A DNA stretch of 64,000 bases from Candidatus Hermodarchaeota archaeon. GTDB lineage: Archaea; Asgardarchaeota; Lokiarchaeia; Sigyniarchaeales; SOKP01. Every line of letters starts with the position of its first letter. Positions within the stretch are counted from its first letter, which is position 1. The notes beneath the pieces were generated by a model. That model had not been told where the DNA came from. It searched no databases and saw nothing but the letters and a program-made list of their open reading frames with translations. The position numbers and the translations under genes were made by a program. The stretch lies in assembly GCA_048885925.1 (NCBI GenBank), contig JBHLLG010000004.1:19503-83502 (forward strand), read 5' to 3'. Below are positions 1 through 64,000 of this stretch, piece after piece.

Positions 1-1774
1 AAAAGGATCTATCCAATAAAAATAAAGAATTAACAATCATTCCTATTGCTAAACTAAGAAATAAAGATGGGATTAAAACAAAGAACGACTCTAAGAAGAG
101 GATTTTCTTTAATGATCTCGTTTTTGATCCAATAGCTCGCATAATTAAAAAATCTCTTGCTTTTTCCATTATTCCGTTTTTCTGATAGTTATACAATGAT
201 AAAATGCTAATTATAGCTAGAATAATTATCAAGAATAATGGGTATAAAGAAATAATTGATAAGAAATCCAAGTTTGCTTTAAAAATGTTATTTAAATTTA
301 GATGTGTAAAATTTTGACCTAATTTATTCGTGATATTTGTTAGTTGAGGGGTAATCTCATTATATGCTCCATTCTTTAACTTTAACATTAAAAGATTGAT
401 CTCTGTTGTTAAATCAAGTTCCTGTTGAATTATATTTAAGTCAATATAAGCTGCCCATCCAGAATAAAAACTATCAAATATGATACCAGATATATGAAAA
501 GTCCTGCCAATGTTAATTAATTCTAAACTTTGATAAAGAGCATTATCAAAAAGATTATTAGCTAAACTATCTCCAATAGTTATGTTATCATAGGCATCTT
601 CCTTGGTGAAAAAACTTCCTTCGGTCTCAAAATTTTGAATTACATTATCAGGATTAACACCTATAATAGGAATAAGCGCATCTCGATTTTGTCCAATAAC
701 TGTATATGTACCATCCTCAGAAATATAAAGTCCTGGATTTTCTTCTACACTATAAAAATTAATTAAGCGATCATCTATTTTTTCTATTTCTTCAATATAA
801 TTTAAGTCATTTAAGTCAGTTAGGTTGAACAAATAATCTGATTTTACAAAATTAATGTGAGTATCATCAATTAATATTGAAGAATCAGAAAACATCTTAT
901 ACATCAATGAATAGTTATAAACAACATCCTTATGGCCGATTATCACAATATTTTCATTTTGAGATTTAACAATCCATTCTTTTGAAGAAATATTTATAAC
1001 AATTACTCCCAAGCCTAATGTAAAAATTATCAATCCTATTATTGAAAAAACAATAATATATCTCTTAAATTCACCTTTTCTCCGTAATGTATTAACAACT
1101 GCTATTTTTATATTGATGCCAATCAAGGTTAACCATTTTGGTATAAATTTAATTGGTTTAGAAGCATCATAGTTATAAGGAATATCTTTCGAGAAGGTTT
1201 TAATTATTTCCTGTCTACCAATTTTTCTTATCGTATACCCCGTAATAATAAAAATTCCTATTATACAAGCCATAAATATAATTGGGGTAAAAAACAGATC
1301 AAATTGAAAAAATATAGAAAAATTTAAAAAATGCATGATTAAAGCAAACAAACCGAAGCTTATTAAGCCAAAAATCCATCCAAATAGAAATCCAATGAAA
1401 TATAATAAATAAACTTCGTATAAATAAAAACTATATAATTTTTGGGGAAGAGTTCCTAAGGATTTCATAATAGCAATATCTTTTTTTTTAGAAATAACAA
1501 GTGAAGTTGTAACAGTAATAACTATAACAACTGTTAGAATAACAAGTAAAATTTGAATCAATGCACTAAACTGCTTAAAAATTAAATTAATTCCACCTGA
1601 AAAAAAATATTTATTCACAAATGAAGTCTGTATAAATATATTAATACCAAAAGAGGATGTAAAGTATATTAAAAACTCTGTAAATGCAACAATTAATATT
1701 ATGATCAATAAAAATGGGTAATTTGAATGTCTCTTCCTATATAAATCTTTTAAGGCAAAATCAAATGATGTCAT
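1..1774 (-). CDS. ABC transporter permease, FtsX/MacB-like (C-terminal part runs off the window edge)
   Basis: ATG at 1774 lies 1 nt downstream of the ATPase stop (1776-1778). Hand translation gives MTSFDFALKDLYRKRHSNYPFLLIIILIVAF... and the frame is still open at position 1 (...FLVLAIGMIVNSLFLLDRSF). It is absent from the ORF track, presumably because it is edge-open. I did not check every codon. Confidence 0.6.
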   Translation of the reverse strand, partial: MTSFDFALKDLYRKRHSNYPFLLIIILIVAFTEFLIYFTSSFGINIFIQTSFVNKYFFSGGINLIFKQFSALIQILLVILTVVIVITVTTSLVISKKKDIAIMKSLGTLPQKLYSFYLYEVYLLYFIGFLFGWIFGLISFGLFALIMHFLNFSIFFQFDLFFTPIIFMACIIGIFIITGYTIRKIGRQEIIKTFSKDIPYNYDASKPIKFIPKWLTLIGINIKIAVVNTLRRKGEFKRYIIVFSIIGLIIFTLGLGVIVINISSKEWIVKSQNENIVIIGHKDVVYNYSLMYKMFSDSSILIDDTHINFVKSDYLFNLTDLNDLNYIEEIEKIDDRLINFYSVEENPGLYISEDGTYTVIGQNRDALIPIIGVNPDNVIQNFETEGSFFTKEDAYDNITIGDSLANNLFDNALYQSLELINIGRTFHISGIIFDSFYSGWAAYIDLNIIQQELDLTTEINLLMLKLKNGAYNEITPQLTNITNKLGQNFTHLNLNNIFKANLDFLSIISLYPLFLIIILAIISILSLYNYQKNGIMEKARDFLIMRAIGSKTRSLKKILFLESFFVLIPSLFLSLAIGMIVNSLFLLDRSF

Positions 1775-1775
1775 A

Positions 1776-2585
1776 TTAACTAATTTTTTCTAAGTTCTTA
1801 AGTTCTGTTATAATTTCTTCTTGAATTATACTTCCATTATCAAAGGAAATAATTTTATCAGCTAAGCTTATTAAATAATCATCATGAGTCACCACAATTA
1901 TTGTCCTTACTCTATTTTTTAAACTTTTAAAAAGATCTCTAATAAATTGGCTAGTTTTTTTGTCTAAATTAGCAGTTGGTTCATCGGCGATAATAATCGT
2001 GGGATCATTTGCAAGAGCTCTTGCTATCGCTACTCTTTGTTGTTCTCCTGCAGATAATTGAAAAGGTAGATGTTCCTTTCGATCACCAAGGCCCATATCT
2101 GTTAATAACCTCTGAGCACGTTTTCTTTGCTCTTTAAACTCTAAACCTGAAAGATTCATGGGAAACATAACGTTTTCCTCAGCAGTAAGAGTACTAATAA
2201 GATTATAATTTTGAAAAACAAATCCTGTATTTAACAATCGCCAAGTGGTTAATGATTCCGCTTTCATATCTGAGATTTTAACACCAAAACTATAAATGAT
2301 TCCACTATTAGGAGAATCTAATCCGCTCAATAAATTTAATAATGATGTTTTACCTGCTCCACTGGGTCCTTTTATAACTAAAAACTCACCACGATATATT
2401 GTTAAAGAAACATCATCAACAGCACGTACAATAAAATCTCCAATTTCGTAATCTTTAACTAAATGTTTAGCAATTAATGCTTGGTCTCTAATCTTTTCTT
2501 CAATAATATCAGCTTTAATTGCATTTTCAAAATCTTCTTTTGAGTTTTCATTTAATTCTTTAGATGAATTTTCTTTTTCTAGCAC
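1776..2585 (-). CDS. ABC transporter ATP-binding protein (MacB/LolD-type)
   Basis: Walker A GPSGAGKTS, ABC signature LSAGEQQRVAIARAL, Walker B IIIADEPT, H-loop VVTHD. Confidence 0.95.
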   Translation of the reverse strand: MLEKENSSKELNENSKEDFENAIKADIIEEKIRDQALIAKHLVKDYEIGDFIVRAVDDVSLTIYRGEFLVIKGPSGAGKTSLLNLLSGLDSPNSGIIYSFGVKISDMKAESLTTWRLLNTGFVFQNYNLISTLTAEENVMFPMNLSGLEFKEQRKRAQRLLTDMGLGDRKEHLPFQLSAGEQQRVAIARALANDPTIIIADEPTANLDKKTSQFIRDLFKSLKNRVRTIIVVTHDDYLISLADKIISFDNGSIIQEEIITELKNLEKIS

Positions 2586-3042
2586 ATTTTAAATAATTGT
2601 CCTTATTTTAAATTTTTAGTTTAAAATTAAATTAAGTGTATGAATATCAAAAAATTGATTTTAATATTTTAGATTATATTATCATCTTATTTGTAAGGAG
2701 GATAATATGTTTTTCTAAGGAGTTGTATTTAAGATAATTTGTCTCCAGAATTGGACTAAAAATAAGTTTAAATATTAAAGTATCATATTTATAATCTAGA
2801 GGGAAGATTGAGAAAATACAAATAATATCCCCTAATTTCCTAATTAAAATGGTAACTAAAATTTTGTGAAATCTTTGACTTTAAGATTTTACTTTTTTCT
2901 CATTCTCCCTCCTCTCATTTTTGAGTTTTAAATCCTATTAAATTCAAATTTCTTTTTTTTCTATTAAAATAAGATTTATAGGATAACTTTAATTTTACCT
3001 TAATAACACTTTACATACATATGGAAAAAGAAGTAGATACTT

Positions 3043-3678
3043 ATGGATTTTGAAAAACTAACTGAGTTAGTTATTGAATTAGAAGTAGATGATATTGCAG
3101 ATGCGGTAAAAGAAGCTCTGGATGAAGGAAAAGATGCTTTTGATATAATGAACTCTTTAACAAAAGGTATGGACGAGGTTGGACGTCGATACGAAGAGAA
3201 GGAATATTATTTAACAGAACTTGTCTTAGCTGGGGAAACAATGAAAGAAGCATTTAACATTTTAAGACCCGCTTTAGCAGCTGCAGATAAAACGGAAGAT
3301 AAGGTAAAAATAATTCTGGGCACCGTAAAAGGGGATAGTCATGATATTGGAAAGAACATATTAGGTTCTTTGCTCTTAAGTTCTGGTTTTGAACTTTATG
3401 ACTTAGGAATGGATGTAGATGAGAATACAATAATAGAAAAAGTAAAGGAGACAGGAGCAACAATAGTTGCATTAAGTTCATTACTTACTATGACAGTAGA
3501 GCAAATAAAAGTTGTTCACGAAGCTTTAAAAGCTGCGGGAATTCGTGAAAAAGTAAAACTGATAGTAGGAGGAGCTCCCTTAAATATGGAACTGGCAAAA
3601 AAGCTTGGAGCTGATGATTTTGCCGATGATGCGGTTGATGGTGTGAGGCATATAAAAAAATTAGCAGGCATAGAATAA
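3043..3678 (+). CDS. Cobalamin-binding corrinoid protein (MtaC/MtbC/MttC-like)
   Basis: B12-binding DxHxxG motif (GDSHDIGKN) followed by ALSSLL and IVGGAP, with an N-terminal helical cap. About 210 aa, typical of methyltransferase corrinoid proteins. No partner methyltransferase is adjacent. Confidence 0.85.
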   Translation: MDFEKLTELVIELEVDDIADAVKEALDEGKDAFDIMNSLTKGMDEVGRRYEEKEYYLTELVLAGETMKEAFNILRPALAAADKTEDKVKIILGTVKGDSHDIGKNILGSLLLSSGFELYDLGMDVDENTIIEKVKETGATIVALSSLLTMTVEQIKVVHEALKAAGIREKVKLIVGGAPLNMELAKKLGADDFADDAVDGVRHIKKLAGIE

Positions 3679-3904
3679 TTGATATAAATTCTAAACGTAT
3701 AATTTTTATCCAATTTTCAAATTTATTTTGCCTAATTTGCTTTTATTTATAAATTATAATCGTCTTTTTCTATGTATTTTATAGATATTTCTTACTTGAG
3801 AATAATGTTCATTAAATTATAATAAAAACATTTATACTCTTTTTAAATTGTTTATATCTTAAGAATTGAAATAATAAAAGAATCCTTTTTAGGAGGTTTT
3901 TAAT

Positions 3905-4159
3905 TTGAATAATGACCAATGTGAAGGTATTGAAATTGAAGAGACTCTAGACACCAGAGGTCTTTATTGTCCCGAACCCTTGTTTGAAGTAAGAAATTTA
4001 AGTGAAACTTTAAATGTAGGACAGTGTTTTAAGGTTATTGCTGATGATCCCGCAGCAGAAGAAGATCTTAAAAGATGGGCTAAAAGAACGGATACTAAGG
4101 TTGTGGAATTTAGTAAAGATGGTGATGATTTAATATTTATATTTAAGAAAATGAAATGA
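3905..4159 (+). CDS. tusA: TusA/SirA-like sulfur carrier protein
   Basis: CPxP active-site motif (RGLYCPEPL) in an 84-aa protein. TTG start is preceded by AGGAGGT. Confidence 0.8.
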   Translation: MNNDQCEGIEIEETLDTRGLYCPEPLFEVRNLSETLNVGQCFKVIADDPAAEEDLKRWAKRTDTKVVEFSKDGDDLIFIFKKMK

Positions 4160-4177
4160 AAGAAGAGGTAAAAATAT

Positions 4178-5368
4178 TTGAGTGTTTATTTAGATTACCA
4201 AGCAGCTAAACCTGTAGATAACCGAGTATTTGAAGCTATGAAACCTTATTTTGGTACACAATTTGGTAATCCATCTTCATTACATAATTATGGTTATATC
4301 GCTACTAATGTTTTAGAAGAGTCTAGGCTTAAAATTGCTGATTTTATAAATGCTCCTAACGCTGAAGACATCATTTTTACTGCTGGTGCAACAGAATCAA
4401 ATAATTTAGGAATTATCGGCGCCGCATTACGTAATAAAAAAAAAGGTAATCATATTATTATATCAGAAATTGAACATATATCAATATTAAATATAGGTAA
4501 ATATTTAGAAAAAGAAGGATTTAGAGTAAGTCGAGTTCCTGTAGATCGATTTGGTATTATTAATCTCGACAAATTAGAACGCTTAATAACTGGTGAGACT
4601 ATTTTAATTTCGATTTCTACTGCAAGTAATGAAATTGGCTCACTTCAACCTGTAAAAGAAATTGCGGAACTTGCTCAAAAGAAAAAAGTCTGGTTTCATT
4701 CCGACGCCGTAGCTAGTGAAAGTACAATACCTATTGATGTACAAGAGGTTCCTTTTGATTTACTAACTTTATCTTCAAATGATATTTACGGACCACGTGG
4801 TATTGGAGCTTTATATCTTAAGAAAGGGGTAAGAGTTAATCCAATTATTATTGGGGGTGGTCAGGAAAAGGGAATGAGGTCTGGATCTGAAAACATGCCT
4901 GGTATAGTAGGTTTTGCCAAAGCGGCTGAAATAATGAAAGCAGAAATAATTGAAGAAGCTGCAAAATTAAAATTTTTAAGGGATAGATTAATTAGGGAAA
5001 CTTTAAAGATACCTAAGTCGCATCTGAATGGGCATCCTGAGAAAAGAACCCCTGATAATGCTAATTTTCGATTTGATTATATTGAAGGTGAATCATTGCT
5101 TTTATCATTGAAAGATGAAAAAGTGGAAGTGGCAACAGGTTCTGCTTGCTCGTCTAAGACCTTAGAACCTTCTCATACGCTCATTTCATGTGGATTATTA
5201 CATGAAGAGGCACATGGGAGTTTATTATTAACCTTAGGAAGATTTACTGCGGAAAAGGATATTGATAAAATTTTAGAAGTATTACCTAGAATAGTAAGAA
5301 GATTGAGAATTTTATCGCCACTCACACCTTCAGATTTGTTAAAACAACTTAAAGAGGAGGAAAACTAA
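4178..5368 (+). CDS. iscS: IscS/NifS-family cysteine desulfurase homolog lacking the PLP-binding lysine
   Basis: Class-V aminotransferase fold motifs TAGATESNN, HSDAV, IYGPRGIGALY, and the catalytic loop ATGSACSSKTLEPSH. The position of the Schiff-base SGHK reads SSND. Confidence 0.9.
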   Translation: MSVYLDYQAAKPVDNRVFEAMKPYFGTQFGNPSSLHNYGYIATNVLEESRLKIADFINAPNAEDIIFTAGATESNNLGIIGAALRNKKKGNHIIISEIEHISILNIGKYLEKEGFRVSRVPVDRFGIINLDKLERLITGETILISISTASNEIGSLQPVKEIAELAQKKKVWFHSDAVASESTIPIDVQEVPFDLLTLSSNDIYGPRGIGALYLKKGVRVNPIIIGGGQEKGMRSGSENMPGIVGFAKAAEIMKAEIIEEAAKLKFLRDRLIRETLKIPKSHLNGHPEKRTPDNANFRFDYIEGESLLLSLKDEKVEVATGSACSSKTLEPSHTLISCGLLHEEAHGSLLLTLGRFTAEKDIDKILEVLPRIVRRLRILSPLTPSDLLKQLKEEEN

Positions 5369-6172
5369 ATGAGTGTACATAAATATACCGAAAAGGTAAT
5401 GGAACATTTTAGGAACCCCAGGAATATGGGAGAAATTGAAAATGCTGACGGTTTTGGTAAGGTAGGAAATCCTGTATGTGGAGATTTAATGTTTATGTAT
5501 ATCAAAGTTGCCAAGAATGACAAAAATGAGGAGATTATTGAAGATATAAAATTTAAAACCTTTGGTTGTGGTTCTGCTGTGGCAACTTCTTCAATGATAA
5601 CTGAAATGGCTAAAGGTTTAACATTAGATGAAGCTTACAAGATAACAAGACAAGATGTAGCTGATGAATTAGAAGGACTTCCACCAATTAAAATGCATTG
5701 TTCAAATCTTGCAGCAGATGCTTTAAAGGCAGCAATTGATAACTATAGAACTGGTGCTGAACCAGAAGTTGAAGTTCCAACGTCATGTCAACTAGAAATC
5801 AGTGTTATACTTGGTTTTGAGGATTTTCTTGGAAAAGGAGCTTATAAAGAAATCCCAAAGAATTTAGAGGGACTAAGAGATAAGAGAGTTTTAATTGTAG
5901 ATTCTGGTGATAATTCTTTAGAGCTTGCATTAAAATTAACAGAATATACAGGCCGTGTAATTATTGTGACATCATCAAAAGAACTACCTGGAAGAGAAGA
6001 GATCGCTAAAAGTTTAAAGAAGTCAGATGTTAAGATTTTACAACAATCTGAGTTAATAGAAATCAAAGGAGAACTTGGTGAAGTAGAAAAAGTAGTGATA
6101 CATGATTACGATGAAGATGAGAATTATGAATTATTTGTGGATGTTGTTATATATTTAGATTATAGAGGATAG
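5369..6172 (+). CDS. iscU: IscU/NifU-type Fe-S scaffold fused to a degenerate thioredoxin-reductase-like NAD(P)-binding domain
   Basis: N-terminal part has the three scaffold Cys (GNPVCGD, FGCGSAVA, MHCSNLAADAL). The C-terminal ~130 aa is colinear with the TrxR central domain (KRVLIVDSGDNSLELALKL...VIIVTSS...VDVVIYLD) but lacks the CxxC. ATG overlaps the iscS stop region. Confidence 0.85.
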   Translation: MSVHKYTEKVMEHFRNPRNMGEIENADGFGKVGNPVCGDLMFMYIKVAKNDKNEEIIEDIKFKTFGCGSAVATSSMITEMAKGLTLDEAYKITRQDVADELEGLPPIKMHCSNLAADALKAAIDNYRTGAEPEVEVPTSCQLEISVILGFEDFLGKGAYKEIPKNLEGLRDKRVLIVDSGDNSLELALKLTEYTGRVIIVTSSKELPGREEIAKSLKKSDVKILQQSELIEIKGELGEVEKVVIHDYDEDENYELFVDVVIYLDYRG

Positions 6173-6292
6173 ATTTTTTTAGAATATTTTACTTATTTTT
6201 TTAATTTTATTATATTAATAGAGATAGATCTATTAGTAGTATCGAATAGTATTCATAACCAATAAAAATCATAATAAATTTTTTAGTTACTT

Positions 6293-8653
6293 ATGACAAG
6301 AATCGTAATTATAGGAGGTGTTGCTGGAGGAGCCTCAACAGCAGCACGATTAAGAAGATTAAGAGAAGATTTTGAGATTATAATGCTGGATAAAGGACAA
6401 TATGTTTCGTTTGCTAACTGCGGACTTCCATATTATGTAGGTAATGTCATAAAAGAAAGAGAATCACTTGAATTAGTTACTCCTCGTAGATTCAAAAGCT
6501 GGTTTAATATTGATGTAAGAGTTAATAATGAGGTAGTTTCAATTGATACTAAAAATAAAAAAGTCCTTGTAAGAGATTTATCTAAAATTGAAGATTATAA
6601 TCTTGACTATGATTTTCTTGTATTAGCCACGGGATCTAATCCTATTGTACCTAATTTTCCTGGTCTTGAGAATGTTCCTTACCATACAATCTGGACTATT
6701 CCTGATGCACTTAAAATAAGAAGTTTTGTTGATAATTATCAAATAAAAAAAGCGGTGATTGTTGGCGGAGGATTTATAGGCCTTGAAATGGCAGAAAATT
6801 TGGTTAAAAAAGGTGTCAAAGTTAAAATTGTGGAAATGTTAGATCAAGTAATGCCTCCTTTAGATAAGGAAATGGCGCAATTTATACATCAAGAATTAAT
6901 TTTAAACGGAGTTTGTCTGATACTTGAAGATCCAGTAGAATCTTTTGATAAAACTAGAGAAGGGAAACCAATTGTAAAAACTAAAAGTAAGCGTGAAATT
7001 GAAACAGATTTAGTGGTTTTATCTATTGGGATAAGACCTGTGAACAGTTTAGCTAAGGAATCTGGTTTAGAATTAAGCCCTAAAGGATATATAAAAGTAA
7101 ATGAATTTATGCAAACATCAGATCCCAATATATATGCTGTTGGAGATGTAATTCAAATTAATCATTTTCAAACAAAAAAGCCTATTGCAATTGCTTTAGC
7201 GGGACCTGCAAATAAGCAAGGAAGAATTGCTGCAGACAATATAACTGGGAGAAAAATTAAATATAAAGGCATCATAGGGGTATCAGTTGTAAAAGTATTT
7301 GATGCTACCGTTGCTACTGCGGGATTAACAGAGAAACAATTAAAAGAAACAGATTTTAAGTATGAAAAAATATATGTTCATCCAAATAATCATGCTGGCT
7401 ACTACCCGGGAGCAACACCAATCACTTTAAAGTTGTTATTTGAAGTGCCAAGTGGTATCGTTCTAGGTGTACAAGCTGTAGGGGGTCCTGGAACAGAGAA
7501 AAGAATTGATGTGATAGCTACAGTTATAAAATTTGGGGGAACCGTCTTTGATTTAGAAGAATTAGAATTAGCCTATGCCCCACCTTTTAATTCAGCTAAA
7601 GATCCGGTAAATATGGCAGGATTTGTTGCTTCTAATTTTTTAAGGGGCGATATGCCTATATGGCAGTGGCAGGATATTGAAATGCTAAAACAAAAAGATA
7701 ATATCCTCTTAGATGTCAGAACAAAAAAAGAATATGAAGCTAGAAATATCCATGGTTCAATAAATATACCCATTCACGAATTACGTCAAAAAATTCACGA
7801 ATTATCAAAAGATAAACCAATTTTTACATATTGTGAAGTGGGCTATAGGAGTTATTTAGCATCACGCGTTTTAATGCAAACTGGTTTTGAGAATGTTCAT
7901 AGCCTTACGGGAGGATATAAAATTTTCGAGATGGCCAATGCTAAAACAGAAGATATCGTAGCTGCATGTGGTAGTTCAGAATCTATTGTAGAAGAATATG
8001 TAAAACAAAAATCTACTGAAAATGATGAATTTGTTACAGTTGATTGCAGTGGATTAGCTTGTCCAGGACCATTGAATGCAATGATCAAATCACTTGAAAC
8101 TTTGCCTGAAAATAAAAAATTAAAAGTTTACGCTACTGACCCAGGATTTAAATCTAGTGTTGAAGCATACTCAAAACTAAACGAAGCTGTCAAATTGTTA
8201 TATATAGGAAAAGAAGAAGGAAAGTTAATCGCAACTATCGAAAAAGTTCAGCCTCCTATAGAAGTTATATCTCCTTTAAAACCTAAAACACGAAGAGAAT
8301 TACGAGCTCCCGGTGCTTTTCCAATTTCAGATATTAGTGCGGAAGAACTATATGAACGTCTTGAAACGGAGGATGAACCACCACTCCTAATTGATGTTCG
8401 AACACCTCAAGAATATTCACAAGGGCATATAAAGAATACCAAACTACTTCCTTTGGGTGAATTATTAAATAATACTGATGTCATAGCTAATTACATAGAC
8501 AAAGAGATCATTGCTATTTGCCATTCCGGTTCACGTTCTATGATGGCCGCTCAAATTTTAGCACAATCAGGTTTTAAAGATATCAGAAACTTAACGGGTG
8601 GAATGACACTTTGGAACAAGAGAGGCCTACCAATAAAAATGGGTAAAAATTAA
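6293..8653 (+). CDS. CoA-disulfide/persulfide reductase fused to rhodanese, TusA-like and second rhodanese domains
   Basis: FAD motif IVIIGGVAGGAS, redox Cys SFANCGLPYY, NAD motif VIVGGGFIGLE. Then rhodanese YCEVGYRS, TusA-like CPGP (GLACPGPL) and rhodanese ICHSGSRS. Confidence 0.9.
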   Translation: MTRIVIIGGVAGGASTAARLRRLREDFEIIMLDKGQYVSFANCGLPYYVGNVIKERESLELVTPRRFKSWFNIDVRVNNEVVSIDTKNKKVLVRDLSKIEDYNLDYDFLVLATGSNPIVPNFPGLENVPYHTIWTIPDALKIRSFVDNYQIKKAVIVGGGFIGLEMAENLVKKGVKVKIVEMLDQVMPPLDKEMAQFIHQELILNGVCLILEDPVESFDKTREGKPIVKTKSKREIETDLVVLSIGIRPVNSLAKESGLELSPKGYIKVNEFMQTSDPNIYAVGDVIQINHFQTKKPIAIALAGPANKQGRIAADNITGRKIKYKGIIGVSVVKVFDATVATAGLTEKQLKETDFKYEKIYVHPNNHAGYYPGATPITLKLLFEVPSGIVLGVQAVGGPGTEKRIDVIATVIKFGGTVFDLEELELAYAPPFNSAKDPVNMAGFVASNFLRGDMPIWQWQDIEMLKQKDNILLDVRTKKEYEARNIHGSINIPIHELRQKIHELSKDKPIFTYCEVGYRSYLASRVLMQTGFENVHSLTGGYKIFEMANAKTEDIVAACGSSESIVEEYVKQKSTENDEFVTVDCSGLACPGPLNAMIKSLETLPENKKLKVYATDPGFKSSVEAYSKLNEAVKLLYIGKEEGKLIATIEKVQPPIEVISPLKPKTRRELRAPGAFPISDISAEELYERLETEDEPPLLIDVRTPQEYSQGHIKNTKLLPLGELLNNTDVIANYIDKEIIAICHSGSRSMMAAQILAQSGFKDIRNLTGGMTLWNKRGLPIKMGKN

Positions 8654-8818
8654 TTTTTTTTTTTATTTAATTAATTTTTCATTTTGACATATTCTATTTA
8701 TCTTAATTGCTTCTTTAAATTATAAGTATAAAAGTTATAAGAAAGGCGAAATGTTATAAATCCAAATATATTCATATATAACGAATTTCCAATTTATAAA
8801 ATGGAGGTTAAAAAAAAT

Positions 8819-9409
8819 ATGAAAGAAACCGCTAAAAAATTATTTACTGCTTATGTTGGTGAATCACAAGCACGCAACAGGTATACATTCTTTTCAAGCA
8901 TAGCCAAAAAAGAAGGTTATGTATTAATTTCTAATGTATTTCAAGAAACCGCAGATCAAGAAAGAGAACATGGTTCACATTTTTATAAGATGCTCCAAGG
9001 GTTCAAAAAAGAAGAGAAATTCGATGAAATGAAAGTTCTCCCTGATGCACAATTTCCAACAACACATGGTACGACTATTGAAAATTTAAAATCAGCTATA
9101 GCGGGAGAAAATATGGAATGGCAAACACTTTATCCCGATATTGCTAAAACCGCTGAAAAAGAAGGGTATCCCGACATCGCTAAAAGAGTAAATGCGATTA
9201 TAAAAGCCGAAAAACATCATTCGGAGCGATATGGAAAGCTCTTAAAGTTAGTTGGTGATGATGTTTTCTTTAAGCGAGGAGAAAAAATCGTGTGGGTATG
9301 TATGGAGTGCGGTTATGAAGTAGAAATGAAGGAATTACCAGCTAATTTTGTCTGCCCATCATGCGACCATCCAAGAGCATACTATAGAAAGAAATGTGAG
9401 GATTTTTAA
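8819..9409 (+). CDS. rbr: Rubrerythrin
   Basis: Diiron four-helix motifs (GESQARNRYTFF, EREH, EKHH) plus a C-terminal rubredoxin-like CMECG...CPSCDHP. The ATG at 8819 has GGAGGT about 8 nt upstream. The ORF-track start at 8801 would make that RBS coding. Confidence 0.9.
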   Translation: MKETAKKLFTAYVGESQARNRYTFFSSIAKKEGYVLISNVFQETADQEREHGSHFYKMLQGFKKEEKFDEMKVLPDAQFPTTHGTTIENLKSAIAGENMEWQTLYPDIAKTAEKEGYPDIAKRVNAIIKAEKHHSERYGKLLKLVGDDVFFKRGEKIVWVCMECGYEVEMKELPANFVCPSCDHPRAYYRKKCEDF

Positions 9410-9500
9410 AAAACCAATTAAATTTTTAATTTAAAACCAATAGGATTAAATATTAAATTAAAGGATTTAAAAACAAAAAAAATTTTGAAGTGAAAGTATC

Positions 9501-9893
9501 ATGAAACAGAAAGAGATCTATAAATGTAATGTATGTGGAAAAGTTATAGAAATTCTTAATCCAACAGCTGAAGAAACAATGTGTCATGATAAAGCTATGC
9601 AGTTAATGACACCACAATGGAAAGAATGGAAAACTGAGAAACACGTACCTAAAATTACAATTGAAGGCAATAAAGTTACAGTTGATGTTGGAATTTCAAT
9701 GGGCACTCCACATCCTATGACAAATGAACATTGGATAATGTGGATTGAGATTATATGCAAAGATGGATGCTATGAAAGACGATTTTTAAAGCCTGGAGAT
9801 GAACCGAAAGCAACTTTTACTTTAGCTAAACCTGAAGGTCTTATTGCTAGAGAATATTGCAATTTACATGGATTATGGATTTCTCAGAAATAA
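9501..9893 (+). CDS. dfx: Superoxide reductase (desulfoferrodoxin-type)
   Basis: EKHVP motif, HPMTNEHWIMWIE and YCNLHGLW centre-II ligands. The N-terminal desulforedoxin-like domain has CNVCG and a single Cys (MCHD) where Dfx has CC. Confidence 0.9.
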   Translation: MKQKEIYKCNVCGKVIEILNPTAEETMCHDKAMQLMTPQWKEWKTEKHVPKITIEGNKVTVDVGISMGTPHPMTNEHWIMWIEIICKDGCYERRFLKPGDEPKATFTLAKPEGLIAREYCNLHGLWISQK

Positions 9894-9999
9894 AAATAAA
9901 TTTTTTTTATTTTTTTTTTATTATATCAATTAAATGTAATTAAACCTGTATACGTATTAAATTAATAAAAAATGCATCAGAATTTATCAGATTAATCAA

Positions 10000-11355
10000 A
10001 TGTCCTTACCTTTACAAATTTTTGTCATTCTTTGTTTTGCTGTCATTATAATTGCTCTTTTCCGCGAAAAAACTGATTTTTTAGCATATAGTATAGTGTC
10101 TATGTTAGCTGCAGGTACAGCTACATATCTTTTTTCACCAACTAAAATACAAATTGAGGACTTTTTTCAGGCAATAGACTGGACTGTAATTTTTTTTTTA
10201 ATTTCAATGTTTACTATTGTAGCAATATTAGAGGATAAACATATTTTTAATGAAATTGCATTACGAATAACTAAAAAATTCCATACTAACACCCGAAGGT
10301 TTTTTTGGGTAATTTGTTTAATTTCAACATTATCCGCTGCCTTTATTGAAGATATTTCAGTTGCAGTAATTTTTATTCCCATGATAATAAATACTAGCCA
10401 AAAAATGCGAATTAATCCTACTCCTATATTAATGGGAATGACAATTTGCATCAATCTTGCTGCTACATTGACTCCTTTTGGATCTGCTCAAAATATTTTA
10501 ATTGCCGATAAATTTGGTTTAACTTCAATCTGGTTTTTTGTTAACTTAGGATTATATTTTATTTTTACAGTTTTTATAACACTATTTCTACTAGATAAAT
10601 TTTTTCTTAAAAAGCATTTAAAAGAAATTTGGGATCCATATTGCGATGAATTTGGAGTACCAATACCTCAAAAATATATAAAAGAGCACGAATTAATAAT
10701 CATGGAGAATTCCATTAACTCCAAAGCGTTTTATAAAAATTTATTTGCTTTGTTAATATTATTTGCCTTATTAATTCTTATACCAAATATTTTATTTGTA
10801 GGTCTTTTTGGAATGTTGCTTTTTGTTTTTATTAACCCCCGATTAAAAGAATCGGGGAGAAAGCAACCAGATATATCTCATTACCTCAAAAAAGTAGACT
10901 TTAAGCTAATCTTTTTCTTTATATGTTTATTTGTTTTAGTCTATTGTTTTGAGGTTACTGGAATTATTGGTATTATTGAAGAATTTATAAATTTCATTGC
11001 TCCAGAACATATTTTTTTATTATCTATCTTCGTTTTAGTCTTTACATCTATTCTTTCTGGATTTCTTGACAATGTCCCTGTGACAGTAATTTTTATCCCA
11101 GTTATACATCTATTAGTTTCTTCTGGATTTTCCGCTGCACCTCTCTTAATTGCATTTATATTAGGTATTAATTTAGGAGGTAATTTCTTACCTCAAGGAT
11201 CCGCAGCAGACATGATGACTTTAGAACTTTCTACTAAATATTGTGTTGATGGTATGAATTATAAGAGACTATTGAAAATAGGAGGTTTATTTGCGTTATT
11301 TCACATTATATTAGGAATTGTTTATCTTGCTGTAATCACTTTCTTATTTTACTAA
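10000..11355 (+). CDS. Polytopic anion/ion permease, ArsB/NhaD (CitMHS-like) superfamily
   Basis: 451 aa and highly hydrophobic, with two repeated halves separated by a hydrophilic loop. Family assignment is by overall pattern only. Confidence 0.55.
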   Translation: MSLPLQIFVILCFAVIIIALFREKTDFLAYSIVSMLAAGTATYLFSPTKIQIEDFFQAIDWTVIFFLISMFTIVAILEDKHIFNEIALRITKKFHTNTRRFFWVICLISTLSAAFIEDISVAVIFIPMIINTSQKMRINPTPILMGMTICINLAATLTPFGSAQNILIADKFGLTSIWFFVNLGLYFIFTVFITLFLLDKFFLKKHLKEIWDPYCDEFGVPIPQKYIKEHELIIMENSINSKAFYKNLFALLILFALLILIPNILFVGLFGMLLFVFINPRLKESGRKQPDISHYLKKVDFKLIFFFICLFVLVYCFEVTGIIGIIEEFINFIAPEHIFLLSIFVLVFTSILSGFLDNVPVTVIFIPVIHLLVSSGFSAAPLLIAFILGINLGGNFLPQGSAADMMTLELSTKYCVDGMNYKRLLKIGGLFALFHIILGIVYLAVITFLFY

Positions 11356-11389
11356 ATTTGCTTTAATTTTGAAATAGAGGTATTAAAAG

Positions 11390-11938
11390 TTGGCAAAAAA
11401 CAAAGCAATAATTTTGGATAGAGATGGAACATTAATTGAAGATAAGGATTATGCTTATAAAGTCGAAGATTTTGAATTATTACCCGGAGTTATTGAAGGG
11501 TTAAGATTACTTAGCAATCTATTTCTCCTTTTTATAGTAACCAATCAATCAGGTATAGGAAGAGGTTATTATACTATTCAAGATTTTCATAATTTTAATA
11601 ATCATTTATTAAAGACTTTAAAAAGTGAAAAAATTAACATTCTAAAAACTTATTTTTGTCCTCATATAAGAAAAGATAATTGTGAATGTCGAAAACCTAA
11701 AACTAAATTTATTGATGATATAATTAATGAATTTGATATTGATACTAAAAGATCATGGATGATTGGTGATCATCCATCAGATATAGAATTTGGTATAAAT
11801 GCTGGTTGTAAAACGATTTTCCTTACTACCGGACATGGCGATAAACACATAGATGAATTAGAAACTCTTGGAATAAAGCCAACTATGATATGTAATAATT
11901 TTTTAGAAGCCGCAAAACAAATTCTAAAGAATTCTTAA
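11390..11938 (+). CDS. gmhB: HAD-IIIA phosphatase, GmhB / histidinol-phosphatase-like
   Basis: DRDGTLIED, TNQSGIGRGY, Zn motif CPH...CECRKPK, MIGD. TTG start. Confidence 0.8.
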   Translation: MAKNKAIILDRDGTLIEDKDYAYKVEDFELLPGVIEGLRLLSNLFLLFIVTNQSGIGRGYYTIQDFHNFNNHLLKTLKSEKINILKTYFCPHIRKDNCECRKPKTKFIDDIINEFDIDTKRSWMIGDHPSDIEFGINAGCKTIFLTTGHGDKHIDELETLGIKPTMICNNFLEAAKQILKNS

Positions 11939-12027
11939 GTCTTAACTCTTATAAGAGATTATTATAAAAGTACAGGATGATACTATTATATCATAATTAG
12001 ATGTAAGAATATAATGTCATTCTAGTA

Positions 12028-12516
12028 ATGTTCTTTAAGAAATTAAATAATGCTGGTTTATGGGATAAAATTCAAAAGTTACGGGAATTAATTAAGGTCG
12101 AACAGCATTTTAAGAAAAGAATATGCTGGAATTGTAAGAAAGATTTGAATATTTATGATTTTCTTAGTGATAATGTTAATTTAACTCCCGAATATATTCT
12201 AAGATTATGGCAAACACACATTTTAGAGTTTCATTGTTGTGAATGTTTTAGATATCTTAAAATCCATGAATTAAAGAACATTGAAAAAGAGTTGAGTGAA
12301 AGAAATTGTTTATTTTGTGAAACTCCAATGGATATATATAAGTTTAGTAAATTCCATAGTTATTTGAAAATTCATGAGATCAAAGCTCTATGGTTAGATA
12401 CAAATTTTCAAGTTTTTTGCGATAACTTATGCCAACGCAAATATTATAAAACTTATTACGATTTTCTTAACAAAAGGAAATTAGAAAAACAGAACCAATT
12501 AAAAAATAAAAATTAG
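12028..12516 (+). CDS. Hypothetical Cys-rich protein with two zinc-ribbon-like modules
   Basis: Internal repeat CWNCKK...CCECFRYLKIHELK and CLFCET...YLKIHEIK...CDNLC. No family recognised. Confidence 0.4.
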   Translation: MFFKKLNNAGLWDKIQKLRELIKVEQHFKKRICWNCKKDLNIYDFLSDNVNLTPEYILRLWQTHILEFHCCECFRYLKIHELKNIEKELSERNCLFCETPMDIYKFSKFHSYLKIHEIKALWLDTNFQVFCDNLCQRKYYKTYYDFLNKRKLEKQNQLKNKN

Positions 12517-12548
12517 AAATAAAAAATTAATATTTTTAAGATTTTCTT

Positions 12549-13727
12549 TTAATTTCTCTTTTTCCCAAGAAAAGGCATAGCATGCTCATACTGTTTCATA
12601 ACAAATCGTGAGATAACAATTCTTTGAATCTCACTTGTTCCTTCATAAATTTGATAGAGTTTTGCATCTCTAAATAATTTCTCGACAGGATATGTCCTTA
12701 AGTAACCATAACCCCCAAATATTTGAACTGCTTCCGTTGTTACGTTCATAGCGACATCCGAAGCGAAAGCTTTAGCTATTGAGGAACTCAAATTATTATC
12801 CATACCTTGATCAGCTTCCCATGCTGCTTTATAAGTCAATAACCGAGCAGCTTCAATATCTTTATACATGTTAGCTATTTTTTCTTGAATAACTTGATAA
12901 TTTCCAATTGGTCTTCCAAAAGCTTCTCTCTTTTGAGCATAATCGAGAGAATATTCCATCGCGGAACGAGCACAACCACATGCAAACGCACCTATTGCAG
13001 GGCGAGTATGAGCAAATGTTTGCATAGCCAAAACAAATCCTCTTCCTGGTTTAGCTAGAATATTTTCTTTTGGGATCCTTACATCTTTTAAACCAACTGA
13101 TACCGTGTTTGACGATCTTTGACCTAATTTAGGGATATGTTTACCTAATCTTACTCCTTCGCTTTTCGTATCTACAATAAAAGCTGCGATCCCTTTATGT
13201 TTTTTTTCAGGATCTACAGTCGCAAACACGGTAATATAATCAGCAAATCCTCCGTTAGTAATCCAAAACTTATTTCCATTTAATATAAATTCATCTCCAT
13301 CTTTTTCTGCTAGACATTTCATTCCAGCAACATCAGAACCCATCGTTGGTTCAGATGTAGCAAAAGCAATCAATTTAAACTCATTAACTAATTCACTTAA
13401 AATCCTTTTTTTTTGCTCTTCATTCCCTCCTATAACAATAGGTTCAGCACCTAGGTTATTATCAAAGATTGAAGTTGCAATTCCAGGACATGCCGAAGAT
13501 ATTTCCTCAACAACAAGACAGGAGCTTAATAAACCAAGGCCAGGACCACCATACTCTTTGGGTATTCCTAAATTTAATAATTTTTCCTCCCAAGCTTTTT
13601 TAATAACTGGTAATGGAAATTCTTCAGATTCATCATATTTTTGCGCTACTGGTAAAACTTCGCGAATTGCAAACTCTCTTGCTTTTTTTTGTAATGCTTT
13701 TTGCTCCTCATTTAGCATGAAATCCAT
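12549..13727 (-). CDS. Acyl-CoA dehydrogenase (short/medium-chain type)
   Basis: Full-length ACAD pattern: FATSEPTMGSDVAG, KFWITNGG, QIFGGYGY, YEGTSEIQR. Confidence 0.9.
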   Translation of the reverse strand: MDFMLNEEQKALQKKAREFAIREVLPVAQKYDESEEFPLPVIKKAWEEKLLNLGIPKEYGGPGLGLLSSCLVVEEISSACPGIATSIFDNNLGAEPIVIGGNEEQKKRILSELVNEFKLIAFATSEPTMGSDVAGMKCLAEKDGDEFILNGNKFWITNGGFADYITVFATVDPEKKHKGIAAFIVDTKSEGVRLGKHIPKLGQRSSNTVSVGLKDVRIPKENILAKPGRGFVLAMQTFAHTRPAIGAFACGCARSAMEYSLDYAQKREAFGRPIGNYQVIQEKIANMYKDIEAARLLTYKAAWEADQGMDNNLSSSIAKAFASDVAMNVTTEAVQIFGGYGYLRTYPVEKLFRDAKLYQIYEGTSEIQRIVISRFVMKQYEHAMPFLGKKRN

Positions 13728-13743
13728 TATTATTTCTCTCCTT

Positions 13744-14949
13744 TTACCCCATTTTCTTTATTAATTTATCCACAATATTCTTAAAGTCCAAATCTTCTGG
13801 TCTTGGAACAAATTTTATTTCGATTATTTCTTCCATCACATCAATTTTAGCAGCTTTCATTAATTCAACAATTTCTTTTACTGCTCCTCCACCCCAACCA
13901 TATGAACCAAAAGCCAACCCAACTTTATTCATTGGCTTTAAACCTTTTTGATAAGATAAGTATTCTGCAACAGTTGGATATAATCCGTTATTTAGGGTAG
14001 GACTTCCAACTAAGATAGCTTTAGCTTTCATAGCCTCCGTAATTACATCTGAATAGTCAGCATTAGTTAATCTATACCTTTTTACTGGAATTCCTCGAAG
14101 TTTAATTTCATTTGTTAATGCTTTAGCTATTTTTGCAGTACTTTCCCACATTGAATCGTATACAATGAGGACGCTTTTTACATCAATTTCTCCCTTACTC
14201 CATTTTGTATATCTCTCCAATATCTCTGGAATATGACTTCTCCAACAAATCCCGTGAGATGTACAAATAACTTCAATTGGTAAGGATCCAACTTTAGGTA
14301 AAGCTTTTGCTATTAACCCAGAAAGATGTTGTAATATATTGGCATAATATTTCTCTGCTTCTTGAAACACTTCACTAAGATCATTTTCATCATCCCAACG
14401 TTTTGATGTTGCATAATGTTGTCCAAATGCATCATTTGAAAACAATACATTTTTACCATGCTCATCACTCATAAAAGAGACCATAGAGTCAGGCCAGTGT
14501 ATCATAGGAATAGGTACAAATGTAAATTTCTTACCATTTCCAATGTCTAAAGTATCTCCTTCCTCAACAGCTCTAATTCTTTTAAATAATTCATCATCTA
14601 CTTCGTCATGATAATGAGCTTTTAATATATCAACCCCTCGCTTCGAAGCAATTAGCTCGGCATTAGGAAGATACTTAATAATTAATGGAAATGACCCAGA
14701 ATGATCCATCTCAACGTGATTTGTTATAAAATAATCAATCTCAGAAGGATCACATATTTCTTTAATATTATGTAAAAAATATTCAAAGTAAGGACGCTTA
14801 ATAGTATCAATCAATACTGTTTTTTTTCCTTTTACAATATATGCATTATAAGAACTAGCTCGATGTGTAGAATATCCATGGAAATTTCTCACTTCCCAAT
14901 CTACATAACCAACATAATAGATATCTTTCATCATTTCTAAATGTTCCAT
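13744..14949 (-). CDS. fprA: Flavodiiron protein (FprA / rubredoxin:oxygen oxidoreductase type)
   Basis: Metallo-beta-lactamase-like diiron motif HVEMDHSGS plus a C-terminal flavodoxin domain (ILVGSPTLNNG). Confidence 0.9.
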   Translation of the reverse strand: MEHLEMMKDIYYVGYVDWEVRNFHGYSTHRASSYNAYIVKGKKTVLIDTIKRPYFEYFLHNIKEICDPSEIDYFITNHVEMDHSGSFPLIIKYLPNAELIASKRGVDILKAHYHDEVDDELFKRIRAVEEGDTLDIGNGKKFTFVPIPMIHWPDSMVSFMSDEHGKNVLFSNDAFGQHYATSKRWDDENDLSEVFQEAEKYYANILQHLSGLIAKALPKVGSLPIEVICTSHGICWRSHIPEILERYTKWSKGEIDVKSVLIVYDSMWESTAKIAKALTNEIKLRGIPVKRYRLTNADYSDVITEAMKAKAILVGSPTLNNGLYPTVAEYLSYQKGLKPMNKVGLAFGSYGWGGGAVKEIVELMKAAKIDVMEEIIEIKFVPRPEDLDFKNIVDKLIKKMG

Positions 14950-15097
14950 TTCAATTTCACCTTTTTATAATAGGATTTGATAATTATTTCGTAATAGTAA
15001 TTCAAATCAAATTAAAAACTTATATTCTATTTATTATAAAATTTTTTTAGAAATTTTGCAATGAAAAAAAAATTAAAAAGAAGTAAGATTTTATAGA

Positions 15098-15235
15098 TTA
15101 TTCGATTTTCTCAAACAGATCCTTTCCCACACCACAAACAGGACAAGTCCAGTCATCTGGTAAATCTTCAAACTTGGTTCCCTCAGCTTCTTCATCATAC
15201 ACATATCCGCAAGCTTGACATTCCCATTTTCCCAT
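15098..15235 (-). CDS. rub: Rubredoxin (45 aa, below ORF-track size cut-off)
   Basis: Hand translation gives [45 protein letters not shown]. Canonical CxxCG...CPxCG with the DLPDDW motif. Confidence 0.85.
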
Positions 15236-15494
15236 CAATATCACTTTCACTTAATTTTAAGTTGTACTATATAATTTTATGGATTGTAATTGAATGTATA
15301 TAAAAAATATTAATTTAATATTTTATAAATATAAAACTATTCTTTTAGTGTTTCTAATTTAGGTTTTTTATTGATATTCGGGGTATAATCTATTGTTCTT
15401 CCTTAGAAAATCACAAAATTTTATGATTAAATTAATTAAATTAGATAAGAATTAGATTTATCTATTTTTATAAATAATGTTTTTTTTCATTTTA

Positions 15495-15644
15495 CTATTT
15501 TGGTAATTCTTTTTTAAGGAAGAAATTTTTTGATGATCTGCATTTTGGGCAACTATAATCATCGCTTACCTGTTCAAATGGAACTTCCCTTTCTTCATCA
15601 ATATAAAGGTAATTACATCTTCTACAACGGTATATAGGAATCAA
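15495..15644 (-). CDS. Rubredoxin-like small zinc-ribbon protein (49 aa)
   Basis: Hand translation gives (TTG)IPIYRCRRCNYLYIDEEREVPFEQVSDDYSCPKCRSSKNFFLKKELPK. Rubredoxin spacing of CxxC...CxxC. It lies 12 nt downstream of the NROR stop. Only a TTG start is available. Confidence 0.5.
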   Translation of the reverse strand: MIPIYRCRRCNYLYIDEEREVPFEQVSDDYSCPKCRSSKNFFLKKELPK

Positions 15645-15655
15645 TAATCATCTCT

Positions 15656-16999
15656 TTATTCTTTTCTTTTATACCTACTTTTAGAAGCACCACATTCACA
15701 TTTAAAATCGTCTGGGAGATCCTTAAAAAGAACGTCCATTTTAATTTCATCGTATTCTTTGCCACAATTTTCACATTTATAAACATATAATTCTAATAAT
15801 TTTCTCAATTCATCTCTATCTACATCTTGTTCCATCTTTTTATTAACATATGAATTAGCTTTAGTTTCTCCAAATAAAATTGCTCCTTTAAGTTTATTAT
15901 CTTTTAAAATTATTTTTTGGTAGCAACAGTCTTTTTTATCTGCTTTTTTTAATATTTCCCATCCTCCACCATGTTCTTTTGAAGGATCGATTACCCCAAT
16001 TGAAGTTAAATCAAGACCTACAATTTTCAAAGTGTTCTTAGGAGTGGTTCCTTCATACTTTACTTTTTTTGCTCCAAGTACAGATGCTGCTACTATTTTT
16101 GATTGCTCCATACATGCTGGAATAATACCCCATATCTGATTTTTATATTCTATGCAATCTCCAACAGCGAATATATCTTTTATATTAGTCTCTAAGAATT
16201 CATTTACAATAATACCTCTGTTTGTTTCAATATTTGCATCTTTAGCGATATCTATTGTTGGGGTAATTCCGGCTTGTATTAAAACAAGATCTGCTTCTAA
16301 TTTCTTTCCACCTTTTAACTTTATTCCAGAAACTTTCCCATCTCCGAGGATTTCCTCTGTTACCGCATCTAAAACCACCATTATTCCTCTATTTTCAATT
16401 TCTTCTTTTAACATAGTACCACATTCAGCATCTAATTGCCTGGGAAGCAATTGAGGAAAAAATTCAACTACAGTTGTATCTAACTTACAAAATTTTATTT
16501 GGTTTGCCAATTCTAAACCAAGTAATCCGCCTCCAATTATAATAGCCTTCTTAACTTCATTTTTTTTAATATGATTTTTTATTTCAAGCGCATCATCAAT
16601 ATTTCGTAGTGTAAATACTCCTTTTTTGTTAATATTCATTTCAATTGCATTTTTAATTGGAGGTATATTTGGAGTACTACCTAAAGCTAAAATTAACTTA
16701 TCATATCCAATAGAATTATTTTCTCCATTGAGATATATTTCTTTAACCTTAGGATCAATGCTATTAACTTTTTTATTTAAATATAAATTCAATTCTTTAT
16801 TTTTATACCAATCTTCTTTGAAAACAATTAAATCTTCAATCTTTACATTATCGGAGATTAATTCGGGTAATTTAACTCGAGTATAATATGGATAGCTCTC
16901 TTGAGTATAAATTTCAATTTCAACATGATTATTAAGATAACGGATATTTTGAGCGGTAAAGGTACCCGCTACATTATTCCCTATTATAATAACTTTCAT
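15656..16999 (-). CDS. NAD(P)H:rubredoxin oxidoreductase-like FAD protein with C-terminal rubredoxin-like domain
   Basis: KVIIIGNNVAGT (FAD), AIIIGGGLLGLELA (NAD), AVGDC. The C-terminus has YKCENCGKEY...LPDDFKCECG. Confidence 0.85.
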   Translation of the reverse strand: MKVIIIGNNVAGTFTAQNIRYLNNHVEIEIYTQESYPYYTRVKLPELISDNVKIEDLIVFKEDWYKNKELNLYLNKKVNSIDPKVKEIYLNGENNSIGYDKLILALGSTPNIPPIKNAIEMNINKKGVFTLRNIDDALEIKNHIKKNEVKKAIIIGGGLLGLELANQIKFCKLDTTVVEFFPQLLPRQLDAECGTMLKEEIENRGIMVVLDAVTEEILGDGKVSGIKLKGGKKLEADLVLIQAGITPTIDIAKDANIETNRGIIVNEFLETNIKDIFAVGDCIEYKNQIWGIIPACMEQSKIVAASVLGAKKVKYEGTTPKNTLKIVGLDLTSIGVIDPSKEHGGGWEILKKADKKDCCYQKIILKDNKLKGAILFGETKANSYVNKKMEQDVDRDELRKLLELYVYKCENCGKEYDEIKMDVLFKDLPDDFKCECGASKSRYKRKE

Positions 17000-17156
17000 A
17001 GAATAATTAGTTTATACATCTTATTTTAAAGTTTTCTTTATATATTGTAATCTCAAATTATATTCTTTATGAACAAGTTCTAAATCAAATTTAAATCAAA
17101 ATGAATTATAATTTAAATTAATTAATTTTAAAAAAACTGTAAAAAAGTGGTAATTT

Positions 17157-19093
17157 ATGAAAAACGATAGAATTTCTTATCATAAGTCTGTTCAAAAAGC
17201 TTATGAAAGACTTAAAAAAGATGGCATGAATAACATTTGGGATCGCTTTGAAGCACAAGGATTTGGAGGTGTCCCTGATAAGCGATGTCCATTTTGCTTA
17301 AAAGGAGCTCGCTGTGATTTATGCTCTAATGGTCCATGTAGAGCAGATTCCTCAATTGATAAACATGGTGTATGTGGTATTACTGCAGATGGGATGGCTA
17401 TGCGGATGATGCTCCTTAGAAATGTTATGGGTGCATCTACTTACCATTATCATACTGAAACGACTTTGAAGACCTTAAAGGCAACGGTAGAAGGTCAAAC
17501 TCCATTTAAAATTGCTGAACCTGATAAATTGAAAAGTTTTACCGAACGATTAGGGTTGGATACATCTGGTTCAGAGAAAGAAATTGCATTAAGCCTATAT
17601 AACTTTGTAAAGGAAGATTTCAATAGATCCTATGATGAACCAAGTAAAATTGTAGAGAAATTAGCACCACTTGAAAGACAAGAAGTATGGAAAAAATTAG
17701 GAATTTTTCCAGGTGGACTATATGGCGAAATGATGTTCTCAACAAGCTCTTGCCTTACAAATGTAGATGGATATTATGCAAGTTTAGCTCTCAAAGCAAT
17801 GAGACTTGGGATTGCGATGGCTTACCAAAGCCAAATTGTCAATGAATTCACTCAGGATATTTTATTTAATATTCCCAGACCTCATATTATGAGAGTGAAT
17901 CTTGGGGTATTAGACCCAGATTATGTAAATGTACTCCCTAATGGCCATGAACCATTCTTAGGGTTTGCAATGGTTCAACTTGCACGTAAATCTGAATGGC
18001 AAGAAAAAGCAAAAGCCGTTGGTGCAAGAGGTCTAAGAATAATCGCAAATATTGAAACTGGGCAGGAAATGATACAAAGATGGGAAATGGATGATGTATT
18101 TTATGGATTTACGGGAAATTGGATCATGCAAGAAGCAATTTTGGCAAGTGGTTGTATTGATGCTTTTGTTTGTGATATGAATTGCTGTATGCCAATTGAT
18201 CCTATATATGCAAAAAAATATAAATTCAAATTAGTCCCAGTCTCTGAAGTTGTAGCCTTTGAGGGCATAACTGAAAGAGTAGATTATAAACCCGATAAAG
18301 GTGAAGAACAAGCTGCAATGTTACTACAAATGGCAATAGATAATTTTAAGGAGCGCAGAGCAAACATAGAACCTATTACTGGTTTAGATATGAATGAAGC
18401 AGTAGTTGGTTTTTCAAGTGAAAGTATTGTTGCAGCTCTCGGAGGTACACTTGGACCATTACTCGATCTAATAAAGAATGGAACTATACGAGGAGTTGCT
18501 GGATTAATATCATGCACAACGCTTAGGGATTATGGACAAGATGTACATACAATTGACGTGGCTAAAGAATTAATTAAACGAGACATTTTGGTATTATCAA
18601 TGGGGTGCGGTAATGGTGCATTACAAGTTGGAGGATTATGTTTACCAGAAGCTAAAGACTTGGCAGGTCCCGGTCTTAAAGCAGTTTGTGAAAAACTTGG
18701 AATTCCTCCAGTTCTTAGCTATGGAACATGTACAGATACAGGGAGAGTTGCTGATTTATTAGGCTCAATTTCCGCTGCACTTGGCGGAGTCCCAATTCCA
18801 GATTTACCCGTTGTAGCTGCAGCTCCAGAATATATTACTAATATTTTCTAGATTAGTAAGTTCCAATGGAGCAAAAAGCGTCGATAGATGCTCTCTTCGC
18901 ACTGGCTTTCGGATTATATACCTACGTAAATCCTGTTCTCACAATCACGGGCGGTGCAGATTTAATGAAGTTATTAACTGAAGACTTGAAGCATCTCACA
19001 GGTGGAGTATTACATATGGAACTTGACACAAAAGAAGCGATAGAGAATATGTTAAAGCATATTGAAGCAAATAGGAAGAAGTTAGGTATTTAA
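17157..19093 (+). CDS. cooS: CooS-family (Ni-CODH / CooS-V-like) protein, interrupted; proposed join(17157..18833,18866..19093)
   Basis: N-terminal Cys cluster CPFCLKGARCDLCSNGPCRA...GVCGITA. C-cluster-region motifs NGHEP, CDMNCCMP, GLISCTT, SMGCGNG, YGTCTDTGR. The C-terminal 75 aa (MEQKASIDA...TGGVLHMELD) lie in another frame, 32 nt downstream of APEY. Confidence 0.85.
18834..18865 (+). other. Putative BHB (bulge-helix-bulge) intron, 32 nt, within the cooS-like gene
   Basis: Outer helix 18822-27/18867-72 (6 bp); bulge CAA 18864-66; 4-bp helix 18828-31/18860-63; bulge AUA 18832-34; inner 8-bp helix 18835-42/18852-59; 9-nt loop carrying the TAG. Excision restores the frame. 18835..18866 gives the identical product. 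Confidence 0.6.
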
Positions 19094-19583
19094 AATCAAA
19101 TTTCTAAATAATTAATTTTTTTTTTTCATTTTCTTTTTTCTTTAATTTTGGTTTTTGCGGTAATTATTTACAAAATCATCAACTTATTGCTGCGAATCAC
19201 CATAGAATTTATAGATGACTTTATCTTTAGAATATTCTTTTTCAACTCGAAGACTTAACTCTCTAGCTTCGAACTCAAGCATTTCTTTACTCTATTCGGT
19301 AATATAAGTGGAAAAATTCCTTCCTTTTGAAATAACACATAAATAGTGAGGGTGTATAAGAAGTTCATCTCCATCAATATTTCGATAGCGGCATCACTAC
19401 CCTTCAGACGGTGATGGAGATGGAGAAGTTGCCATCAATGGATATAATGTAATGCTAATGTTCAGTATTATAACTGGGATTAGTTTCCTTTTAATTAAGA
19501 AATTAAAGCACAAATAAATTTCTAAAATTTTTTTTCCTATTTTCTTAAGAAGATGTTATTTATACTAAATTTTTAAACTTCCC

Positions 19584-21065
19584 CTAATTATATTTAAATT
19601 TCTTGCTTTCTTGATATCCTGTTCCAATTATTTTACCAATTTTATAATAACGATTATCTAATGCGTAGATAATTGGATCTAATTTTGTCATATCTGCAAT
19701 TGTCTGGTCTTCTTCGCTTTTAATCACAAAATCTTTACTAACATAAGATTGTACAACATCTCCAATAAAAATCTGTCTATGCTGAATTGAGAATTCCTTG
19801 ATAACTTTGCATTCTAAATTCACAGGGCATTCCCGAATCATGGGTGCTGTATTTAGGTCACCATAGAAAATTTTAAATAGTTGTGACTTATCCACCTCTT
19901 TTCCAGATACTACACCGCAATAATCAGTTTTTACCAGAAGCTGAGTTGTTGGAAAATTAATACTAAAGGTTCTTTGTTCGAGAATTCCTTGATTTGTATA
20001 ATGATCTTGACCTGATGAAATGTAAACAAGAGGAGGTTTAATACCCATTATTCCGACGTCTCCCAATGTCTCAAAATTAGGTTGATTATTAACAAGTGCT
20101 CCAGCAAGAATGATCGGGACAGGATAAACTAAAGGAACTTTTCCAAATTTAACTTTTTCAGCAGAGGATAATGTTTTTATGATGAAATTATCCATTTGAT
20201 TTATTAGCCAACTTTTCAAAGGATCTTGAATGGGAACCTTTTTAAGATCTTCTGGATCCTCATAACGAGCTGTAATCAATTTATTAACATTTTTAGCTCG
20301 ATAAACAAATGGGCAATTGTAATATAGATTTAATGGATAATTGTAATCAAAAGGGAGTTCATAAAGTTCAATTCTTTCCATGGTCGAGAGAATCACACCT
20401 GATAAGATTGCTTGATGGATGAAAATAGCATAAATGTAGTTCTTATTGTAATAATCGTTAAAACATTGTTCATTATATAATTCTCTATAAGAATTCCACC
20501 ATGATTGAAGTAGTCCTTTCTCTGGTCTAACAATCAAACAACCCGCATTAAAATAAGGTCGAATCTTGTTATGGTCAACATGTGTTTTCATTGGAAAAAT
20601 CTGTTCTTTAGAGATATTACATTTTTGATACACTTGTTCCCAAAATGGATCCATTGGTTCATCATAGAATGACCCAATATTGACGTGATGAACTGGTCGA
20701 TAACCTAAATTCTTATCATCATCTAAAATGAAGTGTTTTGGCTCATTAAAAATAATTGTATTTGAACCAAGCCATGCAAGAAGTCTTGCTTTTTTTTTTG
20801 CTAATGATTCAGCCTTTGCAGCAGCAAAAACATAGTTAATAAAGGGAAATTTTGGCTCATCCTCAGTTGCAAAAGGAATAAGATCAACATTCAGTGATAA
20901 AAATAAATTTTTTAGCTCTTTATTGATATTCTCTTCCAATTCTGGGATTAACACCCAAATTGGATAATCTGATAAAGATTCTCCAAATTTACGAATACTT
21001 GCTGCAAGGATTAGATCTTTTGGGTCTGAACAATCAGAGATATAAGCAAAAATTAATTTTTCCAT
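19584..21065 (-). CDS. Two-domain protein: unknown N-terminal domain (~300 aa) fused to flavin reductase-like (flavoredoxin/HpaC-type) FMN-binding domain
   Basis: The C-terminal ~190 aa follows the flavin-reductase split-barrel pattern (PVPIILAGA...NFETLGDVGIMG...FSINFPT...CPVNLECKV). The N-terminal part has no motif I recognise. Confidence 0.6.
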   Translation of the reverse strand: MEKLIFAYISDCSDPKDLILAASIRKFGESLSDYPIWVLIPELEENINKELKNLFLSLNVDLIPFATEDEPKFPFINYVFAAAKAESLAKKKARLLAWLGSNTIIFNEPKHFILDDDKNLGYRPVHHVNIGSFYDEPMDPFWEQVYQKCNISKEQIFPMKTHVDHNKIRPYFNAGCLIVRPEKGLLQSWWNSYRELYNEQCFNDYYNKNYIYAIFIHQAILSGVILSTMERIELYELPFDYNYPLNLYYNCPFVYRAKNVNKLITARYEDPEDLKKVPIQDPLKSWLINQMDNFIIKTLSSAEKVKFGKVPLVYPVPIILAGALVNNQPNFETLGDVGIMGIKPPLVYISSGQDHYTNQGILEQRTFSINFPTTQLLVKTDYCGVVSGKEVDKSQLFKIFYGDLNTAPMIRECPVNLECKVIKEFSIQHRQIFIGDVVQSYVSKDFVIKSEEDQTIADMTKLDPIIYALDNRYYKIGKIIGTGYQESKKFKYN

Positions 21066-21444
21066 TTAAAAACCAAGCTCATATTATTTCATTTTAAAAT
21101 GAATATTAAAACACTAATTAGTAATTAAATTATTCTGATGAATTAAATTCATTAATGAATATCATAAAAAAAGAAAATAATGAACTTATTCTTCTAGTTA
21201 AATCTTTTTAATCTTATCAATTAAAGCTGGAATGGGTTCTTGTAGATCTCCAAATATCCCATAATAAGCCCAATTAAAGATAGATATTTTTAGATTATTT
21301 ATCCGAGATATAGATTACCAATTATAGAAGATTTGAATCTCTTGAAATTCATTTTTTATATAATATGTATTTTAAATTCATTTCAATTTCTATTTGAACA
21401 TGTTCGAAATTAAAAATATATAATGACTGCCTTTTCATTTAATC

Positions 21445-22230
21445 ATGACTGAAGCAAAACAATATAAAATAGTAAAAAGAAAAATAATTAAGATCGATGA
21501 AGATCTGTGTACAGGATGCGGAAATTGTGTAGTTGATTGTGCAGAAGGAGCTTTAAAAGTAATTGATGGAAAAGCTAGGGTTATAAATGAAATATTCTGC
21601 GATGGTCTTGGTGCATGCATTTCTGGGTGTCCTGAGGGTGCACTTGAAATAATCGAAAGAGAGGCTTTAGAGTTTGATGAGGAAGCTGTGGAAAAACATT
21701 TAGAATCCATGAAAGATAACAAATCTGCTGAAACTGAACAAATAAAGCAAATTGTTTCTGAACATGCCCACCAATGTGGTTGTCCTTCTGCTCAAACAAT
21801 GGTTTTTGACGAACCTGAGGTACAATCTGAAGTTGCAGGAAAGATACCTTCAGCTCTACGACAGTGGCCTGTTCAAATGCACTTAATCAATCCACGAGCT
21901 CCATATTATCAAGGTGCAGATGTTCTTCTTTCAGCTGACTGTGTAGGATTTTCATATGGAGATTTTCATAGAGACTTCTTGAAGCATAAATCCATTGCTA
22001 TTGCATGTCCTAAGCTTGATCAAGGAAAAGAAGTCTACATTGAAAAAATTAAATCTTTAATAGATGATGCTAAAATTAACACACTTACAGTTACCATTAT
22101 GGAAGTGCCCTGCTGTGGAGGACTATTAGCCTTAGCTCAAGAAGGCGCTAAGAGAGCAACCCGAAAAGTTCCTATAAAATATATGGTTGTAGGGATTCAA
22201 GGAAATATAATAAAAGAAGAATGGATCTAA
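21445..22230 (+). CDS. 4Fe-4S dicluster domain protein with conserved Cys-containing C-terminal domain
   Basis: CTGCGNCVVDCAEGAL and CDGLGACISGCPEGAL ferredoxin motifs. C-terminal part has ADCVGF, ACPKLDQ, VPCCGG. Confidence 0.75.
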   Translation: MTEAKQYKIVKRKIIKIDEDLCTGCGNCVVDCAEGALKVIDGKARVINEIFCDGLGACISGCPEGALEIIEREALEFDEEAVEKHLESMKDNKSAETEQIKQIVSEHAHQCGCPSAQTMVFDEPEVQSEVAGKIPSALRQWPVQMHLINPRAPYYQGADVLLSADCVGFSYGDFHRDFLKHKSIAIACPKLDQGKEVYIEKIKSLIDDAKINTLTVTIMEVPCCGGLLALAQEGAKRATRKVPIKYMVVGIQGNIIKEEWI

Positions 22231-22247
22231 TTTTTTTTTAATAATTT

Positions 22248-22901
22248 TTATTTTTTAAGCAAAACTTTTTTCTTAATGATTTTTCTTAACATTACTGATA
22301 AAGCTGCCTTAGATTTCCCTATTTGGTTAGCTAATTCTTCTAATGAAATCTTTCGAGGAACTTCGAAAAATCCTGAAGTGATGGCTTTATCGAGAATACT
22401 CAATTCATCATAAGTCAATTTGTTTTTATCATTTTCAAGGATGTATGGGGAAACACCAATCCTTAATAATTCAAAATCAATTCTTTTTTGTTCAAAAAGA
22501 GTTAATAGCTGATCTATCCGTTCTCTACTTGCTATCAACCTCCAATAAGCAAATCCCTCTTCAACTCTTACGGGAAAGTCTACAAGAACACCACACTTTA
22601 TTATGGCATACAACAAATAAGGATCCTTTGTTTTAACATTGAATTTAACTCGACTTTCTTCCTTTTCTATGATATTCAGTTCAAAAACTGAGGGATGATT
22701 TCTAACTTGTTCAAGAATAGAATCAATATTATAATGCAGAATTTCAATTACACTGTTACCAATAGATTTTTCAAGATCATAAGGAAGAAAATGTGAAATC
22801 TCCATCTTGATATCAGGAAAATTTTTGAAAATTTCAGAAATCCATATTTGTTCTGGAAACTTAATCTTTATTCTTGCTAAGCTTGGTTTTTCCGTAGCCA
22901 T
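22248..22901 (-). CDS. Bat-like HTH-10 family transcriptional regulator
   Basis: C-terminal LTYDELSILDKAITSGFFEVPRKISLEELANQIGKSKAALSVMLRK matches the archaeal HTH_10 (bacterio-opsin activator type) pattern. Confidence 0.7.
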   Translation of the reverse strand: MATEKPSLARIKIKFPEQIWISEIFKNFPDIKMEISHFLPYDLEKSIGNSVIEILHYNIDSILEQVRNHPSVFELNIIEKEESRVKFNVKTKDPYLLYAIIKCGVLVDFPVRVEEGFAYWRLIASRERIDQLLTLFEQKRIDFELLRIGVSPYILENDKNKLTYDELSILDKAITSGFFEVPRKISLEELANQIGKSKAALSVMLRKIIKKKVLLKK

Positions 22902-22987
22902 CTTGAAATATTAATGTTTAAGATTTTAAAACTTTATTTTTATACATAATGATTAATTATTAATAAAAACAATTTAAATGCATTATT

Positions 22988-23587
22988 ATGGTAGAAAAGA
23001 AGAATTTATTACTTGGAATATCTGGTAGCCCAAGAAAACAGGGGACTGAATATGCTATCCAATATGCTTTAAATTATGCTGCTGAAAAGTTTGGATTTGA
23101 AACGGAATTTTGGACTGTCAGAAATAAGGATATTAAGTTTTGTCTACATTGTGATTATTGCATTCGAGAAAAAAAGGGGTGTGTAAATAAAGATGATATG
23201 GAGGAACTCTATACTAAATTAGAACAAGCTAATTTTTTTCTGTTTGGAACTCCTGTTTTCCAAGGAAACTTATCAGGACAAATTAAAACCGTTTTAGATC
23301 GATGTCGTGCAATGGTCGCTAAAACTCCCAACGTATTCAAGAATAAAATTGGAGCAGCACTAGCTGTTGGGGGAGATCGAAGTGGAGGACAAGAAATTGC
23401 AATTAGAGGTATTTTAGATTTTTTTCAACAAAATCATATAATAAGTGCTTCTGGTGGTGCTTTTGGGGCTAATTTAGGTGCTAGTCTGTGGAGTAGAGAT
23501 ATGGGAAAAGAAGGGATTGAAAAAGATGAAGAAGGTTTACGCACCATCCGAAAGGTAATAAAAAGATTAGTAGAATTTAAAAAATAA
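22988..23587 (+). CDS. Iron-sulfur flavoprotein (Isf) / NADPH-dependent FMN reductase family
   Basis: GISGSPRKQGT flavodoxin-like start and the compact Cys motif CLHCDYCIREKKGC typical of Isf. Confidence 0.8.
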   Translation: MVEKKNLLLGISGSPRKQGTEYAIQYALNYAAEKFGFETEFWTVRNKDIKFCLHCDYCIREKKGCVNKDDMEELYTKLEQANFFLFGTPVFQGNLSGQIKTVLDRCRAMVAKTPNVFKNKIGAALAVGGDRSGGQEIAIRGILDFFQQNHIISASGGAFGANLGASLWSRDMGKEGIEKDEEGLRTIRKVIKRLVEFKK

Positions 23588-23637
23588 TATTGAATTTTCC
23601 TAATTTATATTTAAATTAGAATTTTTGTATTCAAATA

Positions 23638-24108
23638 ATGGAGAATGTGAAAGAAAAACAAAAAAAAAAGAAGTATCAGATAAAGATTCTTTTGTTAATA
23701 GAATCAATTTTATTGATTATAGGGATATCATTTACAATGATCTCTAATATCTTGGACAATGAGTCAATTTTTCATAAATTATGTGGAGTTACATCCGGAT
23801 TAATTCTTTTTATATTTATAACCACTTGTGTTTTTTATATAGACATTAGATCACCAGAAGAAGTGAAAGTACCAATTGATAAGAAGAAAAATTTAACAAA
23901 AAATATTATTGTTGCAACTCTAGTCTTTAGCGGATTTGGACTAATGATAATAACAGTATATTTAAATATTTTTATCGAAGATCATCCAACTATTGCTCAA
24001 TTTTGTTCTTATGGAGGGGAACTGGGTTTTATTATTATGATTTCTGGATATGTTTTAGCGATAATTCTTTTTATAGAAAAACCAAAAAAAGAAAAACCAA
24101 AAGAATAA
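23638..24108 (+). CDS. Hypothetical membrane protein (about 4 TM)
   Basis: Hydrophobic segments flanked by Lys-rich termini. No family recognised. Confidence 0.4.
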   Translation: MENVKEKQKKKKYQIKILLLIESILLIIGISFTMISNILDNESIFHKLCGVTSGLILFIFITTCVFYIDIRSPEEVKVPIDKKKNLTKNIIVATLVFSGFGLMIITVYLNIFIEDHPTIAQFCSYGGELGFIIMISGYVLAIILFIEKPKKEKPKE

Positions 24109-24149
24109 ATAAAGAATTAGATAAAAAATTTCAATGTATTTAAAAAAAT

Positions 24150-24443
24150 CTATTTCACTCCGAATAATTTTTTTGCTTCTTTTTCTCTAAGACCAGAAAC
24201 ACCCCAGAGTTCTTTAAACCAATATTTTCCTTTATGTATTACCACTGGTGTGTTCACAATACATCCATCAACATCACAGAAGGTTTTTAGAAAGTTGTCA
24301 TCATGTAATAGCTCATGTACAAATTCCTCATCATTTATGTCTCGTTCAATATATCTAACTTCATTCTTATTTAACCAGTCCTTTAGATCATGACAAAGGT
24401 GACAGTCCTCTTTTGTTATTACGATAGGTGTTTTAGCTTCCAT
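24150..24443 (-). CDS. Glutaredoxin/NrdH-like small thioredoxin-fold protein
   Basis: CHLC active-site motif near the N-terminus in a 97-aa protein with a TPVV...G cis-Pro region. Confidence 0.65.
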   Translation of the reverse strand: MEAKTPIVITKEDCHLCHDLKDWLNKNEVRYIERDINDEEFVHELLHDDNFLKTFCDVDGCIVNTPVVIHKGKYWFKELWGVSGLREKEAKKLFGVK

Positions 24444-24656
24444 ATTAAAAAGATAACTAAAAATAATAAAAAAGCTTTTTCTTCTGAATTATAAATTGTA
24501 TAAGGTAAAATTGATTAGTTAAAAAATTTTAAAATAAATCTTATTGAAATTAAAAATAAACCATGAATTTTTACTTTTTTTTTACTTCATTTTCGAATAA
24601 ATTTAATAAATTATTATAATTAGATTCTTATTTCTTATTCTTATTTTTATCTTAAG

Positions 24657-25106
24657 ATGGATCAAAAAACTCGGAATGAAGTATTTAATAGTCATATAAA
24701 AATACTATTTCATAGTACTGATTGGAAAGAAAGAGCATTCGCAGCGCAAAATCTTGGTCAATTAGGAGAAGCTAGGGCGACTAATATGTTAACAAGAGCT
24801 TTAAAGTCTGAAAAAGATGCTGGTGTCATTAATCAAATTATTAAAGCGATGGGTGAGATTGGTGATTCAAAAGCTACTATGATAATAATAGATTATTTGA
24901 AAAAAGAATTGGAAAAACCCGAAAAAGAACAAGATAAAACGAGGCTATTTATTATCTTAGAGAGTCTTATGAAAATTGGAGATAAGCGAGCGCTTGAACA
25001 TTTAGGAATACTATTAGATTCTTGTCATAGTGATATTAGAAAACTCACAGAAGAGGCTTTTGATTGTATCGATCCAAAATGGAAACTTAATATTAAATCC
25101 ATTTAA
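24657..25106 (+). CDS. HEAT-repeat (PBS-lyase-type) protein
   Basis: Repeated R.AA..LG.LGD..A...L pattern (AAQNLGQLGEARA, KAMGEIGDSKA, LMKIGDKRA). Confidence 0.7.
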   Translation: MDQKTRNEVFNSHIKILFHSTDWKERAFAAQNLGQLGEARATNMLTRALKSEKDAGVINQIIKAMGEIGDSKATMIIIDYLKKELEKPEKEQDKTRLFIILESLMKIGDKRALEHLGILLDSCHSDIRKLTEEAFDCIDPKWKLNIKSI

Positions 25107-25144
25107 TTCAAAAATTTTTTAAAAAATGAGGAGAAAATAAAAGT

Positions 25145-25456
25145 ATGTCTGAAATTATTAATAAATTAGCACAAACCGTTGATGGTTCCAAGAAAAGTAG
25201 AGATATTACTATTTTAACATTATCTACTTGTATGTGGTGTAAGAAATGCAAGGCGTGGTTAAATGAGCGTGATGTTAAATATAGATATGTTGATGTTGAT
25301 AAAATAAATTTTGATGATAAATCAAAAATAATGGATTACTTAATAAATAAATACAATTCTCGTGTGTCTTATCCATTTATGATCTGTGATGGTGAGATTG
25401 TAGTAGGCTATAATCCAAATAAATACGAAGAATTATTAAAAGCTGGAGGAAATTAA
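25145..25456 (+). CDS. Glutaredoxin-like protein (CxxC), partner of the FTR-like subunit
   Basis: CMWCKKC motif, thioredoxin-fold length, YPFMICDGEIVVGY. The stop lies 1 nt before the next ATG. Confidence 0.7.
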   Translation: MSEIINKLAQTVDGSKKSRDITILTLSTCMWCKKCKAWLNERDVKYRYVDVDKINFDDKSKIMDYLINKYNSRVSYPFMICDGEIVVGYNPNKYEELLKAGGN

Positions 25457-25457
25457 G

Positions 25458-25823
25458 ATGGATATGAAAACTAAGGAAGGAATGAAAGAGTATTGTAATA
25501 AGGTATGTAAAACCAATAATTGGATATTAAATAAAGATCAAGAAACACTCAATAATTTAATCGATGGTTTAGTAGATAATAAGAACAATATTGGTTACCA
25601 ATCCTGTCCTTGTCGTCTTGCCTCAGGTAATCGAGATTTAGACAGGGATTTAATATGTCCTTGTGATTATGCTCCATTAGATATAAAGGAATATGGCGCA
25701 TGCTACTGCAATTTATATCTGCGTTCAGATTTCTATGATACAATAGGAAAAAAGTATATCGTTGTTCCTGAAAGAAGACCTTTAGAGAAAGAAAAAGCTG
25801 TTTTAAATTATTTTAAAAAATAA
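25458..25823 (+). CDS. Ferredoxin:thioredoxin reductase catalytic-subunit-like protein (FTRc/FDR family)
   Basis: Signature CPC-x16-CPC-x8-CYC (CPCRLASGNRDLDRDLICPCDYAPLDIKEYGACYCNLY). Confidence 0.85.
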   Translation: MDMKTKEGMKEYCNKVCKTNNWILNKDQETLNNLIDGLVDNKNNIGYQSCPCRLASGNRDLDRDLICPCDYAPLDIKEYGACYCNLYLRSDFYDTIGKKYIVVPERRPLEKEKAVLNYFKK

Positions 25824-26184
25824 ATCTCAATAATATTTCCCTTTTTTTCGGTTAATGTGATATAACTAATTTTAAATTCACTTTTTTTCTATAAATAAAA
25901 TCCTTAAATATTACATTTTCTCTTTGTTAATTATGCCAGATAAAGAAATTACTGATGATGAATTAGAAAAGGAACTCGATAAAGCATTTAAAGAAAGCGA
26001 AAGATTAAGAGATCATTGTGGAACCCCTTTACCAAGTAATAAAGAGGTGGGTGTTCAAAGAACAGATGTAAAATTGAAAAAGGATAAGTAAATATTAATA
26101 TAATTTAATTTTTGTTTATTTTTTTATCTTGTCTATCTTGATTCGACATTTGAATTTTAAAAAAAAGAATTTAATAAAAAAGCT

Positions 26185-27234
26185 TCAATCTATCTTTTCA
26201 ACAATTTTTAATTTAGTAATAGCACCAATCTCATTAAATTCACTAGGACTTAGTTCAATATTTTTTCCTGTTAAAGTATTTGCTATTGTAGCTGCTAATA
26301 TTCCCCATGGACATATAGAGTTAATTAATTCTTCAGGTTTCATATAAGATCTAACAACTGATGTAGAACAGTTTATTGATTCGACAGTAAATTCATGTTC
26401 AGAGATCCATTTTATTTTTAATTTCTCAGCCATACCGATTTTTTCAAATTTAGTCATTGCGATTTCCATAGCTTCATTTAAATTATGGCTTTTTAATTCC
26501 TCTAGATTTAATCCAATTTTTTCAGCATATCTTTCCAAAAATTCATAAGTTTTTGGAAAAACATATTTATATAGTACTGGAGTTCCAACTAACTCCTTAG
26601 CACTCCCTTCATAGCCAAATGTAATTCCGTGCAAAATCATAGAAACACCATGTAAATTTCTCATTTTTTCAGGTCTTCCAAATATTGTTCTTCTAAATAA
26701 AGATATAAGGAATAGACAAGTTCCGCCTAAAAATGGAATGAGAGCTGTCCATAGAAATGAATCAGGGACTAAGCCTAATGTAATTGGATAGATATAAATT
26801 TTTGCATCATAATAATTATAAATACTTGTCCAATAGGACATACTCCATCCAATTACACCTAATGGTCCAATAATATGCCCATATTTGTAGATCTCATCTT
26901 TTTTAAATTTAGCGATAATTATTTTTATGGTAATTAATACTAACGCACCAAAACCCCCGATCCAAGTGTGTGCCCATAGTCCAGAAGGTGTAAATAAATA
27001 TGGATTATTAGATTTTATATAAGAATCTAACATAATTAAACATAATATCATTGCTACGTAAAAGATAATAATTTCGATTCGCCCATACCATTTATGAAAT
27101 TTTATTAAGGGAATATCTCCCTTCATATTGTTTAAATCTCTGATATTCGAGAGTCCAATTAAAGAATTTGCAATAACAAAACAATAGCCTATTAATGACA
27201 TGAAAACCATAAATTCTATTAAAACTTCTGACAT
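26185..27234 (-). CDS. Membrane protein (about 6 TM) with C-terminal V4R-like soluble domain (tentative)
   Basis: N-terminal 200 aa are hydrophobic. The C-terminal ESINCST...INSICPWGILAATIANTLTG resembles V4R small-molecule-binding domains. Pattern-level call only. Confidence 0.35.
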   Translation of the reverse strand: MSEVLIEFMVFMSLIGYCFVIANSLIGLSNIRDLNNMKGDIPLIKFHKWYGRIEIIIFYVAMILCLIMLDSYIKSNNPYLFTPSGLWAHTWIGGFGALVLITIKIIIAKFKKDEIYKYGHIIGPLGVIGWSMSYWTSIYNYYDAKIYIYPITLGLVPDSFLWTALIPFLGGTCLFLISLFRRTIFGRPEKMRNLHGVSMILHGITFGYEGSAKELVGTPVLYKYVFPKTYEFLERYAEKIGLNLEELKSHNLNEAMEIAMTKFEKIGMAEKLKIKWISEHEFTVESINCSTSVVRSYMKPEELINSICPWGILAATIANTLTGKNIELSPSEFNEIGAITKLKIVEKID

Positions 27235-27367
27235 TTTCCATCTCTCAAGTACATTTTAGATTTTTTAAAATTTAATCAAATAATTTTTAATTAATAACTA
27301 TGTTTTACGACAATATTAAGGTTATATCTATAATTTATGTAGTTAAAATAAAAATCAAGAGAATGTT

Positions 27368-28471
27368 CTAAAACTGTTTAAAAATAGAAAAACATAAGTT
27401 TTGAATTACTTCAAAATTGTTATAATCTTCAACATTTCCTATCAATATCAACGCATAATTATTTAAGTTCAAACAAATCGTAGTAATCCTTTCTCCTCCT
27501 ATAGAAGCATTATATAATGTTCTATTATATATTTCTTCACTAGTTTTTTTTGAGGCGGTTAAAAAACTGATAGTTTCAGGAATAAAATTAGAACAATCAT
27601 ATGTAGAATCAAAAATTCTAGAAAATAATATTTTCCCTAATAAATCAACTAAAAAAACTTGCTTAATTTTAGTATCCCATTTAACACTCTCGAATTTTTC
27701 TTCTAATTTCTTTGGTTTTTTAATGTATTTTTCCTTAGCTCTAAAAAAATCCAAAGATAAATATTGATTTTCATAATTTTCTAACAATTGATATTGTCTA
27801 ATGATTAAAATTGCATCTCGTTTCTCAACAAGTAGATTCTCATTTCGAACAGTATTAAGTAAGATCCATTTTAACTTCTCATTTAGATTATTATAATATA
27901 ATAAGTTTGCAGAATTTATAATAAGAGGAATAAGAAAACTTAATCTATCTTTATTAATATATTGTTTAGCATATATATAGTAAATGATTCCACTTTTATG
28001 TTCAAGAAAAATAATTGATTTTAAAATTCCAAGTTTTTGGATCTTTTTTATAGAGTCTTCTAAAACATCAATTCCATGTGAGTATAAAATATCTTCTACA
28101 TTTTTATCAAATTTTTGAAATTCAGAAATTTCACCATCAAATTCTCGATTTAGTATTGAACTAAATTCTATTGTAAAATCATCCATAATTTTATGGATTA
28201 AAGAATGTAATAGTTCAATAAATTCTTCATTTTTAGTTGTTACTACAAAGGTCAGTTTTTGGTGATATTTTTCAAATTTCTCAAAAATTATTTGAGTTTC
28301 TTTTAATTTTAAAGATTTGATATCTTCTCCTCTTTCAAAGACTGCAAATGTATTTATTGCGGTTAAAAAACCGCTAAATAAATCATCATCAGTAGAAGTT
28401 CCTTTTCCTGAAGGATGCCAATTATATAATAATGTTCCCGCTTCATTGAAAATTAATAAATCTTCAATCAT
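27368..28471 (-). CDS. Hypothetical protein with longin/roadblock-like domains at both ends
   Basis: N-terminal MIEDLLIFNEAGTLLYNW...LFSGFLTAINTFAVF...LTFVVTT and C-terminal QVFLVDLLGKILFSRIF...ALILIGN follow the beta-beta-alpha-beta-beta-beta pattern of longin/roadblock folds. No catalytic motif. Confidence 0.4.
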   Translation of the reverse strand: MIEDLLIFNEAGTLLYNWHPSGKGTSTDDDLFSGFLTAINTFAVFERGEDIKSLKLKETQIIFEKFEKYHQKLTFVVTTKNEEFIELLHSLIHKIMDDFTIEFSSILNREFDGEISEFQKFDKNVEDILYSHGIDVLEDSIKKIQKLGILKSIIFLEHKSGIIYYIYAKQYINKDRLSFLIPLIINSANLLYYNNLNEKLKWILLNTVRNENLLVEKRDAILIIRQYQLLENYENQYLSLDFFRAKEKYIKKPKKLEEKFESVKWDTKIKQVFLVDLLGKILFSRIFDSTYDCSNFIPETISFLTASKKTSEEIYNRTLYNASIGGERITTICLNLNNYALILIGNVEDYNNFEVIQNLCFSIFKQF

Positions 28472-28642
28472 TTCATTTGGTATATATGATTTTTCTATTA
28501 AAAATTATCCTTAATTTTGGATAAAATTTTAATTTAATAATTAATAACAATGATCTTTTTAAATCAATAATTAAAGCTTTTCTTAATAAACTTTTAAGTT
28601 TTAAAAATAAGTATTCTAAGGATTAATAATTGTTAATTAATT

Positions 28643-29632
28643 GTGATATTCATGGAAGAGAGAATAAAAGGAAGAAAGAATTATCCTACTGATGAAATAG
28701 ATCCGAAAAACTTTCTAAGTGATGAGCTTGTAAAGGATATGATTAATAAGAAAGATAATATTCATTTTAATTCAAATGATTTTTATAAACTCTACAATTG
28801 TGTCCATTGTGGAGAATGTGAAACTGAAATGGAGCGAATTTCATTAAAAGAAAAATATATCGAAGAAGGAAATATATTTGAAGGAGTTGATGAGATGAGA
28901 GATTATTTTAACGAATTTAGATCACCATATCCTAGTAATAAGATGCGAATTAAAAGACTAAAGGGAATTTCTAGAGATTCTGATACTCTCTTTTTCATGG
29001 GTTGTCTCTCCACGATAAGGATTCCTCAATATACTCAACATGCACTTCAATATTTAATACAACAAGAGGTAGATTTCACTATTTTAAATACCGAAATTTG
29101 CTGTGGATGGCATCTTAAGATTAGTGGATTAAAAAAGGAATTTGAAACATGTATAAATGAAAATATAAATATTTTTAATTCAAAAAAATTCAAAGAGATA
29201 ATTTGTTTATGTCCTGCGTGTTTTTATCTATTTAAAAATGAAATGGATGGTTTAAACGCAGAAGTAAAATATATTTCTGATTATATAAAACCTTCAAATC
29301 TACATAAATCAGGTAGAGTAGGAGTGCAACATTTGTGTCAATTAATGAACAGAGATAAAGAAGGAATAGATAAATTTATAGTTGACATACTTAAAAGTGC
29401 AGGTTACAAAGTTGTAGATATCCCCCATTGGTGCTGTGGTGGAGGATCTGGTTGGATGGGACGAACAGATGTAATAGAAAAGATTGCTCAAAAAAGAATG
29501 TCTGATTTTGATCGAGAAGATCTTGACTACGTTACAAGTTATTGTCCTTCTTGCTGGTGGATATTAAGGAGATTTAGTAAACAATGTAAAATTCACCCTA
29601 AAGCTATCGATCTTTTTGAATTATTACTCTGA
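28643..29632 (+). CDS. HdrD/GlpC-like Fe-S oxidoreductase with two CCG domains
   Basis: CVHCGECETE ferredoxin-type motif. Two Cys-rich CCG units (MGCLS...CCGW...CPAC and HLCQL...WCCGGG...CPSC). Confidence 0.75.
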   Translation: MIFMEERIKGRKNYPTDEIDPKNFLSDELVKDMINKKDNIHFNSNDFYKLYNCVHCGECETEMERISLKEKYIEEGNIFEGVDEMRDYFNEFRSPYPSNKMRIKRLKGISRDSDTLFFMGCLSTIRIPQYTQHALQYLIQQEVDFTILNTEICCGWHLKISGLKKEFETCINENINIFNSKKFKEIICLCPACFYLFKNEMDGLNAEVKYISDYIKPSNLHKSGRVGVQHLCQLMNRDKEGIDKFIVDILKSAGYKVVDIPHWCCGGGSGWMGRTDVIEKIAQKRMSDFDREDLDYVTSYCPSCWWILRRFSKQCKIHPKAIDLFELLL

Positions 29633-29674
29633 AACCAAAAAAATACGGTATTATATATTAATATAAGAAAATTT

Positions 29675-29913
29675 CTATTTATATACCTCAGGAATTACAA
29701 TAATAAAATAAATACCTTGTCTATAATTATTTTCAATACGATTTTTAACCCAAATTTTACCATGATAACTTTCTATTATCTTCTTTACTAAGGTTAGTCC
29801 AATTCCCATTCCTCTTACACTATTTTCTTTCTTATATCCTTTTTGAAAGATTAACTCTTTTTTTTATCTGTAATCCCAATTCCATAATCCTTAATTTCTA
29901 ATTTGATTTTCAT
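29675..29913 (-). pseudogene. Histidine kinase remnant (HATPase_c C-terminal fragment, frameshifted)
   Basis: Hand translation gives MKIKLEIKDYGIGITDKKK / ELIFQKGYKKENSVRGMGIGLTLVKKIIESYHGKIWVKNRIENNYRQGIYFIIVIPEVYK. The frame breaks in the T8 run at 29858-29865. No HisKA or sensor part lies upstream. Confidence 0.6.
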
Positions 29914-30219
29914 CAAAGAGGAATAAAGAAACACAGTCTGCTTTGGTTAGATTACCTATGTCTTCAAAGGAGAAATTGATAGCTTTATCAAGATTTATTC
30001 TAACTACAAATCGAGAAGAAATTATAGATATGACTTTTTCAAATTTTAATCGACTTTTAAGCGACACTTTAGTACATCTTGATGAAGAGATTTAAAAATA
30101 AATCTGATATTATTAATAGTCTATAGATAAAGCTTAATCTGAAAATATGATATAGTAAATATTTTTAAATTTGTTGAGAGGTAAAAATGGTTTTTTAAAA
30201 AGGAGAATCTCTCAATAGA

Positions 30220-31437
30220 TTGTTAGTATTAGAAATTAATTTAAGAAATTTAATAAATTTAGGAAATTTTTTAAATTTGATTGGTGTGGAAACTAATAAT
30301 AATATTATAGAAAAAACTGTTGAAAAAAAGTCGAAAAAGTTTACTTTAAGAGAATTTGGTGGTGCATTTGGAGATTGGGGTACTTTAATTCCATTTGTGA
30401 TTGGTTATATTTCAATAGTAGGATTAAGCCCCGCTGGAATATTCTTGACATTAGGTTTAACCAATATCGTAATGGGGATAAAATTTGACCTTCCTCTTCC
30501 AGTACAACCGCAAAAAACAATTGGGACTGTTGCTATATCAAAAAAATGGGATCCAAATATAGTCATCTCAACAGGATTTGGTACTGGAGTAGTATGGTTT
30601 ATTCTGGGATTTTCAAAAAAACTCAATCAAATTGTGAGTAAAGTTCCAATTATTGCGGTGAGAGGTATACAACTAGGATTAGCATTGATATTAGGATGGA
30701 CGGGAATTAAATTATTCTCAGATAATCTAATACTTGGGTTTATCTCAATTCTAATAATATTAATTTTAATTAAAAATAAACCTATTCCATCTGCCATTAT
30801 TCTTACCTTTGGAGGAATATTATTAATGTTCTTTTCTGGTGTTGTTAATTTTTCAGAATTAGAATTTGGGGTCCCATTGTTAACTTTTCAGATCCCTTTA
30901 TGGAATAATCTTTTAATTGGGATGTTATATGCAGGAATTGCGCAAATATTTCTAACTCTGACAAATGTTATGGTTGCAACGGTTGTATTAATTAAAGAAC
31001 TCTTTCCAGAGAAAGAGTTTGTTGATGCAAATACTTTAGCTTTTAATATGGGTGCTATGAATTTGATAAATCCCTTTTTAGCGGGAATGCCTTTATGTCA
31101 TGGATCAGGCGGATTAATGGCACAATACGCTTTTGGAGCTAGAACTGGTGGTTCTATGATATTGGAAGGAATAATGGAAATTATTCTAGGATTATTTTTT
31201 TCTGAAACGTTACTTTTACTTTTTATAAAGTTTCCAATGGCAATTTTAGGAGCTATGTTAATTTATACCGCTATTTTATTAGGAAAAATAGCATTTAAGG
31301 ATTTTAATATAAAATCATTCCCTATTGTATTAATCTCTGCTTTAATATGTCATTTCTTAAATATTGCTTTAGGTTTTTTAATTGGACTGATATTGTTCTA
31401 CATTTTTAAAAACAAAATTGAATCTCCAAAAAATTGA
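30220..31437 (+). CDS. Putative sulfate/molybdate transporter (MOT/SulP-related)
   Basis: LREFGGAFGDWGTLIPF motif near the N-terminus and about 10 TM. The true start is probably internal, for example GTG at 30286. Confidence 0.6.
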   Translation: MLVLEINLRNLINLGNFLNLIGVETNNNIIEKTVEKKSKKFTLREFGGAFGDWGTLIPFVIGYISIVGLSPAGIFLTLGLTNIVMGIKFDLPLPVQPQKTIGTVAISKKWDPNIVISTGFGTGVVWFILGFSKKLNQIVSKVPIIAVRGIQLGLALILGWTGIKLFSDNLILGFISILIILILIKNKPIPSAIILTFGGILLMFFSGVVNFSELEFGVPLLTFQIPLWNNLLIGMLYAGIAQIFLTLTNVMVATVVLIKELFPEKEFVDANTLAFNMGAMNLINPFLAGMPLCHGSGGLMAQYAFGARTGGSMILEGIMEIILGLFFSETLLLLFIKFPMAILGAMLIYTAILLGKIAFKDFNIKSFPIVLISALICHFLNIALGFLIGLILFYIFKNKIESPKN

Positions 31438-31576
31438 TTATTAAAATTGATCTTTTAAAATATTAATGTGATTTTATCTCATTTTATTCAATAATAAATT
31501 AGAAATATGTTTTTTTATAATTTAAACGAAAAATTCTTTTAAGTATGAAAGCAAATATTCATAATAGAATGAATTA

Positions 31577-32281
31577 ATGGGTGATTTTATGTTATTTTCT
31601 GAAAATGAGATAGGTAATATTAAAAGAGAAATGGGTAAATTAAAGGATAAAGTTATTTTAAAATTGTTTACTGATTTCAAAATCCAAGAGGATGGAAAAA
31701 AAGTAAGAAAATGTATGGCTTGTGAAGGAGCATATGAGTTATTGAAAACTTTAGAAGATCTATCTGATGGTAAATTAAAAATAGAGGAAATATCCACGGA
31801 AGAAAATGAGGAAGAAGCAAAAAAGTATAATGTAACCAGAATTCCTGCTATATTATTTGTTGATGAAAATGATAAAGAAATAATTCGATACTCCGCTTAT
31901 CCGACTGGATCAGAATTTGTTCCTTTTCTTAACAGCATTCAATACTTCTCAGGTGTTAGACCTTATTATGCAGATCAAATCATTACACATCTAAAAAAGA
32001 TAGATAATTCGAAAATGAAGATTTTTATTACTCCAACTTGCCCGTATTGTCCCGCAACAGTACCAGTTCTTACATTATTTGCGATAATTAGTAAAGGAAA
32101 GGTTTCAGCCGAAGTAATTGATGTTGACTTAAATCCTGATATTGCTATGAAATATCAAGTTCAAGGAGTTCCGCACACAGTTATAAATGAGAAGGATCAT
32201 ATTTATGGAATGTTTACCCCTCAAGATCTTTTAGATAAACTTACAAAAGGTCAGAGAGATTTTGGAGGGATGTATGCTTAG
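31577..32281 (+). CDS. Protein disulfide oxidoreductase (PDO, two thioredoxin folds), paralog 1
   Basis: N-unit CMAC and C-unit CPYC (TPTCPYCP). About 230 aa, as in Pyrococcus/Sulfolobus PDO. Confidence 0.8.
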   Translation: MGDFMLFSENEIGNIKREMGKLKDKVILKLFTDFKIQEDGKKVRKCMACEGAYELLKTLEDLSDGKLKIEEISTEENEEEAKKYNVTRIPAILFVDENDKEIIRYSAYPTGSEFVPFLNSIQYFSGVRPYYADQIITHLKKIDNSKMKIFITPTCPYCPATVPVLTLFAIISKGKVSAEVIDVDLNPDIAMKYQVQGVPHTVINEKDHIYGMFTPQDLLDKLTKGQRDFGGMYA

Positions 32282-32300
32282 GAAAGGTGATTCATAAAAA

Positions 32301-32984
32301 ATGCTTTCAGATGAGAAATATAAAGAAATAATTAGAAGAGAGATTGCTAAACTAAAAAAGCCTGTAAGATTAAAAGCTTTCACCTGTAAAAGAAGACCCC
32401 CCAATGGAAGTCCAATTAGAGAATGCATGGATTGTGGTCAAATTATGTCCTTGTTAAAGATCTATGAGGAAAATTCAAATGGGATGCTTAAAATCGAAGA
32501 AATGTGTATAGATGACAATCCTGAGTTTTCCAAAATGTATGACATTCAAAGAGTTCCAACAATTCTCTTCATTGATGAGAATGGGAAAGAAATAATCCGT
32601 TATTTGGCAGCACCTCAAGGGGGAGAGATTCAACCTTTTGTTCAAGCCATTTTTGCTTTTGCTGGAGGGAACAATTATTATGAAGCAACAATTAAGCAAA
32701 ATTTAGATCGAATCCAACCAAGTACCATTAAGATTATGCTCACAATGTCTTGTCCTTATTGTCCACAAGTTGCATCTATAGCTAATTTATTTGCGATTGC
32801 CTCAAGAGGAAAGATAAGATCTGTCATTGTAGATATAATGGCTAACCCGGATATTGGTCAATATTATGACGCGGCAGGTGTTCCATATATAATTATTAAT
32901 GATCAAAAAACTTTAGTTGGAATGGTTGGACCAAATGAAATATTAAGAGCTCTGATTGGAGGTAATATACGTGTTCAATATTGA
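32301..32984 (+). CDS. Protein disulfide oxidoreductase (PDO), paralog 2
   Basis: N-unit CMDC and C-unit CPYC (MSCPYCP). Colinear with paralog 1. Confidence 0.8.
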   Translation: MLSDEKYKEIIRREIAKLKKPVRLKAFTCKRRPPNGSPIRECMDCGQIMSLLKIYEENSNGMLKIEEMCIDDNPEFSKMYDIQRVPTILFIDENGKEIIRYLAAPQGGEIQPFVQAIFAFAGGNNYYEATIKQNLDRIQPSTIKIMLTMSCPYCPQVASIANLFAIASRGKIRSVIVDIMANPDIGQYYDAAGVPYIIINDQKTLVGMVGPNEILRALIGGNIRVQY

Positions 32985-32985
32985 T

Positions 32986-33915
32986 ATGGATAGTATCGAT
33001 TTAGATAAAATTTATGATCTTATCGTTATAGGAGGAGGACCTTCTGCAATTGGCTGTGCAATCTATGCAGCACGATTTGCTATGGAAGTATTAATTGTTG
33101 GAAAAATATTTGGAGGATTAATTGCTACAACTCATATTGTTGAGAATTATCCTGCGATTACATCAATAAGTGGTCAGGGATTAATGGATATGTTTAAAGA
33201 GCACATGGATTCTTTAAATATCCCATATATATCAGATGAAATAAGGAGTATCAACAAAATTGATGATCATTTCGAACTTTATTCTTTCTTTCAAAAATTT
33301 AAAGCCTATTCTATTTGTATAGCAACAGGTTCAGAGAGGAAAAAACTTGGAATTCCTGGAGAAGAAGAATTTGCGGGACGAGGAGTGTCATATTGTGCAA
33401 CATGTGACGGTCTTTTTTACAAAGATAAAATAGTATGTGTAATAGGAGGAAGTGATTCTGCTGCCAAAGAAGCATTATATTTAGCTCAAAACACGAAAAA
33501 AGTATATATTATTTATAGAGGAGAAGATATTAGAGCTGAACCAATAAATAAAAAACGTGTTCTTGAAAATGAAAAAATAGAGATTATTTACAAAACTAAT
33601 GTTACTGAAATAAAGGGGGAAGGGATTGTAAAATCTATAGTTTTTAATAATGGAAAAGAACTCAAGGTTGATGGTGTATTTATTGAGATTGGATCAATTC
33701 CTAAATCTGATTTAGCTAAAAGAATAGGAGTAGTAATAAATGAAAAGGGAGAAATTAAAATCAATCGTAAATCAGAAACAAATGTTAAAGGTATTTTTGC
33801 TGCTGGAGATGTTGCTGATGCACCTTTCAAACAAGCCATAACGGGTGTAGCTGAAGGAGTTATAGCTGCTTATTCTGCTTTTGATTATGTTAAAGAAATG
33901 AATATCGAATATTGA
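32986..33915 (+). CDS. trxB: Thioredoxin reductase-like flavoprotein
   Basis: DLIVIGGGPSAIGCAIYAAR, redox CATC (SYCATCDG), VIGGSDSAAKEALYL, AAGDVAD. The ATG at 32986 is 1 nt after the PDO2 stop. The ORF-track TTG at 32956 overlaps the upstream gene. Confidence 0.9.
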   Translation: MDSIDLDKIYDLIVIGGGPSAIGCAIYAARFAMEVLIVGKIFGGLIATTHIVENYPAITSISGQGLMDMFKEHMDSLNIPYISDEIRSINKIDDHFELYSFFQKFKAYSICIATGSERKKLGIPGEEEFAGRGVSYCATCDGLFYKDKIVCVIGGSDSAAKEALYLAQNTKKVYIIYRGEDIRAEPINKKRVLENEKIEIIYKTNVTEIKGEGIVKSIVFNNGKELKVDGVFIEIGSIPKSDLAKRIGVVINEKGEIKINRKSETNVKGIFAAGDVADAPFKQAITGVAEGVIAAYSAFDYVKEMNIEY

Positions 33916-33967
33916 TGATATTTGAATATTTTACTTAAATTTAAAATAGAAAAAAGAAAAAATGAAT

Positions 33968-34291
33968 TTACTCAACTTTTATCTCTACACTGTGAAACTC
34001 GGGCTCTTTAAAGGGAACTTCAACTTTTAATAAGCCATTTTTATAAGTTGCTTTTGCTTCTTCTGGGTTTATAGGACAACAAAGACCATAGGAACCTATA
34101 TATATAGTATCTTCAGTTTCTCCTTTTATGAAAAAACTATCATCATGCATCTTAAGTTTAATTGATTCTTTCTCTACTCCAGGTAATTGTATTTCAATTT
34201 TGTAAATATTTTTTTCATCATCAGCCCAAGAACATACCTCTGGAGATGTTAAAAATTTTTCCGTTTCTTTTACTTCAGACAAATTTTTCAC
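33968..34291 (-). CDS. hsp20: Small heat shock protein (Hsp20/alpha-crystallin)
   Basis: IEIQLPGVEKESIKLKM...ATYKNGLLKVEVPF alpha-crystallin domain. Confidence 0.85.
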   Translation of the reverse strand: MKNLSEVKETEKFLTSPEVCSWADDEKNIYKIEIQLPGVEKESIKLKMHDDSFFIKGETEDTIYIGSYGLCCPINPEEAKATYKNGLLKVEVPFKEPEFHSVEIKVE

Positions 34292-34465
34292 CTTAAAAGT
34301 ATAATTTGGAATATATTTATTAATTAATGCAACTAAAATAGCGAATTTAAAAGTTCTTTCTATAGATTATTATGAGATGGACTTTTTCTCACTTATTTTT
34401 TAGACTAAAAGGAAAATTTGTTTTTATTTTATAATATTTTTAAGTTGTTTTTAAGAAGAAACTTT

Positions 34466-35389
34466 TTAATTATGGAGTAAAACTGAGTTTGTAGATAATA
34501 GATCAGATAATTTTTCCCAGTATTCTCTTATTTCCCAATTTTGTCGATCTTTAATTTTTTCAGAGATTTCTTTTAAAATTTCCCTAATTTTAAGAGAATA
34601 AAAATAAGTTAAATTTGAAGAGATTACAGATAACATATATTGCTTTTCTCCATATCTTTCTTTGTTATCAGGAAAAGAATCAAAGAATAAATATCCTTTA
34701 TTTTGAATATTTTCAATATTAAGTAATATACTTTGAGCTTTTGTAATTCGATCATGTCCATAAATTGAAGTGGCAGCATGAAATAATTGCTTACCTATGG
34801 TGTTAATTGAATAAGGGAGATCTTTATCAGGAGGGTAAACTTTTTTTACAATGGGACCTGTAATATCGTCCCAATAGACCAATATTAAACATAAGAGAGG
34901 TTGATCTTTTTTATTAATAGCTGATGTTATTTTAATATTTAATGATGAAAGTAACTTTTTTATCTCTTTGTCAATAAGATTAGATTTTTTAATTCGTTTT
35001 ATTTTTCCAGAAATTGATGCTAGTAAATCTTCTTTATTAAAGGGTTTAGTTATATAATCATCAACTCCTAACATTTTGCCCCATCGAATATCTTCAGGAG
35101 TAGATTTTGCAGTTAGAAATAAGAATGGAATACGATTCCAATGAGGATTATTAGAAACAACACTAAAAAAATCATAACCATCCATTTCTGCCATCATTAT
35201 ATCACTAATAATTAGATCGGGATTTCGTTTTAAGTCCGATAAAAGTTTTAAAGCATCTTTGCCATTTACCGCAGTTTTGACTTCATAATTATTATCTTCT
35301 AATAAGAGTCTTAAATGAAATAGGATATCTTCGTTATCATCAACTACAAGTATTAATGAGTGGGATATATCTTGCATATTGATTTGCAT
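34466..35389 (-). CDS. Response regulator: receiver domain fused to a longin/roadblock-like C-terminal domain
   Basis: Receiver motifs VVDDNED, phospho-acceptor ISDIMM, LTAK, ITKPF. The C-terminal 150 aa (LCLILVYWDDITGPIV...ILLNIEN...GYLFFDSF...YMLSVIS) has no DNA-binding motif. Confidence 0.8.
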   Translation of the reverse strand: MQINMQDISHSLILVVDDNEDILFHLRLLLEDNNYEVKTAVNGKDALKLLSDLKRNPDLIISDIMMAEMDGYDFFSVVSNNPHWNRIPFLFLTAKSTPEDIRWGKMLGVDDYITKPFNKEDLLASISGKIKRIKKSNLIDKEIKKLLSSLNIKITSAINKKDQPLLCLILVYWDDITGPIVKKVYPPDKDLPYSINTIGKQLFHAATSIYGHDRITKAQSILLNIENIQNKGYLFFDSFPDNKERYGEKQYMLSVISSNLTYFYSLKIREILKEISEKIKDRQNWEIREYWEKLSDLLSTNSVLLHN

Positions 35390-35438
35390 AGCACTCTTAT
35401 AGTGAAACTATCAATTAAAATTATATTTAAATTTTACT

Positions 35439-37616
35439 TTATAGATTATCTATTCTTGGAAAAAAAATTGAAAAGGTTGTTTCATTTCCTAAATTGCTTT
35501 CAACAAAAATTTCTCCGTGGTGAAGTTCTATTATATCCTTTGCTATTGATAAACCTAATCCAGTTCCAGAAGTATCTCTAGCATTAGAAGCTCTATAAAA
35601 TCTTTCAAAAATATGAGGGAGTTCTTCTTCACTAATTCCTATACCACGATTTTTAAATTGAAATAAAGTCCCATTTTTTCCTTTAGGATTAAATCTTCCT
35701 TTGTAATTTTCAATCACATTTATCTTGATAATTGTATTTTCATGTGAATATTTTATCGCATTATCAAGAAGAATTCGAAAAACTTGATCAATCCTTTTAA
35801 TGTCCCCTTTCATATTGATATCTTCATTAATATCAATTTGAAAAGAAATGTTTTTTTCTTGAGCAAAAGGAGAAAAGAATAATTCTATATCTTGTAATAA
35901 TTTTAAGGGATTATAGTTTTCTAAATTAAGCTCTATTTTTTTTTCATCAATTTGAGAGAGCATGAGAATATCTTCTGATAAATCTTTTAGAATTGAAATA
36001 TTCTTTTCTTCTATCTCAATAATGTAGTTTTGTAGTTCAGGGGTTAGTGAATCTTGTTTTTGCTTGAATAAATCTAAGGACATCATTAGAACAGTTATAG
36101 GTGTTCTCAATTCATGAGAAACTGTCGATACTAAATTCTTAATTCTTCTTTCTGCTAAAATTCTTTCTGTGATATTAAGACCATAAATATTAAGATATTT
36201 TTTTTCAGTTATAGGGGTTATAGTAAACGAGTAAAATTGATTATTTAGTTCAAGCTCAACCTGTTGAATTATTTGAGTATGAAAGACTTCCTCGACTACA
36301 TTATTTAAACTAAGAGGTAATTTATTCCCAATCTCAATATTAAACAATTTTTGACCAGCATCATTTATATATAGGACAATATCATTACCAACTCTTAATA
36401 TTGGATTTGGATTCTCCGAAGGAAACTTTGCTATACTCTTAATTTCTTCTTCTGCTTTTTTGCGTTCAGTAATATTTCGACCAACTGCAACTATATAATT
36501 AATATCTCCTTGATCATTCATAATAATTGATCCTAAATATTCAAAGGGTATTTTTTTCCCATCCTTCGTAATTAACTCCATTTGAACCGTAGTATTGCCA
36601 GTTTCAATGGCATTACGTATAGCCTCTTCAGCTTTTATTAAATCTTCTTGACTGTAATAAGAATCAGGTGCTTTCATAGATAATATCTCCTCATCAGTAT
36701 ACCCACTAATCTCATTAAAAGCTTTATTCCAGCTTATCGCTTTACCGTTCTTTGGATTAAATACAAAAAAAGTATCCATTTGAGCATTTAATGCAGTTGC
36801 CGTAAATTGCTCACTCTGTTTTAATCTTGTGAATAATGTATTTAAGGGATCTTCAAGTCCCTTTTGGACAATTGCTAAATAAATGAGATAGAAAGAGGTT
36901 ATCTTAAAGAGATGGCCTATTAAATTAGATAGGTCATATACACCAACATAAAAAGTAAAAGCTAACTCTGCTACTATAGTTGATAAAATAGAAAACATTT
37001 TCAGATGAAACGTTGTTAAATTAAGCCCTTTTCTATTTTTATATAATATTATTATAGATACTGCTAAAATTCCAATAATTATATATTCGCTGATTATCTT
37101 AAACTCGGTGAGACCAATCCCTTCAATATAACAAACTGGAAAAACCCTAGCGAAAATTAATATCAGCAAAAGTGTAGTAACAACTGTATATCCAATTAAC
37201 AGATGATTTGGATTAACTTTTTTATGCATTAAAAGAAATGCCATGAGAAATGATCCTGCTTGAAGATATCTAGCAGCGATCCATAATTGAGTAGGTAAAT
37301 TTGCGTTATATCCTTCAATTATATTCATCCCCCTATATGCTAATGTATGGATTAGATCAATTGAGCCTATATATAATAAGCTAACCCCCAGAACTAAAAA
37401 TATTGAGCTCTCTATATTTTTTCGAGTATTCCATCCAATGACAAAAATTCCAAAGGCTATAACTACACTAAATAATTCAGCTATAGTATGAAATAGAAGA
37501 AAACTATAGAAGTTTGTTAGATAAATAAAAAATAATATTAAAGTAAAAACAATTATAGATGATTTACTTTGGTATCGCCTTGGAATTTCTTTTTTTGCTT
37601 CTTGCGACACAAACAC
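35439..37616 (-). CDS. Membrane sensor histidine kinase (multi-TM N-terminus, PAS domains, HisKA, HATPase_c)
   Basis: H-box STVSHELRTPIT, N-box LLDNAIKYS, G-boxes NRGIGI and GTGLGLSIAKD. The N-terminal ~250 aa are hydrophobic. GTG start. Confidence 0.9.
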   Translation of the reverse strand: MFVSQEAKKEIPRRYQSKSSIIVFTLILFFIYLTNFYSFLLFHTIAELFSVVIAFGIFVIGWNTRKNIESSIFLVLGVSLLYIGSIDLIHTLAYRGMNIIEGYNANLPTQLWIAARYLQAGSFLMAFLLMHKKVNPNHLLIGYTVVTTLLLILIFARVFPVCYIEGIGLTEFKIISEYIIIGILAVSIIILYKNRKGLNLTTFHLKMFSILSTIVAELAFTFYVGVYDLSNLIGHLFKITSFYLIYLAIVQKGLEDPLNTLFTRLKQSEQFTATALNAQMDTFFVFNPKNGKAISWNKAFNEISGYTDEEILSMKAPDSYYSQEDLIKAEEAIRNAIETGNTTVQMELITKDGKKIPFEYLGSIIMNDQGDINYIVAVGRNITERKKAEEEIKSIAKFPSENPNPILRVGNDIVLYINDAGQKLFNIEIGNKLPLSLNNVVEEVFHTQIIQQVELELNNQFYSFTITPITEKKYLNIYGLNITERILAERRIKNLVSTVSHELRTPITVLMMSLDLFKQKQDSLTPELQNYIIEIEEKNISILKDLSEDILMLSQIDEKKIELNLENYNPLKLLQDIELFFSPFAQEKNISFQIDINEDINMKGDIKRIDQVFRILLDNAIKYSHENTIIKINVIENYKGRFNPKGKNGTLFQFKNRGIGISEEELPHIFERFYRASNARDTSGTGLGLSIAKDIIELHHGEIFVESNLGNETTFSIFFPRIDNL

Positions 37617-37728
37617 CTTTTTTGAATCTGAAATTTTATTATTCTTAGATCATATTTAATATTTTTTTCTATAATATTAAAAAATTCTTACATATTAAAA
37701 AAAGCTGAAATTAATTACTGAAAATGAT

Positions 37729-38277
37729 TCAACTAATTGTAGATTTTTCAAACATAGCGTATATTGTTGTCTTATGAATCGAATAAATAAACTCTGGAGG
37801 AATAGTCTCTTTTAACTTTTTTATAAAATCGTTAATAACTTTTTCATTAAACTTATCATCATATGCCAAATCAGGGTCAAATTTGTGCAGAAAAATAGAA
37901 AAATCGAAGCTACCAATTTCATTAACTGAATTAATCACCTTTTTCAAATAATCAAGTGCAATATTATAACGCTTGACGTCTTGAATATCAATAACATATA
38001 TAATTTTATTAGCGCCCTTTACATATTTACTAAAATTATTAAAATAATCATCAAAGTAGGCCTTCTGACCTCCAAGATCCCAAATTGCATAATTTGAATT
38101 TAAAGCTTCAAATTCTTGTACATTAAGACCTTTTGTAGGCATCGGAGAATTAAAAGCAGATATACGTTTAATACCCTTTAAACAATTTAAAATTGATGTT
38201 TTCCCACTATTATCTAATCCTATTAAAACAATTTTTATAGAACCTTCAGCAAAATCGTTATTTTTTAATCTCTTCAT
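37729..38277 (-). CDS. Arf/Arl/Sar-like small GTPase
   Basis: G1 GLDNSGKTS, G2 PTKG, G3 WDLGGQ, G4 HKFD (Arf has NKQD). 182 aa. Confidence 0.85.
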   Translation of the reverse strand: MKRLKNNDFAEGSIKIVLIGLDNSGKTSILNCLKGIKRISAFNSPMPTKGLNVQEFEALNSNYAIWDLGGQKAYFDDYFNNFSKYVKGANKIIYVIDIQDVKRYNIALDYLKKVINSVNEIGSFDFSIFLHKFDPDLAYDDKFNEKVINDFIKKLKETIPPEFIYSIHKTTIYAMFEKSTIS

Positions 38278-38318
38278 CCTTTTTAAAAAAGATTTTCAAA
38301 CTTTATATTTTCAATGAG

Positions 38319-38654
38319 TTAAGTTAAAGTATCAATAACATCGACATCTCTTATATCTTTGAATTTTTCTTTGTAAAGAGTTCCTACTATTGAATTTATG
38401 CTCGATAGAAGAGTAAAAACATCCAAATTCTTTATCTTATAATATTTTACATTATCCTTCTTCTCAAAATCTATAATATTGTTTTCTGAGAGCATATTAA
38501 GATGTTTAGAAATAGTTGATTGAGATCTTCTTAATTCTTTTTGAATTTCTGATGAATTTTTATTATTTTTTCTTAATATGTCTAAAATTTTTAATCTTGT
38601 TGGATGGGCTAACAGCTTCAAAAATTCAATAGTATATTTTCTTAATTCACTCAT
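38319..38654 (-). CDS. ArsR/SmtB-family winged-HTH regulator
   Basis: LKLLAHPTRLKILDIL...SQSTISKHLNML. Confidence 0.85.
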   Translation of the reverse strand: MSELRKYTIEFLKLLAHPTRLKILDILRKNNKNSSEIQKELRRSQSTISKHLNMLSENNIIDFEKKDNVKYYKIKNLDVFTLLSSINSIVGTLYKEKFKDIRDVDVIDTLT

Positions 38655-38846
38655 CGATTTATTATAAGATTTTTTTTACTAGTTTTTAAAGCTTATTTTA
38701 ATGGTTTATTAATGTTGCTTTATTAATAGGAGAAACACAAAGATTTAAATATGATGAAATCGTAATATTCTTATATCGTGGTATCGCGATTTATGAATAC
38801 CTTATCTTCAATATTAAATGAAGAAAAAAAACTATTTTGAGAGAAA

Positions 38847-39374
38847 ATGATAAGCGAGAAAATAGGAATTGATGATATTGATTGCAAAATTATGGATTTA
38901 ATTCAGAGAGCGCCAAATCTTACTCACACAGAAATAGCAGAACATGTGAATCGTAGTCAACCAACTGTAGGTATGAGAATTAAGAAGCTTGAAAAATTAG
39001 GTGTTTTAAAATATCAAGCGGGTATAAACATAAAAGAAGCAGATCTCTGTTTTGCAAGGATTGAACTTCAAACAAAGAATCCAGATAATGCTATTGAAAA
39101 AATAAAGAAATGTCCTTTTCTTTTAAATGCATTTCGATTATCCGGAGACTCAAATATTAGTATTTTAACTATAGGCTTAAATGTTAAAGATCTTGATAGA
39201 ATTGTAAATCAAAATTTTAGAAATGACCCTGATGTTATTGATGTCCATATTGATGTAATTTCTGATATTGTAAATGATTTTGTCTTGCCAATGGACCTAC
39301 AGCTTGAATATGGAGAATTAGTATTACATAAGAATTGCTGTGGTAAATGTAATTGTAAAAGCAGAATTTGTTAA
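38847..39374 (+). CDS. Lrp/AsnC-like regulator with C-terminal Cys-rich tail (paralog A)
   Basis: HTH NLTHTEIAEHVNRSQPTVGMRIKKLE, RAM-like domain CPFLLNAFRLSGD, tail CCGKCNCKSRIC. Confidence 0.8.
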   Translation: MISEKIGIDDIDCKIMDLIQRAPNLTHTEIAEHVNRSQPTVGMRIKKLEKLGVLKYQAGINIKEADLCFARIELQTKNPDNAIEKIKKCPFLLNAFRLSGDSNISILTIGLNVKDLDRIVNQNFRNDPDVIDVHIDVISDIVNDFVLPMDLQLEYGELVLHKNCCGKCNCKSRIC

Positions 39375-39389
39375 AAGAATTCAATAAAT

Positions 39390-39520
39390 TTAATCTATTT
39401 TTAAATCTTTAAATTTATATAACGTATTACAGATGTGATATTTTTCAGATCCATCCTTAAGATTTTCAACTATAATAGATTTGGGTGTAGAATCTTTATC
39501 AATATATCTTGGTTGTCTAA
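39390..39520 (-). pseudogene. Decayed copy of the small 2x[4Fe-4S] ferredoxin gene
   Basis: The DNA aligns with 41517-41640. Translation ...YIDKDSTPKSIIVENLKDGSEKYHICNTLYKFKDLKID compares with intact ...INKDSTPKCVVVEDREDRCVKCHICTTACKLKALRID. Five of six Cys are lost, and there is no start or N-terminal half. Confidence 0.45.
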
Positions 39521-39578
39521 TTTACTCATTAAGATTATTCAAATAAAAGATTTTAACAATAAACAACAAATCTGACTG

Positions 39579-40676
39579 TTAGAAGAAGTTACATCCATAA
39601 CATCTCTCATTACTATATGCTTCACATCTTAAGCAATTTCTACCACATGGAGTATCTCGATTATCAATGTCAAATAAATTAATCGGGAAAAATTCTGGTT
39701 TAGATAAATCAGATGCAAATATAATTTCTGTTGAATTAATTTGGTTTTTATCAACTAATAGACAATAATTAATAAAACTATTCAAATCATCAATATTTCT
39801 CCCAATTATTCCAAATTTTAGATGAAATCGTCCTGTTATTCTTGATATTAGAAACACTCTGGGACATTTTGTAAATATGCTAACGAACTTTTCAATATAG
39901 TCATAATTTTTTAATTCAATATTAACATAAGCTGCTCTAATACCAAGCGAATTAAAATTAATATTTCCTTGAATTTTCAATGTATTAGATTCTGTTAACT
40001 TTTTAATTCGGTTTTGTATGCCTGTATGACTCATTTCTAAATTTTTTGCCATTAAAGGTTTGCTTTCTCTTCCATCTAAATGTAATTGAAGGAGAATATG
40101 TTTATCAATATTATCTAATTTTATCACTTTATCTTCCCAATCTCTTTTTTTTTTAAGTTTTTTCAGTTCTTCTAATTGCTTTTTTCCCTCTAATCTGGCA
40201 TATAAAATAGGAGAAATATATTCTGCAATTTTCTCTAATCCTTTAACATCTTCTTTTGTATAATTTGATTTCTTATTAGCTACACTAATCATTCCAATAA
40301 CTCTCTTTTGATATAATAAAGGTACTGCTATCGCCCGATTCATAGGAATATGGCCTTCAGGTGGATTCAAAGGTTGATTGGATTGAAATGTTTTTCCCTG
40401 TACTATAGATCTAGCCCAAAGTCCGTTACTATTAGCCCAATCTCCACGAGGAAAAGCAATGTCTTTACTAGGAATTTCGCATCTTTCCCATACTTCCTTA
40501 GTAAATGAAGGTAAAACCAAATCACCATCTTCCTTTATATAACCAAAAATACCATAATCGCTCTCAATTACAGAAAGTATAATGGTTAAAACTTTAGAAT
40601 AAACTCGATCATCCTCAAATCTAGTAAATGTTTCAATAATTTTATCTCTGATTTTTATTCCTAATTTTGGACTCAT
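39579..40676 (-). CDS. GAF domain fused to Lrp-like HTH/RAM module with Cys-rich tail (paralog E)
   Basis: The N-terminal ~165 aa is GAF-like (GIFGYI...AVPLLYQKRVIGMISVANK). Then the HTH (SHTGIQNRIKKL), CPRVFLISRITG, and tail PCGRNCLRCEAYSNERCYGC. Confidence 0.75.
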   Translation of the reverse strand: MSPKLGIKIRDKIIETFTRFEDDRVYSKVLTIILSVIESDYGIFGYIKEDGDLVLPSFTKEVWERCEIPSKDIAFPRGDWANSNGLWARSIVQGKTFQSNQPLNPPEGHIPMNRAIAVPLLYQKRVIGMISVANKKSNYTKEDVKGLEKIAEYISPILYARLEGKKQLEELKKLKKKRDWEDKVIKLDNIDKHILLQLHLDGRESKPLMAKNLEMSHTGIQNRIKKLTESNTLKIQGNINFNSLGIRAAYVNIELKNYDYIEKFVSIFTKCPRVFLISRITGRFHLKFGIIGRNIDDLNSFINYCLLVDKNQINSTEIIFASDLSKPEFFPINLFDIDNRDTPCGRNCLRCEAYSNERCYGCNFF

Positions 40677-40984
40677 TTATTGAAATTGCTCTTTTATCAC
40701 TTTTATAAAATATAGACAAGAGTGTTACTTTTCATCATTTAAAAAAGATTTATGTTAATATAAATAAGTAAAGTAATTATATAAAGACATTAATTTAGAC
40801 AATCTTACCGACATTTTTGAGTTAATAATTTTTGACAAAAAGTTCAACTTAGGCATAATGAAGCTTTTTCTTTTTTTTTAGTTTCATTTTGAAAGTAAAA
40901 AATGAATAAAGCTTTATAAATGAAAGCGATCTATATTTTAAATAATAAGTCAAAGTTTTTACTCACAAAATTAAGTGATTGTTG

Positions 40985-41506
40985 ATGATAGCTGAAAAAA
41001 TGGGCGTAGATGATATCGATTGCAGAATAATCGATTTACTACAGAAAGAACCAAATCTTACACATTATCAAATTGCAGAATATGTAAATCGTAGTCAACC
41101 TACGGTAGGAACACGAATAAAAAGGCTTGAAAAAATTGGAGTATTAAAATATCAAGCTGGAATAAATTTGAAAGAAGCAGATCTCTGTTTTGCTCGAATT
41201 GAGCTTCAATCAAAAAAGCCAGAAAGAACAATTGAAATCGTGAAAAATTGCCCATTTTTACTGAATGCTATAAGGTTGAGTGGTGATATAAATATTAGTA
41301 TTATAAGCGTAGGATTAAATTATCTAGATATCGACCATATTGTTAATTGCCATTTTCGAAATGACCCAGATGTGGTTAGCGTCCACATCGATATAATCGC
41401 TGATGTTCTTCATGACCTTGTTTTACCAATAGACTTAAATCTTGAATATGGAGAATTAGATTTACGAAATATGTGTAATGAAAGATGTAGGTACTATTCT
41501 TTATAA
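40985..41506 (+). CDS. Lrp/AsnC-like regulator with C-terminal Cys tail (paralog B)
   Basis: About 70 percent identical by eye to paralog A. The ATG at 40985 matches the paralog N-termini (MIAEKMG vs MISEKIG). Confidence 0.8.
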   Translation: MIAEKMGVDDIDCRIIDLLQKEPNLTHYQIAEYVNRSQPTVGTRIKRLEKIGVLKYQAGINLKEADLCFARIELQSKKPERTIEIVKNCPFLLNAIRLSGDINISIISVGLNYLDIDHIVNCHFRNDPDVVSVHIDIIADVLHDLVLPIDLNLEYGELDLRNMCNERCRYYSL

Positions 41507-41516
41507 TAATAGGAAT

Positions 41517-41756
41517 TCAATCTATTCTTAACGCCTTCAATTTACATGCTGTAGTACAGATGTGACATTTTACACATCTATCTTCGCGATCTTCAACTAC
41601 AACACATTTAGGTGTAGAATCTTTATTAATAACCTCATAGATTCCTCTAAAACATGCTTCTTCGCAAGAAAAATCTTTGCATTGTTCACATTTGGAGGTA
41701 TCTATATGATGGAATTTATAACTTTCAATAGTGACTGGATCGTCTGCTTCACTCAT
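41517..41756 (-). CDS. Small 2x[4Fe-4S] ferredoxin-like protein
   Basis: CEQCKDFSCEEAC and CVKCHICTTAC motifs, 79 aa. Convergent with paralog B, with stops 10 nt apart. Confidence 0.75.
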   Translation of the reverse strand: MSEADDPVTIESYKFHHIDTSKCEQCKDFSCEEACFRGIYEVINKDSTPKCVVVEDREDRCVKCHICTTACKLKALRID

Positions 41757-41877
41757 TATGATTATTCAAATAAATAACTCTTTTTATCTATTAAGGTTAT
41801 ATTCAATAACAAAGTCTCTTAATTTAAGAATAAGTTTAACCTTAATATTATTGATTACAGATTTTAAAACAAGATTC

Positions 41878-42546
41878 ATGGAATATTGTAAAAAAGTTCT
41901 TTTTGAAATACCAAACCTTATGAAAGGTAAATTTGTATCAAGACCAAATAGATTTATAGGAGAAATTATGTACAACGGACAGATTGAAACTGCTCATATA
42001 CATGATCCTGGCAGATTGAAGGAATTACTTATTAAAGGAGTGGAAGTGTTATTTACACATTCACAGGGTAAATTGAAATATTATATTAAAGCTGTTCATA
42101 CCAACAACGAATGGGTCCTTATTGATACCGCATTACATTCCAAGATTGCAATGAAAGTATTTGAGTATTTACCCGAAATTTCAAATGTGAAAGAAATTAA
42201 AAAAGAAGTAAAAATAGGTAATAGTAGATTAGATTTTTTACTTGACCACACACCATTAGAAGTAAAAGGTGTAACATTAGTAAAGGATGATATAGCCCTT
42301 TTTCCTGATGCTCCTACTGAGCGTGGAGCAAGACATGTAAAAGAAATTATAGAGCATAATGGAATTATATTATTTTTAATTCTACGTAAAGCTAAAAAAT
42401 TCAAACCATATCTAAAGATGGATCCTAAATTTTCAAAAATTTTAAGCCAAGCAAGAAAAAAACGTATTAAAATTTTTGCCGTTCGAGTCAGTTTTGATGG
42501 AAAAACTATCTATTACAATGGGAGAATACCCTTAGATGATTTTTAA
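41878..42546 (+). CDS. sfsA: SfsA-family nuclease/DNA-binding protein
   Basis: GKFVSRPNRF, AHIHDPGRLKELL, SRLDFLL, LEVKGVTL, FPDAPTERGARHV. The start is taken at the in-frame ATG 41878, because the longer ORF-track start overlaps the ferredoxin gene. Confidence 0.85.
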   Translation: MEYCKKVLFEIPNLMKGKFVSRPNRFIGEIMYNGQIETAHIHDPGRLKELLIKGVEVLFTHSQGKLKYYIKAVHTNNEWVLIDTALHSKIAMKVFEYLPEISNVKEIKKEVKIGNSRLDFLLDHTPLEVKGVTLVKDDIALFPDAPTERGARHVKEIIEHNGIILFLILRKAKKFKPYLKMDPKFSKILSQARKKRIKIFAVRVSFDGKTIYYNGRIPLDDF

Positions 42547-42693
42547 TCAGCTTGTAAAAAAAATTGTTCATTTATTTGTGATTAGAACTTAAAATAATAA
42601 ATACTAATTTTTTATAAATTTATACTAATATTTTATAAATTGTAACCATTATAAATTATTAGAAAAGAAAGAAAATTATCTTTCGTGATTTTT

Positions 42694-43242
42694 ATGATTT
42701 CAGAAAAATTAAAGCTTGATGATATAGATAGGCAAATTATTTCTCTTGTTCAAGAGGATCCAAACCTGACACACACAGAGATAGCTACTAAAATAAATAG
42801 ATCGCAACCAACTGTCGGTATGCGTATAAAGAAGCTGGAAAAAAACGGAATATTGCAATTCCAGCCGGGAATCAATTTTAAGAAAGTTGATTTAAATCTC
42901 GCCACAGTTGAGATAAATTCTAATAATCCTGAAGAAATTATGGATATGGCTAAACACTGTCCTTTTATGCTCAATGCATTTAAACTCACTGGTGATCATA
43001 ATGTTTGTATTTTACTTGCTAGTTCAAAGCTTCAAAAGCTTGATAATATTGTAAATTACCATTTTCGGAATAATCCTGATATAAGCAGTGTTTCTATGGA
43101 AATTGTCCTTGATTTTGCAAAGGATTTCGTTTTACCAATTGATTTTGATTCGGAAGAACATGATCCAACCTTGGAAAATGGTTGTGGGGAAGCATGTAAA
43201 TATAAAATTGCCAAAGCAAAAGGTTTGGTAAAAAATTCTTAA
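42694..43242 (+). CDS. Lrp/AsnC-like regulator with C-terminal Cys motif (paralog C)
   Basis: NLTHTEIATKINRSQPTVGMRIKKLE, CPFMLNAFKLTGD, tail GCGEAC. The ATG at 42694 matches the paralog N-termini. Confidence 0.8.
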   Translation: MISEKLKLDDIDRQIISLVQEDPNLTHTEIATKINRSQPTVGMRIKKLEKNGILQFQPGINFKKVDLNLATVEINSNNPEEIMDMAKHCPFMLNAFKLTGDHNVCILLASSKLQKLDNIVNYHFRNNPDISSVSMEIVLDFAKDFVLPIDFDSEEHDPTLENGCGEACKYKIAKAKGLVKNS

Positions 43243-43316
43243 GAGTTAATATGTTTTATTAACTTTTTATGATTTTATTTAATTTCCATAATAAAGTAAA
43301 TTAGAATAAAAAATAG

Positions 43317-43892
43317 TTAATCTACTTCTTCCTTATCTTCTTGAGTAAATTTAAATTTTGGAAGATCAGCTTTCATCGAGCAATCTGGCCCACAATATCT
43401 TCCATCGAAATTCTCAATTTGAAAATCTATAGGGACAACAAAATCATGAATTGCTTCAATCAAGATGTTTGTTTTTACATTAATCACATTTTTATCTCTT
43501 CGAAAACATAAATCTACAAGTTTTTCAATAGTTTGTAAGTCTGAAGCAGCGATAAAGCATAGTAGGTTAAACTCCCCAGAAATTTTAAATGCGTGATTGA
43601 TAAATGGGCAGTTTTCAATCTTTTTAACGATATTGTCAACATCTTTAGTAGATATGTAAACAATCGCAACTTTTATATCAACTTTCCTTATATTGAAACC
43701 TACTTGTTTAGTAAGCAAATTCTTTCTCTCTAATTTAATAATCCGAGCACCTACAGCTGGTTGAGATTTATCTATTTCTTTAGCAATATCACTATGAGTT
43801 ATATCTGGATTTTTTTCAATCATTTCGATGATTTTCTTATCGTCATTGTCTATGCTTAGTAACTCATTAAAATTTTTTTTCTTCATATCCAT
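43317..43892 (-). CDS. Lrp/AsnC-like regulator with C-terminal Cys motif (paralog D)
   Basis: DITHSDIAKEIDKSQPAVGARIIKLE, CPFINHAFKISGE, tail YCGPDC. Confidence 0.75.
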   Translation of the reverse strand: MDMKKKNFNELLSIDNDDKKIIEMIEKNPDITHSDIAKEIDKSQPAVGARIIKLERKNLLTKQVGFNIRKVDIKVAIVYISTKDVDNIVKKIENCPFINHAFKISGEFNLLCFIAASDLQTIEKLVDLCFRRDKNVINVKTNILIEAIHDFVVPIDFQIENFDGRYCGPDCSMKADLPKFKFTQEDKEEVD

Positions 43893-44050
43893 TATATTTC
43901 ATAACCTCAAATTAATTTAAACTTAGTTTTAATAAATATAAATCTTTATAAAGAGTCCAATTTAAGTAAATAAGAAAACTCATACTATTTATTTTGTTTT
44001 ATAAATTTCAGATTTTTACACGACTTTAAGATTAAAACTATTGTATTTAA

Positions 44051-45013
44051 TTACAAAACATTTGTAAAGATGTTAATAATAATTATTATTGTAGAAAATC
44101 CAATTAATCCAATTAAGAATTTCATTGGATTTCCCTTCTCTTTTTCAGGGATGACTTCCCTTACAATAACATATAAAATTACCCCAGAGATGAAAGAATA
44201 GAATATAAACAGAAGTTCTAAATTAACGGGTATAAATGAATTTATTATTAATCCAATTAAAATACCGGTTAGCGCGGAACCACAGGATATGTACATAAGA
44301 ATCGGTTTTTTCTCAAGTCTTTTTTCTTCATAGATTTCCAAATCGGTAAATATAAGATGTGCTTCAGATCTTTTTGTAACAACAGTTCTAAAAAAGGCAT
44401 AGATAAAGAAAAGTATGCCTCCAACAAGCTCAATGATTAATAATCCTATTAAAATAATACCAACAAGAAAGTGGTAAATATAGTCTGTTATAAATCTAAA
44501 TCTCGTTAAATCTTCATTAACATGGTTTTGAATTTTTATTTTGTAATTGTTTATTTCTATTTTCATTCCTTCTTCTTGTTCATTTAATTCAGATAATGTT
44601 CGAGCTATTTCTTTTAATGCGGGTTCGTCTAAATTTTCGCGTGTTAATTCTTGAGTTAGAATTTTTTCCATATTTCGCTCAACACTTTCTAATACTTTTT
44701 CTTTTGCGAGCAATTTCCTCATTTTTTTTTGAGTATGTATTTCAACTTTCTGTAGAATAAGCTTTTCACTTAGATGAATAAAAGAAAACCCAATTAGTAC
44801 AAAGAGATATTCGAATAATTTTAATTCGAAAGGAAAAACTGGTAATCTTTCGGCAATTTCAGGAAGGACTATAAGGAAAAAATACGACACTGATATTCCG
44901 GCAATTAAAGACGCATGTGCTTGAATAAGTTTTTGCTCAAAATAATCTGCGATAAAAAAAAAAATACCAAATACTATAGCAAGAATTGTAACTATTATTA
45001 AATTAACACTCAT
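44051..45013 (-). CDS. Hypothetical membrane protein with central coiled-coil loop (possibly ZIP-like metal transporter)
   Basis: Hydrophobic N- and C-terminal bundles around a charged ~90-aa loop. The family call is weak. Confidence 0.35.
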   Translation of the reverse strand: MSVNLIIVTILAIVFGIFFFIADYFEQKLIQAHASLIAGISVSYFFLIVLPEIAERLPVFPFELKLFEYLFVLIGFSFIHLSEKLILQKVEIHTQKKMRKLLAKEKVLESVERNMEKILTQELTRENLDEPALKEIARTLSELNEQEEGMKIEINNYKIKIQNHVNEDLTRFRFITDYIYHFLVGIILIGLLIIELVGGILFFIYAFFRTVVTKRSEAHLIFTDLEIYEEKRLEKKPILMYISCGSALTGILIGLIINSFIPVNLELLFIFYSFISGVILYVIVREVIPEKEKGNPMKFLIGLIGFSTIIIIINIFTNVL

Positions 45014-45126
45014 TAATATTGAAAATAGATTTAAAATTTTATAAATGTGTAGTAATAAATTAAATTATAATATTTGTTCTGATTTTAATAAAAATATAGG
45101 AAATAAAGTTTCACAGGTGTAATTTC

Positions 45127-46002
45127 ATAGAGTTCCTAATAATCACTTCAGCTGAAGATAAAGCGTCAATGAATATACGAAAAAATTTTTTAAACTCTAA
45201 ATTCTACAATTTCGAAGATATGAATTTTACCTGGCATAACAATCCAGTCTTTAAATTGAAAACTGATGTTCCTGAAAATAAAATATTTCTTGGGCTTACA
45301 GATGATTCTTTGATATTTTTAAATTCTCTAAAGTTAGATGATTCCGAGTTAAATCCAGATTTACTTATTTTTGCTAGTCGCCACACCTCAGAAACAGGTC
45401 GACCAGCATTTTTAGTACATACAACGGGGAATTGGAGCACAGAAGCGGATTTTGGAGGAGATCCTCGTGAATTATCAAAAACAAGCGCATTATTACAGAA
45501 AGCGGCAGTTTTTTCATTTGCTGAACAAGAATTTCCAACACAATTAAAAAATTTCTCTCTTGATATTGAAGTCACACATCATGGACCTACAAATTTGGAG
45601 AAACCATTGATATTTATGGAATTGGGAAGCAGTGAAGTTGAATGGATTATGAATAACGCCGGAGAGTTAATTACAAAATCAATCATTACTACCATATTCA
45701 AATATTTAGAATGTAGGGAAAGAAGGATTGGAAATATCGGATTAGGATTCGGTGGAACTCATTATGCTCCAAATTTTCATCGATTGATTAAAAATAAAGA
45801 CGTAGCAATGTCATTTATTTGTCCTAAATATTATATACAACAATTGGATGAAGAATTAATAAATAAAATGATTAATAATACTCTTGAAAAGGTTGATTAT
45901 TTCATAATAGATTGGAAAGGTACTAATTCTGATGATAAGAAATATCTAATACCTCTTTTGGAAAATTTCAAAATCCCGATAAGGAAGACAAAAGAGTTCT
46001 AA
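45127..46002 (+). CDS. dtdA: D-aminoacyl-tRNA deacylase, archaeal DTD2 type
   Basis: FASRHTSETGRPAFLVHTTGNW, EVTHHGPT, FMELGSSEVEW, GGTHYAP. The first ATG is at 45169, but the conserved N-terminal strand (FLIITSAEDKAS) is encoded in frame upstream. 45127 is an ATA preceded by AGGTG. Confidence 0.8.
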   Translation: MEFLIITSAEDKASMNIRKNFLNSKFYNFEDMNFTWHNNPVFKLKTDVPENKIFLGLTDDSLIFLNSLKLDDSELNPDLLIFASRHTSETGRPAFLVHTTGNWSTEADFGGDPRELSKTSALLQKAAVFSFAEQEFPTQLKNFSLDIEVTHHGPTNLEKPLIFMELGSSEVEWIMNNAGELITKSIITTIFKYLECRERRIGNIGLGFGGTHYAPNFHRLIKNKDVAMSFICPKYYIQQLDEELINKMINNTLEKVDYFIIDWKGTNSDDKKYLIPLLENFKIPIRKTKEF

Positions 46003-46045
46003 ATGTTTAGAATTAATAAAATTTACCTAGGATTATTTTCTTCTT

Positions 46046-46924
46046 CTACTTCTTTTTCTCTTGTTCTTCCTTAATTTTTTCAAAATATTTTACTAAATTT
46101 TTAAAAACATAATTAGTTGCTGAAAAACCTTGAGTGGCCGTTCTTAGTAGAATTTTCTGAAGAAAATCATAATATGGCACATCCTGATCTAGAGTAACAT
46201 TTAATTCTCTAATATTGAAAAAACTCCTATAAAATAACGTTGGCCAGTCCACTAATGGTTGAAGTACTTGACTATAATGTTTTTTTCCTTCTTTACTTAG
46301 CTCTAATTCTTTTTTTAACTGATAATGATATTCATTTCCTTTTTTATTAATAAATATTATGCCATCAGATTCAATTTCTTTCATAAGATTATTAAAATCA
46401 GTTAATTTTATATCTGAAATGTTCAATTTTTTTAAATTCTCTAGTATTTCGTTGTTTGTCATACCAATTGACTTAATCATTTGATAATGTCTAGCTATTA
46501 TATTGTATTTCAATGGGACGGATTCATGATCTAATTTATTATATTGTATTAGATTGCCTAGGATTTCTTTTGATATTAGATATTTTAAAATAAGTTGATC
46601 TTCTTCCGAAAAATCCTTTTTGAATAAATCAGAATTAAGATATATACCATATAAAGTTTGTAATAATGTCTTAACTGCATAAAATCCATCAAGTGTTGCT
46701 TGTTCAACGATTTTTAAAACATTAATTCTGTATTCTATATCATTTAAGAATTTATCTTTATCAAGCGGTATTTGACGGACAATATGAGGTTTTTCATTTA
46801 AAGGCTGTAAATATTCTTCCCATTTTTTTTTTAAACGAGGAGATTGGGTTTTTACGATGGTAGAGAGTTTATATACAACATCTAAAAGTTTATTTAGAAA
46901 TTCCATTTCAGAAACCTGAGTCAT
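46046..46924 (-). CDS. Hypothetical protein with possible winged-helix segment
   Basis: Long ORF with uniform composition. No recognised catalytic motif. Confidence 0.4.
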   Translation of the reverse strand: MTQVSEMEFLNKLLDVVYKLSTIVKTQSPRLKKKWEEYLQPLNEKPHIVRQIPLDKDKFLNDIEYRINVLKIVEQATLDGFYAVKTLLQTLYGIYLNSDLFKKDFSEEDQLILKYLISKEILGNLIQYNKLDHESVPLKYNIIARHYQMIKSIGMTNNEILENLKKLNISDIKLTDFNNLMKEIESDGIIFINKKGNEYHYQLKKELELSKEGKKHYSQVLQPLVDWPTLFYRSFFNIRELNVTLDQDVPYYDFLQKILLRTATQGFSATNYVFKNLVKYFEKIKEEQEKKK

Positions 46925-47270
46925 CCTCTAAATACCTTAACCATATTTCTATTTTTTTAAATTACTAAGAATATTATCATTTATATGTTTTATAAATTTT
47001 CAATAAAAACTATAATTAATATTAATTTGAATAAACAATTATATTATTGTAGTTATTATAGAAATATTACATAATTTAAACGCCTTTTCCTTAGAAATCT
47101 TGATCAATTTTTCGCAAAATTTTATTATATATTCAATTTACAATATTTACTTTTAATTTTAAAAAATGATATAAATTATATACTAAGATCTTAAATAAAT
47201 CAATATCTGATTTTTGTCTTTATATAAATTAGGAAAAAATGAAAATTATATTAGATAAGGATTAGTTAGT

Positions 47271-47669
47271 ATGAATGAAAAAACTTTAGAACATATAGCT
47301 ATTGCTTCAAATAACGAATTTGAATCTGATAAGTTTTTTATTGAATTATTAGGTTTTGAAAAAATTAGAACTTTCACAGTCTCAGCTGAGTTGATAGAAA
47401 AATTTTTTGGTATAAGTAAAGAACATAAAATTTTAAGATATGAAAAAGGATCTCTTAGTTTTGAAGTCTTTATAACTAATGATAAAAGTAGATCAAATGA
47501 CATTTTTACACATTCTTGTTTATTAATAGAAAATCGAGATGAGTTTGTTATTAAAGCAAAATCAATGGGATTTGAGGCTATTAAAGTTCCGAGAAAAGAT
47601 AGCGATAACTATTATCTTTTTATTAAAGATAACTTTCATAATCTTTATGAAATAAAGGAAAAGGTATAA
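47271..47669 (+). CDS. Glyoxalase/VOC-family protein
   Basis: LEHIAIASNN...FFIELLGFEK and HSCLLIENRDEF follow the paired beta-alpha-beta-beta-beta VOC pattern. Confidence 0.55.
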   Translation: MNEKTLEHIAIASNNEFESDKFFIELLGFEKIRTFTVSAELIEKFFGISKEHKILRYEKGSLSFEVFITNDKSRSNDIFTHSCLLIENRDEFVIKAKSMGFEAIKVPRKDSDNYYLFIKDNFHNLYEIKEKV

Positions 47670-47680
47670 TTGGATTAATT

Positions 47681-48100
47681 CTATTTATTTAAAATTCCTG
47701 AGGTTTTAATTATTTCCATATGATCAAAAGCTAGTTTCAAAGAAGCAATATTTGATATGGAAATAATTTCTAGAGCAGCAGCATCGTCTTTAGCTTTTGG
47801 CTTTTCATTTTTTGTCAATGGTTCACATAGAAAAGCAATAGTTATGGTGTGACCCCTTGGATCACGTTTAGGGTCTGAAAAAACACCTATAAGTTTAACG
47901 ATTTTAACATTTATATTAGTTTCTTCTTCTACTTCACGGATACAGGCATCTTCTACTGTTTCTCCAATATCTACAAATCCACCGGGTAAAGCATATTCTC
48001 CTTGGAAAGGAGGATACTTTCTACGTATTAAAATAATATTATTTTTCTCATATAAAATTACAGCATCAACAGTTAACAAAGGTGTCTTAGGGGGAGGCAT
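47681..48100 (-). CDS. NUDIX hydrolase
   Basis: Nudix box GGFVDIGETVEDACIREVEEETNI. Confidence 0.9.
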   Translation of the reverse strand: MPPPKTPLLTVDAVILYEKNNIILIRRKYPPFQGEYALPGGFVDIGETVEDACIREVEEETNINVKIVKLIGVFSDPKRDPRGHTITIAFLCEPLTKNEKPKAKDDAAALEIISISNIASLKLAFDHMEIIKTSGILNK

Positions 48101-48142
48101 ATTATATCCTTTAGTTAAATAACCTCTTATTACTTTTTAATA

Positions 48143-48964
48143 TTATTCATCCCAGACCTTAGATGCGAGTAAATGTTCAATTCTAGCTTTCCTTGGTCTT
48201 ATGAATTCTGTATGATGTTCTTTACGTTCTAATAATAAACTCTTCTCTAGATTAACAGAATTAACCATATAAACTTCCAAGTCTCCTTCATTCAGATAAA
48301 TATGATTAAAACTTGGTGTATCATCTGCGCGAACCTTATTTGATGTAGAAGTGCCACAATAAAGAAAGGTGGTATTGAATGAATTTTTCCAATTTATTAC
48401 ATACGCATGAGGAACATGACGATGTCCCATTAATACTAAATCTATTCCAAATACTTGAGTAAATTCTATAATTTCTCCAGCATCACGAACAGTCGTGAAT
48501 TTTTGGCCAGACATTGGAATTGGGATTAAATGATGATGTAGTGCCAGAATTCTATTTTCTAAATTCTTATTAAAACATCTTCCAGCCCAATCCAATTGCT
48601 CGTCACCAATCATTCCCTCACTCATATCATCTCGAGAAGAATTCAGTCCTACTATAATCGTATCTTTATCATCAAGAAGTAATCGTGAACGTCTTGGGCC
48701 AATAAATTTTTCAAAAAAGATTAATCCTGAATTTTTAGAATCATGATTTCCTGGTATTGCTAAAAAGTTAGTAATTTCTTTAATTTTGTCAAGATATGGA
48801 CGAGCTGCTTGAAATTGAACAACTCTACCCTTGTGAACTATATCTCCAGTACAGACAACAACATCAGGTCGAGTTTGTTTAACATATTGAATTACATTCT
48901 CAATATACTGTACTACAAAATCACTTCCAAAATGTAAATCTGAGATTTGTATTATTTCAATCAA
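48143..48964 (-). CDS. Calcineurin-like metallophosphoesterase
   Basis: ISDLHFG, CTGDIVH, PGNHD, LHHH, GHRHVPH. Confidence 0.85.
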   Translation of the reverse strand: MIEIIQISDLHFGSDFVVQYIENVIQYVKQTRPDVVVCTGDIVHKGRVVQFQAARPYLDKIKEITNFLAIPGNHDSKNSGLIFFEKFIGPRRSRLLLDDKDTIIVGLNSSRDDMSEGMIGDEQLDWAGRCFNKNLENRILALHHHLIPIPMSGQKFTTVRDAGEIIEFTQVFGIDLVLMGHRHVPHAYVINWKNSFNTTFLYCGTSTSNKVRADDTPSFNHIYLNEGDLEVYMVNSVNLEKSLLLERKEHHTEFIRPRKARIEHLLASKVWDE

Positions 48965-49126
48965 TTTCTTACACCCTCTTCATTTAAATTCATAGTCAAA
49001 ATGAAAGTTTCTATTATTTATAAACTAAATTTAATAATAACTATTAAATTTAAAATCTTTTTAGTGCTGAATTTAAAATTAATTAAAACTGAAAAATAAG
49101 AATAGATAAATCCAAATAAAAAAATA

Positions 49127-49273
49127 TTAAGAAGTTTGTAGTAAATTTTTACGTTCATATATTATTTGTTCAAGGTCATTTTTGGTTCGACAACTAGAAC
49201 AAATACCCTCAACGTAAATAAAACGATTTGTTCTACATTGAGGACAATAAAACTCTTCATAAATTGCTTTCAT
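49127..49273 (-). CDS. Small zinc-ribbon protein (48 aa)
   Basis: Hand translation gives MKAIYEEFYCPQCRTNRFIYVEGICSSCRTKNDLEQIIYERKNLLQTS (CxxC...CxxC). Below the ORF-track cut-off. Confidence 0.4.
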   Translation of the reverse strand: MKAIYEEFYCPQCRTNRFIYVEGICSSCRTKNDLEQIIYERKNLLQTS

Positions 49274-49402
49274 ACTTAATTAGATCAAGAGAGTAAAAAA
49301 ATTTAAGCTCTTTCGATATAATATATAAAGAATATATAATCTATATAGAGAAAATTAAAGAATTTTTTAGAAAATTCAAAAAACTTTACGAATGAATATA
49401 GA

Positions 49403-52390
49403 TTATCTTTTTCCTGTTTCCTTTTCCTTTTCAAAAAATCTTTTATAAAAATGATTTATAATATCATTAGTTGGGCCATTTTCCTTATCAATAAATCCTT
49501 GACCATAATCGTATTTTCCCCCTCCTTTTCCCTTAAAATGAGCAGTCTCTTCCTTAATAAAGTCACCCATATTAAAATTAGTAAGTTTTGCAGCTGTTCG
49601 ATCAACCATTCCTGTTACGGCTGTACCTTTATTACTTTCATTAAAGAATAGAGTTATTGTATTATCTGAATATTTCATTACATTGGAGCTAATATTTTGA
49701 ATATCCTTTTGATCTAAATTAGTAAAAGTTGCAGTTATTAATTTCGAATTCTTGAAAACTTTACTATCTTTAATTAATTTATCTGCATAGTCTTTACTTA
49801 AATATTCTTCAACTTTTCTTAATTTGTTAATTGCTTCATTCCATTCAGAATAAAATTTTCGTACTTTATTTGGAATACTTTCTTTTTTTGTATTTAAAAA
49901 TTGAGAAACTTCTGACAACACATCACCTTCAAATGTTTCTGAAGAAGTTAAAAGTAAATCTTGCTCATCTACTTTGCCAGATTTAAGTGCTTTATTGACA
50001 TTTTTCCACTTTTCAAGTAACTCTTTTACACGTCCTACAAGTTGTTTACGATCAACTTTTAATATACCTTTTAGTTCCTCAAGAATCCTTTTATGTTTTT
50101 CTTTTAGCTTATCAGTGGCGCTCCCTGCGACAAATGTTAACCTAACAATACCATCTTGAATCTTTTGTGATTTTGTAATATGAATATAGCCTGTTTCTGA
50201 AGTATTATTTAAATGAGTACCTCCACATGCTTCAACATCTACTCCTGGAATATCAACGATTCTTAAGTTCTTACCTGGTACTGCACCACCTTGATATATA
50301 GTCATGCCATATTTTTTTTCTGCTTCTGAACGTGGAATAAAACTTAGATTAAGATCTAATTTTTGTTCTACTATTTTGTTTGCTTTTTTTTCAATTTCAA
50401 GAATTTTTTCTTTTGGAATCTGTTCATAGTGAGTTATATCTAAATGTGAGTTTTTTAAAGTCTTTCGAGCACCTGCTTGATTAACGTGACTACCTAAAAC
50501 TTCACGAGCGGCAGCATTAACGATATGTGTGGCAGTGTGATGTTGAGATAGTTGTTGACGCCATTTTTTATCTACCTCTAACTTTACTATATCACCAACT
50601 TTAAATGTAGGTTTGTTATTTAAGACATGTACAACATAATTACCTTGCTTGAACACATCATTGAATTTTTGATTATTTATTTTTCCTACATCATGTAACT
50701 GACCACCAGAAGTAGGATATGCTACAGATTGATCTAAAATAACCATATTATCAAATATTTTCAATACTTTTGCTTCATTAGTAGTTTCGGTATAATCATA
50801 ATAGTATAGCGATCTTGTTTCAGGAATATCTTTCAAGTCAAGTTCAATTTCCTTTCCTGTGGCATGAATTTGTTCTAACTTTTCATGTTTTTCAACAACT
50901 AAATTATAGAAATTCTCAGGGATTTTGACTTTTACTCCATATTTTCTAGCTGTTATCTTGACCATATCAGGACTTATACCGTTAGAATCATATAATTCTA
51001 TCAAAAGATCATTAGAAATTTCCCCTTTCTCCAATACTTTTTCTAAAATTTTTCCTGCTTTTTCTTTTGTAGCATAAAATTTATCTTTTTCCACATTTAA
51101 GATCTCTCTTATTTCACTTAAATGTTCTGATACTTCAGGAAATAAGTCTTTTAATTCTTCGGCGTGCCATACACATACATCAGCCATATCAATATTCCAT
51201 TTGAATTTGTCAATGTAACTGATTGCTCGCCTAAAAATAACTCTTAAATTATATCCACCTCCTACGTTCGAAGGTAATTTTCCATCATTTATTCCGAAGA
51301 GTAAAGTTCTAGCATGTTCTGCAATAGAATAAACTGCTGTCATTGGCATAATCTTACTTTTAAGATCTTTTACACCTAGATTTAGTTCAACAGCCACGCG
51401 ATTCCATGCTTCATCCATGTCCTCGACTTCATCAACATTCAAATAAGCAGAATATTTAGAGAATTTATTATATAATTCTAAATCTAATTCTATATTTGTA
51501 ATCTCTCTTAACTTTGATAATACAAATGGAAAAATAGCTTCATACATATTTGGAGTTCCTTGAGAAAACCATGCAACACGTTCTTGACCTAAACCCATAT
51601 CAAGAACTTTGAGTTTCAATTCTCTTGGTCCATCTGGAGTTTGTTCAAACATTGTATAAACTTGATTAAATAATTCTACACCCCTACTAAAGAATTCAAG
51701 ACTACAACCGAAAGATCCTCCACCTGCCCATGAATCTTCATGGATGGTAATCTCTTCTTTAGCAAGTCCTACTCCTTTATGTATGAAATCGTGTATATCC
51801 ATGAAAAGTTCACTTTGATTCCATTCTTCAGGTGTTACAAATGTGTGTTGCCCAATCATTACGAAACCAGTGTTATGGGCCCCTGTTATCCCAACATTTT
51901 CGATATCATTAAATCTCAAACAAAATTGAGGTATTATTAACTTTTTAGCTGGGGGTTCTACTTCACCAGTTATGACATAAGGTTGAAAGGCTGAAATTGA
52001 TGCAATAGTGAATTCCGACGTAGGGTTCCATCTAGCTACACAGGGATACCTTTTAATAGGAACGTAACCCCGAGGTTCTAAAATCTCAACAATTTTCTCC
52101 CAAACTCCAATAAAGGAGAGTTTTACCTCAGAGGGATTATCTATAACGACATTAAAACCTCCTGAACAAGTGGGATCTCCACATACCTTTCGTAGCTTAA
52201 GAGTTGTCCAAAAGAATTTCCCACAGCATTCACAGTTCTTTCTCATATATCCTAGCTCTCGAAGTTCCTTTGTAGGAAAATAAGCGTCAGGATTTTTTGA
52301 AGCAATCTTTTTAAAAATTTGCTTTAACTCTTTATCAGTATGAGCGTTCTTTAGTTCTAACTTTTCTTTTTCTGAGAGCACTTTAATCAA
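49403..52390 (-). CDS. alaS: Alanine--tRNA ligase, archaeal type
   Basis: N-terminal Cys cluster CECCGKFFW...CGDPTC, class-II core, editing-domain HHTATHIV and CGGTH, C-terminal DHHA1 GKGGGKYDYGQG. Confidence 0.95.
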   Translation of the reverse strand: MIKVLSEKEKLELKNAHTDKELKQIFKKIASKNPDAYFPTKELRELGYMRKNCECCGKFFWTTLKLRKVCGDPTCSGGFNVVIDNPSEVKLSFIGVWEKIVEILEPRGYVPIKRYPCVARWNPTSEFTIASISAFQPYVITGEVEPPAKKLIIPQFCLRFNDIENVGITGAHNTGFVMIGQHTFVTPEEWNQSELFMDIHDFIHKGVGLAKEEITIHEDSWAGGGSFGCSLEFFSRGVELFNQVYTMFEQTPDGPRELKLKVLDMGLGQERVAWFSQGTPNMYEAIFPFVLSKLREITNIELDLELYNKFSKYSAYLNVDEVEDMDEAWNRVAVELNLGVKDLKSKIMPMTAVYSIAEHARTLLFGINDGKLPSNVGGGYNLRVIFRRAISYIDKFKWNIDMADVCVWHAEELKDLFPEVSEHLSEIREILNVEKDKFYATKEKAGKILEKVLEKGEISNDLLIELYDSNGISPDMVKITARKYGVKVKIPENFYNLVVEKHEKLEQIHATGKEIELDLKDIPETRSLYYYDYTETTNEAKVLKIFDNMVILDQSVAYPTSGGQLHDVGKINNQKFNDVFKQGNYVVHVLNNKPTFKVGDIVKLEVDKKWRQQLSQHHTATHIVNAAAREVLGSHVNQAGARKTLKNSHLDITHYEQIPKEKILEIEKKANKIVEQKLDLNLSFIPRSEAEKKYGMTIYQGGAVPGKNLRIVDIPGVDVEACGGTHLNNTSETGYIHITKSQKIQDGIVRLTFVAGSATDKLKEKHKRILEELKGILKVDRKQLVGRVKELLEKWKNVNKALKSGKVDEQDLLLTSSETFEGDVLSEVSQFLNTKKESIPNKVRKFYSEWNEAINKLRKVEEYLSKDYADKLIKDSKVFKNSKLITATFTNLDQKDIQNISSNVMKYSDNTITLFFNESNKGTAVTGMVDRTAAKLTNFNMGDFIKEETAHFKGKGGGKYDYGQGFIDKENGPTNDIINHFYKRFFEKEKETGKR

Positions 52391-52624
52391 ATTATGATAA
52401 TCAATACTACATTATAAAATAATTAAGAAAATTATAATTCTCGTATAATAATTTCAATAAAAATTTCATTTCTTAACAATTTTACTATAAATTATCTTAA
52501 TAAAGCCTCTAATAAAAAAATGAACCGTTATCTATATTACTCTACTGATAAAGCTTTTAAACTATTGAATTAATGTTTACATACAAAATATCTAATTTTG
52601 AATTATAAATAAGGTAGAAATCAA

Positions 52625-52927
52625 ATGGCTCATATGTTAGTTACAGCTTGGTATCCACCAAATAAGGCGCAAGAATTACTGAAGGTCTATATGTCTAAAG
52701 ATAAACCAAAATACCCTGATTTCGTAAAGAAAATTCATCACTGGACTGTAGTCGCATCAGATGGGCATTATAAAACGTATGCTGTTTATGAATACCCAGA
52801 TGATAAAATGAAGGAAACATTTAAGGCAATTGGAAAGAGATACACTTTATATGCAACAGTGGAAGGTTACAGATACTATCCTGAATTACTAATGGATGCT
52901 GAAGAAATGATTAAGATTTTTCTTTAA
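52625..52927 (+). CDS. Hypothetical protein (100 aa)
   Basis: Clean ORF in an otherwise empty interval. No motif recognised. Confidence 0.35.
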   Translation: MAHMLVTAWYPPNKAQELLKVYMSKDKPKYPDFVKKIHHWTVVASDGHYKTYAVYEYPDDKMKETFKAIGKRYTLYATVEGYRYYPELLMDAEEMIKIFL

Positions 52928-52994
52928 AATTAATAAATTATTCTTTAATTAAACATTAAATTTTTTTTTATGTTTTAAGTAAAATCGGATATCT

Positions 52995-53537
52995 TCAGAA
53001 AATACTCGATTTAAATTTATTATCAATATTATTTAGATTTATATTTTCGATAAAGTCAATCTCACCAGAATTCTTTAATGTTAGCACTGTGTTTGGTTTA
53101 ATTACATATTTCGAAATCTCAATACTCGTAAATAAATTTGGTAAAATATCTATAATTTTATTCCCATAAATCATATTCCATTCATAAAATCTCAAAAATA
53201 TTATATTGGTTAGAAATTTTAATCCTTTTTCTCTTGATTCGATTGGTTTTTCTCGGTCTAAAAAATAGAATTTATAATCTGAGGATGGAAATATGTAAAT
53301 TCCATGTACTCTCTTATCTATTTTATAAGTTTCTTTTGCTTTAAATACCTGTAATGAAATAATTACATTCTTATTCCTTTCGTCAAAGAGCTTTCCATCT
53401 TCTTCTACAAATATAATACAATCATTTTTAAGGGCAATATAATGCTTTCGAGAGGTATCATCAGTAATTTTTTGAACGAGGAGATCATAATATGAACTAT
53501 ATATTTTATTATTATAGACAATTTCAATATCATTCAT
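52995..53537 (-). CDS. Hypothetical protein (180 aa)
   Basis: ORF only. Confidence 0.3.
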   Translation of the reverse strand: MNDIEIVYNNKIYSSYYDLLVQKITDDTSRKHYIALKNDCIIFVEEDGKLFDERNKNVIISLQVFKAKETYKIDKRVHGIYIFPSSDYKFYFLDREKPIESREKGLKFLTNIIFLRFYEWNMIYGNKIIDILPNLFTSIEISKYVIKPNTVLTLKNSGEIDFIENINLNNIDNKFKSSIF

Positions 53538-53667
53538 TACTTTTAAGACTCCATTATCTTTTGACTACTTTATAATAATTAAAAAAAGGATTAAGATAAA
53601 GTTAATTAAATATAGAAAAAAATATGTTATTTAGGTTAAAGTTTATGCTAGAAAAACTTGTGAAGAT

Positions 53668-53814
53668 TTAAAAGTCATCATCTTCAAAATCCATTTCTTC
53701 GTCTAATAAGGATTTTTTTGGACTAGAAATAGGTTTTTTTGCCTCTTTCTTTTGTTGAGGCTTCTGTGGTTCTTTTTTAATTTGTTTTTTCTTATCGTCA
53801 AATTTTTTTGACAT
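53668..53814 (-). CDS. Small Lys-rich protein with acidic-aromatic C-terminal tail (48 aa)
   Basis: Hand translation gives MSKKFDDKKKQIKKEPQKPQQKKEAKKPISSPKKSLLDEEMDFEDDDF. Below the ORF-track cut-off. Confidence 0.3.
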   Translation of the reverse strand: MSKKFDDKKKQIKKEPQKPQQKKEAKKPISSPKKSLLDEEMDFEDDDF

Positions 53815-54247
53815 ATTTTTCACCCTATTTTTATTTAATAGAGTTATAATAAAATAATTTAACCTGCTATTTAAAGATTTTCCTCAACTATTTCTTCATT
53901 TAGGTTAATCTCTGGGCGAATAGTTTGCCCTTCCTAAATCTAATTTACTCTACTCTAGTTTATATTTCAGAGAGTTTTGTTCATTCGTAGAATGTTTATT
54001 AAGGCTAACTTTAGATATAAAATAAACATTTCTTAAATTTTATTTAAATTCTGAACAAACTTAGAAAAATATTAATCTCTTTTAGCCTAAAGAATTCAAT
54101 TTTCAAAGAATTTTTGTTTCTAAGATATTATATTTTCAATTATCTACAATAAAGCAAATTGATGATCAAAATCCTATAATAGAAAATATAAAGATTATAA
54201 ATTTATAAAAAAAATTAATAATATTAACCAATTTTTTCAATTTTTTA

Positions 54248-54694
54248 TTATAATTCTAGAGATTGAAGTCGTGCATATCCTTTCTTAAGAAAATCATAAT
54301 CAAGTAATTCTATTTTCTCTGGAATAATTTTTAGTATTAATTTTCTCTTTCCCCTAACAATTTTTTGAGCGGTTTCGAATTCTTTATCTCCTTCTCTTAA
54401 AAAAATTAATCTATCTTTACCAGAAGCAGTGATTTGCATGCCTTGAACTTTACCTTCGGATAATGGTGTATATATACCAATACTAATATTTGGATTTTCT
54501 TCTATATTTTTTACTTTTCTTCCAGGAGTAGGAGCTATATAAATGTTAAAGTTATCTTCTTCTATATAAAAGTCCATGGGAGTTGCTCGAGGGATATTAT
54601 TGCTACAAGTGCAAAGAACTAGTTCTTTCCTTTTGTTTAAAAATTTACTTATTTCTTTTTTTAGGTCTTCCTTTGGCATTTTCTGCTGGCTCAT
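54248..54694 (-). CDS. Pyridoxamine 5'-phosphate oxidase-like FMN-binding split-barrel protein
   Basis: 148 aa. LVLCTCSNNIPRATPMDFY...IYIAPTPGRKVKNIEENPNISIG pattern. Confidence 0.65.
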   Translation of the reverse strand: MSQQKMPKEDLKKEISKFLNKRKELVLCTCSNNIPRATPMDFYIEEDNFNIYIAPTPGRKVKNIEENPNISIGIYTPLSEGKVQGMQITASGKDRLIFLREGDKEFETAQKIVRGKRKLILKIIPEKIELLDYDFLKKGYARLQSLEL

Positions 54695-54791
54695 TTAGAG
54701 ATCACTGACTTTTTCAATTTTATTAATAATTAAAAGTAAAGAATTGAAAATAAATCTTTAAAGAATAAGAAGAAAATAGTTACTCTTGGGT

Positions 54792-55943
54792 TTAAAATCC
54801 AACTATATTAATGGGTGTAGAATCATTATTTGAATCTACAGCAGCTCTAACATACGGAGAAACGGGACCATTAGCAAGAACCATTATTTTTATTTTTGAG
54901 CCCATATCAGGTTTATTTTGAACTCCAAACTTTAATTGGGCTTGTTCAGGGATTTGATGCGAAATAGTAGAAACTACTTTATCAACTTTTGATAAAGTTA
55001 ATGTGTGATCACCAGTAACAGATACTAAGCATCTATTTACCTGGTTTGGATCTGGCTTAAGAAGGGGATTATTTAATGCTAATTTTGCTTTATCGATTAA
55101 ATCTGGTTCTTCACCTAAGGATTCGGCAATACCAACTAACCCCGAAGGATATTTTCCATGCGGATTTTCCAGCAATGTTTTTTTCACATCTGCAAAATCT
55201 ATATTTACCAAACCGCAATTATTAATTAAATTGACAACTTCTCCTATATTTCTTATTAATATTTCATCCATAATTTTGAATCCGGTTATCATAGGAATCT
55301 TACCAACAATTTCTAGTAAATTGTCATTTGGAATTGGAATTAGAAAGTCAGAGTATTTAGCGAGGTTTTTTAGACCCAGATTCGCTCTTACTGATCGTTG
55401 TTTGCCCTCAGAGTTAAATGGAAGTGAGCAAAAAGTAACAACTATTGCATTATTTTGCTTTGCTTCTTCCGCAATAATAGGAGCCGCTCCAGTACCAGTA
55501 CCACCACCTAAACCACAAGTCAAAAAGATGATATCTCCATTTAATGCTTGATTTATCCTTTTTCGGTCTTCTTCTGCTGCTTCAGCACCGATAATAGGAT
55601 CATTTCCAGAACCCAATCCATTACATCGTTCCTTTCCTATTAATATTTTATATTTTGAATTTGAGTAATATAAATCATGAGCATCAGTATTGATATTTAT
55701 AGTTTCGGCATTTTCTATACCCATATCTTCTAATCGTGAAACTGTATTATTTCCCGCACCTCCAACACCAACCACTAATGTTTTAATTTTTAAAACTTTT
55801 AATAAATCTGCTAAATACTTATCATCATCACAATTTGGATTTGAATTAGGATTTTGATTGTATTGAGCTATTTGGTTAAATCGATCTCTTACTGATGCTC
55901 GGGATTTTGCCAATTCAACTAAATCAAATATATCATCTGTCAT
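54792..55943 (-). CDS. ftsZ: Cell division protein FtsZ
   Basis: GVGGAGNN, NTDAHDL, GLGSGNDPIIG, tubulin signature GGGTGTGAAP, T7 NIDFADV. Confidence 0.9.
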   Translation of the reverse strand: MTDDIFDLVELAKSRASVRDRFNQIAQYNQNPNSNPNCDDDKYLADLLKVLKIKTLVVGVGGAGNNTVSRLEDMGIENAETININTDAHDLYYSNSKYKILIGKERCNGLGSGNDPIIGAEAAEEDRKRINQALNGDIIFLTCGLGGGTGTGAAPIIAEEAKQNNAIVVTFCSLPFNSEGKQRSVRANLGLKNLAKYSDFLIPIPNDNLLEIVGKIPMITGFKIMDEILIRNIGEVVNLINNCGLVNIDFADVKKTLLENPHGKYPSGLVGIAESLGEEPDLIDKAKLALNNPLLKPDPNQVNRCLVSVTGDHTLTLSKVDKVVSTISHQIPEQAQLKFGVQNKPDMGSKIKIMVLANGPVSPYVRAAVDSNNDSTPINIVGF

Positions 55944-56147
55944 AAGACATAATCACAAAAAATAAGTTTTATACCTTATAATACGAGAAAGATATCAGAA
56001 TAATATAATTGAGAAATATCTAGATAATATGAAGGGAATACCTTAGCTACAAAAAAGCATAAGGTTTTAAATACCATTCTTAATATTTACTTACAACAAT
56101 AAATTTCATTTAAGAAATTCAATACTAAAACAATCAAATTGATTTAA

Positions 56148-56702
56148 ATGAAAGCTAAATGGGAAATTTTACTGATTTTAATTTTTTTCGTAATTTTATT
56201 ATTAATCGTAGTTCTAATATCGGTGTTGATTGATTGGCCTCTTATAACAGAAAATTCTACTTATCTTTCAGAAGCTACATTTGATTTTTGGAGTTTAGGA
56301 CATTTTCTAGCGGGATTGGGAATGTTTATGCTTGTCTTTACATTATATTTTATAATAAAAAATGTAATAGATAAACCTGGAGAACCTCCTGGTTTAGAAA
56401 TTCCATCATCAAAAAATATTCGCATTACATGGTTGATTACACTAGTTGCATCAATATTATGGGAGATTATAGAAAATACTTTACTTTTTGCTTTAGGTAT
56501 TAAAGCTAAATTTGATAGTATTATTAATGCAACTACAGATATTCTTATATGGGGTATTGGAGGTCTTATCGCATGGTATCTTACCCATTTGATGTTTGTT
56601 AGTCATGATGACGTACACGCATACTACTTATTTACTTTCATAAATTTAGCTGCCTTCTTCATAGTTTTCATTCTTTTTGGGTATCTGACATTCAATATTT
56701 AA
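56148..56702 (+). CDS. Hypothetical membrane protein (about 5 TM)
   Basis: Hydrophobic ORF. No family recognised. Confidence 0.4.
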   Translation: MKAKWEILLILIFFVILLLIVVLISVLIDWPLITENSTYLSEATFDFWSLGHFLAGLGMFMLVFTLYFIIKNVIDKPGEPPGLEIPSSKNIRITWLITLVASILWEIIENTLLFALGIKAKFDSIINATTDILIWGIGGLIAWYLTHLMFVSHDDVHAYYLFTFINLAAFFIVFILFGYLTFNI

Positions 56703-56841
56703 ATCTTTATTTTTATTCTTTTTTTTTATTAAATTGAGAACAATAGAGTAATTTTTATATTACCTGATCTATTAAATCTTTTTTTTGTTTGAAAAATAAG
56801 ACAAATCCTTGTAGAGATTAAATTTATAAACTATTATTTTC

Positions 56842-57108
56842 ATGACTATCATGCTTGGGGTTAAAAATATGGAAATTGATAATACAAAAAATAGTAGCGA
56901 TAAATCTATAACCGCTTCTGAAAGCGATGATTTAATTAAAGTAAGAGCTACAATTACGTGTCCAAATGGCGATTACAAAAAGAAGTTTAGAAATCAATTT
57001 CTAAGGAAAGAGATTGATCTATTAATCCCTTGTCTAAAAATATTCGATTGGTTAACATGTAATAAATGTGGTGAACTCTTAAGATTAGATTTAGAGTTCA
57101 ATATTTAA
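56842..57108 (+). CDS. Hypothetical small protein with zinc-ribbon-like Cys pairs
   Basis: CPNGD...CNKCGE. ORF only. Confidence 0.3.
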   Translation: MTIMLGVKNMEIDNTKNSSDKSITASESDDLIKVRATITCPNGDYKKKFRNQFLRKEIDLLIPCLKIFDWLTCNKCGELLRLDLEFNI

Positions 57109-57180
57109 AATCTCAAAAATCTGGACTAATTTTTTTATCATTACTTATTTTAGGTTAAGATTTTAACTTTTAGTTCTTCT

Positions 57181-58491
57181 TTATATTTTAATATTAATAT
57201 GACCATAAGTGCCACCACCTCCAGGAGTATATTCAATTTCATTATTTCTGAGAGCTTTTACGACTAAAGCTATATTAACGTCAAGTTTTTCAATTTTACT
57301 TATTGGAATATCTATTAAAATTTCAAATTCAGTTCCTAGTTCTCTGATAATTTTATTATATTCGTTTAAAACCGTCTTACTTGTTAAGCTTTTAATGTTT
57401 TTAATAGAACGGATAATATCTATTAATGGAACTGCATTAATATATGGAGGTCTATGATCGGGATGTCTAGGCTCTTTATATGTAGAAATTTTTTCAATCC
57501 TTTCACTAACTCCTAATTTAATTTTAAATGATTTATTTAATTGTTCTTTACAAGCTGAACAGATCATCTTACTATTTGAAACTTTTTCTAAATAATCTAA
57601 TCTTGAAGCTATAGGATCTACTGAGTAGTAAGTAATAAAATTATCATTAATTGAATATTGATTAAAAATCAAATCCGTTTGTTTTTTTGTTTTCTTAAAC
57701 ATTATCCTTCTCCTACATTTACTACAGAACATAACATAATATTTCCCTAGTTTAGGATTTAAACCAACATTTAATATTATTTTTCTTCCATTTTTTCTCT
57801 CTATTGCTTGTACAACTTCAACAAATGATGGATTATCAATATCAAACCTATTAAATTCTCTTCCCAAAGATCGTGGATCTTGTGAATGTGCATCACTATT
57901 ACTTAGAAATGTGACATTTTTTAGACATTCTAATCTGTCTGCAAGTTCAGTATTGGCAGAAAGTCCTAACTCAATAAATTTAATTTTCTGAGCAGCATTA
58001 GAATAACAATCCTCAAGAGTTTTGAATTTATTTTGTCGAAAGATTGCTTTAAAAGGTGTGAAAGCATGAGCAGGACCAATCAACCCCCCCTCATCCGAAA
58101 TAATATCAGTTAATTCTGCTGGAGATAGATTTACTCTTGGTCGCCCACCCCACTCACCTAAAATATTACTTGAATAAGGTTCTAATTTTTTTTGAATAGC
58201 CTCTACCATATTGAAATCTTCGAAAAATATTACTTCATGAACATTTTCTTTATCCTCTATTTCAGTTTGAAGAATAAAATAAATATCCTTATAATAATAA
58301 GCTCCATCTCTATTTTTTTCCAAATTACTTTTTAAGTGTTTAAGCCAATTTGGTTGTAAGACATCACCCGTACCTAGAATATGCAAACCTTTTTTTTTAC
58401 AAGTATCGAACATTGTATCTAGATTTAATGATTTCGACACTCCTATTGAATGTGGAGAATGTATATGTAAATCTGCGTTAAAAAAATCCAT
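57181..58491 (-). CDS. endQ: Endonuclease Q (PHP-domain deaminated-base endonuclease)
   Basis: ADLHIHSPHS, GTGD, GPAHAFTP, LSNSDAHS, LGREFNRF, Zn-finger CSKC...CSACK, C-terminal PGGGGTYG. Colinear with my recollection of Pyrococcus EndoQ. Confidence 0.8.
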   Translation of the reverse strand: MDFFNADLHIHSPHSIGVSKSLNLDTMFDTCKKKGLHILGTGDVLQPNWLKHLKSNLEKNRDGAYYYKDIYFILQTEIEDKENVHEVIFFEDFNMVEAIQKKLEPYSSNILGEWGGRPRVNLSPAELTDIISDEGGLIGPAHAFTPFKAIFRQNKFKTLEDCYSNAAQKIKFIELGLSANTELADRLECLKNVTFLSNSDAHSQDPRSLGREFNRFDIDNPSFVEVVQAIERKNGRKIILNVGLNPKLGKYYVMFCSKCRRRIMFKKTKKQTDLIFNQYSINDNFITYYSVDPIASRLDYLEKVSNSKMICSACKEQLNKSFKIKLGVSERIEKISTYKEPRHPDHRPPYINAVPLIDIIRSIKNIKSLTSKTVLNEYNKIIRELGTEFEILIDIPISKIEKLDVNIALVVKALRNNEIEYTPGGGGTYGHINIKI

Positions 58492-58559
58492 TTAATTCAT
58501 GAACTATTAATTTTATTTATATTTTTATTTTAATATAATTAAGATTCTTTTATTTACGT

Positions 58560-59606
58560 TTAAATAATGATCATTTTATCATAGATAGGATCAGTTAATA
58601 GAATTCTAAAATAAGATAATGTATTTTTATAATTTATTTGTTCTAACTTACCTTCAACTAATACATCCTCACCTTTTTTTGCATGTTCGCAAAAACGACC
58701 CCTGAATGATATAATTTCAATTATATCTTTTTCACGTATTTGATTTAATTTAAATTTGGTTTCGAGCATTTTTTTAGTATTTATTTTATATGAGCAAGGT
58801 GTAAAAAGAGAGTCTGTTGAATCTAAGATATTCGCTTTGAGTTTCACATGTCCATAATTTTTAAACTGATAATCATAAAAATTTCCTTTCCAGTCTCTAG
58901 GGTTTTTTATATATCTAATAAAAAAATTACGATCCATAAATTTACCTTGATGTTGCTTCCTTTGTTCAATTTTCAGAAAATTTTCAAATGAAATACTGGA
59001 TCCACCAGCTCTCCATTGATAATGAGATTTATATTCATCTAAATTATACTTCCGAAAATTACCTGATTTTTTAAATAATTCTGTCAATTTATCTTGAAAG
59101 TTCAAACTGGTTTCAGTACCATATATGATTACATCTATATCTGAATTGTTAGTATCTAACCCAACCATTGTTGACCCAGTAATTCCTATTGAATTCTGAG
59201 AAAGGTTCCCTTCATTAATAAAAAACTCGCATAAATCTTTAGAAATTTTTTGAATTATAGATAAATTTTTTTCATTTAATAATTTTTTAAAGAAGCTGCT
59301 TGGAGTATAAATTTTTTTGATATCTTTTATTTTAACTCCTTGGACCTCCATATCGAGTTCTTTAGAAAAAAAAAGATATTTTGGATATTTCTCTCTTAAA
59401 AAATCATATCTTTCGTATAAGTTGTAAATTTTTTGAAACTTTATACCATCTTTCTCTCTATCTCCATCTGGATGAGGATAAAATCTTAAAAAGCAAATCT
59501 TACGTTCTTTTGGATGAAGTAAACCTTTTACATCAAAAAATAAGTTATCTTTTTTTGTTTCTATATAATCCCCTTCAATACCTTTGATAATTTTCATTAA
59601 TTTCAC
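58560..59606 (-). CDS. Predicted Pol-beta-superfamily nucleotidyltransferase with C-terminal OB-like domain
   Basis: GITGSTMVGLDTNNSDIDVIIYG (GS...DxD NTase motif). C-terminal RGRFCEHAKKGEDVLVEGKLE. Confidence 0.5.
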   Translation of the reverse strand: MKLMKIIKGIEGDYIETKKDNLFFDVKGLLHPKERKICFLRFYPHPDGDREKDGIKFQKIYNLYERYDFLREKYPKYLFFSKELDMEVQGVKIKDIKKIYTPSSFFKKLLNEKNLSIIQKISKDLCEFFINEGNLSQNSIGITGSTMVGLDTNNSDIDVIIYGTETSLNFQDKLTELFKKSGNFRKYNLDEYKSHYQWRAGGSSISFENFLKIEQRKQHQGKFMDRNFFIRYIKNPRDWKGNFYDYQFKNYGHVKLKANILDSTDSLFTPCSYKINTKKMLETKFKLNQIREKDIIEIISFRGRFCEHAKKGEDVLVEGKLEQINYKNTLSYFRILLTDPIYDKMIII

Positions 59607-59617
59607 AATAAATCTGA

Positions 59618-60754
59618 TTAATATTTTGAAGGAGTTTTCGATTTAATTTTATGCTTTGGTATAGTTTTAGTTTTCTTTATTTCCCTTTCAAAGTTTCTTT
59701 TTTCATTTAGAAATCTTTGCTTATCCTGTTCTAATTTTTCTCTTTCACGTCTGATGATACTTTTCTCATTTTCTAAGTATGACTTTTCTTTTTCTAATTG
59801 TCTATAATCATTATTTAATTTACTAAATTTTTCTTCTAATTTTGGGATTTTAGAGTTTAAGGAGTGATAAGTACTTTCTGCTCGAGGTAGCTTTTTCTCT
59901 AATTCATTTAATCTTGCTTCATGTTGCTTTCTTCTTTTTTCTAAATCTTTTACATCTTTTTCCATCTTTTCTTTAGCTTTTCGGAGATCTGCATTCTTTT
60001 TATCAATTTCACGAGCTTTTAGATCTAAATCTTGTTTTCTATAACGAGTTTTTTCTCTTTCTTCTTTCAATTTTTTTTTCTCGTCAGAGATTCGATTTTT
60101 TTCATCATTAATTTCCCTTTTTAAATTACTAATTTCTCTATCTAAATTATCTCTCTCTTTAGTTAAGTGTTTAATTTCATTTCTCAAATCCATTAACTTA
60201 TCTTCTAAATTATTTATAGTTCTATTTAAAGCATCCTCTCTTCTTTCCATTCCGGGAAGTTTTGTTTTAATTTCTTTAATGCGATTTTCTGTGTTTTCTT
60301 TTTCTTTCTCTAATAAATTCTTTTCTTTTCCTATTTGTTCTCGAACTTTATTTAATTTTTCTTGGAATGTTTCTAATTCAGCTTTTTTTTGATTTAACTC
60401 TTCATTTCTTCTTCTGAATTTTTCTTTAAATTGTCTTTCTTTATTAGTTAAATCATCATTTTGCTGTTGAATTTTACTCTTTAGATAATTTAATTCTTTT
60501 TCTAGCTTATCGCGTTTTTCAAGAAGATCTTTGATTTCTAATTCTCGATTTTTTCTTTTTTTTTCAAGATCTTGGACATTATCTTTATAATCTTGAATTT
60601 GTCTAACAACTTTTTCCCATTCGGTTTTTTCTTTATCTAATTTAACTCTTTCTTTTTTTATTTTTTTAAGTAGTTTTTTATCGGAAATTACTTCAATTTC
60701 CTCTTCGGGTGTTTTTTCTCGAATTTGATATTTAGGAATAGTTTCGTCATTCAT
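59618..60754 (-). CDS. Long coiled-coil protein (K/E/R-rich)
   Basis: 378 aa, almost entirely heptad-like charged repeats. No enzymatic motif. Confidence 0.5.
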   Translation of the reverse strand: MNDETIPKYQIREKTPEEEIEVISDKKLLKKIKKERVKLDKEKTEWEKVVRQIQDYKDNVQDLEKKRKNRELEIKDLLEKRDKLEKELNYLKSKIQQQNDDLTNKERQFKEKFRRRNEELNQKKAELETFQEKLNKVREQIGKEKNLLEKEKENTENRIKEIKTKLPGMERREDALNRTINNLEDKLMDLRNEIKHLTKERDNLDREISNLKREINDEKNRISDEKKKLKEEREKTRYRKQDLDLKAREIDKKNADLRKAKEKMEKDVKDLEKRRKQHEARLNELEKKLPRAESTYHSLNSKIPKLEEKFSKLNNDYRQLEKEKSYLENEKSIIRREREKLEQDKQRFLNEKRNFEREIKKTKTIPKHKIKSKTPSKY

Positions 60755-60964
60755 AATAATTTTATACTATTCTTACTTTTTTAATAAAATTATATAATTA
60801 CTAACTCTAAAGTGTTTGCAATCTAAAATCTTAATATTTATTTTTTCTGCTCTATGGAATCTATTTATATATTATAATTTCTATTATCCTCACAACAGAA
60901 AATAGAAAAAAAACCATAAAAATAATATCTAAAATTATTAATTCTAAAACTTGGTGTTGAATAT

Positions 60965-61366
60965 ATGGGTTTTGATGATGATTTTGATGAAGATTTTGAT
61001 GAAGAGCTAGACGAAGATTTGGATGAGGATTTGGATGAAAAAATAGAAGAACCTGCTTCAAAAGCTCCTACAGAAGTAGTTGAATCAAAAACTCCTGCAA
61101 CTAAAGTTATTGTTGAGGGAAAAAAGATATCATTATATTTTATGTCGACAATAGGACCTGGAGAAAAAAAGCAAAAATTACTCGTAAATACTGGAAATAA
61201 TGTTGGAGATGTTAAAGAAACTGTAGCAAACTTATTTGGATTAGATCCTGCTGATTTTCATTTATCATCTGGTGGAGTTACAATGGATGAGAATTCATAT
61301 TTAAAAGATTATAATATAAGTGATGGTGACGATATACTTTTAATTCCAGCGAGTACAGCTGGTTAA
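60965..61366 (+). CDS. Ubiquitin-like beta-grasp protein with acidic N-terminal extension, C-terminus ...STAG (Ubl1)
   Basis: The C-terminal ~75 aa is colinear with 63233..63565 (LYFMSTIGPGEKK, DFHLSSGGVTMDEN, KDYN, GDDILLIPASTAG-stop). It ends on Gly with no extension. Confidence 0.7.
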   Translation: MGFDDDFDEDFDEELDEDLDEDLDEKIEEPASKAPTEVVESKTPATKVIVEGKKISLYFMSTIGPGEKKQKLLVNTGNNVGDVKETVANLFGLDPADFHLSSGGVTMDENSYLKDYNISDGDDILLIPASTAG

Positions 61367-61411
61367 ATATTTAAGTTAAAATCAGTATATTTAAAATAAA
61401 AAATCTTTTTT

Positions 61412-62206
61412 TTAACTCTTTTCTTTTCTTGAGGGAATTAGAGCAATTTCATCATCTTCGCTTATATCATAATCTTTTATTTGTAAGGTTTCATTCAATA
61501 ATATTCCTCCAGAAGAAAGAAGAAAAGATTCTAGATCATAATCAAACAGTTTACCAATTCTCTCCTTAATTAAACTTAGTAATTCCATTCTCTCAATGAT
61601 AATTATTTTTGTTTTTTCTCCAGGTTCAAGTAAAGACCTTACATAAACGCGGGTTTGATCTTCAAGGTCAATAGGATTTATAGGTGGTGTATATACAATA
61701 TCTTCATCAACTCTATCTCTATTCTTTAGCATATTTTCAATCAATACTTTTCTTTCATGTGAATTAAAATAAATCATTTCTCTAATAAACAAAATCTTAT
61801 CCATTTTTGATAATCCGAGAAGATTTATCTTATCCAATTCTTCTTGGCTAAAAATTGAAAAAATATATTTATCAATTATCGGCTTATCCTTATATGATTC
61901 ATTCGATTCAATATATTCTTCTATTGAAGGCATAGCTTCAATATAATCATCAAAAATGCTAGTAGGTATCCTTTTAATTGATTTTTTTTCTGCAATAAAC
62001 TTTTTTTTTCGTACCTTGTCACCCCAATTATCTTGAGATTGAATAATAGTATAAATGGTACTTGTAGATAATATTGCTACACTCCCAATTGTGAGAGAAA
62101 AAAATAATGGAATACTGTCTATACGATAAAAGAAAAAAGCTACATAAGCTAAAATAAAAAAAATATAAAGTGCAAAAACACTAAAAATTCTATATTTTTT
62201 CCTCAT
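61412..62206 (-). CDS. Membrane-anchored protein with C-terminal ubiquitin-like beta-grasp domain
   Basis: Two N-terminal TM segments. C-terminal VYVRSLLEPGEKTKIII...FLLSSGGILLNETLQIKDYDISEDDEIALIPSRKEKS is homologous to the Ubl genes but has no terminal Gly. Confidence 0.6.
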   Translation of the reverse strand: MRKKYRIFSVFALYIFFILAYVAFFFYRIDSIPLFFSLTIGSVAILSTSTIYTIIQSQDNWGDKVRKKKFIAEKKSIKRIPTSIFDDYIEAMPSIEEYIESNESYKDKPIIDKYIFSIFSQEELDKINLLGLSKMDKILFIREMIYFNSHERKVLIENMLKNRDRVDEDIVYTPPINPIDLEDQTRVYVRSLLEPGEKTKIIIIERMELLSLIKERIGKLFDYDLESFLLSSGGILLNETLQIKDYDISEDDEIALIPSRKEKS

Positions 62207-62291
62207 AATTTTTTAAATAGATTTTGTTCTGAATTCTAAATATTTAATTTGACATATAAATTCCATTGGAATAAATTTGAAGTTTTAATAT

Positions 62292-62963
62292 TCATACTCC
62301 TTGAATTGATTTTTTAACTTGAGAATATTTTTCTCTATCTAACCTAAATAACTTTCTTTTTCCATCTTCTTCGATTCTTATCAATTTCAGATCTTTTAGA
62401 ATATCTAAATATTTTTTTATAATATTATGATTTTTTTTCAAATTGACAGATATTTCTGTAATTTTCAGTTCTTTATTTGCTTCTTCCATAAAATTAATTA
62501 TTTTTTGAACGATTTTCTTCTTCAAATAATAATATAATTCATCAAATTCAGGATTTGAATCAAATTTAAAGAAAATTCTGTGATTATTGATTTTTTTTGA
62601 TCTAACAAAATTAAATTTTTCTAAGCAGGATAAATGCCATAAAACTTGGTTGCTTCCGATATTTAAAACTTTCATTATTTTGTTAATATTAGATGGATTC
62701 TTTTTAATATAATTTAGGATCTCATTTCTAGTAGGATTTTCAACTATATTATTTTTCATTAGTCTAGTTCCAGGGATAATAATACGTCTTTTTAGTAACT
62801 TCTTTAAAATTAACTCTATACTATTTTCGTTAATATTAGGATTATATTTTACCCTATTATTTATATAGGATATAATGTCTCTTATCGAAAAAAAGCTCTT
62901 TTTTGTTAAATACTCCTCTACTAATTCAAGAACAATAGGTTCAATATTATTAAGAGAAGTCAT
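62292..62963 (-). CDS. Winged-HTH (ArsR-like) transcriptional regulator, two wHTH units
   Basis: NPTRNEILNYIKKNPSNINKIMKVLNIGSNQVLWHLSCLEKFNFV, plus a second wHTH-like C-terminal unit. Confidence 0.6.
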   Translation of the reverse strand: MTSLNNIEPIVLELVEEYLTKKSFFSIRDIISYINNRVKYNPNINENSIELILKKLLKRRIIIPGTRLMKNNIVENPTRNEILNYIKKNPSNINKIMKVLNIGSNQVLWHLSCLEKFNFVRSKKINNHRIFFKFDSNPEFDELYYYLKKKIVQKIINFMEEANKELKITEISVNLKKNHNIIKKYLDILKDLKLIRIEEDGKRKLFRLDREKYSQVKKSIQGV

Positions 62964-63232
62964 AATCCTATATTATTAATATGTTGAAATTTAATGGGTT
63001 TTATAATTAAATATTCTCTCTAATACAACATTTTATATTTTATATATATTAATAGGCATTCATACAATTTATAATATAATTTATTGAAATTCATAATTTC
63101 TCCATTTTATTCGGGATAAAGATCTGAAAAAACTTCAAAATCATTCCAAAGGGTTTTATAATATTTTTTTAACGCTATTTTATTAAATTTAACAAAATTA
63201 AAAAATCAAATAATTAAAAAAAAGTGATATGA

Positions 63233-63565
63233 ATGAGTTTTGATGAATTTGATGAGGATTTAGGGATGGAGGAACCAGTAAAATCTAAAACTCCCGCTAC
63301 TAAAATTCCTTCCGCAGGAAAGAAATTGACTTTATATTTCATGTCTACCATCGGACCTGGTGAAAAAAAGGAAAAATTAACTGTTAACGATAACAATCGT
63401 ATAAGAGATATTAAAAATACATTAGGAAATTTATATGGACTTGATCCTAATGATTTTCATTTATCTTCGGGTGGAGTTACAATGGATGAAAATAGTACAT
63501 TAAAAGACTATAATCTTAATAATGGTGATGATATTCTTTTAATTCCTGCTAGCACAGCTGGATAA
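63233..63565 (+). CDS. Ubiquitin-like beta-grasp protein, C-terminus ...STAG (Ubl2)
   Basis: 110 aa. Short acidic N-terminus (MSFDEFDEDLGMEEP), KTPATK motif, beta-grasp core shared with Ubl1. It lies directly upstream of the E1-like gene. Confidence 0.7.
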   Translation: MSFDEFDEDLGMEEPVKSKTPATKIPSAGKKLTLYFMSTIGPGEKKEKLTVNDNNRIRDIKNTLGNLYGLDPNDFHLSSGGVTMDENSTLKDYNLNNGDDILLIPASTAG

Positions 63566-63597
63566 ACTTATATAATTTTTTTCATAAACTATAATGT

Positions 63598-63630
63598 AAG
63601 GGCTTTAAGCCCTTAAATTTTTTTTATTTT
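63598..63630 (+). terminator. GC-clamped hairpin plus oligo-T tract between Ubl2 and the E1-like gene
   Basis: AAGGGC (63598-603) pairs with GCCCTT (63609-614) around a 5-nt loop, followed by a T-run from 63618. It is the only GC-rich stem in this AT-rich spacer. Confidence 0.4.
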
Positions 63631-63646
63631 ATAATGATTATTATTG

Positions 63647-64000
63647 GTGTTTATATTGAAAAATAGGTCAGATTTTTTTAGTAAAGAGCTAACAACGGAA
63701 GAGAAAAAATTATACGACCGCCAATTTAGGCTTGAAGGATGGTCGCAAAAATTAGTAAAGAATTCTCGCGTTTTAATGATAGGTGTAGGAGGATTAGGGT
63801 GCGAAATTGCAAAGAATCTAGCAATGCTAGGAGTAGGGCATTTAGATTTAGTAGATCTTGATATCATTGAACATTCAAATCTAAATCGCCAAATCTTATT
63901 TGCTGGAGCAAAAGTAGGAGAATCAAAAGCACTTGTTGCAGCAAGAAAATTAACTGAAATTAACCCTAATACTATAATAAAAGGTTATCAAACTTCCCTA
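63647..64000 (+). CDS. E1-like ubiquitin-activating / ThiF-MoeB-UbaA family protein (N-terminal part, continues past window)
   Basis: YDRQFRLEGW, GVGGLGCEIAKNLAMLGVG (GxGxxG), DLDIIEHSNLNRQILF. The start is uncertain (TTG 63644, GTG 63647 or TTG 63656). The listed antisense ORF 63613..63867 is a shadow. Confidence 0.85.
   Translation, partial: MFILKNRSDFFSKELTTEEKKLYDRQFRLEGWSQKLVKNSRVLMIGVGGLGCEIAKNLAMLGVGHLDLVDLDIIEHSNLNRQILFAGAKVGESKALVAARKLTEINPNTIIKGYQTSL

Follow-up and report, generated by a model that had tools for sequence, protein, structure and literature searches.

A probable eukaryote-type ubiquitin-like conjugation operon with Ala-Gly modifiers in Lokiarchaeia

Genes and regulatory features of the window

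The window analysed here is a 64,000-nucleotide stretch of DNA. A sequence-only reading had placed five genes at its end: two free ubiquitin-like (Ubl) genes ending in -STAG, a membrane-anchored Ubl-domain paralogue (TM-Ubl), a winged-helix (wHTH) regulator and the start of an E1-like enzyme. All five were found there by ORF calling and Pfam.

Ubl1 (60965..61366, + strand) is a free modifier of the ubiquitin family with 133 aa, and Ubl2 (63233..63565, + strand), the main modifier, has 110 aa. Both end in LLIPASTAG at the stop codon. Ubl1 has a long acidic/Phe-rich N-terminal extension, followed by the motif SKTPATK, a beta-grasp core and -ASTAG. Ubl2 has the short acidic/Phe motif MSFDEFDEDL, then KSKTPATK, the core and the same end. 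The extensions and the SKTPATK motif, as first described, are present in both sequences. The two proteins showed 72–73% identity over the aligned part, and the last K/R in Ubl2 is K91. Against the Pfam ubiquitin family PF00240, which has a gathering score of 25.4 bits, Ubl2 passed with 28.2 bits and Ubl1 fell just short (24.2 bits, E = 2.8e-5). ThiS/MoaD was not matched by the modifiers in Pfam. A family profile run against the 401 ORFs of the window matched exactly three, the two free Ubls and TM-Ubl (E = 7e-65, 3e-50 and 3e-37; Ubl1, 3e-50), which indicates that the Ubl observation is not due to chance.

The AlphaFold2 model of Ubl2 bore out the proposed beta-grasp core (pLDDT about 90), with residues 1–25 below pLDDT 50. 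Its best PDB match in Foldseek was Caldiarchaeum ubiquitin (6FNO_D, E = 1.5e-7), followed by ubiquitin, NEDD8 and SUMO. The best 120 of 894 Ubl2 homologues had 83–100% identity, and all came from Asgard MAGs. Outside its own family, the next sequence relatives of the modifier were eukaryotic polyubiquitins, with about 24% identity.

TM-Ubl (61412..62206, − strand) has 264 aa, comprising two N-terminal TM segments (hydrophobic at residues 7–25 and 29–47), a middle region and a C-terminal Ubl domain. Residues 189–256 matched PF00240 just below the gathering score of 25.4 (E = 7.5e-5, 22.9 bits), and the domain showed about 30% identity to Ubl2. The protein ends in LIPSRKEKS and thus has no terminal Gly, and an AG end was found in 0/48 TM-Ubl orthologues. 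The Ubl domain is non-conjugatable. TM-Ubl keeps its place in about 50 syntenic loci and probably acts as an adaptor at the membrane, where it would focus the pathway.

The wHTH gene (62292..62963, − strand) is divergent from Ubl2 and encodes a 223-aa tandem winged-helix protein of the ArsR/SmtB-like type. Residues 76–122 matched HTH_5/ArsR in Pfam (E = 1e-10), and a second wHTH lies at about residues 150–204. The match to an NCBIfam ArsR/SmtB subfamily (E = 3.7e-11) was below the cut-off. The gene is syntenic across related loci and probably encodes a local transcription regulator.

The intergenic region from which wHTH and Ubl2 diverge (62964..63232) contains a BRE/TATA-like element, AAAGGGTTTTATAATA, at about 63149–63164, a repeated ATTCATA and a Shine-Dalgarno-like GTGAT 5′ of the Ubl2 ATG. 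In an alignment of 25 distinct orthologous regions, blocks 63056–63100 and 63128–63190 were at least 90% conserved, against about 77% identity of DNA elsewhere in the same genomes, which suggests a functional role. Between Ubl2 and E1 lies a GC-rich hairpin, TAAGGGCTTTAAGCCCTTA, followed by T8 (63597..63625, + strand). Its folding energy was −11.4 kcal/mol (z = −1.8), and the scan for terminator-like sites found 5 against 0.7 expected. The hairpin with its T-run was found in 45 distinct orthologous loci, with a few compensatory changes in the stem. This element may be a terminator or attenuator and would then hold modifier output above enzyme output.

E1 enzyme

The window contains only the N-terminal 114 residues of E1 (63656..64000, + strand), and the gene runs off the edge, as the sequence-only reading had noted. 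It has a TTG start, and another in-frame TTG lies at 63644. The part inside the window carries the nucleotide-binding motifs GVGGLGCE and NLNRQ and matched ThiF (E = 1.8e-31). The full-length protein has 407–411 aa, and 407 aa in the overlapping contigs described below.

The enzyme had been labelled a ThiF/UbaA-type E1. This label did not hold. Matches to the NCBIfam MoeB, ThiF and UbaA models (E = 1e-42 to 1e-31) all lay far below the curated cut-offs (UbaA, 109 vs 450 bits), and the best solved relatives were SAE2, UBA1 and UBA3 (E = 1e-38 to 1e-34), with SAE2 scoring highest. E. coli MoeB was also matched in the PDB, but eukaryotic canonical E1s scored equally or better. In alignment with SAE2, the E1 segment AACTVVGVPRKRIHC pairs with PGCTIRNTPSEPIHC and the catalytic Cys with Cys173; the CYEC zinc motif is aligned as well. 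Judged by these alignments, the E1 is closest to the eukaryotic catalytic subunits SAE2/UBA1/UBA3.

Genes downstream of the window

The continuation past the window was read from overlapping contigs of sister assemblies and not from the window itself. Two contigs overlapped window positions 63300–64000 with 100% (L009) and 99.86% (L008) identity. Past Ubl2 they encode, in order, E1 (407 aa), E2 (175 aa), a JAB protein (271 aa) and a 385-aa membrane protein. For both the membrane protein (P0218) and a sequence identical to Ubl2 (P0001), the longest contig listed measures 105,616 bp and is labelled Candidatus Hermodarchaeota archaeon. Inspection of this flank for E2, E3 and JAMM genes, as had been proposed, yielded genes for an E2 and a JAMM protease along with a RING-like candidate.

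The E2 matched UQ_con (E = 2e-26) and contains WHPNF...NICL, with canonical HPN and Cys; the alignment with UBC9 spans its full length. The best matches of the JAB protein were CsRpn11, which was the top sequence match, Rpn11 and CSN5, and its HSHPx7SxxD motif is intact.

The 385-aa membrane protein is polytopic, with 5–6 hydrophobic segments and a C-terminal finger of the invariant pattern CxxC-x16-CxxC-x4-H-x13-CxxC, in which only seven zinc ligands are obvious. Its Pfam matches to Prok-RING_1 and zf-RING_16 were subthreshold. In Foldseek, the top list was almost entirely RING/U-box domains, with no match at E ≤ 1e-3 and a model pLDDT of 68. The protein may be a RING/U-box-like E3 ligase, as this fold resemblance faintly suggests.

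Synteny and conservation

The order Ubl1 / TM-Ubl / wHTH / Ubl2-E1-E2-JAB-TM-RING was found in about 50 species-representative Promethearchaeia genomes and is a constant trait of the genomes of Promethearchaeia/Lokiarchaeia. Ubl2 lies directly 5′ of E1 in every locus. One locus (L063) has kept the core from Ubl2 to the membrane RING-like gene despite an upstream IS insertion and rearrangement. E2, Ubl2 and E1 are the most conserved cluster proteins, with median identities to the window lineage of 90%, 86% and 82%, respectively, against 73% for the neighbouring EndoQ. Collinearity runs far past the cluster, through FtsZ, AlaRS and F420 genes; adjacency alone is therefore no proof that Ubl1, TM-Ubl and wHTH act with the operon.

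Ala-Gly modifier family

The Ala-Gly terminus occurs throughout the family, with no variation at the final Gly. Among the Ubl1 counterparts of related loci, 41/47 distinct best-matching ORFs end in AS[ITV]AG. In the 26 distinct cases where its limits could be set, their extension is 23–118 aa long (median 52), with 50% D+E and 9% F. The N-terminal extension of the family is predicted to be disordered, yet its acidic/Phe block and KSKTP are nearly invariant. Together with the Ala-Gly terminus, this block and KSKTP serve as signatures of the family. Beside the membrane-anchored Ubl-domain protein there are two to three free paralogues, and some members carry domain fusions.

It had been claimed that the modifiers need no processing. 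This is true of the genes in the window but not of the whole family, in which some relatives have 1–6-residue tails behind Ala-Gly and others are tandem head-to-tail poly-Ubl precursors.

In Lokiarchaeia the family is present alongside a separate ESCRT-linked ubiquitin ending in -QAGG. The family signatures probably insulate the Ala-Gly pathway from this ubiquitin. The literature searched, whose coverage was incomplete, described neither the Ala-Gly family and its extension nor TM-Ubl, nor the RING-like membrane protein.

Proposed pathway and alternative explanations

With good confidence, the window contains the upstream half of an operon, conserved in Promethearchaeia (Lokiarchaeia), that encodes a ubiquitin-like conjugation pathway of the eukaryotic type. 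The earlier suggestion of a cluster for ubiquitin-like conjugation whose modifiers have atypical Ala-Gly ends and are extended N-terminally agrees with the Pfam ubiquitin matches and the downstream E2 and JAMM genes. From homology, we infer that the Ala-Gly family is conjugated to proteins. Ubl2 and its paralogue Ubl1 would be beta-grasp modifiers whose C-terminal Gly is exposed from synthesis. The E1, a single chain that is probably a homodimer, would adenylate this Gly and load the modifier onto its own catalytic Cys. The modifier would then pass to the Cys of the canonical HPN-type E2 and be ligated to target lysines, probably aided by the membrane RING/U-box-like protein, the last in the operon. 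The Rpn11-like JAMM protease would remove the tag and, in relatives, also trim tails and poly-Ubl precursors, with TM-Ubl serving as membrane adaptor and the divergent wHTH as regulator. Equivalent Caldiarchaeum and Helarchaeial cascades were reconstituted in vitro (PMC5654768; PMC6043591; bioRxiv 10.1101/2023.07.25.550441). The penultimate Ala differs from the Gly-Gly recognised by characterised E1s and JAMM proteases.

It may be that the E1 and E2 of the cluster work for the -QAGG ubiquitin as well, or in place of the Ala-Gly Ubls. In the stronger form of this explanation, which we consider unlikely, the E1/E2/JAB/RING operon works mainly for that ubiquitin and the Ala-Gly Ubls are non-covalent adaptors or decoys. 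On two long contigs from two genomes, neither an E1 nor an E2 lies within 8 kb of the -QAGG ubiquitin (Lokiarch_37670 family), Lokiarchaeum GC14_75 carries this ubiquitin together with an orthologue of the cluster E2, and TM-Ubl offers an example of the same fold in non-covalent use. Against this stand the position of Ubl2 5′ of E1 in every locus, the invariant terminal Gly and the conservation of Ubl2 to the same degree as E1 and E2. Tails and poly-Ubl precursors make sense only if cleavage exposes Ala-Gly for use.

A sulfur-carrier or SAMP/Urm1-type system, which the sequence-only reading had kept as an alternative, is very unlikely. Here a MoeB/UbaA-like E1 would form Ubl thiocarboxylates for cofactor synthesis or tRNA thiolation, or attach the Ubl without an E2. 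The ThiF fold of the adenylation domain and the MoeB, ThiF and UbaA matches are consistent with it, and one poly-Ubl relative is annotated at source as 'molybdopterin converting factor small subunit' and has a weak ThiS match. Those E1 scores, however, lie far below the cut-offs, the catalytic Cys is SAE2-type, and the modifiers match the ubiquitin family. The same operon encodes an Rpn11-like DUB, a RING-like protein and a canonical E2 3′ of E1; this E2 leaves E1-only chemistry unsupported. The neighbourhood gave no evidence of a plain MoaD/ThiS cofactor context, the finding named earlier as refuting, and rhodanese, MoaE, ThiG and Ncs6 were not seen among its called genes. Still less probable is a role of the cluster in antiviral defence, as a module (Ubl, E1, E2 and JAB) like bacterial Bil or CBASS-Cap2 that would attach tags to phage or host proteins in infection. 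The gene content resembles Bil-type operons, and the E1 adenylation domain matched the PADLOC CBASS 'E1-E2' models (E = 5e-18). These PADLOC matches span only the generic adenylation domain, those of E2 (E = 0.005) and JAB (E = 0.002) are marginal, and neither the Ubls nor the membrane protein had a PADLOC match. A fixed chromosomal site amid housekeeping genes in about 50 genomes, with cluster proteins more conserved than their neighbours, runs opposite to what defence islands show, namely patchy presence and fast evolution. The best relatives belong to the ubiquitin systems of eukaryotes and Caldiarchaeum.

Comparison with known systems

The ubiquitin operon of Caldiarchaeum subterraneum (Rpn11-Ub-E2-E1-srfp) was reconstituted in vitro (PMC5654768, PMC6043591). 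Like the conjugation operon proposed here, it combines a modifier of the ubiquitin family with a single-chain E1, a UBC-fold E2, a zinc-finger E3 and a JAMM protease of the Rpn11-like type. In structure, Ubl2 is matched best by CsUb, and in sequence, the JAB protein is matched best by CsRpn11. CsUb, however, has Gly-Gly and a 9-residue tail, whereas Ubl1 and Ubl2 end in Ala-Gly at the stop codon and bear the conserved acidic/Phe + KSKTP N-terminal extension. The lokiarchaeal cluster also differs in its two to three free paralogues and membrane-anchored Ubl-domain protein, in its gene order, and in its E3 candidate, a 385-aa polytopic membrane protein instead of a small soluble RING finger.

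The Asgard ESCRT-linked systems (Heimdall/Odin/Hel; PMC9192718, bioRxiv 10.1101/2023.07.25.550441) belong to the same phylum and use the same enzyme classes, comprising ubiquitin with E1, E2 and RING E3. Hatano et al. previously pointed out that Lokiarchaeota have a discrete 'Ub genomic region' and included an orthologue of the cluster E2, A0A0F8VF99, in their E2/UEV alignment (PMC9192718). The ESCRT-linked Lokiarchaeal ubiquitin (Lokiarch_37670) belongs to a separate family of 83–88 aa that lacks the N-terminal extension, ends in -TQAGG with or without a tail, and has 21% identity to Ubl2.

The SUMO pathway (SUMO, SAE1/SAE2, UBC9) shares a beta-grasp modifier with a disordered N-terminal extension. 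The Rad60-SLD (SUMO-like) Pfam match was subthreshold (22.5 vs 23.8 bits), SAE2 is the top-scoring solved relative of E1, and UBC9 aligns across the full E2. SUMO differs in its Gly-Gly terminus, in the SAE1 partner, which has no counterpart beside the single E1 gene of the cluster, and in its Ulp/SENP cysteine protease instead of a JAMM metalloprotease. The E1, E2 and modifier scores do not separate SUMO from Ub/NEDD8 affinity.

UFM1 (terminus Val-Gly, E1 UBA5, E2 UFC1) also has one terminal Gly after a small hydrophobic residue. It has 17% identity to Ubl2, and the modifiers had no Ufm1 Pfam match. The lokiarchaeal E1 is nearer SAE2, UBA1 and UBA3 (E = 1e-38) than UBA5 (E = 1e-15), and the E2 retains the HPN motif, which UFC1 is not known to have.

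ERAD membrane ligases pair with UBL-domain partners, as in Hrd1-Herp/Usa1 and gp78-TMUB1. The cluster may resemble them in architecture only, with a polytopic protein bearing a putatively cytosolic C-terminal RING-like finger beside a membrane-anchored protein with a non-conjugatable UBL. The membrane domains have no detectable sequence similarity to Hrd1, gp78, Herp or TMUB1, and the HRD1 RING was one weak Foldseek match among many RINGs.

The cluster is the Lokiarchaeial version of the eukaryote-like ubiquitin operon already known from Caldiarchaeum and Asgard archaea. Its unusual part is the modifier family, which departs from that known kind in its Ala-Gly tag ends and conserved acidic extension.

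Gene content of the window end

The last 3 kb of the window (G+C approximately 28%) carries the five genes that the sequence-only reading had listed there, as shown by open reading frames, Pfam, and a family profile. Two of them encode free modifiers, Ubl1 (60965..61366, plus strand, 133 aa) and Ubl2 (63233..63565, plus strand, 110 aa). Both end in ...LLIPASTAG at the stop codon, both have acidic/Phe stretches and an SKTPATK motif, and they share 72–73% identity over the aligned part. Between them on the minus strand are TM-Ubl (61412..62206, 264 aa), a two-TM protein with a C-terminal Ubl domain, and the tandem winged-helix protein wHTH (62292..62963, 223 aa; Pfam HTH_5/ArsR, E = 1e-10). The activating enzyme (E1) starts from TTG at 63656 on the plus strand, is preceded by a GGTG Shine-Dalgarno-like element, and runs off the window edge; its window fragment matched Pfam ThiF at E = 1.8e-31. 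Ubl2 scored 28.2 bits against Pfam ubiquitin (PF00240), above the gathering score of 25.4, and Ubl1 (24.2 bits) and the C-terminal domain of TM-Ubl (22.9 bits) fell slightly under it. Of the 401 window ORFs, only Ubl1, Ubl2, and TM-Ubl matched the family profile. Searches of the remaining 60 kb with this profile and with E2, JAB protease, and membrane zinc-finger queries found no further Ubl, E2, JAB, or RING gene.

Three genes are always found upstream of the cluster (57181..60754, minus strand): an EndoQ-like PHP protein (436 aa; TIGR00375 family, E = 2e-81), a nucleotidyltransferase-fold protein (348 aa) with only weak Pfam matches, and a Lys/Glu-rich coiled-coil protein (378 aa). Except for collinearity, no functional tie of these three genes to the Ubl system was found.

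Structure and family of the modifiers

The AlphaFold2 model of Ubl2 showed a beta-grasp core at residues ~31–105 (pLDDT ~90) and an unstructured N-terminus at residues 1–25 (pLDDT < 50). The top PDB match of the core in Foldseek was Caldiarchaeum subterraneum ubiquitin (CsUb, 6FNO_D; E = 1.5e-7, TM 0.81 on target), followed by ubiquitin variants, NEDD8, SUMO1, and ISG15, with CsUb, ubiquitin, NEDD8, and SUMO matches at E = 1e-7 to 1e-6. The modelled core is thus the beta-grasp fold that the sequence-only reading had proposed, nearest to CsUb, and not a different fold. The identity of Ubl2 was 24% to ubiquitin, 22% to NEDD8, 21% to SUMO1, and 17% to UFM1. Assignment of the modifier to SUMO, NEDD8, or ubiquitin was rejected, as the scores do not discriminate between them. 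A UFM1-like identity came from the single terminal Gly and from IPR018611, which was taken as an E3 signature by Hatano et al. (PMC9192718). It was rejected on the 17% identity, the lack of a Ufm1 or UFL1 Pfam match, the distance of the E1 from UBA5, and the HPN motif of the E2.

No C-terminal Gly-Gly was found, with or without processing: the terminal Gly is invariant and the penultimate residue is Ala. Among the best 120 of 894 Ubl2 homologues, 114 end in STAG. The comparison of loci agreed, with the conjugatable terminal Gly kept and the di-glycine absent. Among 1.8 billion cluster representatives, searched exhaustively, 449 relatives were found. The nearer relatives (40–73% identity) all have the Ubl domain at the extreme C-terminus and end in [ST]-x-Ala-Gly (STAG, SRAG, SVAG, SLAG, TTAG, SHAG), directly before the stop codon or with 1–6 residues after the Gly. 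The precursor and fusion forms in this search are P0241, P0242, P0256, P0273, and P0249. P0241 and P0242 are head-to-tail poly-Ubl precursors of three and two units, with the acidic/Phe stretch and KSKTP in every unit; in other members, the C-terminal Ubl is fused to a HerA-like ATPase, to CDC48_N and VWA, or to a zinc-ribbon/coiled-coil region. The tier beyond the Ala-Gly family was eukaryotic polyubiquitin, at ~24% identity.

The alignment of close homologues showed that the N-terminus of Ubl2 is near-invariant despite its predicted disorder (M1, F3, F6–L10, S18–A22), which implies that the extension holds short linear motifs under selection. In an experiment with the Caldiarchaeum protease CsRpn11, the last Gly of CsUb tolerated Ala, and the penultimate Gly was suggested as the stricter position (PMC6043591). 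Since the natural penultimate residue here is Ala, the analogy implies that the E1 and protease pockets would be co-adapted to it.

A solitary third Ubl2-like gene of 110 aa (~87% identical, ending in ASTAG) was observed at ~30 further loci in unrelated gene surroundings (L023:6992-7333; also L016, L018–L020, L022, L024, L026, L028, and others). The modifier is therefore multi-copy in many Promethearchaeia genomes, as ubiquitin is in eukaryotes.

Continuation beyond the window and conservation

An 89%-identical Ubl2 orthologue led to four long contigs of related genomes (L002–L005), in which Ubl2 is followed by a ThiF-family E1, a UQ_con E2, a JAB protease, a protein of 390–394 aa without a Pfam match, and then unrelated pterin/F420 genes. 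With the 390–394-aa protein as a query, we found P0218, a protein of 385 aa encoded on the short sister-assembly contigs L008 and L009. These contigs overlap the window at 63300..64000 with 99.86% and 100% identity and thus represent its continuation. Their plus strand encodes E1, E2 (175 aa), JAB (271–276 aa), and the 385-aa protein. Inspection of the downstream sequence, proposed earlier as a search for E2, E3, and JAMM genes, therefore yielded an E2, a JAB, and a candidate membrane E3. The ubiquitin-like reading of the cluster is right.

A scan of one genome per species gave 80 loci, all in MAGs of Promethearchaeota/Promethearchaeia type. Labels such as 'Hodarchaeota' or 'Thorarchaeota' are uninformative, because the sequences so labelled are 80–90% identical to these. 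Approximately 50 loci showed one order: EndoQ, nucleotidyltransferase, and coiled-coil genes on the minus strand, Ubl1 on the plus strand, TM-Ubl and wHTH on the minus strand, and then Ubl2, E1, E2, JAB, and TM-RING (the 385-aa membrane protein) on the plus strand. The median amino-acid identity to the window lineage was 90% for E2, 86% for Ubl2, 82% for E1, 72% for wHTH, 71% for JAB, 66% for Ubl1, 65% for TM-RING, and 61% for TM-Ubl, with 73% for the housekeeping neighbour EndoQ. In L063, an IS200/IS605-type TnpB-like ORF (1890-3140, 416 aa) and unrelated genes stand in place of Ubl1, TM-Ubl, and wHTH. Ubl2, E1, E2, JAB, and TM-RING are intact in L063 despite this replacement, which marks out the core operon. 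The genomes are collinear well past the cluster, so adjacency by itself is no proof that Ubl1, TM-Ubl, and wHTH functionally join the operon; they were counted in because of the shared Ubl domain and the divergent-promoter arrangement.

In the 'chromosome-level' assembly L001 (CP070831.1), the E1 gene is interrupted by a gap of 100 N (10699-10798). The sequence past the gap contains an actin homologue and an unrelated zinc-finger ORF, a sign of a scaffolding join or misassembly at this operon. The truncated E1 with a topoisomerase-like zinc-finger ORF in L001 was accordingly rejected as an assembly gap and not biology.

E1, E2, and JAB protease

The full-length E1 comprises 407–411 aa (L008/L009), and its orthologues comprise 415–421 aa (L002–L005), with a Pfam ThiF match at E = 3e-61 in a full-length orthologue. 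The closest solved relatives were SAE2/UBA2 (E = 1e-38), UBA1, and UBA3, with MoeB slightly behind. The E1 segment AACTVVGVPRKRIHC aligns to PGCTIRNTPSEPIHC of SAE2, which contains the catalytic Cys173, and the CYEC zinc motif also aligns to SAE2. The NCBIfam scores were 144 bits for MoeB (cut-off 449), 138 for ThiF (275), and 109 for UbaA (450). This kinship, the aligned Cys and zinc motif, and scores far under the cut-offs assign the E1, at the level of sequence, to the canonical type in a single chain. The ThiF/UbaA-type label that it had first been given was thus not retained.

The E2 is a protein of 175 aa (UQ_con E = 2e-26 for the L002 orthologue, Pfam). The E2 of L008 contains WHPNF, and its catalytic Cys lies in NICLALV. 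It matched many canonical ubiquitin, SUMO, and NEDD8 E2s at E = 1e-15 to 1e-11 without preference. The JAB protease is 270–276 aa long (Pfam JAB E = 9e-17 for the L002 orthologue), and its HSHPx7SxxD motif is intact in L008. The top matches of JAB were CsRpn11 (E = 1.3e-14), Rpn11, and CSN5. By these motifs, a UBC-fold E2 with HPN and a catalytic Cys and a predicted Rpn11-like JAMM protease share the operon of the E1.

Membrane proteins

The 385-aa protein P0218 (L008:3072-4229) has 5–6 hydrophobic segments and a C-terminal domain with an invariant CxxC-x16-CxxC-x4-H-x13-CxxC pattern (C2-C2-H-C2 finger). The Pfam matches of the finger to Prok-RING_1 (E = 0.027) and zf-RING_16 (E = 0.029) were both subthreshold. 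The AlphaFold2 model was of medium confidence (pLDDT 68), and Foldseek gave no match at E <= 1e-3. The best 50 were almost all RING/U-box domains, including RNF4, Rad18, Ring1b/Bmi1, HRD1, Prp19, CHIP, and LubX, together with IFT-A zinc fingers. This weak but consistent RING signal makes P0218 a candidate membrane E3. The TM domain and the zinc finger are joined by a low-complexity linker of 87 residues (~205–292), in which Ser, Arg, and Thr predominate (23 S, 18 R, 13 T). The linker resembles an RS-like region, with a composition conserved and a sequence variable across orthologues.

The N-terminus of TM-Ubl carries two hydrophobic segments, and its Ubl domain shares ~30% identity with Ubl2. 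An Ala-Gly end was absent from all 48 TM-Ubl orthologues; judging from these termini, TM-Ubl cannot be conjugated via its own C-terminus. Pfam matched nothing on the TM domain of the membrane protein or on the middle region of TM-Ubl. The cluster holds two membrane proteins, one of them with a non-conjugatable Ubl domain, which suggests a pathway operating at least partly at the membrane.

Regulation

At 63597..63625, a GC-rich hairpin (TAAGGGCTTTAAGCCCTTA) followed by T8 separates the stop codon of Ubl2 from the start of E1. This hairpin is kept in 45 distinct orthologous loci, with a few compensatory changes in the stem. As a possible terminator or attenuator, the hairpin with T8 might end most transcripts downstream of the modifier gene and so decouple the level of the modifier from that of the enzymes. 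The divergent intergenic region between wHTH and Ubl2 (62964..63232) contains blocks with conservation of 90% or more across 25 loci, including a BRE/TATA-like element, AAAGGGTTTTATAATA, at ~63149-63164. The sequence ATTCATA is repeated at ~63058 and ~63090 in this region, as a possible operator site of wHTH. Regulation is thus proposed on the basis of the divergent ArsR-like gene, the conserved blocks with the BRE/TATA-like element, and the hairpin.

A separate Lokiarchaeal ubiquitin family

The ubiquitin and ESCRT genes of Lokiarchaeota have been described as two discrete regions by Hatano et al. (PMC9192718). Lokiarch_37670, the 'Ub' used in that study, differs from Ubl2: it has 88 aa and no extension, ends in ...MATQAGG+ISIIH, and is 21% identical. 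Its family is conserved, and most members end in TQAGG with 0–1 further residues. In two long contigs (L090:8001-8261 and L093:8001-8255), there was no E1, E2, or ESCRT gene within 8 kb of the -QAGG ubiquitin; genes for small GTPases and an LRR protein are close by in L090. Lokiarchaeum GC14_75 has an orthologue of the cluster's E2 as well as the -QAGG ubiquitin, and co-occurrence is shown for this genome only. The distinctness of the two families and this E2 orthologue show that Lokiarchaea possess at least two ubiquitin-family modifiers.

Alternative readings

A sulfur-carrier system of the SAMP/Urm1/ThiS/MoaD type, of which the sequence-only reading had allowed a SAMP/Urm1-like form, is excluded as far as sequence can tell. 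GCHY-1, RibD_C, and CofG/H-like genes do lie downstream; they are pterin/F420-related and outside the operon. Ubl1, Ubl2, and TM-Ubl had no Pfam match to ThiS or MoaD at E <= 1 and no NCBIfam match either, the E1 is under the MoeB, ThiF, and UbaA cut-offs, and a canonical E2 comes after it. Among the Pfam families of the called genes up to 10 kb on either side in L002–L005 and L008, there was no Moco, thiamine, or tRNA-thiolation gene, so the plain MoaD/ThiS cofactor context named beforehand as a refutation is not seen in these contigs.

The genes could also form a bacterial Bil or CBASS-Cap2 defence module. PADLOC gave a generic E1-domain match, marginal matches for E2 and JAB, and none for Ubl, and the locus is fixed, slow-evolving, and highly conserved in ~50 genomes, which makes a defence module unlikely. 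A different possibility is that the operon enzymes mainly serve the -QAGG ubiquitin and that the STAG proteins act non-covalently. That GC14_75 has both this ubiquitin and the E2 orthologue would be compatible with such a role, but three features disfavour it: a terminal Gly without variation, precursors with tails or in tandem, and the location of Ubl2 inside the operon.

Proposed mechanism and comparison with known systems

The best-supported reading of the gene set is a eukaryote-type conjugation cascade. The E1 would adenylate the modifier and form a thioester, and the modifier would be passed to an E2 thioester and ligated to lysine with the help of the membrane RING-like protein. The Rpn11-like protease would reverse the ligation, and in relatives, the same protease may mature the tailed and tandem precursors.

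Tagging with ubiquitin-like proteins counts among the hallmark inventions of eukaryotes, with roots traced to Asgard archaea. To our knowledge, the biochemical tests to date cover only Gly-Gly ubiquitins of Caldiarchaeum and of the Hel, Heimdall, and Odin lineages. The cluster shows a second modifier family in the Lokiarchaeial lineage, to which the cultured Promethearchaeum and Lokiarchaeum belong. The family is multi-copy and conserved to an extreme degree, differs in its terminus, has a constrained disordered tail, and is tied to its own enzyme operon and membrane proteins. We speculate, while thinking it rather improbable, that Lokiarchaeia have two orthogonal Ubl pathways: one with the ESCRT-linked -QAGG ubiquitin, and one with the Ala-Gly family and its own E1, E2, and Rpn11-like enzymes, acting at the membrane via a RING-like polytopic ligase and an adaptor with a Ubl domain and a membrane anchor. 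If so, Ubl pathway diversification, as between ubiquitin and SUMO/NEDD8, and a Hrd1/Herp-like membrane ligase architecture would predate eukaryotes, and the acidic/Phe and KSKTP tail and the Ala-Gly end would be a specificity code separating the pathways. If the Ala-Gly family is conjugated independently of the -QAGG ubiquitin, the origin time of Ubl pathway multiplicity becomes testable in a minimal system, as do the coding of E1 and DUB specificity for the C-terminal dipeptide and membrane-bound ubiquitin ligation before an endomembrane system. If it is merely the Lokiarchaeial ubiquitin in another guise, the result is an annotation refinement.

In the literature searched, which is incomplete so that an earlier mention is possible, we found no account of an Ala-Gly family with a constrained extension, and neither its paralogy and precursors nor the Ubl protein with a membrane anchor nor the polytopic RING-like protein appears to have been described. 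The TM-RING and TM-Ubl pair may be likened in architecture to Hrd1-Herp/Usa1 and gp78-TMUB1. Systems of this kind were known before from Asgard archaea and Aigarchaeota, and the Lokiarchaeal ubiquitin gene region has been published. The equivalent Caldiarchaeum and Helarchaeon cascades have been reconstituted (PMC5654768; PMC6043591; bioRxiv 10.1101/2023.07.25.550441).
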